The notes beneath the pieces are model-generated. The model had not been told where the DNA came from. It ran no database searches and was given only the letters and a program-made list of their open reading frames with translations. Below, in pieces: positions 1 to 64,000 of a stretch of DNA of 64,000 bases (position 1 is its first letter; every line of letters begins with the position of its first letter). Made by a program: the position numbers and the translations under genes. Source of the DNA: Spizellomyces punctatus DAOM BR117 (taxonomy: Eukaryota); NCBI GenBank assembly GCA_000182565.2, contig KQ257470.1. The stretch is one strand, 5' to 3'.

Positions 1-545
1 CCGGAGGCATGACCTTCACGGTTCATTCTTGGTAGTGAGTCTTCTTTCCTGCCTCTCGTCTTTCCTTCCTGCTTGGCGAACAGGTGATAGATAAACCCTA
101 ACGCGTCCACATACAGTCTGGAGTTGTTGGGTATGAGTTCGGGTTCTCCCGACGGCACTGCAACTGGAAGGCTTATTGAAGCAATCGGGACCGTCGTTGG
201 CGTGGCTTGCAAGTGAACGCCTCACCTGATGCAGGACCGTCAGTTCCTTCTCTTCCTCCTCGTCCCTCCTCGTCGCTATCAGAATCCACTGTCCAGACGT
301 CTCCGTCAAGCAAACAGCCTGCGGACTCATTGAAGGCAGAGGCAGAATCACCCTCACGAAGATCGTAGTTGCACACGGTCGAGCCATTCTGCTGCCGGTC
401 AGAGTAGGGCGATCAGGAGAATCGAAGGGGAGAACGAAGTCACTTTACGGAGGAGTACACGTACCTCGCGATGTTTCTTCCTCTTTTTTTGCTTAGAAGC
501 TTCCCTCTTCCGTGAGAGGAGCTTTTGCAGCCCGCGAACGCCCAT
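1..545 (-). CDS. 5' part of a probable XPG/asteroid-like (PIN-fold) protein; runs off the window start
   Basis: ATG at 545 gives MGVRGLQKLLS (MGVxGL is the XPG/FEN1/asteroid N-terminal motif). Two GT-AG introns lead to an open exon reading ...NSRLYVDALGFIYHLF, resembling the lxIDG strand of that family. Confidence 0.5.
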
Positions 546-1005
546 CGTTACTCACAGTGAGGTAGACATCGTACATAAGTTAGAACAGTTTCCAAATGCC
601 GCTTTTATATAGCGAAATGCGGATTTGATCACGTGCCAGAAGAATTGATGGAGTTCTAATTGGCAGAACTTGATAGGAACCCTGCCAACTTGCCCACATG
701 CGATCGCCTTGCTGTCGGGACATACTGGAACAGAGATACGCTGAGCACCTGCAATATGCTGATGATCGTGCAATCAATGTTGGATGGGCACGGTAGACCA
801 GAAGTGTTCAGCAGGGTCGTAGCGTAGATTGGTTATATTAGCTTTTCCGAACCGGTTGTCACCGGTTTATCCCCTGGTGTATGTACATACCGTAGTAGAC
901 CAAGCCAACCGGTTAGGCACGCGTGTCGCCGAGGGCCCACTCCCACGGCGCCTGCACCATCATTCCTACGATGGTCTTCGCAGCTTACGCCAACCGCACT
1001 CCGAT

Positions 1006-4000
1006 ATGCCGTCCACCAATAGACCCACTGGTACCACCTCCACGTCCCCCATAGATGCGATCCTCACAAGAGTTGAAGCATATCCCCGGACAACTGTCAT
1101 TGTGCTATGTCTCGCTATTCTCGCCAAGAACTACACTATAATATATCGTCTCATATACCATGCGTTGGTTGTCGTCGGCATTGTTGTACTATATGGATGG
1201 TGGAATGCCCTATTTCCTATTATTTTTCGGAACAAGGGGCGAAAACCTGTTAGAGACAAGCGGCCAATACGGGCTTTGACCTTTACGCAGCCACGAGTAT
1301 GGAAGAGCTATATGATGGAGAGGGAGAAGGAAAAAGTGGTTTTTAGGCCACAAGCATTTGTGGAAAACAGGCAGATCCAGCAAGTCATTGACGACCTGCT
1401 TTTCTTTATCAGTCGGGATTTTATTCGGAGCTGGTGGTATTCTGGCATTGGTCCAGAGCCCATCTTTGTGTCCCGCGTCGATGCAGTCGTATATGACGCC
1501 TCAGTCCAAGTGAAGCAACGACTGGAGCGGATTGACTTTGTACATTTTGTTGCTTCCCGAGCGCTTCCGTTGCTCACGGCCCATGTAACGGAGTACCGAC
1601 GAGCAGAGCGTCTGTTGCGCGGGCACAAGCTTCAGCGCACCGTCACAGAATCTGATGAAATGGACTGCCAATTAGCAAGGCATTACATGAATGGACGATT
1701 GCACCCCGCCATTTCTGCCAACCCTACCCCAACGGTTTCGTTAGAACACGGATACCTACGGCGGATAATCGAAGCAACTTTGCCGTTGATTTGCCCGGCG
1801 AATGAGATCTCTAGTAGACTTTTTGTCATCATTGTCAGGGAAATTCTTGTATGCAAAGTCGTGCAGCCTGCACTGGACCTTTTGGCGGATCCTGATTTTT
1901 GGAATCAGACGATTGATATGTTGGTGCGTATCGTGGTTTGAATGCCGCTGGTCAGTAAGAGTTCGTTCTAACAGTTTTGAAATATGACTTTTTCCAGACC
2001 GACCGAATGCTACAACAGGAACAGTGAGTACACTATTCAGCCCATTTTTTTTTTGCTGCTGATTTGTCACATTGTCAACCGACTCTCTACCAGAACTCTC
2101 CTTCATAAGATCCAAGAGGTTTTAGAAAAGCAACCCCCGTTACCGACGCTCGATTCTGAAAGTTCTTTAGCACCCCGTATGCGTACATTTGACGAATTTA
2201 TCAAGCTCATCAAACGCTGCGATAACCTTTTGGATGCATTACGGATACGGGATATGGTGCTGACGGAAATGCATAAAAAAGAAACGGAAACAGGTGAGAT
2301 TGCTGTTTGGTCAAAGGCTGTGCGAGATCCACCATTAACATAATGTATAGCCAATTGCCGGCCATCTGATATCATTAATGGCGTAAGAGTTGCGGATACG
2401 AGAATTTATATTAATAGACTGCAAGTTGCGTTGAAACGAGTGGATAAGAGGATATCTGGGCTAGGGGGACGCAATAAGGTAAGGAAATCATGCTTCATGC
2501 AACATGAAGACTAGCGTAATAATATTTTTTCTGGCAGAACTCTCGTGAGAAAGCCAAACAACGCGAACGGCCAACACTCGCAGCAGTGCTCCATGATCCA
2601 CTTTTATTGTCGTATTTCACAGAATTTATGGATCAGGAGGGAAGAATGCCGTATCTTCAGTTCTGGATCGTCGTCAACGGAGTTAGAAATCAGCTGAACG
2701 AAGATGAGGAACACCACGATATCCCTACCAACGATGAGATGCTTGGAGAGAGATCTGACGTCGATTGGAGGCCTATCAGCGAGGACATTCACAGTGTTTA
2801 CACGGAATTTTTGGCCCCCAACCTTAAATCCAAACTGGCCATTGACAAAGAGCTCTGCACAAAGATGGATTTATTAATTTCTTATGTGCATTGGGAGCCG
2901 GGTGCAGCCAAGAACCACGTTATAGCGGCTTTGAAAATCCTGTTTGAAGCTCAGGACCAAGTTTTTCGGATAATGGCGGATGAGGATTACACCAGTTTCA
3001 TGCGGAGTACATTATACATGAAACTTGTGGCTCACTTGATGCAGGATCACTCCCCCAGGCGCTCGCAGGATTCAATAGAGTTGGAATATGGGCATAATGA
3101 CCCGCGACGATCATCGACGGAAGTTGACAGAGCTGTCGTGAGTCCTGTAGGATCAGAAGACGAACTGCCAGATGCTAGCCGTTCCGTCGTGCCAAAAAAG
3201 AAATCATTTATCAACGTATTCAAAAAGGGAAAGTCAAAGGCAGCGGGTGAAGTTGAGCCTATTCTCCCTGCTGGTCATCCAGCCAATGTACCTCCGTTAC
3301 CTCCCGTTCGCACTGACTCCATCGACAACGTGGAAGGAGAGCTGCAGTCTATACTAGATAATCCGGACAATGCCTTCGCAGGGCCGTTTTTGAGGGGTAG
3401 GAGCAAGGTGCAAGGGCGAAGGATGAAGGTGAAGCCCCGATCTGTTGACGCTATGGAGGGGAGACGGAAGGACAGCGAAACAAGTCAATTGGTTGGCATG
3501 GGAGAAAAAATGTCTGGCAGGTTAGCTGGATTGTTTAGAAGGAACTCGAGTGGAAAGATGGCTTCGGGTAGTACTGCCTCATCGCCCGTCCGCAGCCGTA
3601 CCAAATCGCCTGCCAGCATATTGTCCAGTGATCAATCGGATGGAGTACGGGATCGCGGTCGACTGCGTTTCACTCTTGGTTCCGATAACGAAGTTAGCTC
3701 TACTTCCGAAGATGATGATCCTGAAAATGAGGATGTGGAAGTGGATTTTGAGGAGCATGAGGATGATTTGGTTGGGAGTACGCTATCTACTAGTACCGAT
3801 ATCCAATCAAGAACCCATGATACCACCGACGATCCGACTCTGTCCGTTTTATCGCGACATCCCAAAATTCCCGTCTCGCTCCCATTAGTACTTGGATCGC
3901 CGAAAGCCTTGAAAGACCTTTCTGACCGTATTGAGCGACTGACACATGAAGAGAATGAGGTAGCTAGACAAATTGCGCAGGCCGAGACGGAGGCATGGCC

Positions 4001-5436
4001 ACCCGACCGATTGCGCGAGCTAGAATTGATGAAATTGGGACTTGGCGCCCTTTTGAGTGAAGCCAGAGGGGAGAAAACAAAGATGGAAGAAACCGAGATC
4101 AGGGAATTCATCACACCCGTATGTTCTTATACCGGCGTCTGCGACTGATCTTTGCCCTTTAATGACCAATATTTTTATTGCAGGAGCGTGCAAAAGCTGA
4201 AATTGTTGACACTCGCATTGTATCCAGAGATGGAAAAGAGTATGCAGCGTACATTATCCAAGTTACACTTTTGAATGCGCCCGACATGAGAGAACCCACA
4301 ACAGGAAGCGAAGCGAAATCTCGCTCCTGGACAATTTTGCGACGTTATTCCGAATTTTTCACGTTACATCAAACTCTGAGATCCAAGTTTCCGATTGTAC
4401 AACGATTGGATTTCCCTAGCAAAGTGTTGAAAGGAATTATGAAGTTGAAGAAGGACTTTGTTGAGAATCGTAGGGTTGCACTGGATGATTATCTACAGGT
4501 GAGAAAACAGCTCCCGTTACAGCCTTATTACTACAAGCTAAGGTCACGTAACGCCCTCCTCAGAGCATAATGAAATATACCGATATTTGCCAATCGTCAG
4601 AGCTAAGGCGATTCATCTGTCATGAACATGTTGCGAAATTGTTGACCGTTCGATCTTCTATTTTATCCGATCGACGTCCGAAGCGGTCCCTCTTGAAGAA
4701 CCTTTTGCAAAATGCGGATGAGTCTACTGACGCAGCACATCGCGATCCTCAACGAAACGATGGCGCCCCATTGTCATCTCCCTCCATTTTTCCCTCTGAA
4801 GGAAACGATGCTGGATTCCGTAGTGGACTGCTTGCTCGGCCGCCAAGTAAAAGCGAACCATCGATCAGTCCAACCATCAATTCATCAGCCTACTCTCCCG
4901 CACCATCTTCAACTACCGGCGAAGTATTACCAGCCGCCTCCACCACAGACGCAATATTCGATCTATTCATTGAATTGTTTGAGCTTCGTGAAAAGAACAA
5001 CTGGTTCCGAAGACAAGCTGTTGGACTCGTCCTTCAGCAACTATTCGGTGGAACCGTTGAGCGTAAAGTAACTGAAAACCTCCGATGGATGGTCTCTGAA
5101 GACAACATTGCATTTTACCTCACGCATCTCAGAGAAACATTTTGGCCAAACGCTGCCTCCTTTTATTCCCCACCCGTCTCTTCTCCGTCCAAACAAGACC
5201 GAACACCAGCAAATAAACTTCGTACAAAAACTGCAGCCCAAAGTAAACTCTCGAGTCTTTTACCGGAATTATTGGGCGGCATGGTTGGACGCAAAAATGC
5301 CCGAAAGGGGGCTAACCGTCTATGGGCGGTATTTCAAAACAGAAGATTGAACCAACAATTGGCGTATAGTCTTTTAGATGAAGTCTGGGGGATCGTGTTT
5401 CCAGAGATCGAGGGGGTTGTGGGTGAAAGGAGATAG
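1006..5436 (+). CDS. PXA-RGS-PX-PXC sorting nexin (Mdm1/SNX13/14/25 family), multi-exon
   Basis: N-terminal hydrophobic segment; PXA (FISRDFIRSWWY...LADPDFWNQ); RGS (LLSYFTEFMDQEGRMPYLQFW); PX (ILRRYSEFFTLHQTLRSKFP...RRVALDDYL); Nexin_C (NWFRRQAV...LNQQLAYSLLD). ORFs are joined by GT-AG introns. Confidence 0.9.
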
Positions 5437-5690
5437 TGGGTATTATTGTTTTTGCTTGATGCCAATTCTTCGCTGTATGATATGCTGATACCCTTTACCC
5501 GTGTAATATTGTAATCTGTATATTTTTGCCTTTTTAACATGTGTGTTGATTCCTGTTACCCATTGTATGCAACTAGCGTGGCTTGAACAACTATCTGCTA
5601 GGAGGTCATAACCTTTTGTTTTTTTGGCAATTATCTACATCTCAAAATAAACTACAAAAAAAGCTCCATCCAATCTTTTCACGTAGCGTC

Positions 5691-6821
5691 TCACATTGCT
5701 ACCGCCTGTAAAGGATCCGTTTGTACAGGTTCCTTCTCTTCAGTATTTTCCGCAGTAACTGACTGTCCAGGTGCGTCAGCTTCTGTTTCCGCAGGCTCCT
5801 CATCTACATTCAGCGTTTCTGATGCAGATATCGGATTCGGTTGTTCATTGACTACTTCAGGGGCGGGTAATTCTTGAAGGGGGTCAGTAAGTTCTTGGCG
5901 GGGTGTGGCGGTTTGGAATTGACTATATACAATAAGAATTGGGATGGATTCATGAGATATCTGCGTGTGTACCACCCAAGTCACAAACATACCCAAATCC
6001 TTCTTCTTCTTCTCCTTCGGTTGCTGGTCCGTCCACGGAGGAACTGAAAATCGCCGCGGCCGATACCGCGGCACTAGCACGTCTTTTTGGGCGGAAGGTT
6101 TGGAATGTTGTCATTGGGCGTGGGGCACGTAGTGGTGCGTTGTCGCTATCAGTCGTTACTTGTGTGTCTGACAATGCTGTGGAGAGAGGTTCCTCATTGG
6201 AGGAAATGTCAACCAGCTGCTTGCTTGGAGTCAGTGCCTGCTTTGGTTCAGGTCTTTCTGGCTTTGATGGAGGGGTTGTCGAAGGAGGTGGTCGTGTTAC
6301 TGGGCGCTGCTTGATAAGGTAGTAATCGTCAATTACGCATGCCCGTTTCAGCCGCGCAAAGTCAACATTAAACCAACCTGGCTTTGAGCAAAACTTGTGA
6401 TCCTTCGTATCTGTTCATTACTCATCAACTCTGCGTCTTCCTCATGTCGTAAAAACTCGTCGTCTTCCAAGTCGTCATCACGTACAACAGGTTCATCAAA
6501 CCCAACGCCTGTCGGCACTGCCTGATATCCACCAGCTCTAAAAGCACCTGGAACAATCCTCCCCACTCCATCGGCTCCAACCACCCCCTCACGTCGGAAC
6601 CTGAAAAGTGCGGCCAGTCTCTCCCAAAACGCACTACTTTGTCTTGGGCTGCCGAAAGCACCGTGAGGTCCATGTGGGTTATTGAGAAGGTTTTCGAATT
6701 CCAAGTCATCGATTTCGTCATAGTCGAATGTGAGCTGAGTTGGAAGACCGCGTCCTCCTGCGGTTGCCCAGCTCGAGTTTGGGCAGCAGTAGGAGGCGGT
6801 TGCACCCAAACAGTTTCCCAT
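5691..6821 (-). CDS. hypothetical protein, about 3 exons; possible N-myristoylation/palmitoylation (MGNCLG...CC)
   Basis: ORFs 6348-6821, 5950-6174 and 5691-6080 can be linked by GT-AG introns; acidic low-complexity C-terminus. Confidence 0.65.
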
Positions 6822-7098
6822 TCTTGTCGTTTAACGGTCAAATTTATTGTCTTAAAGTGTGCTAAAGCACCATTTGCTAAAGTTCGAAAAAGCACAGCGC
6901 TGGCCTCTGCTCCTTGTACTCTGGGAAACTGCTTGTGTGGGCGGTCGTTGTAAATGACGAATGAAGAAGGATGAAATCTCCAAAATGCGCGGAAAGCGAA
7001 CGCTCATCGCCTGGGTGCCTCTCACGTGCCATGTGTCACCTGTCAATTGCAACTTGAATAAGCGAGCTTCCAAGCATTCCACTTGTTCAATCCTTCGC

Positions 7099-8232
7099 AT
7101 GGAGGGTCCGCCCCGATGTAAATGTGGTTTGCCTGCTATCGAAAGCGTTGTGAAGAAGAGGACAAAGAATTTTGGTCGTACGTAGGCTTCTGTGGCGACT
7201 GCTAGAACAAGTCTCGTCTAGACTAAACGATCGCAAACCTTGCTGTCAGAACACTTTTGGAGGTGTCAAAACTACCTCTATAAATCAAGACCTTGCGACT
7301 TCTTTCAGTGGATACCCGCTGCAGACATCATGTCTCGCCACCAGCCCAGTACACCAAAAAGGACCTCAACCCCATCCTCTTCATTTCCTCCCCAAGCGCC
7401 TCGAAAAGCACGACCCATCCGTGCCGACAACAACTTTTTCAAACGGCCTCGCTCACCGTCTCCTCTTGCACCATATAGCACAAAATCACCTGTCCCAGGG
7501 TTCTCGGCTTTGACACTAGACGGTAGCCAAATTTACGATTCGGATGCAAGTTCCGATGATAATGATCTAATGTACCAGGCGGTCTCTAGACCGGCCGACC
7601 AGCTTGCCTCTCAAATGAGATCGCAGGACAGAGATGGGGAAGAGGATATGATGCAGGGAATGGAGGTTCAAAGTCAGGAACAAGGGCTAGTGGATCCATT
7701 TAATAGTCAGCCAACGTCGGCAGGGGCAGCGAAATTGCCAGCAGGCGCATCACGACATACTGGATATCAACCCGCTCCATGGCCGAATTGGACACCCCAA
7801 GGAAATAATAGTACCACGTCTACATCCTTACCCACCTCTTCCGGTTTGCGAACCCCACAATCACATCCGCGTCCTCAGGTCGAAACTCCGCCTCCATCGA
7901 GAGACAAGTCAATTCCAAAGCAAGCCACTGGAATTCTGTCACAGCATTCTATAGATGCTTCCCCATCACTCCGTCGCCATTTCTCCCAGCAGTCCCATTT
8001 TGAATCACAAGATTCCCAACAATCCCCGGATCAGGGGGACGTCCTTTCAGGCACATCGTCAGATTCGATACATTCATATGTGTCCTATTTAGAATCCGAA
8101 ATCCGGCGCAAAGATCGACAACTCCTCGCCCTGCGAAAATCCAAAGAGCACCTGCAACGTGAACTGCGAACAACAAAGAGGGAGGCAGACAGAAAGGCAA
8201 AGTTTTGTGAACGGTGCGCGCAGAGTTTGTGA
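7099..8232 (+). CDS. GRF-type zinc finger protein with disordered middle and C-terminal coiled coil
   Basis: MEGPPRCKCGLPA...TKNFG, one intron, then EHFWRC...PCDFFQW, matching zf-GRF. Confidence 0.75.
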
Positions 8233-8747
8233 GGCGGGAAATGTGTGGGTTCACTCCTGTTACCCGGTGGTTGCATATGTACATAGACAAATTTTGGATT
8301 GCTTGAATTTTGGGCACTGCTTTTGCTGATATTTTTAATGCGTACCTATTGGAATATACGCCTTTAAGATCCCAGATTGTGTCATTCAATAGTCCGAACT
8401 CTGCTAGGGGAATGTGGTAATTAGTTGAATTATCGTACCTGCTTAGACTGAGGAATTACGAGAGACCTATTCTCCTAATAGCAGTTGACGTTTCACTGCA
8501 TTAAAGTGCAATCGTTGAAATGAAATGTTATGTTCGTCCTGACCGAATTCCAGCTCTTTTTCGACAGTTGTTACATAGCTACACCTTCTGCCAAAAATCG
8601 ATATCACAGCGTCGGCAGCCACAATGTGACGTGCATCTATTATTATGCAGATCGGCGACAACGGCACTTTGATGAAACACACAATCCTATCTGGTTTGTT
8701 TATTGACCCAACGTCGTCTCTATATGCATGAGAGAAAGAAGAGATTG

Positions 8748-9074
8748 TTATATTCGTCTGCTTACGAACAGTACATTCGATAGATAGGCATGCGTTTCGG
8801 GGACTACACACCACACGATCCAACCAGCATCAAGCTCAGCCCTAAATGCTGGATCCAATCCAGGATGAGCATCCATAAACCTTCGAGCAGCGTTCTGCTG
8901 TTTGCGGAGTTGTTCTTTTAATTCTTCAATTTCCTCTTTTTGACGTTGATAGAACCAGCGCTCCTCTGCTTTGCGATGCGAGAGCCAGACCAAATTACGA
9001 ATGATGTGAGATTGGATGCGGAGTCGTCCGCAAGGGTGGTTAACGTGAGACGGACTATAGCGTAGAAAGTACAT
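8748..9074 (-). CDS. small protein, possibly mitochondrial F1Fo ATPase inhibitor (IF1)-like
   Basis: Arg-rich, acid-free N-terminus, then RKAEERWFYQRQKEEIEELKEQL, resembling the IATP core (EE.YF...E.L..LK). C-terminus uncertain. Confidence 0.4.
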   Translation of the reverse strand: MYFLRYSPSHVNHPCGRLRIQSHIIRNLVWLSHRKAEERWFYQRQKEEIEELKEQLRKQQNAARRFMDAHPGLDPAFRAELDAGWIVWCVVPETHAYLSNVLFVSRRI

Positions 9075-9258
9075 GGTTTTGATGTGATGTTGCTTTTTCG
9101 TAAAAGCGCTTTGAGCCTTACTTGAAAGATGGGTCTTTGCAATGTTGATCGGGCTCTTACCTAAAACTATGGCTTAGCATTCGATCGTGACGCATCAAGG
9201 TTGACACGACCAGCTTGCCACCATTTCCTCCCAAAATGAATGCTCGAGGAAAAGGAAT

Positions 9259-10305
9259 ATGGATGCTGACGTTCTTTTACTAATATTGGAGCATGTAGAC
9301 GTGAGAACCCTTTTGAAAGCTCAGCTAACCTGTCGACTATGGAGAAGAATTGGTACGAAACTTGAAAAGTATGATTGTTCAACGCTGGAGCATTAACAAT
9401 TGCTTTCTTATCCAGCTGCTGCGACGTGGAAGGCGCACTGCCTTCGTGATTGGCCAGGCCTTCGCACAAAAGCTCAAATCAACAAGAGGAAATATCCTAG
9501 CCAGTCAGAAGGGCCACTTTTGGATGAAACTTCTTCCAGTAGCGGACTTGAGAGCTGGTCGGAATATTACCGACAGAGATATCGTGAGCGACGCAAACAT
9601 CTCTTGGAAGCCAGATGTTCTCTTGTTTACAACCTGGAAGTTGATCCTGGATCCCAGTTTCAAGTTTCACCGAAACAAGATGAATCACCATTTGAAGGCG
9701 ACGAGCGGTGGAAAACGCTGTTATATCCGTCTCGTCATGCGAATGCCTACTTTTGCAATATCCACGACTCTATATACAGCTGTCCAGATTATGCAGAAGA
9801 ATTCATCTTGGCTCGACGCTTCCTTATATCAATGCTTTATCAAATGAGGCTCGAGGGATGTGAAACGATGAAAGTAGATCGAGTTGAACCAACCGATCAT
9901 CCATGTCTTGTACGAGTCGTGCGAAATCGTCATCCGGAACATGCTCAAGATGGCAGGACCTCTTTTCTTTGCTTTGTTGAGACTATGGAAATTGTTGATG
10001 TAGACGCGGAAGGGGACGTCAAAATTTGGTACAGAAGACTGATGGACTGTGACCACAGTGGGAAACCAAAAGATCGCGTGCGAGGACTGGATCGAGAGGG
10101 CTTCTTGGAACGGTTGCTTGAAAAGGAACAGACCATTCTAGATCAATATCCCCATGGAATGTGTAAGTGGGCCATTTTTGATTATACCTGGCTGGGCGCA
10201 TGGCTGAATTTGCAATGCGTCCGGCCGTTGACAGCTCAAAGGCTTTATGGAGATCCCAAAAGGTTCCCCCTAGCACGACGTTATGTCTTTCGAAATTCAA
10301 AGTAG
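9259..10305 (+). CDS. F-box protein (2 exons; intron 9353-9415)
   Basis: Exon 1 MDADVLLLILEHVDVRTLLKAQLTCRLWRRI is an F-box motif; a phase-1 GT-AG intron joins it in frame to ORF 9400-10305. Confidence 0.75.
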
Positions 10306-11232
10306 ATATCATTTGTGTAATTTTATAAAACAATTTCTTTTTTTGCATAGCGACCTAACCCGAGATTTCTACCAAAAAAGAGTTTCCTTTATGCAAGGCG
10401 ATGATGAGGATACACCTATACGCCCTTGGCTAAATCCGCACTCGCAGGTAGCCAACCTCGTTGCACCACGGATATACGGTAGTAGGGAAGTCTGTCTTGT
10501 TCTTTCAGGATTCGGGTAAAGAACTTTATTTTCTTTGGTTGATTTACAGAACTGTTTGACCTCATGTCCCGAAATTTTCAGACACCAACGTGTTCCTGTT
10601 CTCTGCGAAACAGGGCAAGAACTTCCTGAAGATTATGCATCCCCAGATGAGACTCATCTTGATCGACCCACTTCAGCAATGTGGAAAGTCTGGTTACGGC
10701 ATGGATGTTGGTCCTTGCCACCAGAATTTGAAAGTTGATGAAAAAAGATGTGTGTTCGCGCGAACTGCAGAGAAAAGATACAGTAAGCGATGGAGTGACA
10801 TCAGGATGACTCTTGTCTGCCATGTAGATTTTAATAGCAGCTGCTTTGGTTATTGTTTCACCTAATCATTTTCACCATCATCGACAATGAAATATAAAAC
10901 TGTCTTCTCATTTTGGGACTACAAAAGCGGCTATGGGTCTTTTGATTCTGTTGAATGATACTATAGGTGATGCAAGGCCTGTGAACAACAAGTGTCGTGG
11001 GATCACGCATGCACGTAGCCATCGCAGAAATCAAGTTTCCAGGTGAGGTAATATTCTCCATGTTAGACATAAAAACAAACGTTTTATGAATCCAACATAG
11101 AACACGATACAACAAAGAAATGGTAACAATAATATAAGTAAATATAAGGTCCAACTGACCAACAAAGAAACTCCCATCTGCATCTACTCTACAAATTCTG
11201 GTTCAAAAGTCCAGGCAGTATCGGGTTGGACA

Positions 11233-12480
11233 CTACTGCTTGTACCAGAGAATCTCTCCCTCATCCTCTACAAACTTGCACTGCGTGTATGACTGCCAAA
11301 CAGCCTTCCACAAGGGCGTCCGGTCCATAATGTAGTACTTGCCCAGCACTTTCTTGATGGCTTCGGTAGCTTCTTCAGCGTTATAATGGGGCATCGTGGA
11401 GAACAAGTGGTGGGCAACGTGGGTATCACCAATGTGGTGGAAAAAGTGGTTCAAAATCCCATAGTCACGGTCAACAGTTGAGATCGCGCCCAACAAAAAG
11501 TTCCACTCGCCTTCCCTATAGTGGGGAATCTTGGGATCGGTATGCTGCAGGAAGGTGATAAGGACCAACCAGGCGTTCACGTTAAGGTAAGGAATCACGT
11601 AGTACTTGAAGACTGCGGCGGCGCCCCATAATTGACCAGCAATAACAAGAAGGCCAAGCATGATGAACATGCCCACGTCAGAAAGTACGACAGCGAACCA
11701 TTGCTTTGGTTCGAATATGGGAGCATCGGGACGAAAGTGCGAAGTCCATACATCAAACTTTTGGCCAGAGGCGTTGTTGATCAGGTAGGCAGGCCAGCCG
11801 AGGAGCAACATCTTTGCGATATCAAGTAAATCCGACACAGGGGCATCCTTCCAAATCGGCTCATCATCGTGGTGGTTCAATGGCTTGGTTCGTGGGCCCA
11901 ACTCCTTAGCGTATGTGGACCTTGTTGCGGGAACAAATACTTGATCCTTGGCCATGTGCGCATTGGCCTTGTGATGCTTCGAGTGAGAGAACTTCCACGA
12001 GTAGTAAGGAACCAATAGGAAGGAGTGAAGAACGTATCCGACAGAATTGTTGATCCAAGCCTTTTCCGAGAAGGCTTGATGCCCACACTCGTGAGCAATC
12101 ACCCAGATACCGGTGCATACAATTCCTTGGGCAATCCAGTACACTGGCCAGGCAATATACTGTGCCCAAGTTGGCAACAAGGAGATTTGAGTCGCAGCAG
12201 CGAACACGACGAGCATCATGGCCACGTCCCGGTAGACATAGGTGAATGACCGTGCTGTGTCACGCTTGAAGCAGTGCGCCGGGACAGCGTCGCGGACGTC
12301 CTTGAGAGTAAAAGTAGGCTTGGTCCACGCATTTGCAAACTCTGCCGACGCTACAACCTTGCGCCCGTAACCAGCAGAGGACTTGCCAGGCGTCGCCAGG
12401 GGAGGAATGTCACCAGCGGCGTTGGCGACAGATTTGTTGGCACGGCGGTAAACTTCAGACTCGTTATTTGGGGGAGCCAT
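11233..12480 (-). CDS. FAD2: delta-12 (omega-6) fatty acid desaturase
   Basis: Three His boxes HECGH, HSKHH and HVAHH, plus VPAHCF and ITFLQHTD motifs; uninterrupted 415-aa ORF. Confidence 0.93.
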   Translation of the reverse strand: MAPPNNESEVYRRANKSVANAAGDIPPLATPGKSSAGYGRKVVASAEFANAWTKPTFTLKDVRDAVPAHCFKRDTARSFTYVYRDVAMMLVVFAAATQISLLPTWAQYIAWPVYWIAQGIVCTGIWVIAHECGHQAFSEKAWINNSVGYVLHSFLLVPYYSWKFSHSKHHKANAHMAKDQVFVPATRSTYAKELGPRTKPLNHHDDEPIWKDAPVSDLLDIAKMLLLGWPAYLINNASGQKFDVWTSHFRPDAPIFEPKQWFAVVLSDVGMFIMLGLLVIAGQLWGAAAVFKYYVIPYLNVNAWLVLITFLQHTDPKIPHYREGEWNFLLGAISTVDRDYGILNHFFHHIGDTHVAHHLFSTMPHYNAEEATEAIKKVLGKYYIMDRTPLWKAVWQSYTQCKFVEDEGEILWYKQ

Positions 12481-12883
12481 TCTGAAGACCGAACGTTAAA
12501 AGAAAGTATCGAACTGTGCGTTGAACCCAGTTACTCGTCAAACTGCGACAATGCCCAGTTGCAAAGGAAGGAACCCAAAAAGGTCGAGCACGTTTTATCT
12601 GCACGCCAGTGCAGTTTCCATAGCAACAAATGCAGTGGATGAAGTCCCTTCCTGCAGTTTATCCCCCCATTTTCTAAATCCAGAAACAACAAAAACATGT
12701 CAGACGGTGGAGTTTTTTGTTTTTGAATGGCGTTTTTTTTTTTTAGGTTTTTTGCCGACTGGACGAGACTTTAAGACAATATGACGAGAATGGAATTTGG
12801 GTTTGGGGATGGAGGTGGCAGCCGTCGATTTGTTTTGCTTTACGGGTGTAGAAGAAGGTTAACATCCTTACGAGTGGGTATGA

Positions 12884-12899
12884 GTGTGTGTGTGTGTGT
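12884..12899. repeat. (GT)n microsatellite upstream of FAD2
   Basis: gtgtgtgtgtgtgtgt seen directly. Confidence 0.85.
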
Positions 12900-13544
12900 T
12901 GACACATTTCTTGTCAGAAGGCAATGCAACCTAGTCAAGTGTATGCAAAGCGTTTGTAATTCAAACATTTAGCATCAGTTTGCACAATATAAGCAACTCC
13001 CCGCAGTTTTCAAAGCCATTAAAAACTGCCCACATCCACCTAAAACCTTTTAACTTTTGACGGCATAGTTATAGCTACAAGTTTTGAATCCACGGGCCAA
13101 TTGGTCGTAATCAAACGAGCATCTTATGTGATGACATGATATGGAAGTTTGCAAGACAACTAGATGACAGCTACTAGCTTTGTGCGGACCATGTCAAATT
13201 GCACACAATCATTCATGCGTATGTGCACATGACGGTATCATTCAGAGTCTTCGGTCCTGGTTTGCTCGCATTTGATGCTCTCTGATATCCGCTTTTCATC
13301 GGCCGTGCGTCAAGTAAACTACTTATCACATTCTTGTCGACTCTTTTATGTTTTACATTGGTTATCGATGACCATGTTCGCTTCAGGGTACTTTTAACAT
13401 AGCAAATCCATCCTAACTCGTCATATCTGAACCTAGACCATCCATGTGCACAATTAGAAATATCCAAAAAAATTTGCAAATGATAAAAGTTCAATATGAA
13501 AATCTATATGATAATTCTAAATCAATGTCAGAGTGATGCATTTT

Positions 13545-16500
13545 TCACCGAGGCCGTGCATCCCGCGGTCGCCATGAAGAGACACCCGATCCGCTGTCCC
13601 GTGAAGGATGGTACGAATCTCCACCAAATCTCTCTCTCTCAGCACGCTCGCGGTCCCTATCCCGGTCGGGCTGATACGAGTCCCGTTCTCCTCTGTCACG
13701 ATCGCGCTCCGGTTGATATGAATCTCGTTCTGTTCGCTCACGGTCAGGCTGGTATGAATCCCTTTCAGTGCGTTCAGTTCGTTCCCGCTCTGGTTGATAC
13801 GAATCCCTATCACGCTCGCGAGAATATGAATAGCGTTCTCGATCGCGATCTCTGTCCCAGGTGCCCGATCCAGGACGGTACGAATTGAAGCTTCCTTCTC
13901 GATCTCCTCGATCGCGCTCCCGTTCTCTCCCATCCCAATGTCTCTCCCGCTCCTTGGATCCTGCTCGGTCTCGATCACCTCTGTCTCGATCACGCTCCCT
14001 GTCCCGCCCTCCGCTACTCAATGGGCTCCATCCACGCGATCCGTCCCGTTCCAGACGTCGGGAAGCCACGCCTGGAGAACTGGGCTCGCGTGACGGACGG
14101 TCCCCGTACAACGATGTATACAACGGCGTGCTTCCAAAGTAGCCAGAACGTCTCGTGCGGTCCTGCCGACCAGAGGATGTTGATCGACGGTCCATGCTAT
14201 CAGAGACTTCTCCTTCCTCGACATCATCTTTATCGCTGGTGATAGTACTCGCCGGGGCTGACCGCGACGTAGACTGCTGACGTCCATCTACGGATGATGA
14301 CCGCGACGATACACGGGAGCTGGTGGATCGATGCGGGCTGGCGATTGTTTCTGCGGTTGCCGTTTTGGATGCCTCAGACCCAATGTCTCGCCTGCCTGTG
14401 CCTTTTGCATTCTTGGCTGGCTCGGAGACGCTCGAATCTACTGGCGATTTGCCATCTGCATCTTGATTTGACTGAATATCATCTGCTTGCTTGACAAGCT
14501 TAACTGGGGTTCGCTCACGGGTGGTGTACTGCGGGCTCCTGTCGGTTTCCTTTGGTTGATCATTTTTGTTCTCCTGATCCTCTCCACTACCTGCGACTTT
14601 ATCATCCCCGGCTTTCACATCGGAGGGAGTCTGCCCAAGCTCCGGGGTTTGTGGCTTTGGTATCTCTGGTGGAACGTCTGCATTTTGCTGCTCTTGCTCT
14701 TCGCCCGCGCCTTCCAGTGACGGTGGGGTAGGTTCGGTTGAAGTGGAAGTCACACTAGGAAGTTTACCCTTCTGTCTCAAATATTCCTGTAAACCAATGC
14801 GCCGTGGTGCAGGCTTCACTTCTGCTGGTGCTTCAATTTCCGCAATTGGTTCTGCGGTAAGTTTCTCAACCGCTCTTGGTGGCTCCTCCATTTCCTCCGT
14901 ATTGTCCGTTTTCGGTTCGGAAGGTATTTCAGGTTTCTCCAGGGATGGCGGGGTCACATCTCTTTTCGCTTCTTCTGGCGCCCTTTCAGTTGGTGTCGGT
15001 GGCTCTTCCTCCGGTGACATGGACTTCTTTATGGTCTCTTCCTCGTTTACTTCAGCTTTGTCGTTTGAGATATTTTTGGGACTATCTCGAGGTTCGATCT
15101 CCATGTTGCTTGTCGACGTCTCCTCCTTATCCACCGTTGCCTCTTGTATCGGTCGTTCTACCTCGTCCGAATCACGTCCTGTGGGACTATGCAAGACAAG
15201 CTTGTTTGAAACACTGGCTTCGATCTCACCACTTGGCGACGAAGACAACCCTCGGCTTTTTGCTGCATTCTCAGCTTCTGCTGCGACGTTGTCACTCAAT
15301 GATTCTCGTCCACCCTCAGTAGAAAGATCCATCGGCTGCGTCGTCGTGCCTGTCGGAGAGGCCTTTTCCTCAGAAGACCGCTGAGCTTTCTCGTCGTTCC
15401 GAGCAGGCGTTTCATGTGAACTCATTATACTGCTGGGCGCACCGGACATTGCACCGTTGGTCACCACCAACTTGTCGCCTTCACGTTCACGCTGAACAGC
15501 ATGCACCGCATTGTCGGCTTCCTGCGTTGTTTCTCCCTCAGCTGCATTCTCCGATTGTTCAACACCTTCCATCGGTACGGCGACATCAACATCATCCCCA
15601 GCTTCATTCCCTTCCTTTCCTTCTTTAAGTACAGCTTTCCGAATATTCTCTCGATTGATACGATTCAAACTATCTAGACAGCGGAGAAGAACATTGTATT
15701 TTTTGCATGTTTCCTGGTAGCGTTCCATTTTGGTCGCTACAGTCGTGGTCATGTAGGTGCTCATTGCATCATATTTTGAAATGAGGTTGGGAGTAAGCTC
15801 GGAAAACTCTGACACGCGTTCGGCAGTTGGGTCTGAGGGTAACAATGAGGAGAAGGACAATTCGTCAAAAGGAGAGCAGAAGATCATGCTAACCGAAGAC
15901 AAAGATGTTAACACATATTCCAATCATCCGAAGAACGTAGAATTACCTGTGAGAGCTATTCACCCGTCGAAGAAAGTCGGATCGCTGGCCTGGGAAAACT
16001 TGAATGTTCTCGTCTGGGATGCGGCGGATTTCCTGGGCCAATTTAGAATCCGTTTTCACCTGCCCCACAAGAGTCAGGATGGCTTCCGCAGCTGATAGTG
16101 CCATAACTTGACAGTACCTTTTTGCTTCCTCTGTCCGTCGGTATGTCAGCGGTACTTTTTCTCTTTCGGGGTGCAATGCCGTTGTTGGTGTCTTGCAGCG
16201 GTGATGGATGTGCCAGCGTTGCAAGCACCTCTGCACCATTCAAATCTCCCTTAACATGTTCTGCCACTGTGTCACGAATGAAACTCTCGTGCAACTTTTC
16301 AATGTCTTTCAACTCTGGAAAGCCAGATGCAGTTTCGGCAGACAAGAAAGGGAACTGCCCGCTGCTACCTGCTAACTCGGCAATGAGCTGGTCGGTGTTG
16401 ATGGACGGCGACTGGTAAGAAAAAATGGCTGATGAACCCGCTAGCGGGCTACCTAGGTCAAACTATGTTAGACATGCGAACTCACTAATCGAGTGCAAAC

Positions 16501-17113
16501 GTCAGACACACGAACCCCTCACACAGACCAATCCCACCAAATCTTTCAGGATTACCGATGCTTCATCCACAAACTCTGATGTACCACCACTCGTCTCCGA
16601 GGATAGCTCTTTTTTCCAGTTAAGGAGAAACGTGCGAAACAACGCACGTTGGAAAACTTCGAAATAAATGGTCGCCATGTCATGGGAGATGTGGCCAAGG
16701 GAATTCACTGTGTTTCCAAAGTCCCGCCGGAAAGGTGCAGCCTGAAAACTCTGGATAAGCATGCCACATGTCTTCATTGCTTCTGACTAGTAGTGAGATC
16801 CTCCTTACTGCAAACCACCCGATCACCGTTTGGCCGTGTAAGCTGAGCAATTGTGAAAGGGCAGGAACCAAGTCGTTGCCGCTGGCGTGGAAAGGAACAA
16901 AACCCTTTACATGGACGACAAGCTCTTCGTCGTCGCACATTTCACGAACTCCAAAGAGAATTGCTTGGAAGAATTCTGCCTGGCCCTCGGCATGGAGGGC
17001 TAGGAAAATGTCTGTAAAGAGTCGAGTTATGGGACCATATTGAACATACAGGAACTATCGCTGCCCTACTCACCTTTCGACATTTGTACCGTGGGATATA
17101 ATCTGCTAGCCAT
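13545..17113 (-). CDS. large multi-exon hypothetical protein: globular N-terminus (weakly MPN-like VIGWF), long acidic disordered region, RD/RE-rich repeat tail
   Basis: ATG 17113 (MASRLYPTVQMSK) followed by GTGAGT; ORFs 16680-16940, 16502-16777, 16043-16345, 15943-16239 and 13545-15923 can be linked by GT-AG introns. Confidence 0.65.
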
Positions 17114-17840
17114 GATCCTCCAGAGATCTATCGCCTTGCTCTTTGGCCGAGATCCGCCCCAACTTGGCCAAGGTTTGATTTCGTGGATCAAAAATGCAAA
17201 GGTCGCGCTTCCACGGGCGGCAGAAGTGAGTTTAAGGTTCTTGTAGATTTCACGCCTGGATATAAAGTCTTTTTTGCGATGCTTTCAACAAGAGTATTAT
17301 GCTTTGTTTGTTGAAGCATATGAAATACATATCTATCCATGCAGGTCTGTCATCGTTTTGTTGCGTTTTGCTGCACGTCCTTGTCCAGCAACCATTCGTC
17401 CATCAGTGCTGTTTGTCCTTTGTGTATTTTGTCCCAGCTCTATCCACAGTCCTTTGTCTGTCATGGCATTGTTGCTTTTGAATTTTCTTTAGCACATACT
17501 CCATCAGTATCATTTACTTTGCTACACAGATGCTATTTCATTCAAATGTTTTAGGCAAGAGTCTGTTTTATTGGGTTAATATAAAAATATCAGTTGGTTA
17601 ACTATCAGCAGACTGGTAAGGGCGATCGTTCTCCACTCTCCTCAAATCACCATCGATCGATAGGGTTCCCAGATGGTATTGGTGTAAGGGTGATATCGCT
17701 TTCAGAAAGTCGCCTTTTCAGTAGCTAACTCAACACTTATGATTACGCAAGTGAGGCTTGTAAGGAATCCGAAAGCATCGGACTGTGGCGAGACAACCTG
17801 CTCGTTGCGATCTCGGACCAAATCGCCCAGGCTAAGAAAG

Positions 17841-20641
17841 ATGCCTACCGGACCGCCCACGTCTCCGTGGCCTCGGCACCTTTTCAACGAGTCTGGTCAA
17901 GTTGAATCTAGCGTCCTAGCCTCGCTCGAGGAGTCCTCCTCCCAAGTTCCTCAGTCAACCTTGTCGCTCACAGATATACTCAACGTCCCTACTGAGTTTA
18001 TCGTACACGGTGTTCGGAATAAGTGCGAAGCGGCTTTATTGCTGGATATCGGACACTGTGGGTTCAAGCTTGACAGATTGATGGAATGGGAACGTGAACG
18101 CGCTTACAGGGAAAAGGTTGGTTGAGCTGCGTAAACCAGTCTCCTCAAAGTCCCTGCACGTCTTATTATTCGGCTTGTTCGTGTTATTAATACCTTCATT
18201 TCTTTCATGTTCTTCTCCAGGTTATCACTGATTGTAAAGACGCGGTAGCGGCAATCTCTCTACCGATTGAAGACTACCCGATCCCTGTAGTCCTTCACAG
18301 AACGTTCACACCTTCACTCCCCATCTTAAGTAAAACGCCTGTTTAAATTTGTGCTAGTCTTTTGGGATATCATGCTAATTGTGCTCCGTGCAACATGATA
18401 GGTTCAGCATTAACTAAGGTGCGACAACAGCAGCGTTACCTCCTAGATCAAATGAATCAAACGCTTTCCGAGCTCGCCCGCCACAGAGCAGCTTGTGCAC
18501 AATTCGCAGAGGTCAACATGGGAATGGCAAGAGAAATCAGTTGTGCTGGGGTAACTGGGTTGGCGGTTACGAAATATGTCCTGTAAGTTCTGTAGCACAT
18601 CTTTTTGCGTGTCCATCAGTCATTAAATCATTTTGACAGAGCGGACGTCCAGCATGCTCTTGTATCCCGCATCTTGAGCATCATGTCAGGGGCCGATATT
18701 GTAGGCGATGATGCAAAAAGCTGGGACGTACTGCTGGAAGACCTTCGACAGAGACGAACAGCTGAAATTCACGCCACATCATCTTCTCCTGGAGCGGCTT
18801 CCGAAGGCTTCCGAAAGCGGAAGCGGGGGAGCCACTCGCCGGATGTGGAGGACCTGCATCATTCACCGAGGAAACCACGCTTAGATGTTACTCTTCTAGT
18901 TCCGGAAACCCCGTTCGTGGAGGCTCGAATATCCAAAGCAACGCATGATCCTCCGTCGAGTGTCAGTCCTGCAGGATCAGATATGATCGTGGTGGATGAG
19001 ACCACACATGTGAGCCATGCGGTATCTTCAGCCTCTACTGATTCCCCCTCCCTGATGGTTCGCAAACATTTGAAGAATCCTACGACTGTCATCGAAGAGA
19101 GTAAGACCGATCGGGATTCGCGTAGTCTTACCGAAACACATGCTAAAGAACAACGAGAGATGCAACACTCTGAGTCATTGCAGCCGCATTGCTATCCCCG
19201 CCGCCAAGACTTCATACAGCTCGAGAAGGGATATGTCAGATCTAATACACTACTTGAGCATGACCAGAGCAGCAAAAGCAAAGGTCTGGGGGGATCCTTT
19301 ATCATAACTTCCACGCCTCTAGAGAACGACGGGTCTCGTCTCCCCCACACACAGGCAGCGGATGATCGATCGTTGCGCAGGCAGCATAGAGATACACAAG
19401 GGAGTAACACGACCATGGGCATCTCGGCAGAAGGTTGCGCAATCGAGATGGAAATGCCATCCATTCGCATTAGCCAGCTATCATCTCAAGAAGGTGCAGA
19501 TGCTGATAACACAAGTCAAAAGAGTTCAGAATTCAACGATAGGGAGGACGTTGAACGTGGGGACGGTGGTCATGAAGACAACGGAGAGCAGACACATGAA
19601 AATCGAAGTGTCGCCGAACTCGGGCGACAAATCTCTGGTGTCCGCTTCGTTGCAAGGAAGCCCGAGAAGTGGCAAAACAACGCAACTGGACACTTTTCCC
19701 CATCAAATGACAGTCACCACAGAGAAGACGGTAGCCAGGAAAGCTCCAAACGCGACACGACAAAAAGTCAAACGGATTCAGATCCTGTATCGAGAGAACT
19801 ATACGATACTACAACCGCGGGTGCTCACGAGGTGCGAGAAATACTTCACGGCCACTGGCAGATGAGCCAGAAGGATGTGGCGCTGCCGATAATCTCCACT
19901 ATTCCCGCAGAAGATGATGATCATGAAGACCATCTCCAATACACAACTCAAAAGCACGATAACTCGCGCACTTCAAGCCATTGCGAAGCTCCCGCACCTC
20001 CTTTGCTACTACGGCGGGTCCGAAGCGAAGTTACACCCCGTCAACGGCACCGCACATTCGACCCCATGTCAAGTGCCATTGATAAAGAGAATGCGGAGGC
20101 TTTGCTGGACGAATGGTCGCCAGTGCTAACTTTGGGGAAGCAAAGAAGAGGTCAATCAGCTCCTCCATCACCCAATCGAGCAACAGATATACTTAATCCC
20201 CAGAGCCGAGAATCTCGGGTCCTTCGCGAGGCAGCGCCACAAACCCTTTCAGGTAACTCCAATGCAACCTCAAGTTCCCTCGACCAAACCAGCGGGACCA
20301 GCCTACGGGATCAATGGTCACAAGTTAATTCGAGTGGAGACGAAAAACGACAGCAAGCGGAGCCCAATCCGACGCCATCTCTATCGTTGGTATTGTCACT
20401 CTCTCCAGTGTCACCGTCATCCACTGGTGGAAAACAAAGCAATGCTTTGAAGAGCCTTGATTTTTTTGGTCTTTGTGATCCGAGCCCTGATTTGGCAGCA
20501 ACGGGCGCAGATGACCAAGAGAATCGATACGGAGGCGGAACATTGTCTTCAGGTTCTCCGAGGGTGACATTTGCCTCGTCTCCCCATTTTTATACCTGCG
20601 CAGAAGTTCAACATGGTGACGAGTCTAGTGCTAGTTTGTGA
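17841..20641 (+). CDS. hypothetical multi-exon protein with long Ser-rich disordered C-terminus
   Basis: ORFs 17739-18125, 18362-18586 and 18605-20641 with intervening GT-AG introns; no family recognised. Confidence 0.65.
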
Positions 20642-21606
20642 TCCAAAGAGCTGTAGAACAGTAGGCAATTATTCTGAATATAGAATGCGTGACATAGACC
20701 TTGCTTGTTTGGCTTTCACGCAATTGTCGCCCCAGTATTTTCCAGGTGCTGGCTTATGCAAAATCGTATATGTTCATTACTACCCAAGTTGGGTGCTTTC
20801 CGCACACACGAACACCATCTTTCTTCCTTTATTTGTAAAAGAAGGTACTCGGCGGCCAAGCAATCAGGTTGAGGACACACTAACACCCACGTTTCGCACT
20901 TTGGCCAAAGTAGAGCCAAAGTACAAAAGAAGCTGAAAGTAGCTCAAAACCAGGCCAGCCGGTAAACCCGTCAAAAATTTGGGAGAGGATTTCAGCAGAA
21001 CTGATCTCCTCTTGTCGCTTTCGACCGATGTCACTCGGCCGAGTTATTATCCTTACTCATGAGTTGCGGCAAAGAATCAACGTGGGGACTGGGAGAAGGC
21101 GCTTTATATACGATTTGAGTTGCCATGACTACGGGAACGACCGCGAGGATATATTTGGTGGCTTTTCGCGGTCGCTGGAGGATACGGATGGACCTCTTTA
21201 ACTCAATGAATTGTTGTTCAAAAGAAGTCATGCATTGTTAGGATATAGAACTAGATGTAGACATGTTAGAGCTGGAGAGCGTTGCTCTGTTGCCTTTCTC
21301 ATGTTTTAAGAGCCGAGTTTCTAAACTTCTTTGCCAAATCTCTTTAGTATCCATTTGATGCACTGACACAATAATGCAAAAGCTTGGCAATATGAAAACA
21401 ACGTTGAAAGCGTATCAAGGCTAATTGTGAAGGGTGTCATGACCCTGTAGAGATCTGCAGAGACTGCATGGACGATGAACACTTCGTTTTCGGACGCGTT
21501 CGAACAAGAAAGTTGATATCTTCCAAATATGGTCTAATGAAGATCGAAGCGCAGTCCTCAGTGGAAAGTTGGGATGTCCGTCTTGAAGGCTGACGACGGC
21601 GAGCTT

Positions 21607-21665
21607 CCATTCCCATCCATCCCTTCCCATCCATCCATCCATCCATCCACCAGCCCTTTCCATCC
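21607..21665. repeat. imperfect (CCAT)n microsatellite upstream of SmB
   Basis: ccattcccatccatcccttcccatccatccatccatccatcc. Confidence 0.8.
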
Positions 21666-21811
21666 GCCTACGAGGCGACCTCCCCCGCCGTCCCTGTATC
21701 ATCTGCGTATCGAACGAGTGTAGATTTGTTAAATTTGCATTTCGAGAAGTTACCCACGTCGTAACCAGAAGAACTTGAGAGATCGCGTTGTTTTAACATC
21801 TACTACACAAA

Positions 21812-22890
21812 ATGGTGAGCAGATGGACCCATTCTGTCAGCTTCTCCAAGTTTTAGACAAATTATGTTCAACACTTGAATGCAATTGTGAAGATGGCTCT
21901 GCAAACCGTGCTGATCTTACCATGTTTATAGTCCATCTCGCGCAATTCAAAGATTTTGTCCCTCCTCAACTACCGCCTGCGTATCACGGTACAAGATGGC
22001 AGGACTTTGATCGGACAGATGCTTGCTTTTGACAAGCATATGAATCTGGTTTTGGCGGACTGTGAGGAGTTTCGAAAGATAAAGCCAAAGGGAAAGGAGG
22101 TACAAGTGGAGAGGGAGGAAAAGAGGACCTTGGGCTTGGTCATTTTGAGAGGAGAGACAATAGTGAGCTTGAGTGTCGAGGGACCACCCCCAGCATCGGA
22201 CGATGCAAGAGCACGTTCGGCTGCTGCAATGGCCGGCCCTGGTATGGGACGTCCGGCTGGAAGAGGTCTGCCAATGGCCCCAGCGGGAATGGCCCCAATG
22301 GGTAAGTCTTTCCTTTACTCATCCGGGGTGGGCTGTATACCAAACATTTTTTTTTTTCGCATTTAGGTCTTGGTGGTCCAGTACGCGGTGTAGGTGGTCC
22401 AGCTCCGGGTATGATGCAACCGCCTATGGGACGAGGAGTTGGTGCTCCCCCAGTTCAGTACGGTAGACCTCCTATGGGTCCCCCTCCGGGTATGGGTCGT
22501 CCAGGTGCCCCACCGATGGGTCCCCCCATGGGCGGTGCTCCACCATTCGGTCGTGGAATGCCACCTCCTCCTCCTCAAGGATTCCGTCCTCCTCCGGTAT
22601 GTCATCGCTTTTCCTCGCACCATGAATCATCGATGCTAAACTCTTTGATACATGAATAGGGTGGTCCTGGGGGCTTCAGGCCACCAATGCCGGGAATGCC
22701 CGGAGCTCCTCCCGCGATGCCAGGTATGCCGGGCATGCCGCCACCACGACCAGGGTAAGTTTGAACGACGCCTTGCTTTCTTGGGTGACCTAAGCTGAGG
22801 GACTATTATACGGCTCTAAATAGATTCCCCGCACCACCGCCTGGCTTCAGACCCCCACCAGGTGGCCCCATGCCACCTCGTCCGCAGTAG
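21812..22890 (+). CDS. SMB1: snRNP core protein SmB/B'
   Basis: [38 protein letters not shown]...LGLVILRGE plus Pro/Gly/Met-rich tail; the first coding exon is ATG only (intron 21815-21931). Confidence 0.95.
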
Positions 22891-23196
22891 ATTCCCGATC
22901 AAGCTACCCGTTACCTGTAATTCAGTTCTGACCTGCGGAAGCAAATTGTGCGCTCATCTCGCTAAACAATGGGAAGAATGCAGATCGTGTGGTTGACCAA
23001 TTTGCTATAGTCCCCCTAGGAGATAGCGTGTATAGTCTTTCTTTTTCGTGATAAATTGCTTTTACATCAGAATCGTCTTTTGCCGTGTTTTATATTAAAG
23101 GGCCGCTTTATCTTATGCCTCGGCTCCTCGGCTTCAAAATTTCCGCTACATGCCCCCTTGTGCTGACGCATCCAGTATGAAGGCAGTTGCTCTGTA

Positions 23197-25285
23197 CTAT
23201 GGTATATTGGATGATGAAGATGCTTCTACTGGAGTCGTAGGCTCCTCTGTTTTCGCTCGGATATCGGGATCCACGCTCCTCTCACGTCCTGGGTCAGCCC
23301 CATACTTTGTCAAATGTTGCACCTCTGCATCGACAAAGTTTTTCATTTCTAGCGCCATCGCATATACCTCCGAATCCTCGTTGTTGTACATGATCGCATT
23401 TGTAAACATTAATAGCAAGTCCCGATGAAACTCGGCAGTCGTCGTAGTTATCTGCCAGGGATAATTTAACCCGGGGGCGGAGGCGCACCACAACAACGAT
23501 CACTCGGACCTTACCCCTTTTCGAACGCGTGCCCGCACGACGTCCAGACTCATGGGCTGCTTTACCACCCCCGTATATCCCTCCTCCTTTACCGGCGCCG
23601 AGAAAACGTTCCCGTAACGATGATCCCCAATTTTTGCCAGTATGAAATTAACAGTTTTCTTCCATGTTTGAAGAGCCTGATCGCCTTTCATATGTCTCCT
23701 TCGTTCACCTCCACCGTCTAGGGTCGGAAGATTGACTGTCAGTCGTACCCCAACAGTAATGTTGTGACACATTCTTGAGCAAGATGGCTTACCGGAAGTT
23801 TCGGCTCCAGAGTCAGCATCCATACTCTCAGGCTCTACGCTAGGCATTTTCACCCTTGGTGTCTGAAGTGGCCCTAAAGGACGTGGAGTCTCAGAAATCC
23901 CACGTTGCACTTGCACTGTGGGAATCCGTATTATCATACCTTTCCGCGTGACAATGCCACTAGTCTTTACAGGGCTAACGCTACGTGTCGGTGACCTCCT
24001 TCGTCGTGTGTTGATAGTGGACTCTTCCAGCTCAGTCTTTGGTTCGACTGCCATCTCATCCGTGTCAGCCGTCGCAGGTGCATCATGGAATTCCTCTATC
24101 TCGGGCTCCTCGACTTCTTCCACGGCTTCCACGTTTTCCACGTCCTCCTCGTCCTCCCCTTCTTTAACTTCTTCCACTTCCTCCACCTCCATGGTATCTA
24201 TGCTCGGTGCCGGGCTTTCTTCTTCTTCCTCCTGGGGAGTTACAATCGGACTCGTTCGATCTCCACTCTCTTTGACTTCAATTTCCTCTGCCTTCAATGA
24301 CTCAGCCGAAGTTGGTTTGACGGCCGTGGTTTCGGGAGCCTCGGTGGTAGGTGGTGGGGGTGCCGTTTCTGTAGTATCGACGTCCATAGGGGTCGACTCG
24401 GGTATCGGTGTCTCTTCGCCGGTTAGCGTATCTGCAGCGGATTCTTCTTCCGTCTGTTCCATGGGAGCAGCTCCATCGGGTGGATTCTCTGTCTGCTGCG
24501 CGTCAGCCTGCTGCTGCTGTTCTTTCAATTCAGCGCGAAGCCTGTCGTCCCATCTGCCATTCTTAATCTCTTCAATCTCTTGCACAAGTTCTCTGAAATC
24601 CAATTGGTCAGATCAAATACAGCAAATATGTATGCTCCTGCTCATACAAACCTGAACTCGTTTTCATCCTCTTTCAGCAAGACCTTGATTTCATCGATGC
24701 GCTGAATATGCAGCTTTCGAGCAAGTTTTGCAACCGGCGGCATATCTGCAATATGTATTTTAATATTATTCAATTTTATCCAAAGAAATCGGGCGACTAA
24801 CCTTGCCCGCCAGCTCCGTAGGCAAATTGCTCCTCCCTATTAGTGAGATGCGCTGTATCAATTTCCCGAACGCGCGTTTACTATATGCAGCCAAACGAGG
24901 CACTGACCCTAGTACATCTGCCAACAGAGACTGGTATTGTTTTTCACAGTTCTGAGTGAACAGCACAGTTTTCGGTCAGCATGATATATTCAATCCTGGA
25001 ATATACAAGAGACGTTCATTCCCGGCAACATGAAGGCTTACTGGAAAGTGTAACAACACTTTCGACTATTCCAGGCCACTGTGAAGGACCCAACAGAGTT
25101 ACCTCGTCGGGTAGTATATTAAAACCAACCTTGGGCGAGAAGAACTCCATGGGACGCGAGATCGCCGGATGCCCTCGCAAAACTTTTGCGATTTGAGACC
25201 AACTATCATCGCCATATTTATAAACAGCTTGCGCCAGGATAAGCGATTCAAGTACGTTCCAGCCGCTTTGACCTGCTTCAGACAT
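23197..25285 (-). CDS. BRD8-like protein (N-terminal SANT-like domain + C-terminal bromodomain; NuA4-associated family)
   Basis: WNVLESLILAQAVYKYGDDSWSQIAKVL; bromodomain FSAPVKEEGYTGVVKQPMSL...FHRDLLLMFTNAIMYN. Confidence 0.8.
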
Positions 25286-25525
25286 GTCGACGAGCAAAAG
25301 GACGATGTGGCGAGGCAGGCGATCGGTGAGGGAACAGCTGGGGAATGACGCGAAACTGTGCCTCCCCTTGCCATGACAACTGGACAAATCACTCCTGCAT
25401 CCATCTATGAAGACCCAATGGCATCTCACAAACTTCGTTTGTGGAGTATATGTGACAAGCTGACAGAATCCACCCTTTTTTCTGCGAAATAAATTGCCGT
25501 GCTAGAATGCTGAATATCTGAGCAG

Positions 25526-25816
25526 ATGGCAGAAAACGCTGGCCAGAAGGCTGAATTAATGGTGTCTGACAAGTACAATTATGAGCAACGTCCTCTTGGT
25601 GTTAATCGCAAGCGAGAGGAAGACTTGCAGAGGGAAAAGATGGAGTTGCTCAGAAAAGGTTTGGCCCTTCAGGAGCGTGAGCTGCAACTGAAGGAGCATG
25701 AGGTGCGACTGCAAGAGCAAGAGCTGTGCATGAAACGACTCGAACGTGTTGACAAAATTATTGAGGTACTCCGAAGGTTGTTTGGAGAGGAGCATCCCTT
25801 TGTCAAAAGGCGATGA
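25526..25816 (+). CDS. small coiled-coil hypothetical protein
   Basis: 96-aa ATG ORF with heptad-like LQEREL/LKEHEV/LQEQEL pattern. Confidence 0.4.
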   Translation: MAENAGQKAELMVSDKYNYEQRPLGVNRKREEDLQREKMELLRKGLALQERELQLKEHEVRLQEQELCMKRLERVDKIIEVLRRLFGEEHPFVKRR

Positions 25817-26216
25817 GGCGTTTGGGTAATGCATTCGGATGCGAAAGTGTAAAACAATGACTGAGTGATATAGCACTAAGATTAAGCGCCATTGATAACG
25901 TCTCTAGCATCGCCGGCTCGGCAACAAATGAGCTGGTTTCTTTCAGACTGATGCAAGAAATATTCCGCAGCTCGCACTAGCAGTTCTATTATACATCCCA
26001 CATGATCGCATACTCTACTACAGCCCTTCACCGCCTAAATCGTTTTAATAAAAAAGCAGATGATATATGTACATATGTTCGTTCGCATGAAAGTCTCCAG
26101 TCGATCACAGCGGAAGCGGGCCCGACAGAGAAGGCAGGCGCTCCCGCTTGTTCAGTATTCTCCTCCATTTGCTCTTTCGGGTGCACTCTTCCGAAGAGTC
26201 TTCAGTTCTTTCCAGC

Positions 26217-26465
26217 TTATCTCCGCTTATCATCCTTCTTCTTAAATGAGAACGACTTCCTCGTAAACGCAAATTCCCCCAACTTCCGGTTGACCATTTG
26301 CTCCGTTACAAGCACAGGTATGTAGTCCTTTCCATTGTGCACCAAGAATTTGCGTCCTACATGGCTGGGTAAAATGGTGCTCGCCCGAGCCATGGTCTTC
26401 ACTGGCTCCCCGGCTTTAACAGCTGGGAACGGAACGAAGAATGGGCCTTTCCAAACGGAGCGCAT
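26217..26465 (-). CDS. RSM19: mitochondrial ribosomal protein uS19m
   Basis: MRSVWKGPF...[22 protein letters not shown]...[14 protein letters not shown]. Confidence 0.93.
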
Positions 26466-26663
26466 TGTGTTCGAGTCGGGGGACAGGTACGGAGTAGGGG
26501 CAATGAGGTAGATGTATCGGCGATTCAAATTTGTATAGCGACTAGCAATTTCTGCCAACGAAGTGCGATTAGGATTGCTTCCATAGCAACAATGTTGAGT
26601 CAGCGTATCGTGTCCGAACCTGTCTGATCTCTTGAGGCCCATTCCTTCACACCCACAGAACTA

Positions 26664-27587
26664 ATGGCAGCAGCAGCATATGGCAAGTCACTTGAGCGAC
26701 AGAATTTCAGTCACCTCCTAGGCCCAATTTTGCTAATTCTGGCCGTACGATAGCAACAAAATTCGGCTTACTACTTCAGTCCTTTGACCCTGTCCTCAGC
26801 AATATCGAAAATGGGATAGCGCACTCCACTGAAGCAGCTGTAGATCTAGAGGACTCTATCACTGCCTTCCGAGCAACGGGAAACGGGGGCACTGATATTG
26901 ACGGGGAAGAGCAGCAGATTACCCAGCTGGATGCTTCCATCAAATCATATCTGGACATGGTCCAAGAGCTCAATTCACAGAAACGCATATTGGAGGATAT
27001 GCGGGCCCGCTTAACAGCAGGGCAACAGCTAGGGGACGGTGATCTTGTGGCGTGGTTTGAAGAAAAGTATGCGGATGAGCAACGCGAATGGGAGGCTACT
27101 GATGAGGCAGCGCGATACCATGGGAATGAGGAGTACGTCGAGTTCCGGCGAAAGCTATGGGAAAAGCGATATCCGAACAAGCCTTTCTCCCTTACTCCCG
27201 GAGAAAATGAGCAGGAAGAGGATGACGAATTAGAGATTGTTAGCCAGAACCAGAGCCTAGTTTGTCCCATTACAGTACGCTTTTACCCCGTTTCAGCGTT
27301 GTTATGCAGACATCTAACTTTCTACCAACAGCAATCACTACTGGAAGATCCAGTTACATCCAACGTCTGCAACACTCTACTCTGGAAAGCATAACCGAAC
27401 ACATCAAAATTTCGGACGAGATAATCATTCAGGCCGAGCAGAATGCCCGGTGATAGGTTGTAACAAGTACGTCAAACTTGGTGACCTCAAGCGCAACAAA
27501 AGTCTGGCGCGTCTGGCAGCTCGAAAACGAGCACAAGCGGAGGAAGCGGCGGAGGAGGACGAAGACGAGTATACAATGATGGATTAA
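26664..27587 (+). CDS. NSE2: Nse2/Mms21 SP-RING SUMO ligase (Smc5/6); reading frame apparently broken at about 27371-27440
   Basis: EDDELEIV...SLVCPIT|QSLLEDPVTSNVC in one frame; HS...ITEHIK in a second; ECPVIGCNK in a third. First intron is GC-AG. Confidence 0.8.
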
Positions 27588-27719
27588 AGTCGTCAATAAT
27601 TGTAAATAGGATACAAACAAATACGTTCTTATTATGTAATGGGCCGCCAGAACGCGAAGGCAGCTCATCATTATCAGCTACTCACACCATCAACACATAT
27701 TACATTATCATCATACGAG

Positions 27720-29051
27720 TCATCGGACTGACTGTGTGCCAGTAGACACTTTTCTCATAGGCTGGTTGACCGCTCTTCGAGCGCGGTCCCATACTCCTAC
27801 TCCGGTTTCAACCTCATCATCTGAAGACTGCGCACCGTCCTCTTTTGTAATATATACTGTCTTTCGTGAGAAATGTTCCTTAGCAGCCTCGACCTCCTTT
27901 AGTTGTGCTTCTATGAGAGCTTTACGCTTTTTCATGCTGACTGTTTCGATGATTACGGGAAACTTTGATAGCGCTTCCAGTAGCTCGTTTTGTTCTAAAT
28001 GAGAAAGTTGAATTTCTGAATGCAAGAGGGAGTCAAAGGATGTGACAGTCGTACTTTTCTCTAGAGCTTGCAACGTGTCTAGTCGCTCGTATTCTGGAAC
28101 CACTTTACAGAAAATTGGGTGTGAGTGTCTACCGAGGTCGTGGCTCAGCCTACGGGCTTACATATCATTCCTGATGGTATTCTTTGAGGCTTATAAGCAT
28201 CCATGCAATGAGTGTATGAGTGAGGATCTGCATAACTTACTTTTCCTCCTCCAAGCCATTTAACCGCTCCTGCTCCTTTCTCGCCCACTCCAGCTTCCGA
28301 TCTACCAGGCTAAAAGACATACTTAGAGACGCATGGGGTACTCGGTGTAATAGCAAATGCTACATACTATTTGGGTATGTCTCCCTTTTTTGTCTTTCTT
28401 TCAACGGAAACTGGCTCAGGTCGGCGCGGTGTCCGCTGTGGCAGTGTAATTAGCGACCGACAACGGCCAGATGAGACGAACATATTATCACTCACAGGTG
28501 ATGGCTGCTTTGCCTTCATTGCGTTGATGTGAATAAAGTTCTTTTTGGATTCGGTTGTCTGTCCGAAGTTTGTAAGATGGGAAGGGTTGACAATGTTCGA
28601 AAACAGGAGTTACCTGCCTTTGATGAGTTCGCCGTTGATGGTCGGGATGATTCCGGAGTTCCAGAGACCAGAGTTTCAACGGACTACAAGGTGATTGTTA
28701 AAAAGAGACCAAATGGTGTCTGTTTGGCCACTGCCATTCCGCACATACGCTTGTTCGCCGTGTTTGCAATTTGGATGATACGTCTTCAAACTGTTTCAGT
28801 TTAAACCGCGGAGGACTTGGTTTTGATGTTTCCTCCTTTTTCGCTTTATTAGCCTTCTCCAGTTCTTTCAACCGTTGTCGATTTTCTTTATTATGGTCTT
28901 TGGGTTTTCCACCTGCACGCAATATATCGTCCCTGTATCAAACAGTTAGATACGTATTTCGCCCAATGTAAGACCCAACAAATCCGACGTCATTCCCGTA
29001 CCGCAGTCCACGAGACGGCTTCAAAATCATCCCAACGGCAGTGCCCGCCAT
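27720..29051 (-). CDS. enkurin-domain protein (ENKD1-like, centriolar/ciliary)
   Basis: PKDHNKENRQRLKEL...FKLKQFEDVSSKL; C-terminal VPEYERLDTL...LSKFP...KRKALIEAQLKEVEAAKEHFSRKTVYI. Confidence 0.8.
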
Positions 29052-29492
29052 ATGGCGGAGATGTGTTTTTCGAGCCTCCATGAGTAAATAAGCTCAGATC
29101 GCCGGAACCGCGGAGGTCGAGTTGAACGGTGGGCACGAGGATGCGCTGAGCTTTGTAGTGTTCAGTTTTTGGAAGGACAGAGATGTGGGTAGAGCGGTTC
29201 AATGCACCGATATATGCACAAAGCCGAGAGCCAATGTAACCTAGATCGGAGGAGTGTAAAGCTGACCGTTGCACTTGCGAGACTTCCACCCGCGTCCTCA
29301 CCACGAGGCGATTCGGACACCATTTATCCCAAAAAGGCAAAATGAGCAGTGCATGTTTTTTTATTTTTTGTCTTTGCGTAAGCTCCCATCTGCACGCTGT
29401 GGGGGGTGAACAATCTTGCTTTTTTTTCAACGTCATTCCCCCAAACCCACCCCCTCCATTTGCCGAGCACCACCCGGTTGTGCGTAGTGCAA

Positions 29493-31748
29493 ATGTCTAT
29501 CCTTACGCTTCCTAGTCCCCCAAAGTCCTGGGACAAGAACAAGGACTATGTTATTCACAACTCAATATCAGAGTTCTATTCGGCGCCTATAGAGCCTGTT
29601 GGAAAAGCTTTTATTGCTGTTGCACGTCGCCATCGTCATAAGCGTACACTCTCTGAAGACGAGCGCATTGAGCAAGCATTGGAGGATGCGAAAGACGAGG
29701 ATATTTCGTTGGACGATGATGAACCTGAGACTCCGAAATTGTTGAAAAGTGATCCTTTAAAGTGGAAGGTATGTCTATAGAATCACTCTACTCGCTTGCA
29801 AGACTTTGACCAGCTCACAAACATCTTACTCAACAGGAACAAGATCACTACGCCGTGTTGGGTCTCTCAAAGTTGCGCTGGAAGGCCAGTGAAGAAGAGA
29901 TCAAGAGAGCTTATCGAAGGAAGGTATTGAAGCACCACCCGGACAAGAACCCCGACGGTTCCGATTCCTTTTTCAAATGTGTACAGAAAGCATGGGAAGT
30001 AATGAGTGAACCTGTGAAGCGTCGTCAGTGGGATTCGGTGGACCCCAAGTTCGACGATTCCGTCCCAAGCGCGAAGGCAAAGGGCGATTTCTTCAAGCTT
30101 TACCAACCTGCGTTTGAAAAGGAAGCGAGGTTTTCCAAGATACAGCCGGTTCCTGAACTCGGCAGTGGTGATTTGACACGTGACGAAGTGGAAGCATTTT
30201 ACAACTTTTGGTTCAACTTTGATTCATGGCGAACATTTGAGAACCTTGATGAGGAGGACACAGACAATGTAGAAAGTAGGGAGGAAAAGAGGTGGTTGGA
30301 ACGACGGAACAAGGCTGAGCGTACAAAGAGGAAGAAGGCGGATAACGCTCGTGTAAACAAACTGGTTGAGCAAGCCTTCCAGGCTGATCCACGCATCAAA
30401 AAATTCCGTGAGGATGACAAAGCCGCAAAGGAAAGTAAGAAAAGGGAGAAAGAGGCTGCTGCCCGCGCTGCTGAGGAGGAAGCTAAGCGAAAGGCTGAAG
30501 AGGAACAGGCAGCCAAAGAAAAGGCTGAAGCTGAGGAACGAACCCGTCAGCAGGCTGAAAAGAAGGAGCGAGAAGCTGCCAAAAATGCGCTCAGGAAAGA
30601 GAAAAAAACAATCAAGCGCATCATGCGGGACAATAATAACTTCTTGCCCGAGGATGCCTCCCCCGATGCGGTTGCTACACAGCTCCAGAAATTGGATGAA
30701 ATCATGGAATTCCTTGATGTTAGCGGACTGGAGCAGTTCCGTAAGAAGCTGGAAGAGGCAGCACCCGGTGGAGCAGATGATTTAGTATTGGTTCTCGATG
30801 AGGAGGTGAGGCTTTTATCTTTTTATGCGCGCAACTGGTCGATTACTAATTTGACGGGCAACATAGCATATGGCGATGGTAGAGGCTAAAGACGCACAAA
30901 AGCAAGCGGCCGATGCCAGCAGAGAAGAAGCAAAAGCCAAAGAAGAGAAAAAAGTCGTGAAAGCGCCATGGAGTGCAAAGGAACTTGCGACGCTAATTAA
31001 GGCCGTTAAGCTATTCCCGGGAGGAACTATTGATAGGTTGGTGGAATATGTGCTTACGCTATTGATGAAGGCCTATCGCCTCATACGTCATCCTTGACAG
31101 ATGGGAGAAAATTGCCGAGTATATAAATGAGCACGGTGGGGAGGAGGGCGAGAGTGCCGAAACAAAAGCCAGTCGTCAAAGAACAGCAAAGGAAGCCATC
31201 AGCCAGTCCAAAGTTGTACAGTCAGGTGGGTAGCACAATGTTCGTAGGCGCCTATGTAAGTCTCTCTAAAATCTCAATGCCCACCAGCTCAAGCGGCTGA
31301 CCGTCAAAGACTGCAACAGGCCGCGAAAAAACCGGTAGCCAAAGTGGAAATTAATGACAAGCCAACCGAGCGGGTGGAGCCTGCGACCGCTGCAGCACCA
31401 GACGAAGCCTCCACCGCAAAAGCTGTCGTCAATGGTGACAAGGCAGCTCCGAAGGCACCACAACCATCCATGCCCGCACCACCGAACGCGTCCTGGTCTA
31501 CCGAGCAACAGATTGCCCTTGAACAAGCCATGCGAAAGTTCCCTGCGGCCAGCTTTAGGGAAAATCCTAATGAACGGTGGGAGAAAATTACGTCGGAAGT
31601 CGCTGGTAAAACGAAGAAGGAGATCAAACAACGAGTCAAGGTTTGTCATTTAAATATTCAAACTATATCATGACCGATTCAGCGGTTTAAATTCCCCATT
31701 TTTTAGGAACTCGCTGAAATGGTCAAAAAGAAGAAGCAGCAATCTTGA
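29493..31748 (+). CDS. ZUO1: zuotin/DNAJC2 (ribosome-associated J protein) with two C-terminal SANT domains
   Basis: IEPVG zuotin N-terminus; J domain with HHPDK; FYNFWFNFDSWRTF; charged region; SANT repeats WSAKELATLIKAV...WEKIA and WSTEQQIALEQAM...WEKI. Confidence 0.93.
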
Positions 31749-32060
31749 ATTACTCCACCTCCATCAAATCAAATTGCTACACGACGTTTTTTTTATTTCA
31801 TTGTGTTTGGTTTCTCCCATCATTTTACTTTATTCTGTTTCTCGGAGGGGAGGCGGATGAAGATGATGGGAGGTTGTTAATGCACATATTTTACATATTA
31901 GGAAATAGATTTTCTTTGTTGCTGATAATGCTTGACGAGTCAAATGCTATCTATTTGGGACTATGAAGTCTATAAACGCAGCTGGGCAGCTCACGCAGAG
32001 CTTTTGCTGCACAATGATGTAGTTACATGTTGAAACTCCACTACGCCTATCCTTTATCTG

Positions 32061-33378
32061 TCACTTTGTCTGCTGAACCTTAAAGGGATTGGGGTCGTCA
32101 GGCTTCAGTTTTGCCAGTGTGTGATTTACTGTACGATGCTCCGCCTCATCTAAATTAGCAGATTAGTCACAAATACGGATTTGCCAGCCCGATTGTGGTA
32201 GCCGCAACTCACCTGCCCGGACGGCGGCGACAACATCCTCCACGGTTGCTCCTTCCTTTAACCGCCAATATGATTTCGCAATCAGCGGTGCGGGTGTATG
32301 AGACCTATAGAGTACGATTGGTATTCATGGAGTACTGCCAAGATATAAACCTAGGCAGAACCTACCAATGTCGAATTTCCCCAACTTTGATATCCTTTAA
32401 GCAATTTGTGTATGTGTGCACAGCTTCTTCTTCGAGGTATCCCACGAATCTGTGGCATGTTCGCGGGGATACCATATAGGCAATGAAATATAATGCAAAA
32501 AAGACGGCTTGACCTGATAGAACAAAGAAGCGGAGAAGGGGTGTAGGTTGTTTAAGCTGGAGATGAAGAGTAACGTGAATAATTGTTGGAAAAGTAATGT
32601 AAGAAGGCGATTACGGATATACCGTTAGGAATGTCATTAGATGCATCCGCTCATTTTCGGCTTCTTCCAGCATTGTGTTGATCCATCCTTCATCTTTTTT
32701 CAGGGTTCTCTAAAGTATGCTCATCAGCGAAAGGGTCACCAACGGTGCGACCAATCAAATGATTATGGACCATGGAGAGCATATGTCGAGTCATACCAGC
32801 TACCATGCCGGGTACACCAGCAATGGTTTCCAAAAACACTGAGATTGACAAGAAAGTAAAACTTAGTATAGGTGGAACTGAACCATATGCGACCCGCACA
32901 CCAGTACCTATACGATTCAACCACTGCCGCTCCGACATTCGATTCAATCCATCTGAATACCCAGTTGCCGTATCAAATCCTAATTTGTTCCGATATCAGC
33001 TACTAGACACAAACCTCAGATCTCAATGACGAAGTCCCCCCACCATGTTCGCCAATGCCCTCACTCACCGAACCTCAAGGTCCTGACAGCCGCAAAAGCG
33101 ACAGCATCCGCCCACTCTTTTCTCGGCTCGTGGGTCTCCTCCACTCGCAATTCCTCATCAGAGTATACAGAATGCATCGGCGGGTTCTGGCGCTGTTGGT
33201 TGGAATTGGGACGAGGCCAGAGAGCAGCGTTCTTGTCTGAGCGGATTTTAGGGTGAGGTGTTGCGTAGCCGGCTTTTAGAGCGTCTGCCGTTCTGTGTCG
33301 CTTTTGAAAGTACCAGGGTGGCTGATGGTGACAATTGCGTTGGAGAAGGCGGAGAGTGCGCGAAACGGTTGAGGACAT
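32061..33378 (-). CDS. AOX: mitochondrial alternative oxidase (7 exons)
   Basis: Spliced by eye: [63 protein letters not shown] - all diiron ligand motifs are present. Confidence 0.95.
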
Positions 33379-35260
33379 GATATTGTGGAGTGTAAAGTTG
33401 TTTTCTTCGATAGTCTTCAATGTGTGGTGCGAACTTGGTAGAATGTCAATTGTATAAAAGTATAGATCTCTCTTTGGGCGTCGCGTTAGATCACACACCA
33501 CCGGTTTGATGGGCAGTGGACAAATGCAAACTGAATAGCTGCCAGTTCAAAATTACAGACATCAAGCACACCATCGCCAGTTAAAAAGCTGTAATATAAT
33601 GGTATGGAGGGCTTAAAACGATGATCTATCGGGAAGCTCATAAACGATTGCATCGCCTGGCTAATTCGATACGCTATATCAAATGTGCACTTGTAAATTC
33701 CTGTTCTCATCGACGTACTGATTGTTGGTTGCTTGCCACAAGTACTGCAAGCTATTGCTTACGTATGAAAGCAGCATTCGCTATGTGTTCAGACCTGAGC
33801 ACAACTAATTTCAATACCTTGGGGAAAATGGCGGTATCTTGAACACCAGCACTCCTCTATGCGGAACTCTGTCGATGGATGAGAAAAGCAATGGAGAATA
33901 GATCAAGAGTGCCGACCATCATCTATTATCATAGCACGCAAAAATCGATGCTATAGCAAAGTTCTACCAGAAGAGGTGTGAAATTCGACAATGAATTTGG
34001 TGATTATCGTATTGGGTGGACAGAAAACGTCCTGGATCTACGGATCTAACTGTTCGACCTACTGGACACAAACAGTCGTGTTTATTCGTTATTCGCTGGA
34101 GGTTCACTGAGCAAATATCCGCCTCATCTCGACTCTTTCAACGGAGGATTTCCCCTGCATACGTGGATCGTAGGTTTGGTCGTGCAGATGAGGCAAAAGC
34201 TGCTAGTCACGATTTGAGTCCCCGAATCAACTCTCAACCATGGGAAAGTTGGGAGCACCCATGCTAAGAGCCTGGATTTATGATACAAGAACTAGAGCAC
34301 GGCACACCAAAAGCAGAAAGATGCCAATGTAGTGAACACTGATGGGACCATATCAAGTTACAAGCTATCGATACGCAGGGAACTAGGACGAATGCAACGG
34401 CGTCTACCAGTCATTTGCTAACGTGATGGTGTGTTTTGCAGACACTTTGCATCCAGTGTGTGATTTATCTTGTAGCAAGAAGGTAATGATAGGGGCACGT
34501 CAGTAGTAAGCCTATAAGATTCCTACGTACATTAGGCAGATTCCAATGACGAATGGCACTCGAGAACTACTCAAAGTGCCATTGCATTCAGCACGTCGGC
34601 GCACCTGCGGTCGATCGTCGCGGACCGTCCTGTTGACATTCAGTACTCGGCGGCCTTGTGCTAATCGACTCTGTGCACCTCATCATCTTGAGACCAGAGA
34701 TGGCAACATTCAGTACCAGGGAACAAGTCATTCAGAGCGTCAAATCATTATTAATGCAACATATTGACTTTTAGTCGGACCATTCGGACAGCCTGCACAG
34801 AGTATAGATCAAAAGAGGGTCTCTAGTTATGTGTTCCAGAATTTGTCCTATGTCTCAGAAAATCGCCAATCCCTGTCGTCCTGTCGACTCGAGACAGGGA
34901 ATAAGCAGGGATGTCGGTTCCTTTTATAGGCCCAGATTCCGATGACCGCACATACCTGGTATCACTTTGGAAGCTGGCATCCGATACAGTGGATGTCAGA
35001 TAGAGGGTAGACGGCTTGGGACCGCAATGTAATTATAAACCGAAAGCAGCTTCGTGATTTTTGCGCATCTTCAAGAGGCCACGACATGCTGAGATGCTTC
35101 GCACCGGTTTTCCTTATTCTGATACGTCAATGCACTGTCAAATGCCGTTTGTCTGTACTCTGGTACCGAATGGCAAGTCATGGAAAATGAGGAGGATGAT
35201 ATATTAAGTGCTTAGAAACTGATTTACTAATGAAATAAAAGCTATTCGCTGAATGAGATC

Positions 35261-36456
35261 CTACGACTGTCGACTTCCTGCGAGAGGGTATTTAAGGGCC
35301 ATATAATTCCAAAAGGCTTGGATAAACGGAGGCATTGTACTGTTGATACGGAGACAGTTAACTATCATTTCACAAGATTTATGCATCGAAAACATTCAAG
35401 TACCTGGTCATGTGCACGGGCCAATACTGGATCGCAGGGAAGATAATGACAGGGCGATCCCTTTCCAGACCTTTGGTGATAACCTTGGCTGCAGCCTTGA
35501 CGTCCATGACAGCAAAGCCTGGAAGTTTGCCACCGGCGTCTCTCATCTCCTGCACCAAGGGCGTCTCAACAAATCCGGGGCAGATGCATGTTAGGCGGAT
35601 CCCTTGCTCAGCTGCAACCGGGCGGAAATGACGGGAGAATGCCACGAGTGCAGATTTGCTAGCGCCATAGTATGCTAGTCATATCAAAGCGTTAGACGTT
35701 AATGGGTAAAAGCGTTTTATAGTTGTACTAGGAACTCACACAAATTGGGATGACTAAAGATGCCAGAGAGAGAGCTCATGATGGCGACTTGACCTCTGCC
35801 CCGGTGACGCATTCCTTCCATGATGGGTGCAATGGTGTGGAACACGCCAAAAACGTTGACATCAAATAAGCGCTAGGAAGAGATTATAGCGTCAGGAGAG
35901 ACATGTCTGCACAGGACATCAAGCGCGGTTTCTTCACCTGTGCTGCATCAGAGAACAACTCGCCCTCTTTAGGCGGCGTCATTGAAATTCCCGCATTGGC
36001 TACCACGAGATCAATGTTGACTCGTTTATCCACCTCTTCCATGTAGCTCTTGACAGCTTTGGAATCTGACATGTCCAGTGACGCTATTTCGACTGTCGCA
36101 CCCTTTTCTTCACATTGCTTTTTGACCTTTTCGAGTCTTGTAACATTTCGAGCGACAAGGATGAGACGTGTTCGGGGTTTTGCATACCGGACTGCGAGTT
36201 CGGCCCCGATGCCACTGCTATAATCGAAATGTTGACATGTCAATATCACGTTCATAAAAGACGCAATGAGAGTAGAAAAGTACCTTGCCCCTGTGATGAG
36301 AATAGATCTTGGATGAGGTACAGGTTTATTCAATCCGAACACTTTGAAAACTATTTCTTTCACTAGTAGTACCCCTGCGATCATGCCAGCAAAAAGGTTG
36401 GCGATAACTGCCAAAAAGGCCAAAAAAATAGCTTCAATCGCGTCGATGATGGCCAT
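35261..36456 (-). CDS. membrane-anchored short-chain dehydrogenase/reductase
   Basis: N-terminal TM segment; ILITGA|SSGIG; VVANAGI; YGASK catalytic motif (coded around 35657-35671); ICPGFVETP. Confidence 0.9.
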
Positions 36457-37058
36457 GGCTAATAAGTTTTTTTTTGTATTGCTGGACGGGGATATCAAGC
36501 ATGGATGGGCTTTTTAAAATCATCAATGTATTTTTAAATACTCAAAAGCTCTGGGTAGAAGTTTGGCCGGTTAAAAAAAGTGTGACGTCGTGTGTTATCG
36601 GTTGAACTTGAACCATCGGAGGGGCTAAACTGTTAAAATAAATTCTTTACTTTTTGTTGATGGATTTTTTACTTTTTATTTTATTTTCTTTGGCAGTGGC
36701 CTTTTTGTTCTTTAGACGACAACATGTTCAGATGAAAAAGTTGCAGAGGTTTTGGGTGAGGAACGATGAGGGACGAGCGAGTGATGCTTTTTTGCTAGCG
36801 CATGCTTTACTGCATTGATGACATTTCGACATTGACAGGGACGAAGACTCTCCTTACTTCAGCAGTAGTTGCATACTCTGAACCTGTGTATAGCAATGAT
36901 TGCCTTCGTTGTCTCTGACTCAAATATATAAAATAGTAGTAAACTGTCAAATATCGATAGCGCTTGAAAATAAGCATGGCGACCGCGTTGCTAGGCCCAT
37001 TGAAATCGTGAGGCCAATTTTCAACTCCAGCTCTCTCACTCAGATATCACTTGGGCAC

Positions 37059-38383
37059 ATGGCTAAACGCAAGAACAAGAAGAGTAAGAGTGGTGATACG
37101 TTGACACAGAGCTCGATCGAGGGAAAAGAGGATGCAAACGTCGTTACCTCAAACAAGAGACCAAGTGAAGCTGACCGGGACAATGTCCAGAATGTCGTCA
37201 AGAAGCAAAAGTTGAATTCCTCGCAAAAGGATCGCCTAAGAAAGGTATGCAGTGCAAGAAGAGCTTCTAGGACTGAGCTAGAACGACGTGCCACTGAGGC
37301 TCACTTTGCATATTCTTCTTGTGTACTATCAGGTGTTGGAGAAGCGTAGCAAAGGGAAACCCAATAGCGAACTTGCAAGTACACCTATATCAAAAGGTCC
37401 CCCAAAATCGACATTGAAAGCTGGCCCCTTGAATGCAGTTCGCGAAGCTTTGAAGGCAGGACAACAGCCAAAAGCCGGATTGATTCCAACAAAACAACCC
37501 GCGAAACCCACCTCAAATCTCACCGCCCTGCAAGAAAAGATGCACAAAAAGCTTGCTGGCGCCAAATTCCGCTGGATCAATGAAATCTTGTATACCAAAG
37601 AATCACGCGAAGCAGTCAAGATCTTCAAAGAGCAACCGGAAATGTTTGACATTTATCATGAGGGATTTAGGAGTCAAACAGAAGGATGGCCTGCCAATCC
37701 CGTGGATGGGTTCCTTGCCTGGTTACGTGAAAAGCCAGATGGGACAGTGGTGGCGGATATGGGATGTGGAGATGCCAAAATCGCCCGGACCCTAAAAGCT
37801 GAGGAAAAGAAGATTGTCGTGCATTCCTTTGATTTAGTCAAACGGTGCGAGGAAGTTGTTGCCTGTGACATTGCAAAGGTAGCCAAATGGTATGGTGATC
37901 CTCTCGTATCAAGGTATGTTTAACATGATCCTGGTTTATTAGGTACCACTCCAGTCGTCTTCGGTCGATGTGGTCATATTCTGTTTATCGTTGATGGGAA
38001 CCAATTTCATGGATTTTGTATTGGAAGCACATCGAATATTGCGAGTAAACGGCGAGCTGAAGATTGCTGAAGTAATAAGTCGATTTCCTGATGTGGATGC
38101 ATTTGTCGATGCACTATCAAAGGCCGGCTTTCGGATGGTGCGAAAGGTACTATGTTGGGATGCTTTTGTTGTAAAATGAGCCTAGAGGCCTTACGATCGA
38201 TCACATCAGGATGACTCCAACACAATGTTTATCCTGTTTGATTTTGTAAAATCAAGCAAGAAATCTGTTCATGGCGAAAAACCAAAAGATGGAAAGAAGA
38301 AGCGGAGAGGTGGTGGCGAGGAACAGACATCTGAGGCGATACAATCTGCCTTACTCAAGCCATGCATGTACAAGAAGCGATGA
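37059..38383 (+). CDS. RRP8: 25S rRNA m1A methyltransferase Rrp8
   Basis: LAGAKFRWINEILYT, YHEGFRSQ..WPANP, VADMGCGDA, FCLSLMGTN, C-terminal LKPCMYKKR. Confidence 0.95.
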
Positions 38384-38713
38384 CCCATGTATATAGATTT
38401 GCATCTTTGACTTAATTTATTCATCATTCGTTTTGGCGTATTGGCCAGATTACCCCACCGGCCACCATATTTCAAATTTGTGTGGGGCAGCAATGTGGGG
38501 TTTTTTGATCTTGTTTTTGTCATGGCGATACCAAGATGTTCTACATCCTTCCATATGAATCAACACATATCGCTCGTCGTCGTTTCTTGTCCTTTATCGC
38601 TCAATCATCTATCATGCTCTAAAATAATAAAAAAACATTACAAAAAAACCACTCTCCAAACGAATGCGCAGTTTAACTCAAGGAAAGCAAACAAGCGAAA
38701 AGGAGGAGACACG

Positions 38714-38880
38714 CGCCATTTTATATCCATTTCAAATTGTACTCCATTTGGGCCAATCAGATGCGCATGCGCCACTTACTGATTGCGCCACAGGAAAAAA
38801 AAACTCGACAGCCGGTGGTTTATTTAAGACGGACGGTCTTCCCGGCCCCCCCTTCTTCTTGCTCCTTCTCTCGCTCTCGT
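38714..38880 (+). promoter_or_regulatory. putative EFL core promoter
   Basis: CCAAT 38753-57, palindromic GCGCATGCGC 38763-72, TATTTAA 38821-27, then a pyrimidine-rich tract before the ATG. Confidence 0.45.
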
Positions 38881-38926
38881 TGATCGTATCCTTCCCCAAC
38901 CCTCCATCCAACAACACATCAGCGCA

Positions 38927-40462
38927 ATGTCCGGTGAGAAGCCCCATTTGTCGATCGTCATTTGCGGTCACGTCGACTCTGGAAAGTCGACCACCACCGG
39001 TCGTCTTCTCTTCGAGCTCGGTGGTATCCCCGAGCGTGAAATGGAGAAGCTTCGTCAGGAGGCTGAGCACCTCGGCAAGTCTTCCTTCGCTTTTGCTTTC
39101 TACATGGACCGTCAAAAGGAGGAGCGTGCCCGTGGTGTGACCATTGCCTGCACCACCAAGGAGTTCTTCACCAACAACTACCACTACACCATCATTGACG
39201 CCCCCGGTCACCGTGATTTCATCAAGAACATGATCTCTGGTGCCGTATGTATCTCTGCGTATTAACTTGCTGCTGCTGCTGTCGCAAATACCATGTCTGA
39301 TCTACTTTCCATCTACAGGCCCAGGCCGATGTCGGTCTTCTCATGGTTCCCGCTGACGGTAACTTCACCACTGCCATCCAGAAGGGTGACCACAAGGCCG
39401 GTGAAATTCAGGGCCAGACTCGTCAGCACGCTCGTCTTCTCAACCTTCTCGGTGTGAAGCAGCTTGTTGTTGGTGTGAACAAGATGGACTCTGACCCCGC
39501 TGGTCCCTACAAGAAGGAGCGTTACGATGAAATCGCCAACGAGATGCGCAACATGTTGGTCCGTACCGGCTGGAAGAAGGAGTTCGTTCAGGGCAGCGTT
39601 CCCGTCATCCCCATCTCTGGATGGATCGGTGACAACTTGCTCAAGAAGTCTGAGAAGATGTCTTGGTACCAAGGTCAGGAGGTTACCGCTCTCTCTGGAA
39701 AGAAGGTCAAGGTACACACTCTCCTCGATGCCTTGAACGACTTCGCTGAGATGCCCGAGCGTAAGAACGACGCGCCCATGCGTGTCCCCATCTCTGGTAT
39801 CTACAAGATCAAGGGTGTCGGTGATGTGCTCGCTGGCCGTGTTGAGCAGGGTACCGTCTTGCCCAACAAGGATGTTGTCTTCGTCCCCACCCACACCGCT
39901 GCCAACCCATGTGGTGGAAAGGTCTTCACCGTCGAAATGCACCACAAGAAGGTGGAGAAGGGTCTTGCCGGTGACAACATCGGTATGAACATCAAGGGTC
40001 TTGACAAGAACAACATGCCCCGTGCTGGTGACATCATGATCTACAAGGAGGACAAGTCCTTGAAGCCCGTCAAGGCTTTCACTGCCCAAGTCCAGACTCT
40101 CGACATCCCCGGTGAGGTCAAGCCCGGATACTCTCCCATTGGTTTCGTCCGATGCGGTCGCTCTGCTTGCCGTATGAAGGAGATCAAGTGGAAGATGGGT
40201 AAGGAGACTGGTATGAAGAAGCTTGAGGGTGCCCACTCCCTCAAGGCCAACGAGGCTGCTGAGGTCGTGTTCGAGCCCATCCAACCCCTTGTCGTCGACT
40301 CCTTCAAGAACTGCGAGGGTCTCTCCCGTATTGCCTTCCTTGACGGTAACTCTGCTGTCATGTTGGGCAAGGTACGTGATTGTATAGTTTGTTATGAATG
40401 TTTGCCGTCAAATCTAATATTGGTTCGAACCATAGGTAACGCAAGTCGAATACAAGGATTAA
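38927..40462 (+). CDS. EFL: elongation factor-like GTPase (EFL), 3 exons
   Basis: [61 protein letters not shown] and [12 protein letters not shown] are EFL rather than EF-1alpha signatures; strong codon bias. Confidence 0.95.
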
Positions 40463-42106
40463 GCCTGCTGGGTAGGATCGAATGTTCTTTTAGTATAGTG
40501 TTTGTCATTTAGGCCCCATTTGGTTCTTGCATAAATATATAGCACGTTTGTTTGCAAAAGAAGGCTTTTGCGACCTGTTGATTTATTTGGGGGGACTTGT
40601 AAATGTTTGATTTCTTTTGGGCAACCGTTAGAAATGAGAATGAACGTTTTAGTCAATTCTGAATTGTTGCAAATGATTGCTGCAATGTCTTTTGTCTTTA
40701 ACGAGTTTCTAACGGTTGTGCATATACCTGCATGACGGGCAGGTCCTTCTTTCCAAGTGATGGATGGAAACTATAAAGTCATAAAGCGCATGGATAGACA
40801 AGAATGATGCAAAGGGCATTAAACAAACAGGACAAGTTTTAATGGTAGTTACACGCTGTCGTAACATGGTCGATACGTTAAATAAAGGGTAGTAAGCGTT
40901 TGCGATGAAAGCAAAGAAAACAGTCGATGCGGGCATCGGCATCTGATATCTTTTGATTCACTCTTTCGACTCAATTGTCGCTTGTGACGGGGCTAAATGC
41001 AGTAACCCGCCTCAAGAAACCTGCTCTTCCTCAAATGATCGTTTTGTTTCCAACCGCACGTTTGAACGCACAGATGAATACTAAAGATCGAGAGTGTTAT
41101 ATGTCATAACATCTCGTTGGCACACACGAAGCAACTTGGACGGAATTACTACGACATTGGAAGACTGTTACGTGATCAGAAATCATATCTTTTATTTTTC
41201 TCGGTGTATCGAAAAGTATGGCGTTTACGCAGTACGATAGAGGTTATGGGCATATCGAGGGATGTGTATGATCTAGATTTGGTATACCCTATAAAGGAAA
41301 AATATCTCTGATCCATGAAACGAAATTCCTAGCAAAATACTCGTAGAGATGCGACCTTTATGTCGTAAATGACAAGTTTTGTCTTCTTGCCAAAGGTAGA
41401 TATGCACAGTACGCAACATTTCAAGTGAGCGCATTTCATTCGACGATGACCTGCGACTGGTTTCTGTCATGCTCGATGCAATAAAAACAATCTTGTTTTA
41501 CAAATTGGATCTCACTGGTTTTTTTTTTTTTTTGCTCCGTATTTTATCGTTAACCTTTTTCAAAAACCCCACTTTTGATACTCTTGTAATGCCATCTTTT
41601 TGGCCCAAACCGCTCGTCATACCCAACATCTCCCATTCTAGAACTCAAAAGTCCGACGATTCAAGGCTCCTTCACATGCCAAAACCCATCACAGTCATTT
41701 GAATGAATGTAACATTGTTATTGGACTATCCGTACCAGCCTTTGATAACAAAACTTCCACATAGGGTTATAAGGTATGTTGGTAGTTATCATTGACGTCT
41801 CTTTGAATGTGATCAGCAGTGGTCCCGTACCCAAATCGGACGAGTTCTGGAGCGCAAACAAAAGTCGACAGGTTGGTTTTTTTACCGCGAGAGACAGATC
41901 ATGACCGCCGTGATAGCAATATTCTCGGGTTGGTTTTTTGGTTTAGAAAAGAGGGGTATGTCCTCTGACATCTGGATACAGAGTATCATCATTTTAGGGA
42001 TAAATTCACCGAGGCAGCATGGGCGAGTATTCCAAATAACTATAGACAAGCGAAAAGTTTGATGGCGTAATTTGGCTGCCTTGATGGTGTGATGGTCTAG
42101 TACGCT

Positions 42107-42138
42107 TGTGTGTGTGTGTGTGTGTGTGTTGTGTGTGC
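42107..42138. repeat. (TG)n microsatellite
   Basis: tgtgtgtgtgtgtgtgtgtgtgttgtgtgtg. Confidence 0.85.
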
Positions 42139-42774
42139 GTTTATCTGTGTTTGCTGGCGGATTGAGAGATTTTGAACGCCGGAAGTGGGGTTTGTCGGGG
42201 TGCCATAGCTGAGATCACCAATGTCGCCGTTCTTGGTTATGATGATAACGGGCAATTTCGGCTGATTTGTATTTAGAAAACAATCATGCCAAGGCAGTTG
42301 CTCGACATTTGACTCTTCCGCCTGCATGTCTCCCAAACGAATCCATAGCATGAGTAGTTCCCTTGAGCTCCACAACCATCTGGTGTGCTACTAAACCAAT
42401 TTTTGTTCATGTTTCCTCATGGTTTATGTAGTCCCTCCGTCCGCTGCTTCTTCCCTTGATGCTGAGCATACCTCGTCAAGCTGGAGATCTTGTCCCTGCT
42501 ATATTAGTAGTATGCAAATGTAACCAACTTGTACAATTATCAAAAACCAAGAATCATATTATAGGCATGTGACATGTTATCATCTGTCGCAAAAGCATGC
42601 AAGGCGCATACGGCCCGCTATCAAAATGCCACGTTGACTTAGATACGATGTCAAAAGGGACCATCCACGGGCCTTAAAATTACAACACACCACCTTCCAG
42701 CTTCCACTACCTGTTGACATCCACAACACAAATGCACAGAAGGACTACATTCACCGCTTTTTGACTACAACCCT

Positions 42775-45250
42775 TCAATAGGAGGAGGGAGGAGGGGGTG
42801 GAGGCGGTTGTTCAGTTGGCGGGGGCGGCGGGGGGGCCCAGGATGGAGGAGGCAACGGCGGCGCACCTCCCCCATAGTAATCGGTCGGTGGCATTGGAGC
42901 TTGGTAAGACTGATAGCCTCCCGGAGGGGGAGGTGGAGGTGGATTCCATGACGGAGGTGGCATTGCGCCAGGTGGTGGCGGCACTGATGCACCTGGAGGT
43001 GCAATACCTGCACAACCCTCACAGTCAGTTTGTGTTTACTTTTTTAAAAGCGCATTGATTGCTTACCAGGTGGCCCAAATCCAGGTGGAGGTGGAGCAGC
43101 AGGATCATGTTGCTGCCATGGTGGCATTCCATTGCCAACATCGGTGGACTTTCGTGCCCACGGAGGTAGTCCACCAGTAGCGCCTTGGGCACCGCCACTA
43201 CCTCCAGCACCTGCCCACGGGGGCCGACCTCCTGGAGCACCAGCAGCTGGACGACCTGGTCCATAGTGGCCCTGATACAACGGTGAAGTATTAGATAAAA
43301 TTTGGCAAAACTTTAAAAGTCAAAGGCTCCCTCCAAGGAAAGAAAGAACAAGAACACGTACCGTACGGGCGCCGGGAGGAGCGCCAGGAGCCCCTCCGGG
43401 TCCAGACTCGCCTAGTTCGGCCATCAGATTCGCATACTCGCTGTCGAGCTTTTGATCCCGTTGTTCAGCTTCCCTCAATGCCTCTGGATTGTTTCTTTGC
43501 ATACAATCTAACCAAATGGACGTTCACAACTTTGTGATTACACTCGCAAGAACAGAGAAAACCTACCTCTGGCAGTGTGCCCCACACCGTTGCAAATACG
43601 GCAAACGAGGTTGACCGTGAAGTTCTTTTGTTCCGGACATTCGAACCTCCGATGACCTACAACGCTCTGAGGTCAGCAAATACAGAGCATTATATGTGCC
43701 TACGGAGATCTATGTACCTGTTCCACCGCAATTGGGACAAATTTGATTCTCATCGTCGCGAAGGGTGCCGTTGAGTTCCGCAAGATAACGTAACTGCATC
43801 CTTTTCAGCTCGTTTTGTCCTTCAGGCACACTTGCTGCCTAGTAGTGGGGAGCAACCGATGAGGAAACATACAAGGATACTATCATAAGAATGTGATAAC
43901 ATACGGTTTCAATCACTTTTTCAATGGCTTTCATGGCTATCTTGACCTTTTCTTCCGAGTCGGCTGTGACCAGACAATGCAAGTCCTCCTCTTCACCAGG
44001 AGCCAATGCGCCATCAGCACGCGCTTTTCCCTCCTTCACGGAGCCTTTTCCTCTGATACTGATTTTGGCACCAGAGTCAGCCTCAATCCTTTTTAGAGTG
44101 GTTCCACGAGGACCTACACATTTCCGCAATCAACATGGGCGCCCCACAAACAATATATCAAGAATGAATCCTTACCAATGAGCTGTCCAATAAAGTTGAT
44201 CTCTGGGTAATCCCTAACAGGAATGTACAATTTATCAGAGACCTTTGTCGGCCTCTTGTAGTCCGCCGGAGGCTTGAAACCTGGGATCTTTCTGAGACCC
44301 TCCTCCACAAGCTTGTGCCGCTCATCTTCGAGCTTTTTACGGTACCGATACTCTCGAGTGTTGATACGCTTGCCGTCGGCGCCGTAAATAGGCTCGGGAG
44401 ACGGCGACCTAAGGGTAACGTAACAAGTGATCAGTAGCCAGATTTTACAAAGTGTCACCACGCAGAAACAAATTCTACCTTTCGGATTCAGGAGGAACAT
44501 AGTCTCCGACCCTCAGCTTGCGGTTTATTTCCTCAAGCCTCATGTGGATAACATATCCATCAAGTTGTTCGGGACTTAGTCCCGTAGGCAAAACGGTCGG
44601 CATGCCCGGAATATTGATCTTGTTATCCGTTTCGCCCCATCGAGAGCGGCGCTTGCGCGGTCTACCTTCCCTGCCTTCAAAGAGGAGAAAGCGAATATGC
44701 ATTGGATGGATTGATGTGAGGTGACGATGCCGCGGTTAGGAAGGAACATGTTAGAAAGGTAAGAGTTACACGATGGGGTTAGTTATCATTAGCGGTAAGT
44801 ACAAGTCTGGGATGAGCACAAGCTAATATCCCGATACACGGACCAGACCACAGAAAGCAACGCAATGCCAAGTGTCCGCAAAAAGTCCAGCCGCTTCGTC
44901 GGCCCATTTATTAAGCTCAGCAAAATCACAGAAACAATCCGGTAACCCCAGCAGTTGAGTAATTTCAAAACCCAGAGCAAAGCACATTCCCATGTACACG
45001 CAGCACTCTGCTCTCCTTTCAAAGCCAGGACAAGGAAGCTAGCGGTCAAGGAAACAAATGGTAACATTGTCACCTCATCTTTACCTTCGTCGCTTGCCGA
45101 TCCGTTGCGAGCCGAAGATCCGTTCGACGTCAGCAGCTTGGGAGCATCTGCCGACGGTGGCGGAGGCGGAGGATGATCGTCATCATCATAGCGCTTTCTC
45201 CGCGTCCCTAGCGGGCTGTTGTTTGTGCCCGTGGTGCGATTTCCGTACAT
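42775..45250 (-). CDS. MSL5: splicing factor 1 / branchpoint-bridging protein
   Basis: [24 protein letters not shown]2 ([19 protein letters not shown]...[10 protein letters not shown]); zinc knuckles; Pro-rich tail. Confidence 0.95.
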
Positions 45251-46167
45251 TTTGGCAACTCTTTGAGCCAATGAATCCTGTGCTTGTTAGGATATTAATA
45301 GATCTTGGTGACTGCGTCTAGCGCCAACAAAGAAGGCTCGTCAGCATGCACGGATGAGATCTAACGTTCGTGGGAATAAAAAGCTGCGGATGTGCCTGGA
45401 AACTGCGCATTTCCCATTTCCAGTTTGAGCACATGACCTGCTGCGCCATGTCACTCATGATTGGCTGCAGCCGCCCACTAATGGCCAATACCCAAATAAT
45501 TGGTAACTGAGCTGGTGGTGGTAAAACCAAAGTGCGTCCCCCCACCCGTTTTTGACAAGCTTTTTTTCTCAAGGTCTCGACTTGTGTGAATACGCATGTT
45601 CAAAACAGAAGCGCAATCTAGACCCAAACGTGTTAAAAGGACATTCCGGTATCTTTTGCTGAAAGCAGCCTACGGGTGGCAATAGATAGTGCAAAGCCGT
45701 CGGGGATTTAAAGGGAAGATCCCCCGTGCTTGCGATGAGCAGCCGAGTGTTGCATACACAAAATGACACAAATGAATACGTTAAAGCCGCAATGGAGAGC
45801 GCAGCCCAAGAGGAAATCGGATCAGCCGTGATTCCGGGCTCCGAGGGCTTGGAATACAAATGTCTCCCACAGTATATCCGACAATGCGGAACAGTACCCA
45901 GCTAAAGGCCTAGAACATGTATCACTCGCTTTTTCTCCAAACAGCGAGTTTCAAAATAACACTTGTTTAAACTCGTCGCTTTTATGCTTGCTCCCCCCCA
46001 ACATCTCTTCCCAACAAAGTCTTTTCAAATCCACCTTTTGTTAACGACCGCATTTGAGCGATTTCCATTCTTTTGTTCGGCCGGAATAAGCGGAATTCAT
46101 GATTTCCCCGCAAAGGCCAACGTATCGCTATTTCCCGTTTCCTGTACGACGGACAAAGCTATCGTTC

Positions 46168-47101
46168 ATGCAAACGGACGTATCTCGCGACATTGACTGG
46201 AAACAGTTTCGAATAGCCGTAGTGGATGACAATGACATGTAGGTTGCGTTCAAGAGAACTAGTGAGGATACCTTTGCTCACACCGCTATGGTTGAACGTG
46301 CACAGCAACCAAAAGATTATCTGCAAACTATTGAAAAAGTTTCTGGACGTGGACATAAAAGCGGCAGATATCTTTGAAAACGGCCAGCTATGCCTCAATG
46401 CCATGGCCCAGCATCGGTACGATTTGGTCCTTCTCGATATTGGTAGGTGGTCCTGTGTCAATTAGCATGTACCAGAGCTGAAAAGTCTCATCATGGCACG
46501 CATCTTGGTTTATATAGAAATGCCAGTATTGGACGGATGCGAAACTGCTCTGCGAATCCGAAGCGGTCTACCTTCACCACCCCTCTCGACCCTCTCCAGT
46601 GCCCCCGAAAACCCCTCACCAACCTCGCCCTCATCACCCACATCCCCTTTCAACACCGACTCTGACACTGAATCACCAGCAGTGCTCAAAGATAACCGCG
46701 ACATACCCATTGTAGTTGTCACATGCAACGCCATGGATCATCAACGACGACACTATCTGTCCCTGGGGGTGAATGCGGTTGTAGCAAAACCTCTACATCC
46801 AGAATTGTTTATCACGACTGTAAAAGCGCATTTAGCGGCATTTGCTGCAAGAGCGCCAAAGGAGGCTGTAGAAATGTGTCAAAGCGACGCCCAACTTTCA
46901 CGATTACCCGATCCGCAAAACCGGTCCCAGGAAGGTGCCAGGGACAGTAACACACCAGGAGACGGTGGCTTATCAACCAAGACGAAATCACGGATGCTGC
47001 GCATACTCGAGTCGGTCTTGCAGGCGGATGGATTGGAAAGAGCGGGAAGCGCGTCTCGCCCAAAAGCTAATCAAGGCAATCACGAGGGTGTAAAGGGCTG
47101 A
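46168..47101 (+). CDS. stand-alone response-regulator receiver protein (3 exons)
   Basis: Spliced: RIAVVDDNDINQKII...YDLVLLDIEMPVLDG...PIVVVTCNA...VVAKP; acidic pair, phospho-Asp, Thr and Lys are all present. Confidence 0.85.
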
Positions 47102-47699
47102 TGCCTGCGCCCTGTTTGCAAGATGACAGTATCCCCCTTGTATCCCTTGATCTTTTTTATGTACATAACGCCCATTTTGTATGATATGCCTGATAGACAA
47201 AATAAATAGAAGGTCCCAAAAAGATTATGATGGCCGTGCAGTGTCGATAGCCATTTTAAAATGCTGTTTCGTGTGTTGTTCCGCTCAGCACACAAAAGAG
47301 TGGATGATAAAAGCACCAAAAAAACTCTGCAAAAAAACTCATCTGGGGGCGTAAAAAGGGCTGGAATGCAGAAAAACGATCTGGAATCGATCTGTAGCAC
47401 AGTGCTACTACTTTCGGCAATTTGGCGGAGATATTTCCCACTCGGTCTTTGGCGAGTCGTGAAAATTGTCTCCCAGATTGGGAACCAAAAGACCGGATCT
47501 TATTACCAGTATTTCGGGACAAGGTCGTGGGCTGAGTGTGAAATTTCAGGTCTTTGCAGGCGACTTGCCCTTCAAGGGGGACAATGATTGAACAAGGACA
47601 TGCTTCAAATTGAACAGGCGTGTTTGAACGTGGGCTGCGTGACGTCATCCAAGGGCAAAAGGAAACTTTCCAACAGATTGCATATTGATCTCCTTTCAA

Positions 47700-49713
47700 T
47701 CACGCATCAGGGCCTACATAATTCTTTGCAGCATCCCAATAATGTACCGCTCTCATCTTTTCCAGGTACTCTTTGATCCTTGCCTCTGTAGGGAGAGGCT
47801 TGAATCGAAAAAACTTGAACAGCCGATCTTTAATCTCGCCTTCCCACACCAATACACATTGATTCGGAGCTTTGGGACCGGTAGACGACGCCTCTTCAGC
47901 ACCATCCTCTTCACCCTTTTTCTCATTCGTCCAGTCGATTCTGCGAAGCATTAGCTTTTTATATGCCTTAATTCCCTTGGGTCCCCCTTCAACAATCACC
48001 ACATTCAGCCCAGAATACAAAATGGCAACTCCGGTCAGATTGTGCTGCTGCGCATTCATGTCCACCTTGAACTTATGCTGCGGATGACTAAGATCGTTGA
48101 TTCTAAACACTGCAACTTCGACTAGGTTGCTGGTGTCTTCTCGCAACTTTTTACGCTTTTTCTCCTTCCGTTGCTCATCAGTCAGCTTTCCGGCTGCATT
48201 CATGTCCTTGTGCTTCTTAAGCCGAGCGGCCATTTGCGCCCGTACTGCTGCCTCCACCTTGGTGGGATCTTGAACAGCTTCCGTACCCAGTACCATCATC
48301 AGATTCGAGATCTTCACCTTGTTTTGTTCTGGTGGTAGCAGGCCTAAACGAATTTTATCCCGCTTCTCCTTTTGTGCCTCCTGACGGCGCTGACGACGCA
48401 ACTTCTTTCGCTCCTAAGGCACGAAACACCACAAGTTGGTTAGACGTGCGCTAGACTCACCAAGGAACAGTTCTCTTGAGACGCCCACCTTTGTCGTTAA
48501 CATAAGAGGCTTCAATTTGGGGTCCCCGGGTTCTGCCGGCGGCTGAATGGGTATTGGATGTTGAACGTAGTTTGTCACGATTGACGTTTCAGACATCAAA
48601 ACCGCATCCGCATCGAAATTTTCGTAGCCGTCAGGTACAAGTGGTGCGTCCCACCATTCCACGGCTGGTGGTGGTTCTTTCTACATTGCACACAATAGCG
48701 TCAGACCAACCCAACACCATCGATGACTTTGGTCCCCCGTCACTTACTCGCATCCCTTGCTCGGCAACAAGATCCAATTCCACATCCATTCCTGTCTTTC
48801 TTACAGACTCGGCAATATCTTGCTTCAATTTCTCCAATTGAGCCTATTTTGACGACACATTAGCTGGTGTAAAGCATATACAATTCAAATGCAGATAGAA
48901 TACCTTGGCGCGCAATTGATTTGCCTCATTTACAAACCGGCCAGGCTGCACAAACTTGAAGCCCTTGCGAATTCTCGGCCGCGGTCCGAGCTTTGTACCC
49001 AACTTTGGATCATAGTACGGATTCTTTGTTGGGTCTGCAAAGTCAGCAGAAACCTGTTCAATCTTCATTTCCTTCTTGGCAGGCTCTTTGGGCTGCGCGA
49101 TACGCTGGTTCGCCTTGACCGTAGCAAAATCAGCCTTGGGAATGAGAGCTCTCGCTCCACCTTTAATGTTCAGTTGCCCGCTTCCGTCCACCATAAGAGC
49201 TGGATGATATGCCATGTTTAGACCACGTTTTTCTTTATCTCCTGGAAGAATTGGAGCCGCCTTTGGAGGGTGAGAATTCACGTAAGAACACAGTTCATTG
49301 TGCCTGAGAGCGGCTAGTTGCCTCCACCTACCAGTAAACTGGGGTTCGCTTGCAAGGACTGCCGGATTCGTTGTTTAGCTTCATCAATTCGCCGTTGCAT
49401 TTCGTCTTGGCGGGATAACGCGGGAGGACTGGGAGCAGCTGGACTGCTCGGTGCTGGGCTCCCAGTTGGTAGCAAACCTTGTTTGCGCATTGCAGCCATT
49501 TTCTCTTGAATCTCCCGAGCTCTCGCTGCCACCTCAGCCTTCACCTGTTACAAGGTCGTCAGCACCATAATGGCCTGGAACGGCAGTTAACTTCGCACCA
49601 ACCTTATCAGCATCGAATACCGCATTGCCCTCACTCTTTGACTTCTTCGCTTCACGCCCTTCATTCCCTCCATCCTCAAGGTGCCTCCGTTTCAACGAGT
49701 CGCTCGACGACAT
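47700..49713 (-). CDS. PRP3: U4/U6 snRNP protein Prp3
   Basis: EWWDAPL, YVQHPIPIQPP, KVKISNLMMVLGTEAVQDPTKVE, VEGGPKGIKAYKKLMLRRIDW, CVLVWEG. Confidence 0.95.
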
Positions 49714-49934
49714 TAGATGTCCGTCCCAAGACGTCAACGCTGTGCGATCTGATGAACGACAGGGTCCTTCAAAACATTGACGATTTCCTTTGTCCCTCAG
49801 GAGTGCTGAGCCATCCTAATCTGGCGCAGTCACTAACGCGATTGAGTCCGCAGCGGGCTGAGGTCAGTAAATAAGCGTTGCGTTCATACGCCAGAGTAGT
49901 CGCCACCCGAAAAACTCAAATCACAACAAGCAAG

Positions 49935-50839
49935 ATGGTGAAGCTAACGTCAAGCGACGGTCAAGAAGTTACCGTACCAAAGGAAATTGCATGCCAATCT
50001 ATTCTTATCAAGAATATGTTGGAGGACGTTGGGGAGGATGATGACCAGCCGGTGCCTTTGCCAAATGTCTCAGGACCAATTCTCCAAAAAGGTGGGTGGA
50101 AACGAGTATATTGGAATTTTGGATGCCTTGGGCCCACGCTTCATGCTGCACGGAACGCTTTAATGTACGGCCTACACGGGGTTAGGTTGGTGAAAATCAT
50201 GAACTAGTGGTGTCAAATTTGAGGAATACGTCCGTTTGCTTGGGACAATCGCTGGCGGATCCTTTGCGCGCGTCGAGCTTGTTCAGATTCTGTGTCCTTG
50301 TGCTGTCCTCAAACGTTCAAACCGAGACATTACATTGATTGTTGTCTCGTCCCATAGTAATTGAATACGCAACCCACCACAAGGACGACCCACCGTTGCC
50401 TCCAGAGGAGGAGATGAAACCGAAGTCCTCTGAAGATATTGACGAATGGGACCGCGAATTCACAAATGTCGATCAAGGCACCTTGTTTGAACTAATTCTT
50501 GCAGCAAACTATCTCGATATGAAGGGTTTACTCGATTTGGGCTGTAAGACTGTTGCGAACATGATTAAGGGAAAGTCAGTTGAGGAGATTCGCAAGGTAC
50601 GTGTCCAAGTAGGCTTACTACGCATTGAACGCCAATACGCGGCATTTTTGTCGCCGGTGGACGAGATGACCTTGCTAACAATTATCTCGGACATTAGACG
50701 TTCAACATTGTTAACGATTTCACACCAGAGGAGGAGGAGCAGATTCGTAAGGTGTGTCAACGGGTCGCTTTTCATCTCATATGCAAGCAAAGAATGTAAC
50801 CAGTGCTTTCAGGAAAACGAATGGTGTGAGGACCGCTAA
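49935..50839 (+). CDS. SKP1: SCF subunit Skp1
   Basis: MVKLTSSDG...[22 protein letters not shown]...[19 protein letters not shown]. Confidence 0.97.
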
Positions 50840-51419
50840 AGTTGGGCATGACCAATGTCGAATTGATCATAGTGGAGTGGAAGTGAAGGACACTGTGAAA
50901 TATCAGATCGATCTCAAAATCCGAGTAACTAGGAGAGGCTAGTGCCATGCGGAGCAAGTTCTCGTAATTATATTTTTCGCCGAAATGCTACATTTGCGTG
51001 CAGTGGTGCGTCAGGTTACAGTAGAATCCTGTCAGTAACAATTGAATATTTTCTTTTGGTTGTACCGAACCATTCCGCCATGTTGCCAGTTATACAAGCA
51101 ATATCAATGCTTGATGAGATGGCTTTTTGACGCATCATTTGAGGATTCCTCCCAAAGGAGCAATAGAACTAGTCGCTCCATGATGAGGTTCCCTGCAGTG
51201 GTTAAGGATCATATCATGATCGCATGACGCTCCAGTAGACTATACGCTTCTCCACAAAGTCCACAGGACAATCTCAGAAAAAGACGGCATTGTGTGGGAA
51301 CCTCATCCTACCAATGTTGTTAACTTAGACTATATTGTCAAATAATACAGTCGCGTAACCTCTTCTTTATTTCCAAATCCAACTGTGTCGGTATATGAGA
51401 ATATCTATCATGACGGTGA

Positions 51420-52039
51420 TTATTTGTACAAGGGCTTCTCCTTGAGATGAATGGGCGTTTGTCCCTCTGGTGTATCCGGAATAGTCTTCGTAAGACCCTA
51501 AAGCGAGACAGATAGTGTAAGAAAACAAGTTACAATACGCCGGGAGAGATCCTACACGCCCGGGTGTACTTACCAGCTTTTTGAATACACAATCGTTAAA
51601 TTCCCGTTCCTCCTTGCGGCATTGGAAAAGTTGATGGTTGTTCACATCCAAGCATTCCCAGTGCCGTGTCCATTCCTTGTCACAGTTTTCCTTCAGTTTT
51701 CGGATCCTGCCCAGCAGACAATCAGAACAATCCTCAAAATAACAGAAAGAAACCGCAAGGACTCCATCGTGTTCTCCCTTGTTATACATACAAGTCCAAC
51801 GCACAACGAGTAACCTTCCGCCCCTCCTTCAAACAATGGCGAGGATCTTGGGACTCGTTTTTACATAACATGTAATCTTCCGAGTAAGCCTTGCAGTAGC
51901 TAGCAAAGTGAAACGACATGGACTCCAATGGCGCGGACGTACAGCCGACTTCAGGTACCGGAGGCGCGACATCGGAAGAGAGACCCTCCTTCTCCACCCA
52001 AAGACCCTCAACAAAAACTCCTTCACGATGGGTGGTCAT
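51420..52039 (-). CDS. NDUFA8: complex I subunit NDUFA8 (twin CX9C)
   Basis: EVGCTSAPL...YMLCKNESQDPRHCLKEGRKVTRC; HWECLD...CRKEE. Confidence 0.92.
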
Positions 52040-52250
52040 GGCGGGAACGTGCCGAGGGGTTTTTAAAGACAGTCTAGTGAGGAGCGTAAGCAAGTCCTTG
52101 ACGATGAAAGGGAACCTCTGGGATGACTCATACAGACGTGTTCGTTTCTAAGCAACGGCCATTAGCCAGATCGGACCGCTCGGACACCGCAAGCGTAGCC
52201 CCCTCCTGCAAGACCATACCCCCCGCAATTTCACCGTCCATCGAGCAATA

Positions 52251-52919
52251 ATGTCGGCTGAATACTCTGCAAAACTATCGAGTTTTACGTCATGGCGTCC
52301 ATTTATTTACTCCACCGTGGTTCAGCTTAGCGCTCTCTCTATCATCCGTCGCGGGACGGCGCTGATCTTGCCCAGAGCCGCGCCTACCTTTGCTCTGGCG
52401 CCAACTACTACCTTTGGATTCGGATACTCTGCTGAAAAGGTCTACGGAATTCTGGATACTTTGGGCGGTTTTGGAAGGACGTTCTTTACTGTTCTTGTGT
52501 TGGTCAACTTTGCGTACGTATGATGATCTATCCAAACGCGACCGTCAATGTGCAATAACTGAACCTTTCTCACTAGTCTTATCCTCGCAACTGCTTTTAA
52601 CCTTTCTATCCTCACCACCCTTGGGTTGAAGGCTTCTGGCCTGTCAAAATCGCCTGCATCGCAATTGAATTTACTTCCATTTGCCGCGGCCGCGTTGCAC
52701 GCTTTGGAGAACATTGTATTTCTTGCTGTTGCCGCGTCTCCGGGTCGTAGCGATCTGCTAGCTGGTCTGGCGGGTACGGTAGCCGTAGCACGAGACTTGG
52801 TGGGTACAGTAGCACTTGGAGTGGTGGTTGTTACACTGCCTGTATTCCTCGCTGGCTGGGCCAAGAGTATTGGACGCGATGGAAGGCAGAGAGTGCCAAT
52901 TGTGAAGAAAACCCATTGA
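52251..52919 (+). CDS. multi-pass membrane protein of unknown function (2 exons)
   Basis: ORFs 52251-52523 and 52626-52919 joined by a GT-AG intron (about 52514-52575); several hydrophobic helices. Confidence 0.7.
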
Positions 52920-53230
52920 TAATCGAGACATTCATGCTATTGAATGGCGGTGGAGACAACTAATTGGGATGATAGGCGGAATGTATCGAGTGTACACTAG
53001 ACTGTGTATTTAATCAAAATAATGTAGTTCTGCCATTGTCAAGGTGTTGTTGTGCTTTTATACAGTATCATGGTCCCACAACACTTGTGGTGACATAGCG
53101 ATGACGAGAAGACTGATTAACTCAGTTGCGCTTTCGCTTCATCCCGTACTAGTAACCTATATACGCATGGTATCTAACTCTACATCTATACACGGGGAAT
53201 CTTCCAAAATTGGCAGAGTGTCCACAGCTA

Positions 53231-56482
<3,252 letters not shown>

Positions 56483-56904
56483 GCTGTCTTCAATAGTTGG
56501 AGTAGCTCCTCCTAAAATGTCGAGGACTGCACGCCCGATCTCGGTGTAGATCTGGCCCAAAAGCCCAAAAGTTGGGTCGAACTTTCGCAACTAAGCCACG
56601 GGCATTTCAGCTCTGTGATGACATAATCCAAATAACTTTTTCAGAACCAAGTCGGAGAAAAAGGTGTCTACTTCGGTGAGATATGTCAAAGTGCGTTCAT
56701 CTATTACAATAACAAGGATATTACACTACGGAACACTAACAAAAAACCTGAGAGGACCGATCGCAACAGCCATTGCCTTCGGTCCTCCCAACCATAATAC
56801 AATGTACAATTAGAATGTGGAAACAGACGAGTGAAATCAAGCAGTCTTCCCATACGAATCGAAAGGAGATAGTAATCAAAAATATCAAAGTGGCAGGCAT
56901 GATC

Positions 56905-57390
56905 TTAATGCTTCTTCAAGTCCCTACTGTTCAGTGAGCCTTGCGAGGTTGCCGCCCGTGTGGGACACCGGGCTCCTTTTCCTTCCCGAGTTCGCAACTC
57001 CCGCGGCTCCGGAGCTGGTTCTGTACTTGTCTTCAAGCTTCTATTCCTTCGCTTAAGACTTGCGGCGCTAGGCTCGCCACCAGTTGAGCTTCCAGTGGAC
57101 TGCACAGATGTGCCCGAGTCCGAATCCGACTCACGGCGGGATGGCGGAACGAGGATATTACCAACAGCGCGAACTTGTACTTCTCCAAACCAATCTATTC
57201 GTAGGACGAGCCCAGGTTCGGTATCTGCAGCATCCCGCGAAACCGCGCGCATGGGAATGGCAGGTTTGCGCTTCGAGCGGCAGTCTTGGGCATGGAGTCG
57301 GGCTTCTTTCCGCAGCGAGCGAGTATCAGGGACTTTGACCGGAGATTTGCTGGCTGATGTACTTTTGCTCTTTCTTGTTGCTTTTGCCAT
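56905..57390 (-). CDS. small basic hypothetical protein
   Basis: Single ORF from MAKATRKSK; Lys/Arg/Ser-rich; no family recognised. Confidence 0.5.
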   Translation of the reverse strand: MAKATRKSKSTSASKSPVKVPDTRSLRKEARLHAQDCRSKRKPAIPMRAVSRDAADTEPGLVLRIDWFGEVQVRAVGNILVPPSRRESDSDSGTSVQSTGSSTGGEPSAASLKRRNRSLKTSTEPAPEPRELRTREGKGARCPTRAATSQGSLNSRDLKKH

Positions 57391-57865
57391 GTTCGTGAAT
57401 ATGAGGTGGCAAGGGGGGGTGCGGGGAAAGGACGAGGGAAGGTAGTCGCAGAGCGGAAATTTCAATTCCAAAGTGAGAAAGCGCGGCACACAGAAAATAG
57501 TCACGGCACACTATGGTTTAGCAGCGTTGCTTTGAGTGTTTTGCGGATTGAGCGTGACAACGAAAGGTCTATGGCCGTCGTCTGTCTTGGACCAAATACC
57601 ACAAGAGAAAAACAAGGTTCCGCGTTCTTGACCTCGAAGGCGTCATGTGATGAGCAAAGCCACAGAGCTTATGGCATCAAATTCCTTCTCCAGTTTAAAG
57701 ATACTTTAATTAAGGTCCTTGGGTGCCAATCTGATCTGAAAATACCATTTGGCCAGTGCTAATATATTTTAAGCTGGTAATGTGATGATGGACGCAATGA
57801 CATCCAAAGTCTGTAAATAATATATTACAAAATTGTACATGGTTTTCCCACATCACCGAGTTATA

Positions 57866-60800
57866 TCAGTGACTTATATCTGTACAAGGTCCTGCAAGCG
57901 CAACTAATAAAATCTGAACAGTGTAGTTCCATTCATCATAATATCCTCCTGATTTCGCCGCATTCCTATTCAAAGGTTCACGCAGTAGCAAAAGGACGGG
58001 TTTCCCGGGATTTCCAGAACATAAAAGCGGTAAGAGCAATGATGACGTCCATAGTTGCTAGTAAGGCGCTCGGAGAATCGGATACGGCGGCCTGAATCTC
58101 GTGTCGGTGTAATGAATTCGAAGTGTCATATATGATCACAAGAGGTTCGCGTCTCCCATGACGATATAAGTGTTCCGTAATGTTCTGCAATAAAAATGCC
58201 AGAGCAATCCGCATAAGCACAATGATCGCTACAGTGCGCTGTATAGGATGAAGCCGTGAGATGACAGTTATCAGATTCAAGGAAAACTGAACGCAAACAC
58301 CTACTCGCCCTTGTCGCTCGCTGGTAGGTGGTGGGCTGTGCGCGCCCCGCATTGCACCAAATCCGCCGGTATTCCGCTTCTTATGTCCGATATCCCACTC
58401 GGATACCGCAAGATGATACAAACACATTGCCAACAATGGCAAATACAAAACATTACTCCAGACCTGCGCGCAGAAATAAATTTAGAATTTGCGGGGATAG
58501 GAATTGTAAACAAGGATATACAGCATACCATCCATGATGCAAATAATCCGACAGGAGCAGCCAATTGCAAGTATCGTTGAGCAATCCTCTCATGGCCATG
58601 TAGTTTATGACTTAGCAAGGTCTTCAGCGTGTGCATGACGATGTTCTCATCTTGAAGGCGGACAGAATTTTCGAAAAGGTCCTCCAAACCAGTGGTTTGC
58701 TGTAGCCAGTCAGTTAGGGAGATACAGTTGGTGAATTCGCATAAGAAGCGCCAAAATCAAACATTTACCTGGAGAGGGAAGAACGTTTGCGGCCTGATCG
58801 CTGACGCCATCCTTTCTTCGTCGATATTTGTCGCCTTCATCGACGCCGCGGGTGTTGATGTGATGTGAAATGTGCCAAAGGCTGGTGTGCGCCCCGCATT
58901 CCCCTGCTCGTAATGGTTATAGGGCAGCTTTGAGCCCCTCCCAGCAAGAGAATCAAGCCCACAGCCTCTACGCTGACTATCCAGATACAATGTACCATGA
59001 GCAGTTGTGCCAAACGAATCCGTTTGCTTTCCATACAGTCCACCGCCGAATCCTAACCCGCCATCTGTTGTAGTTGCGACCATTCCGTGTTTGATAGGCC
59101 ACGTCCGCTCGTTAAGAAAAGCAGGCGGTGTCTCGAACGTATTCTTTCTCGCATCGACAAATGGATTACTAGGCGCACCGCGACCAAAGGCGCCCAATTC
59201 GCCCCAGCCCCCATTCCTCGATTTCAAAATATTGGACGGGCCTACGTACGACGAGAAAATTTCTCTACCCGAATCGCCTTTACCTAGCGTCCTGGAAAGA
59301 GGCATTGCTCGTGTCCCTGACCGTTGCTGGGATAAAGTAGGTCTTCCAATTTCCCCGCTTGGCCGCTGCGTAAAACCCTGTCTGGCTGTTCCCAGTCCGA
59401 GTCCTGATAGACCCGCCAGGATCTCATCTTCAGGATTTTCGAATTTCCCTGAGCGGCGATCATCATTTAACCCGATCTTGTTATTTCCACCATTGCCCGC
59501 TGTAGGGCTTATAAAAGCAATTCGATAGCTGTCTTCCGATACGTCAAGTCCCGAATCCGACCGTTGGAAGGAGCTGGGTTCATGTTGCGGGTCTTGTTTC
59601 AAGCTTTGGTGATTGAAAAGGTTCGGTGCGTAGTAACGACGATCTTTTTCAGCGGCCACCGGGGTATCGGCTCGGCAAAGCATTTTGCGACGCAAACGTT
59701 CCCGAGGATGTAGGAAACGGTAGACCACTTTGAGCGACCGCCATACTGCCTGAAATTCTTGTGTTACCAGAGGTGATACCACAACATGCCATGAGACTGG
59801 ACTTACGAAAACACTCAACCACATGTAAGCTCCTGATATCGTTGGATACCATTCCTCACGAAGATATGTGTGCGCAACTTCCAACAACCAATTCGCAAAG
59901 AGAACAAGTAGACAGCACATCTGATGCATTAAATCCATTAGCACACCTACACAAATTTGACACTCTCGGAGATAATAATGCTTACCAAACCCTTTCCGTT
60001 AATCCATTTTTGTTGCACCTTCAATATAGTCTTCCGACTTCTCTTCAGGTACGCGTCGAATTCTGCAAATATAAAGCAGAATATAGCAGTCTCCGCGACC
60101 AGGCGGTATCTGCTACTTGCGAAGGCGTTGAAGCACAATTCCCCAAAATTATCACTTGAATAAACGCATTTTCGAATGGAAGAAGGAAATGCGTCTTGAA
60201 GAAGATTGGAAATTCGCCAATCATCGTAGGACTTCGTGAATGCATTTCCGTACTGATGCTGCATACGAAAGACTTCGTATGGACGCAGAAAGCCATTCAA
60301 TCCTGGTAGAAGGGTGATGAGCTTTTCGCGCGCGAACTCAAGTGATGCGGAGTGTACCTTCAGCGGAGCCCTCATAGAAGAGTCGTGCCCAAGATGCCAG
60401 AGAGAACCATCCAATAGCGGCTACACTTATCATAAACGTGACGCCGACTGCATTCGTGATGAGAATCGCTGATCGGAGTGCTGCAGACCGTAAAACATTC
60501 CGAACCGTAAGATGCGTTTTCCTTCGCCGATCGACAGCTGCGGTGGTTTTATTCTTCATATATGCACCAAACGTCTGTCTATGGCGGTTCTCCAGCTTCA
60601 CCAGTTCATTATCTACGCGCCCGCGACAGAGAGCACAAACCATCGGATATCTCCGGTCCAGCCATTGCTTGTATTCAGCATAGTTGGCAAGTTTGGCTTG
60701 ATATTCCGGATCGTCGTCCTCCGGGAGATAGTTAGATAAAGTATTAATGATCATTGTCTGCCGTCTGCTGCAGTCAGGACAGAAAATGGAATCTGATTTT

Positions 60801-61254
60801 ATGGCATTTCTTTGCCATTGCGCCGCTGATCACGAAAAAGGAACATTAGTGTTGGTCCTTTGCATCATCATAGGTAAGTAACTTATATAAGCGCACCTTC
60901 CACGGTTCCCGTGCGAGAATTGAAGCTTTCGTCCCGCATTTCTGGCAGTGCAGAAGCGATATCCCCATTCTGCAATTTCGTTGGACACTTTGAGTCAGAG
61001 GACTACTCAAAATCCTTTCTCCCATTTACCTTATCGTAGATATTCCAGCAATCGCATAATCGGCAGAACCACTTTTCAACATTTCCATCTCTATCAAACA
61101 AAGGTATCATCTTGCCTGGGTCTCTGCGTAAGCTTGGGGGCGAGTCGGGAGGTATAATGGGTTTCCCGCGAGCTTTCGGCCCGGGGAGTGTCGACGTTTC
61201 ACCGCAGTAAAAGCACGTCAGGTGGACAAGCCGACCTGCATGGTCTCGTAGCAT
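57866..61254 (-). CDS. IMA1: inner nuclear membrane protein Ima1/Samp1 family (3' end approximate)
   Basis: CFYC...WFCRLCDCWN, then LSNYLPEDDDPEY...YKQWLDRRYPMVCALC (Ima1_N); multiple TM segments. Confidence 0.85.
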
Positions 61255-61775
61255 ACGATCAAAACGTGTGAGACTATCGTGATAGAAAAAAAAAGATCGC
61301 CGTCAGTTTTCATTGTCAAGTAAGACAGTATAGTTGCAGCTATAGTGGCATTGCGACTATCTTGATCCCCTTAACCAGCTTATTCTCTATAATTAAAGCC
61401 GTACAGACTGCCTAACTCACCCGAATTTGAAGGCAATAAATGCCACCGTGAGGGTGATCAAGGACGAGATCCATCCATAACTCATGTTGCCGAAGCCAAA
61501 GAGGGAAGCGGACGCAGGCACAATGCCGTCAGCACAGCGAGGTGACTATGACTGGCCAAATCAGGAACGTGGATTTTCGCAATAAAAGTTGAAGGGACGT
61601 AAAAGAAGGTTGAGAAAGTACAGATGCCCAGATCTAGAGGTTGATCGTTGAGGGTATTACGTAGGCAAGGAAAACCCTCCAGTGGCTGCTACTGGTATTG
61701 CAAAACACGTGATTCAGATCCGCTTCAAGGCTTGAGGATTCAGTTGCCAGATTTCCATTGGCGATCTCTGTGGAA

Positions 61776-62331
61776 ATGGGTTATGTTGAGCTGTGGGACG
61801 AATATCAGGAGGCTGTAGAGCAGCTTTACCTGAGCTCTCCCTTTAAGGTATCAAGATGGTTGGGAAAGTTCGGCAATCGCTGATTGTGCAGTTTTTCTCA
61901 ACTTTCGTGATTCTATTGCAGACTCGTTACGTTTCCAAATATCGGCATAAGGACGGAAAGCTGGTGCTGAAGGTCACAGATGGCCCAACGGTGAGAGTGG
62001 GCATTTGATCCTTGAGATTGAAAGTATTCCTGACCTCCCCTTTTCGCCCTGTCCGATCCAGTGTCTGAAATTCAGAACCGACCGCCTGCCTGATTTGAAG
62101 AAATTTGAACGCTTGAACTTATCATTAATGGAAAAAATGCAAGGAAGAAAGAAGCTGGATGCTATGGAAACTGATGGTAGGATCAATCTTATTTATTATG
62201 TCGTAGCCTGTCACTCATATCTATCAACAGTACCAGAAGTCTTGACGGCAACGTCGCCTAACGATACACCGGTGCAAAGTCCACCAGCGCCAGCTGGGAG
62301 AAAGGGCAAGGGGAAAAAGAAAAACCGCTGA
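61776..62331 (+). CDS. SRP9: signal recognition particle subunit SRP9/Srp21 (4 exons)
   Basis: Spliced: WDEYQEAVEQLYLSSPLK|TRYVSKYRHKDGKLVLKVTDGPT|CLKFRTDRLPDLKKFERLN. Confidence 0.92.
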
Positions 62332-62700
62332 GAATTCCACTTCAACGGATTTAGTGGTGCGGCCTGATCGACGTGCTCTTCACTGCGGTGCGTGGCCTAG
62401 GACACGATTTTTTGCGGGCGTGGTAGCTTCGTGGCTTTAGGGATGTCCTAAACCGCATGATGGGCCCATCCTTGACAGCATCTTATACTGCGTCCCTTAT
62501 ACATCCGGCTTATGGCGAGTCAGGTTGGTCGGGAAAGATGTGAGACAGCAGCTATTCATATCTGACACTTCTTGTCGGGCAAGCGGTATATCATAATTAG
62601 GCTTCTCACGTACAAATAAATAAATATTCACAAAACTTCACTATCAGGCACCGATTGCCTTATATCTACCGCTAACTCTATGTGACATAGACGCTTATCT

Positions 62701-63469
62701 TCACCTCCGTCCACCATTTACTGTGACCGTCGTCTTGTCGCCGTGACATCCTTCTAGATCCCGTCTCTTTCCCTTCTCGGAAAGTTTGGTTTTCAAAGCA
62801 AGTAGCATCCATGTGGCCAACAACATTATGAGCACGACGAAGCCAAGAGTGGAGAACATTACGACCATGATCGAACGCGCCAGTGCGATGCGATACTCGG
62901 TAACCGGACCGGAGCAGGATGTGCTCGCCATGCAAAGCTTGGACAGTACTTGAGCTTCATTAGGATCCACAGTCGGGTAATCAGACGCAGATGCGCCCTC
63001 CTCCCACCCACAGCAACGGAACTCCCGCATAATGGTGCCTTTCGTGTCGTTCGTTGCACCTTTCCACATTTGGTCTGCCATACTGGTGGCAAAAGATGCG
63101 TCCATTTCTCGCATTGCTAGGTGGCCTAAAAGACCGTAGACTCCACAAAGAAGCAACAAGCTGCATATGAAAATCTTGAGGCATCCAGGGGAAAGACGGT
63201 ATAGCCCACAACAACCGAGGAGGCCAGTACCGAGAAGTAGCGGGCACAAAATTGCGATGCCTGGATGTAGCGGGATTAGATTGCTGTAAGCGGCGCATAG
63301 CGTACGAACGGTAGAAACCTATTAGAAGTTCTATCGGGAAAACTTCAGTCTTCGGGAAGGGTGAAGTGTTCAGGAAGAGCATATATGCCAGTATCCCGGC
63401 CGCAAACGCCAGAACAATGAGCAGAAAATTGGCTGAAATCAGTAGAAGACGGGGTATGCGGATCATCAT
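62701..63469 (-). CDS. tetraspanin-family protein
   Basis: Four hydrophobic helices, GLLGCCG in TM2, and a large extracellular loop with FRCCGW and a downstream Cys. Confidence 0.8.
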
Positions 63470-63706
63470 GAGGCAGATAGTGGGAACAGCTGGGAAAAGG
63501 TTGCTGTGGTAGGATCTTCAGCAGCGAAAACGAGAAACGCGCAAAGGACGCGCCGAGCCCCATTAGGTAAGCGTCCCTTTTCTGGCACAAATTAAATCAT
63601 TGGATTATGTTGCACATTTGCTGTCAAGGACTTTTAGCTACCAGGCCGTGGTGATCCGAGTTTGGGCTCAAGGGTTTTCTCCCGTCGTCTCATTGCTCGG
63701 AGCAAA

Positions 63707-64000
63707 ATGCCCCCCAAAGTACGAAAGTATAAGAAGGATCCTGCTCTGGACGCATTCATGGAGTCAGAAGCGGGTGTCCAGGTACAATTTCGGAGGACGA
63801 TCCTAAGACGACAAAATTTTTTGGGAATTCTAAAGCCGATCTCTCCGAATTTATGATTTTTAGTTGTTCACTGCTTTGACAAAATGTGCCGACGGCATTC
63901 GCGAGCTAGCGGAGTTTGTTCAGACTGTCCTTCCGCAACACATAGCACCACCCGTTGTCTCGCTGGCTGAAGACGGAAAGAAAAAGAAACGGCAGAAGAA
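63707..64000 (+). CDS. 5' part of an unknown gene running off the window end
   Basis: AAAATG MPPKVRKYKKDPALDAFMESEAGVQ followed by a GTACAA donor. Confidence 0.4.

Follow-up and report, generated by a model that had tools for sequence, protein, structure and literature searches.

The first intron of the SF1/BBP gene of Spizellomyces punctatus: a cluster of branch-site motifs next to a used internal poly(A) site

Many splicing and 3′-end factors steady their own level by unproductive processing of their own transcripts. The SF1/BBP gene of the chytrid Spizellomyces punctatus raises the question of whether a core branch-site recognition factor might do the same, and might do so through the very motif that it binds. 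The original prediction for this locus held that motifs clustered in intron 1 form a multivalent array that senses the BBP level and tunes splicing of the protein's own transcript. We examined the intron in the context of the whole stretch of DNA analysed (64 kb, hereafter the window). Intron 1 is real and unusual; BBP may regulate itself through it.

The gene lies on the minus strand, as do all features of intron 1 given below. Translation of a nine-exon spliced model is identical to the database protein P0001 (SF1/BBP, MSL5, locus tag SPPG_08408, 532 amino acids, Spizellomyces punctatus), so the predicted identity of the gene stands. Pfam KH, SF1-HH and zf-CCHC domains are found on this protein. 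The coding part of exon 1 (45085..45250) comprises 55 codons and one further nucleotide and matches the N-terminus of P0001 at 100%. It encodes the N-terminal motif TGTNNxPLGxRRKR, which is conserved in all 15 aligned fungal SF1 proteins; N10 and P13 are invariant and G8, L14 and G15 are conserved in at least 90%. Exon 2 (44479..44674), placed by the spliced model and by the same 15 proteins, begins with the region of the conserved U2AF-binding motif, and its start is likewise conserved across all of them. The residues on either side of the exon 1–exon 2 junction are identical in the sister-species protein P0122. We also considered whether exon 1 might be a separate gene upstream, in which case the CT-rich stretch would be the SF1 promoter; this was ruled out by the exon-1 peptide, which is the conserved SF1 N-terminus.

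Intron 1 occupies 44675..45084 and is in phase 1, as placed by the annotation and by the spliced translation. The borders and the length of about 410 nt that had been predicted are both correct, the length being exactly 410 nt. The remaining seven introns of the gene measure 59–90 nt, in line with the claim that intron 1 is unusually long. Removing it together with the seven others, at GT-AG borders, restores the P0001 reading frame; by annotation and homology, it is a genuine GT-AG intron of the SF1/BBP gene. In RNA the intron confirmed is intron 4 only, from a run-X1 contig; the exon 1–exon 2 junction, where coverage in the 3′-tag run is almost nil, is crossed by neither read nor contig. A metagenome scan gave one locus from 111 candidate stretches, which starts at residue 91 and so excludes intron 1. 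A search of 44000–46000 with Rfam in E-value mode returned no match, and hence no known intron-hosted RNA.

The 5′ splice site of intron 1 (45079..45084; aag|GTAAAG) has no G at position +5. Since three of the eight donors in the gene lack this G, the intron-1 donor is not clearly weaker than its neighbours. The acceptor (44675..44677; TTGAAG|gca) is the sole AAG among the eight, the others being five TAG and two CAG. It is adjoined by an uninterrupted pyrimidine tract of 13 nt (44679..44691), and the last 40 nt of the intron are 70% pyrimidine, the joint highest value among the eight introns.

The branch-site motifs cluster at 44735..44799, where CTTAC, the overlapping GCTAAT/GATAAC/ACTAAC, TGTAAC, a second CTTAC, TCTAAC and CCTAAC follow one another. 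Intron 1 holds seven TAAY motifs, six of which fall within 59 nt (44793–44735). Measured to the acceptor, GCTAAT lies at 114, GATAAC at 108, ACTAAC at 104, TGTAAC at 91, TCTAAC at 76 and CCTAAC at 61 nt; the two CTTAC copies are at 44799–95 and 44763–59, and all of these positions agree with the original prediction. By core, the six comprise three CUAAC, one CUAAU and two weaker UAAC. As three of them overlap within 16 nt, all six cannot be occupied at once, and sterically the cluster amounts to about four independent candidate sites. We took the motif preference of SF1/BBP from PMC3064769 and PMC3061054. The human SF1 assay in the latter found UCUCAC to be unbound and its change to UCUAAC to yield an efficient substrate.

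Both strands of the window (128 kb of strand sequence) contain 618 TAAY hits, and nowhere are they denser than here. The same cluster is the window maximum for CTAAY (four, from 126 hits in total) and for CTAAC (three, from 59). Elsewhere in the window CTAAY is grouped only as isolated pairs, at seven places, and never chained. In dinucleotide shuffles of the 130-nt segment that holds the cluster, the observed value was reached in 2 of 20000 cases for TAAY, 8 of 20000 for CTAAY and 13 of 20000 for CTAAC, counts that are uncorrected for the post hoc definition of the motif; the cluster thus exceeds chance. The looser YTNAY showed no enrichment in the same shuffles, 1099 of 20000 reaching the observed value. 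From these counts we take the cluster of consensus branch sites to be genuine, not a product of chance and specific for a core of the CUAAC type. It sits in the one gene whose product binds such a motif.

The strongest alternative is that none of this has a regulatory role. The intron would merely be long, the cluster would have come from local micro-repeats in a C/T/A-rich stretch, splicing would use a weak proximal branch point, and the internal poly(A) site described below would be cryptic and noisy, its product being cleared by RNA surveillance. We think this rather unlikely. The cluster does contain an (NTAAN)3 run and two copies of YCCTTYCTAAC 15 nt apart, and both the overlap of three motifs and the behaviour of YTNAY are compatible with such an origin. 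On the other hand, Tandem Repeats Finder reports no arrays in 44600–45150 and a repeat search finds no direct repeats within the motif cluster; the enrichment persists when the local 130 nt are shuffled with dinucleotides preserved; and a purely neutral origin leaves it to coincidence that the densest cluster falls in the gene for the motif's binder. A contig of run X2 (depth 2.2, possibly DNA) differs at 0 of 96 intron bases and at 2 of about 35 synonymous exon-2 sites, a difference too slight to weigh against neutrality (Fisher one-sided p = 0.07).

The cluster lies within a 3′ part of the intron that is free of AG. This zone spans the predicted 130 nt (44677..44806), is 66% pyrimidine and G-poor (13 G), and is preceded by a CAG (44807..44809), the last AG before it. 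Intron 1 has 13 AG dinucleotides, all of them outside the interval from 44807 to 44677. When intron 1 is shuffled, 41 of 5000 sequences carry a terminal stretch of 130 nt or more without AG; AG-free gaps of at least this length occur nine times in the window and are not rare per se, a point that the explanation without regulation may claim. The first AG past the branch point is used as the acceptor, and the AG-free zone fits this rule. Nearer to the acceptor than the cluster, the only YTNAY site is CTCAC, with its branch A at −42; GTCAC lies at 44725–21, and the original prediction had named both as weak. In six of the seven other introns of the gene, the last YTNAY is found 16–22 nt from the acceptor. 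The candidate branch region of intron 1 is thus of the distant type, with CTAAC at 61, 76 and 104 nt, CTAAT at 114 nt and no better site nearer. Among 41 predicted short introns of the window, 34 have no CTAAY, seven have one and none has more, this background set being a crude first-pass prediction that surely includes false introns. We note that a predicted, unconfirmed intron of 411 nt at 60357..59947 has no CTAAY, two TAAY and no AATAAA.

Folding of 44660–44830 revealed no stable local structure (z = +0.36, 120 of 200 shuffles as stable). The fold of the whole intron gave no sign of selected structure (z = −0.50, 27 of 100), an ordinary value that also suits an intron under no particular constraint. 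A complement search did locate a long-range pairing between a 13-nt 5′ arm that begins 8 nt into the intron (45065..45077, TGAGGTGACAATG) and a 13-nt 3′ arm (44717..44729, CATCGTCACCTCA), the two being 92% complementary. The 3′ arm covers the weak proximal GTCAC and CTCAC. Its 12 of 13 pairs are reached in 19 of 1000 shuffles and fall outside the predicted minimum-energy fold.

Upstream of the cluster, intron 1 contains an AATAAA poly(A) signal (44907..44912). This hexamer occurs in the window at about chance frequency (22 and 32 hits, against roughly 20 expected per strand), as it would if the site were fortuitous, and the weight given to it comes from the reads of run X8. In nine 3′-tag reads of this run, 44875 on the plus strand is preceded by a non-templated T-run (median 18 nt, agreement 0.99); the genome is not A-rich at this place. 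Read depth is 17.6–22.9 at 44862–45049 versus 0.27 at 44768–44861. Cleavage and poly(A) addition are placed by these reads at 44875..44876, 32 nt after AATAAA and before a GU/U-rich stretch (44825..44874) that is a candidate downstream element. The CUAAC array follows closely on the poly(A) site. The reading frame stays open from the ATG to 44875, and the truncated RNA is therefore stop-less. The internal poly(A) site of intron 1 is used, as recorded under one run label (X8) with about 6 in 100 reads sampled, and its product is unproductive. Depth is about 20 at the intronic site and at least 98 at the border of the terminal 3′ peak, part of which lies beyond the mapped stretch; truncated RNA has a share of no more than about one sixth, perhaps of a few percent. 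It may perhaps be a minor product, as the view that the site is noise would have it.

Other unproductive outcomes can be read from the frames, which are as predicted. Read-through into the intron stops at TAA 44791–89 (ORF 44789..45286), and use of the CAG at 44807 as acceptor leads to a stop after 13 codons. The expectation of an unproductive outcome is borne out in that intron 1 does yield unproductive RNA; the kind seen, however, is a premature poly(A) RNA ending at about 44875, and neither intron retention nor use of CAG 44807 was seen in the 3′-tag library, which is of a type that cannot reveal them. When the 153-residue read-through ORF was compared with 1.84 billion representatives, the one match (E = 2.7e-4) was to an unrelated protein of 3822 residues, and no assembled read-through product was found among them. 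An intronic ATG (44700..44702; ORF 44475..44735) is in frame with exon 2. Its use would give a candidate BBP without residues 1–56 in which RKRRSRW is kept.

The reading we favour, though with less than even confidence, is that the oversized intron 1 is a processing fork, in which the CUAAC array is the real branch region and splicing stands against premature polyadenylation. The array would be a redundant, distant branch region, 61–114 nt from a weak AAG acceptor with a good pyrimidine tract. Once it has been transcribed, BBP and U2 would commit the RNA to being spliced, with the next AG as acceptor; transcripts not committed in time would be cleaved at the intronic poly(A) site. Because the array is far from the pyrimidine tract, BBP probably binds it without help from U2AF. 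The output of BBP mRNA would then track free BBP or the capacity of the early spliceosome. The lack of AG in this zone speaks for productive use of the array, under which dependence on BBP would be positive and not a homeostatic negative loop. We infer the branch point in use, the competition between splicing and polyadenylation, and the dependence on BBP, whose sign would be positive. Speaking against the fork is the distance from branch point to acceptor, which at 61 nt or more is far beyond that of the other introns here and may be inefficient in a fungus.

A stronger version of the fork gives BBP itself the deciding role: the protein would gauge its own free level on the multivalent CUAAC array, and occupancy would decide whether its own transcript is spliced or prematurely polyadenylated. 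Autoregulation by BBP is plausible as a hypothesis, but we hold this specific form to be doubtful. The sensor that the original prediction implies would work with the opposite sign. Excess BBP would fill the array as a decoy, by which U2 may be drawn to sites at too great a distance from the acceptor or the proximal branch site may be blocked. Productive splicing would fall, leaving transcripts that are prematurely polyadenylated, keep the intron or are spliced to the CAG. In favour of such a sensor, the pre-mRNA of BBP does carry clustered consensus sites, unproductive RNA from intron 1 exists, retention and the CAG acceptor would both lead to premature stops, and a homeostatic loop through an intron-1 poly(A) site is proven for PCF11 (PMC6458999). 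If splicing were never completed at the decoy, though, the upkeep of 130 nt without AG would go unexplained. The literature searched held no paper on a self-regulation loop for SF1/BBP and nothing specific on polyadenylation in Spizellomyces. We consider negative autoregulation unlikely. That several BBP molecules on a slow intron act by analogy as a nuclear-retention element, confining unspliced RNA to the nucleus pending its splicing or decay and blocking export and translation of RNA with the in-frame ATG (44702–00) for an N-truncated BBP, would suit the presence of this ATG and an unstructured, hence accessible array, but is a purely analogical idea that accounts for neither the AG-free zone nor the poly(A) site, and we think it very improbable.

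Several copies of the ideal motif, a zone without AG, a weak acceptor and an internal poly(A) site in use are packed into the 410 nt of intron 1. This makes it a compact, testable case of splicing commitment versus premature polyadenylation, found in a fungus that diverged early and has animal-like signals. A working branch region in the array would mean that distant branch points with AG exclusion zones also occur outside vertebrates. Should BBP truly gauge itself, this would be the first self-regulation of a core branch-site recognition factor via branch-site motifs, with splicing commitment coupled to a poly(A) site just upstream. If orthologues lack the array, it is a curiosity of a single genome.

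Several known systems resemble parts of this arrangement. AG-dinucleotide exclusion zones with distant branch points are the subject of Gooding et al. 2006 (PMC1431707), and PTB intron 10, alpha-actinin and alpha-tropomyosin are named as having distant branch sites in PMC3064769. Such introns share with intron 1 consensus motifs that precede the acceptor by more than 60 nt, an AG-free, pyrimidine-rich stretch between the two and an alternative outcome. Those cases are vertebrate, whereas the present intron belongs to a chytrid in which the branch motifs of the other introns lie 16–22 nt from the acceptor. They also have one degenerate site, whereas several perfect CUAAC are present in the candidate branch region here. 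Goguel and Rosbash (1993) reportedly described pairing in a long yeast intron between the region of the 5′ splice site and the branch region. The 12 pairs in intron 1 similarly join +8..+20 to a site 6 nt downstream of the last CCUAAC; unlike the yeast pairing, they are marginal against chance, are absent from the minimum-energy fold and would bury the weak proximal branch candidates.

Autoregulation of splicing factors by unproductive splicing is known for PTB (cited in PMC3064769), and related examples are the RBM39 poison exon (PMC10477243) and the 'ensemble of branchpoints' of CUGBP2 (PMC2715136). The SF1/BBP gene is like these in that its transcript carries a cluster of the motif recognised by its own product, next to an unproductive outcome. 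It is unlike them in that the RNA found here is a stop-less, prematurely polyadenylated one, with no poison exon or stop-bearing spliced isoform seen in the 3′-tag data. In C. elegans, uaf-1 has an exon with repeated 3′-splice-site-like motifs.

The closest parallel for the poly(A) site is PCF11, which is autoregulated via a conserved poly(A) site in its first intron, PAS1 (PMC6458999; PMC6428223). In both cases the first intron of a gene for an RNA-processing factor contains an AATAAA-type poly(A) site, a short and apparently non-functional isoform is visible by 3′ mRNA sequencing, and expression becomes, or here would become, sensitive to the dynamics of splicing and processing. The two differ in where the protein acts: PCF11 is a cleavage factor and works on the poly(A) site itself in a negative loop, whereas BBP would act on the competing splicing.

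The exon-1 peptide matched a single longer protein, P0001, at 100% identity. This 532-residue database protein of Spizellomyces punctatus DAOM BR117 is named at source 'mRNA splicing protein MSL5 / branchpoint-bridging protein' and contains KH, SF1-HH and zf-CCHC domains. A nine-exon, eight-intron model on the minus strand translates to P0001 exactly; 45084..44675 is therefore annotated intron 1, and the SF1/BBP gene and, by annotation and homology, this intron are real. A sister-species counterpart (P0122) is identical to P0001 at 516 of 532 residues, with those across the exon 1-exon 2 junction unchanged. Of 111 candidate stretches in a metagenome scan, a single one proved to be a locus of this gene; it starts at residue 91 and so lacks the N-terminus. 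A reading of exon 1 as a separate upstream gene, with the CT-rich stretch as the SF1 promoter, was rejected because the peptide is the conserved SF1 N-terminus: the motif TGTNNxPLGxRRKR is kept in 15/15 aligned fungal SF1 proteins, and 332 of 773 candidate proteins match residues 1-140 at E <= 0.001, many spanning 96-100% of the stretch. Splicing of intron 4 was confirmed by a contig from root-metagenome RNA (run X1). We note that this contig (window 43839-43906) has its joint one base away from GT-AG, an offset that fits a synonymous ACC>ACG exon-end difference in a related strain, absorbed by the aligner. A contig from a second run (X2), possibly DNA, continues unspliced from exon 2 into intron 1; it differs at 0/96 intron bases and at two synonymous exon-2 sites (p = 0.07), a contrast too weak to carry weight. 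Two further splicing-related genes are found in the window. One, some 2.5 kb upstream of SF1, is a Prp3 homologue with PRP3 and Prp3_C domains (47703-49677, minus); the other encodes an LSM domain (21932-22363, plus). The interval separating Prp3 from SF1 holds a response-regulator-like ORF (46466-47098, plus), and a CA/TG dinucleotide microsatellite (~42095-42140), with ORFs reading HTHTHTH, lies just past the SF1 3' region.

Intron 1 measures 410 nt, against 59-90 nt for the other seven introns of the gene. Its donor is aag/GTAAAG (45084) and its acceptor TTGAAG/gca (44675), the sole AAG among the gene's eight acceptors. The original prediction described a cluster of branch-site motifs here, and its account held when the coordinates were re-checked on the minus strand. 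Six TAAY motifs (GCTAAT, GATAAC, ACTAAC, TGTAAC, TCTAAC, CCTAAC) occupy 44793-44735, their distances to the acceptor ranging from 114 down to 61 nt, with CTTAC copies at 44799-95 and 44763-59. The array lies within a 130-nt AG-free stretch (44807 to 44677) that follows the last CAG at 44807. Sites nearer the acceptor are weak, as had been claimed, the sole closer YTNAY being a CTCAC whose branch A is 42 nt from the acceptor; the last YTNAY is 16-22 nt from the acceptor in six of the other seven introns. Read-through of intron 1 meets a stop at 44791-89, and use of the CAG at 44807 as acceptor gives a stop 13 codons on, again as predicted. Further downstream, an ATG in the frame of exon 2 (44702-00) precedes a 13-nt pyrimidine tract that runs between it and the acceptor; from this ATG, BBP without its first 56 residues could be encoded if an RNA began 3' of the poly(A) site described below.

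Both strands of the window, which together hold 618 TAAY, 126 CTAAY and 59 CTAAC, were scanned in 59-nt segments. Each of the three motifs peaks in the intron-1 cluster (6, 4 and 3 per 59 nt, respectively), and the segments equalling it, about 2 in 100,000, are all the cluster itself. When the local 130 nt were shuffled with dinucleotide counts preserved, a density as high as that observed came up in 2/20000 (TAAY), 8/20000 (CTAAY) and 13/20000 (CTAAC) cases, for motif definitions chosen post hoc, after inspection of the sequence. The loose YTNAY motif is not enriched in the 130-nt segment (1099/20000 shuffles), and the signal belongs specifically to the yeast-type core. Outside this cluster, CTAAY in the window forms isolated pairs only, at seven places, and no chains. 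Among 41 short introns from a crude predictor, some surely false, 34 have no CTAAY, seven have one and none has more. The clustering is thus confirmed and statistically real. Three of the six TAAY overlap inside 16 nt, which limits simultaneous occupancy to about four sites. Shuffling intron 1 produced a 130-nt AG-free run at its 3' end in 41/5000 cases; nine AG-free gaps of such size exist in the window, hence they are not rare as such. An extra CCTAAC is present in the 5' leader (45286-45291, minus), about 40 nt ahead of the start codon. A crude exon chainer proposed a second intron of ~411 nt, a candidate only, in an Ima1-like gene (60357-59947, minus); it contains neither CTAAY nor AATAAA.

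No stable structure was predicted for the array, and the intron 1 region gave no Rfam matches and no tandem repeats. Two 13-nt segments on the minus strand, 45065-45077 at the start of intron 1 and 44717-44729, are complementary at 12/13 Watson-Crick positions (equalled in 19/1000 shuffles); the second arm sits just 3' of the final CCTAAC, covering the weak GTCAC and CTCAC. Their pairing, absent from the predicted best fold, would leave both the poly(A) site and the array in the intervening loop.

Run X8, RNA labelled as coming from this species, consists of short raw reads (<=60 nt), almost exclusively first mates, that accumulate at 3' ends, a profile in keeping with a 3'-tag library, which it probably is. 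A sample of about 6% of the run was mapped to 42700-45500, where 352 reads were placed. None of them spans the exon 1-exon 2 junction, and reads of this type do not bear on retention or on use of the CAG acceptor. Depth is 98 at the 3' end of the gene (42700-42793), and a second pile is observed inside the gene, with depths of 17.6, 22.9 and 15.7 over 44862-45143; on one side it fades to 0.59 by 45332-45425, and on the other it drops to 0.27 at 44768-44861. Immediately below 44875 on the plus strand, nine reads continue into a non-templated T-run (median 18 nt, agreement 0.99), which is poly(A) on minus-strand RNA ending at ~44875. Internal priming does not explain it, as the genome there is not A-rich. 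The site lies 32 nt past an AATAAA (44912-07) and ahead of a GU-rich stretch. This hexamer occurs in the window at chance frequency (22 and 32 matches versus ~20 expected). The intronic copy is the only canonical hexamer in the non-coding parts of the SF1/BBP gene; the terminal 3' UTR (42300-42775, minus) lacks AATAAA and ATTAAA, yet the main 3'-tag peak is there. A used poly(A) site within intron 1 is an addition to the original picture. The 376 nt between the start codon and 44875 contain no in-frame stop, and the truncated RNA would be translated into its tail. Stop-less RNAs are subject to non-stop decay, and such an RNA is expected to be unstable and to yield no useful protein. The truncated share is at most about one sixth, possibly a few percent, the terminal peak being incomplete with 65 reads overrunning the stretch ends. 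Usage may thus be low, and it is quite possible that intron 1 simply combines a cryptic poly(A) site with a chance micro-repeat.

We favour a model in which intron 1 acts as a fork, the transcript either committing to splicing or undergoing cleavage at the internal poly(A) site. Most simply, the array would be a redundant branch region of intron 1 itself: it is the sole place in the intron with good BBP sites, the space to the acceptor is AG-free, fitting use of the first AG after the branch, and the candidate closer to the acceptor is a CUCAC-type site. In an assay with human SF1, UCUAAC was bound and UCUCAC was not (PMC3061054); UACUAAC and close variants are given as high-affinity SF1 sites in PMC3064769. 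As the array is far from the pyrimidine tract, BBP would probably bind it unaided by U2AF, and we infer that splicing of this one intron would in that case rely to an unusual degree on free BBP. If array-dependent, feedback would be positive, more BBP giving more spliced BBP mRNA, which differs in sign from the homeostatic loop originally proposed. BBP autoregulation via intron 1 is a plausible hypothesis, its sign uncertain. By analogy with yeast, bound BBP could possibly have a retention role. Were the array a decoy, BBP binding would give negative feedback, a reading that leaves the AG-free zone without a reason.

Literature searches found no reports of SF1/BBP self-regulation or of polyadenylation in Spizellomyces introns. 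The 3' region of intron 1 shares the defining sequence features of distant branch points with AG exclusion zones (PMC1431707), a likeness at the level of sequence. The poly(A) site resembles PAS1 of PCF11, likewise in intron 1, which is conserved and used and renders expression sensitive to splicing and elongation (PMC6458999); the cases differ in that PCF11 acts directly on its own poly(A) site. Splicing factors that autoregulate generally have their own motif clustered in their own transcript. SF1/BBP intron 1 is alike in this motif clustering only, the pattern itself being defined by a response to dosage.
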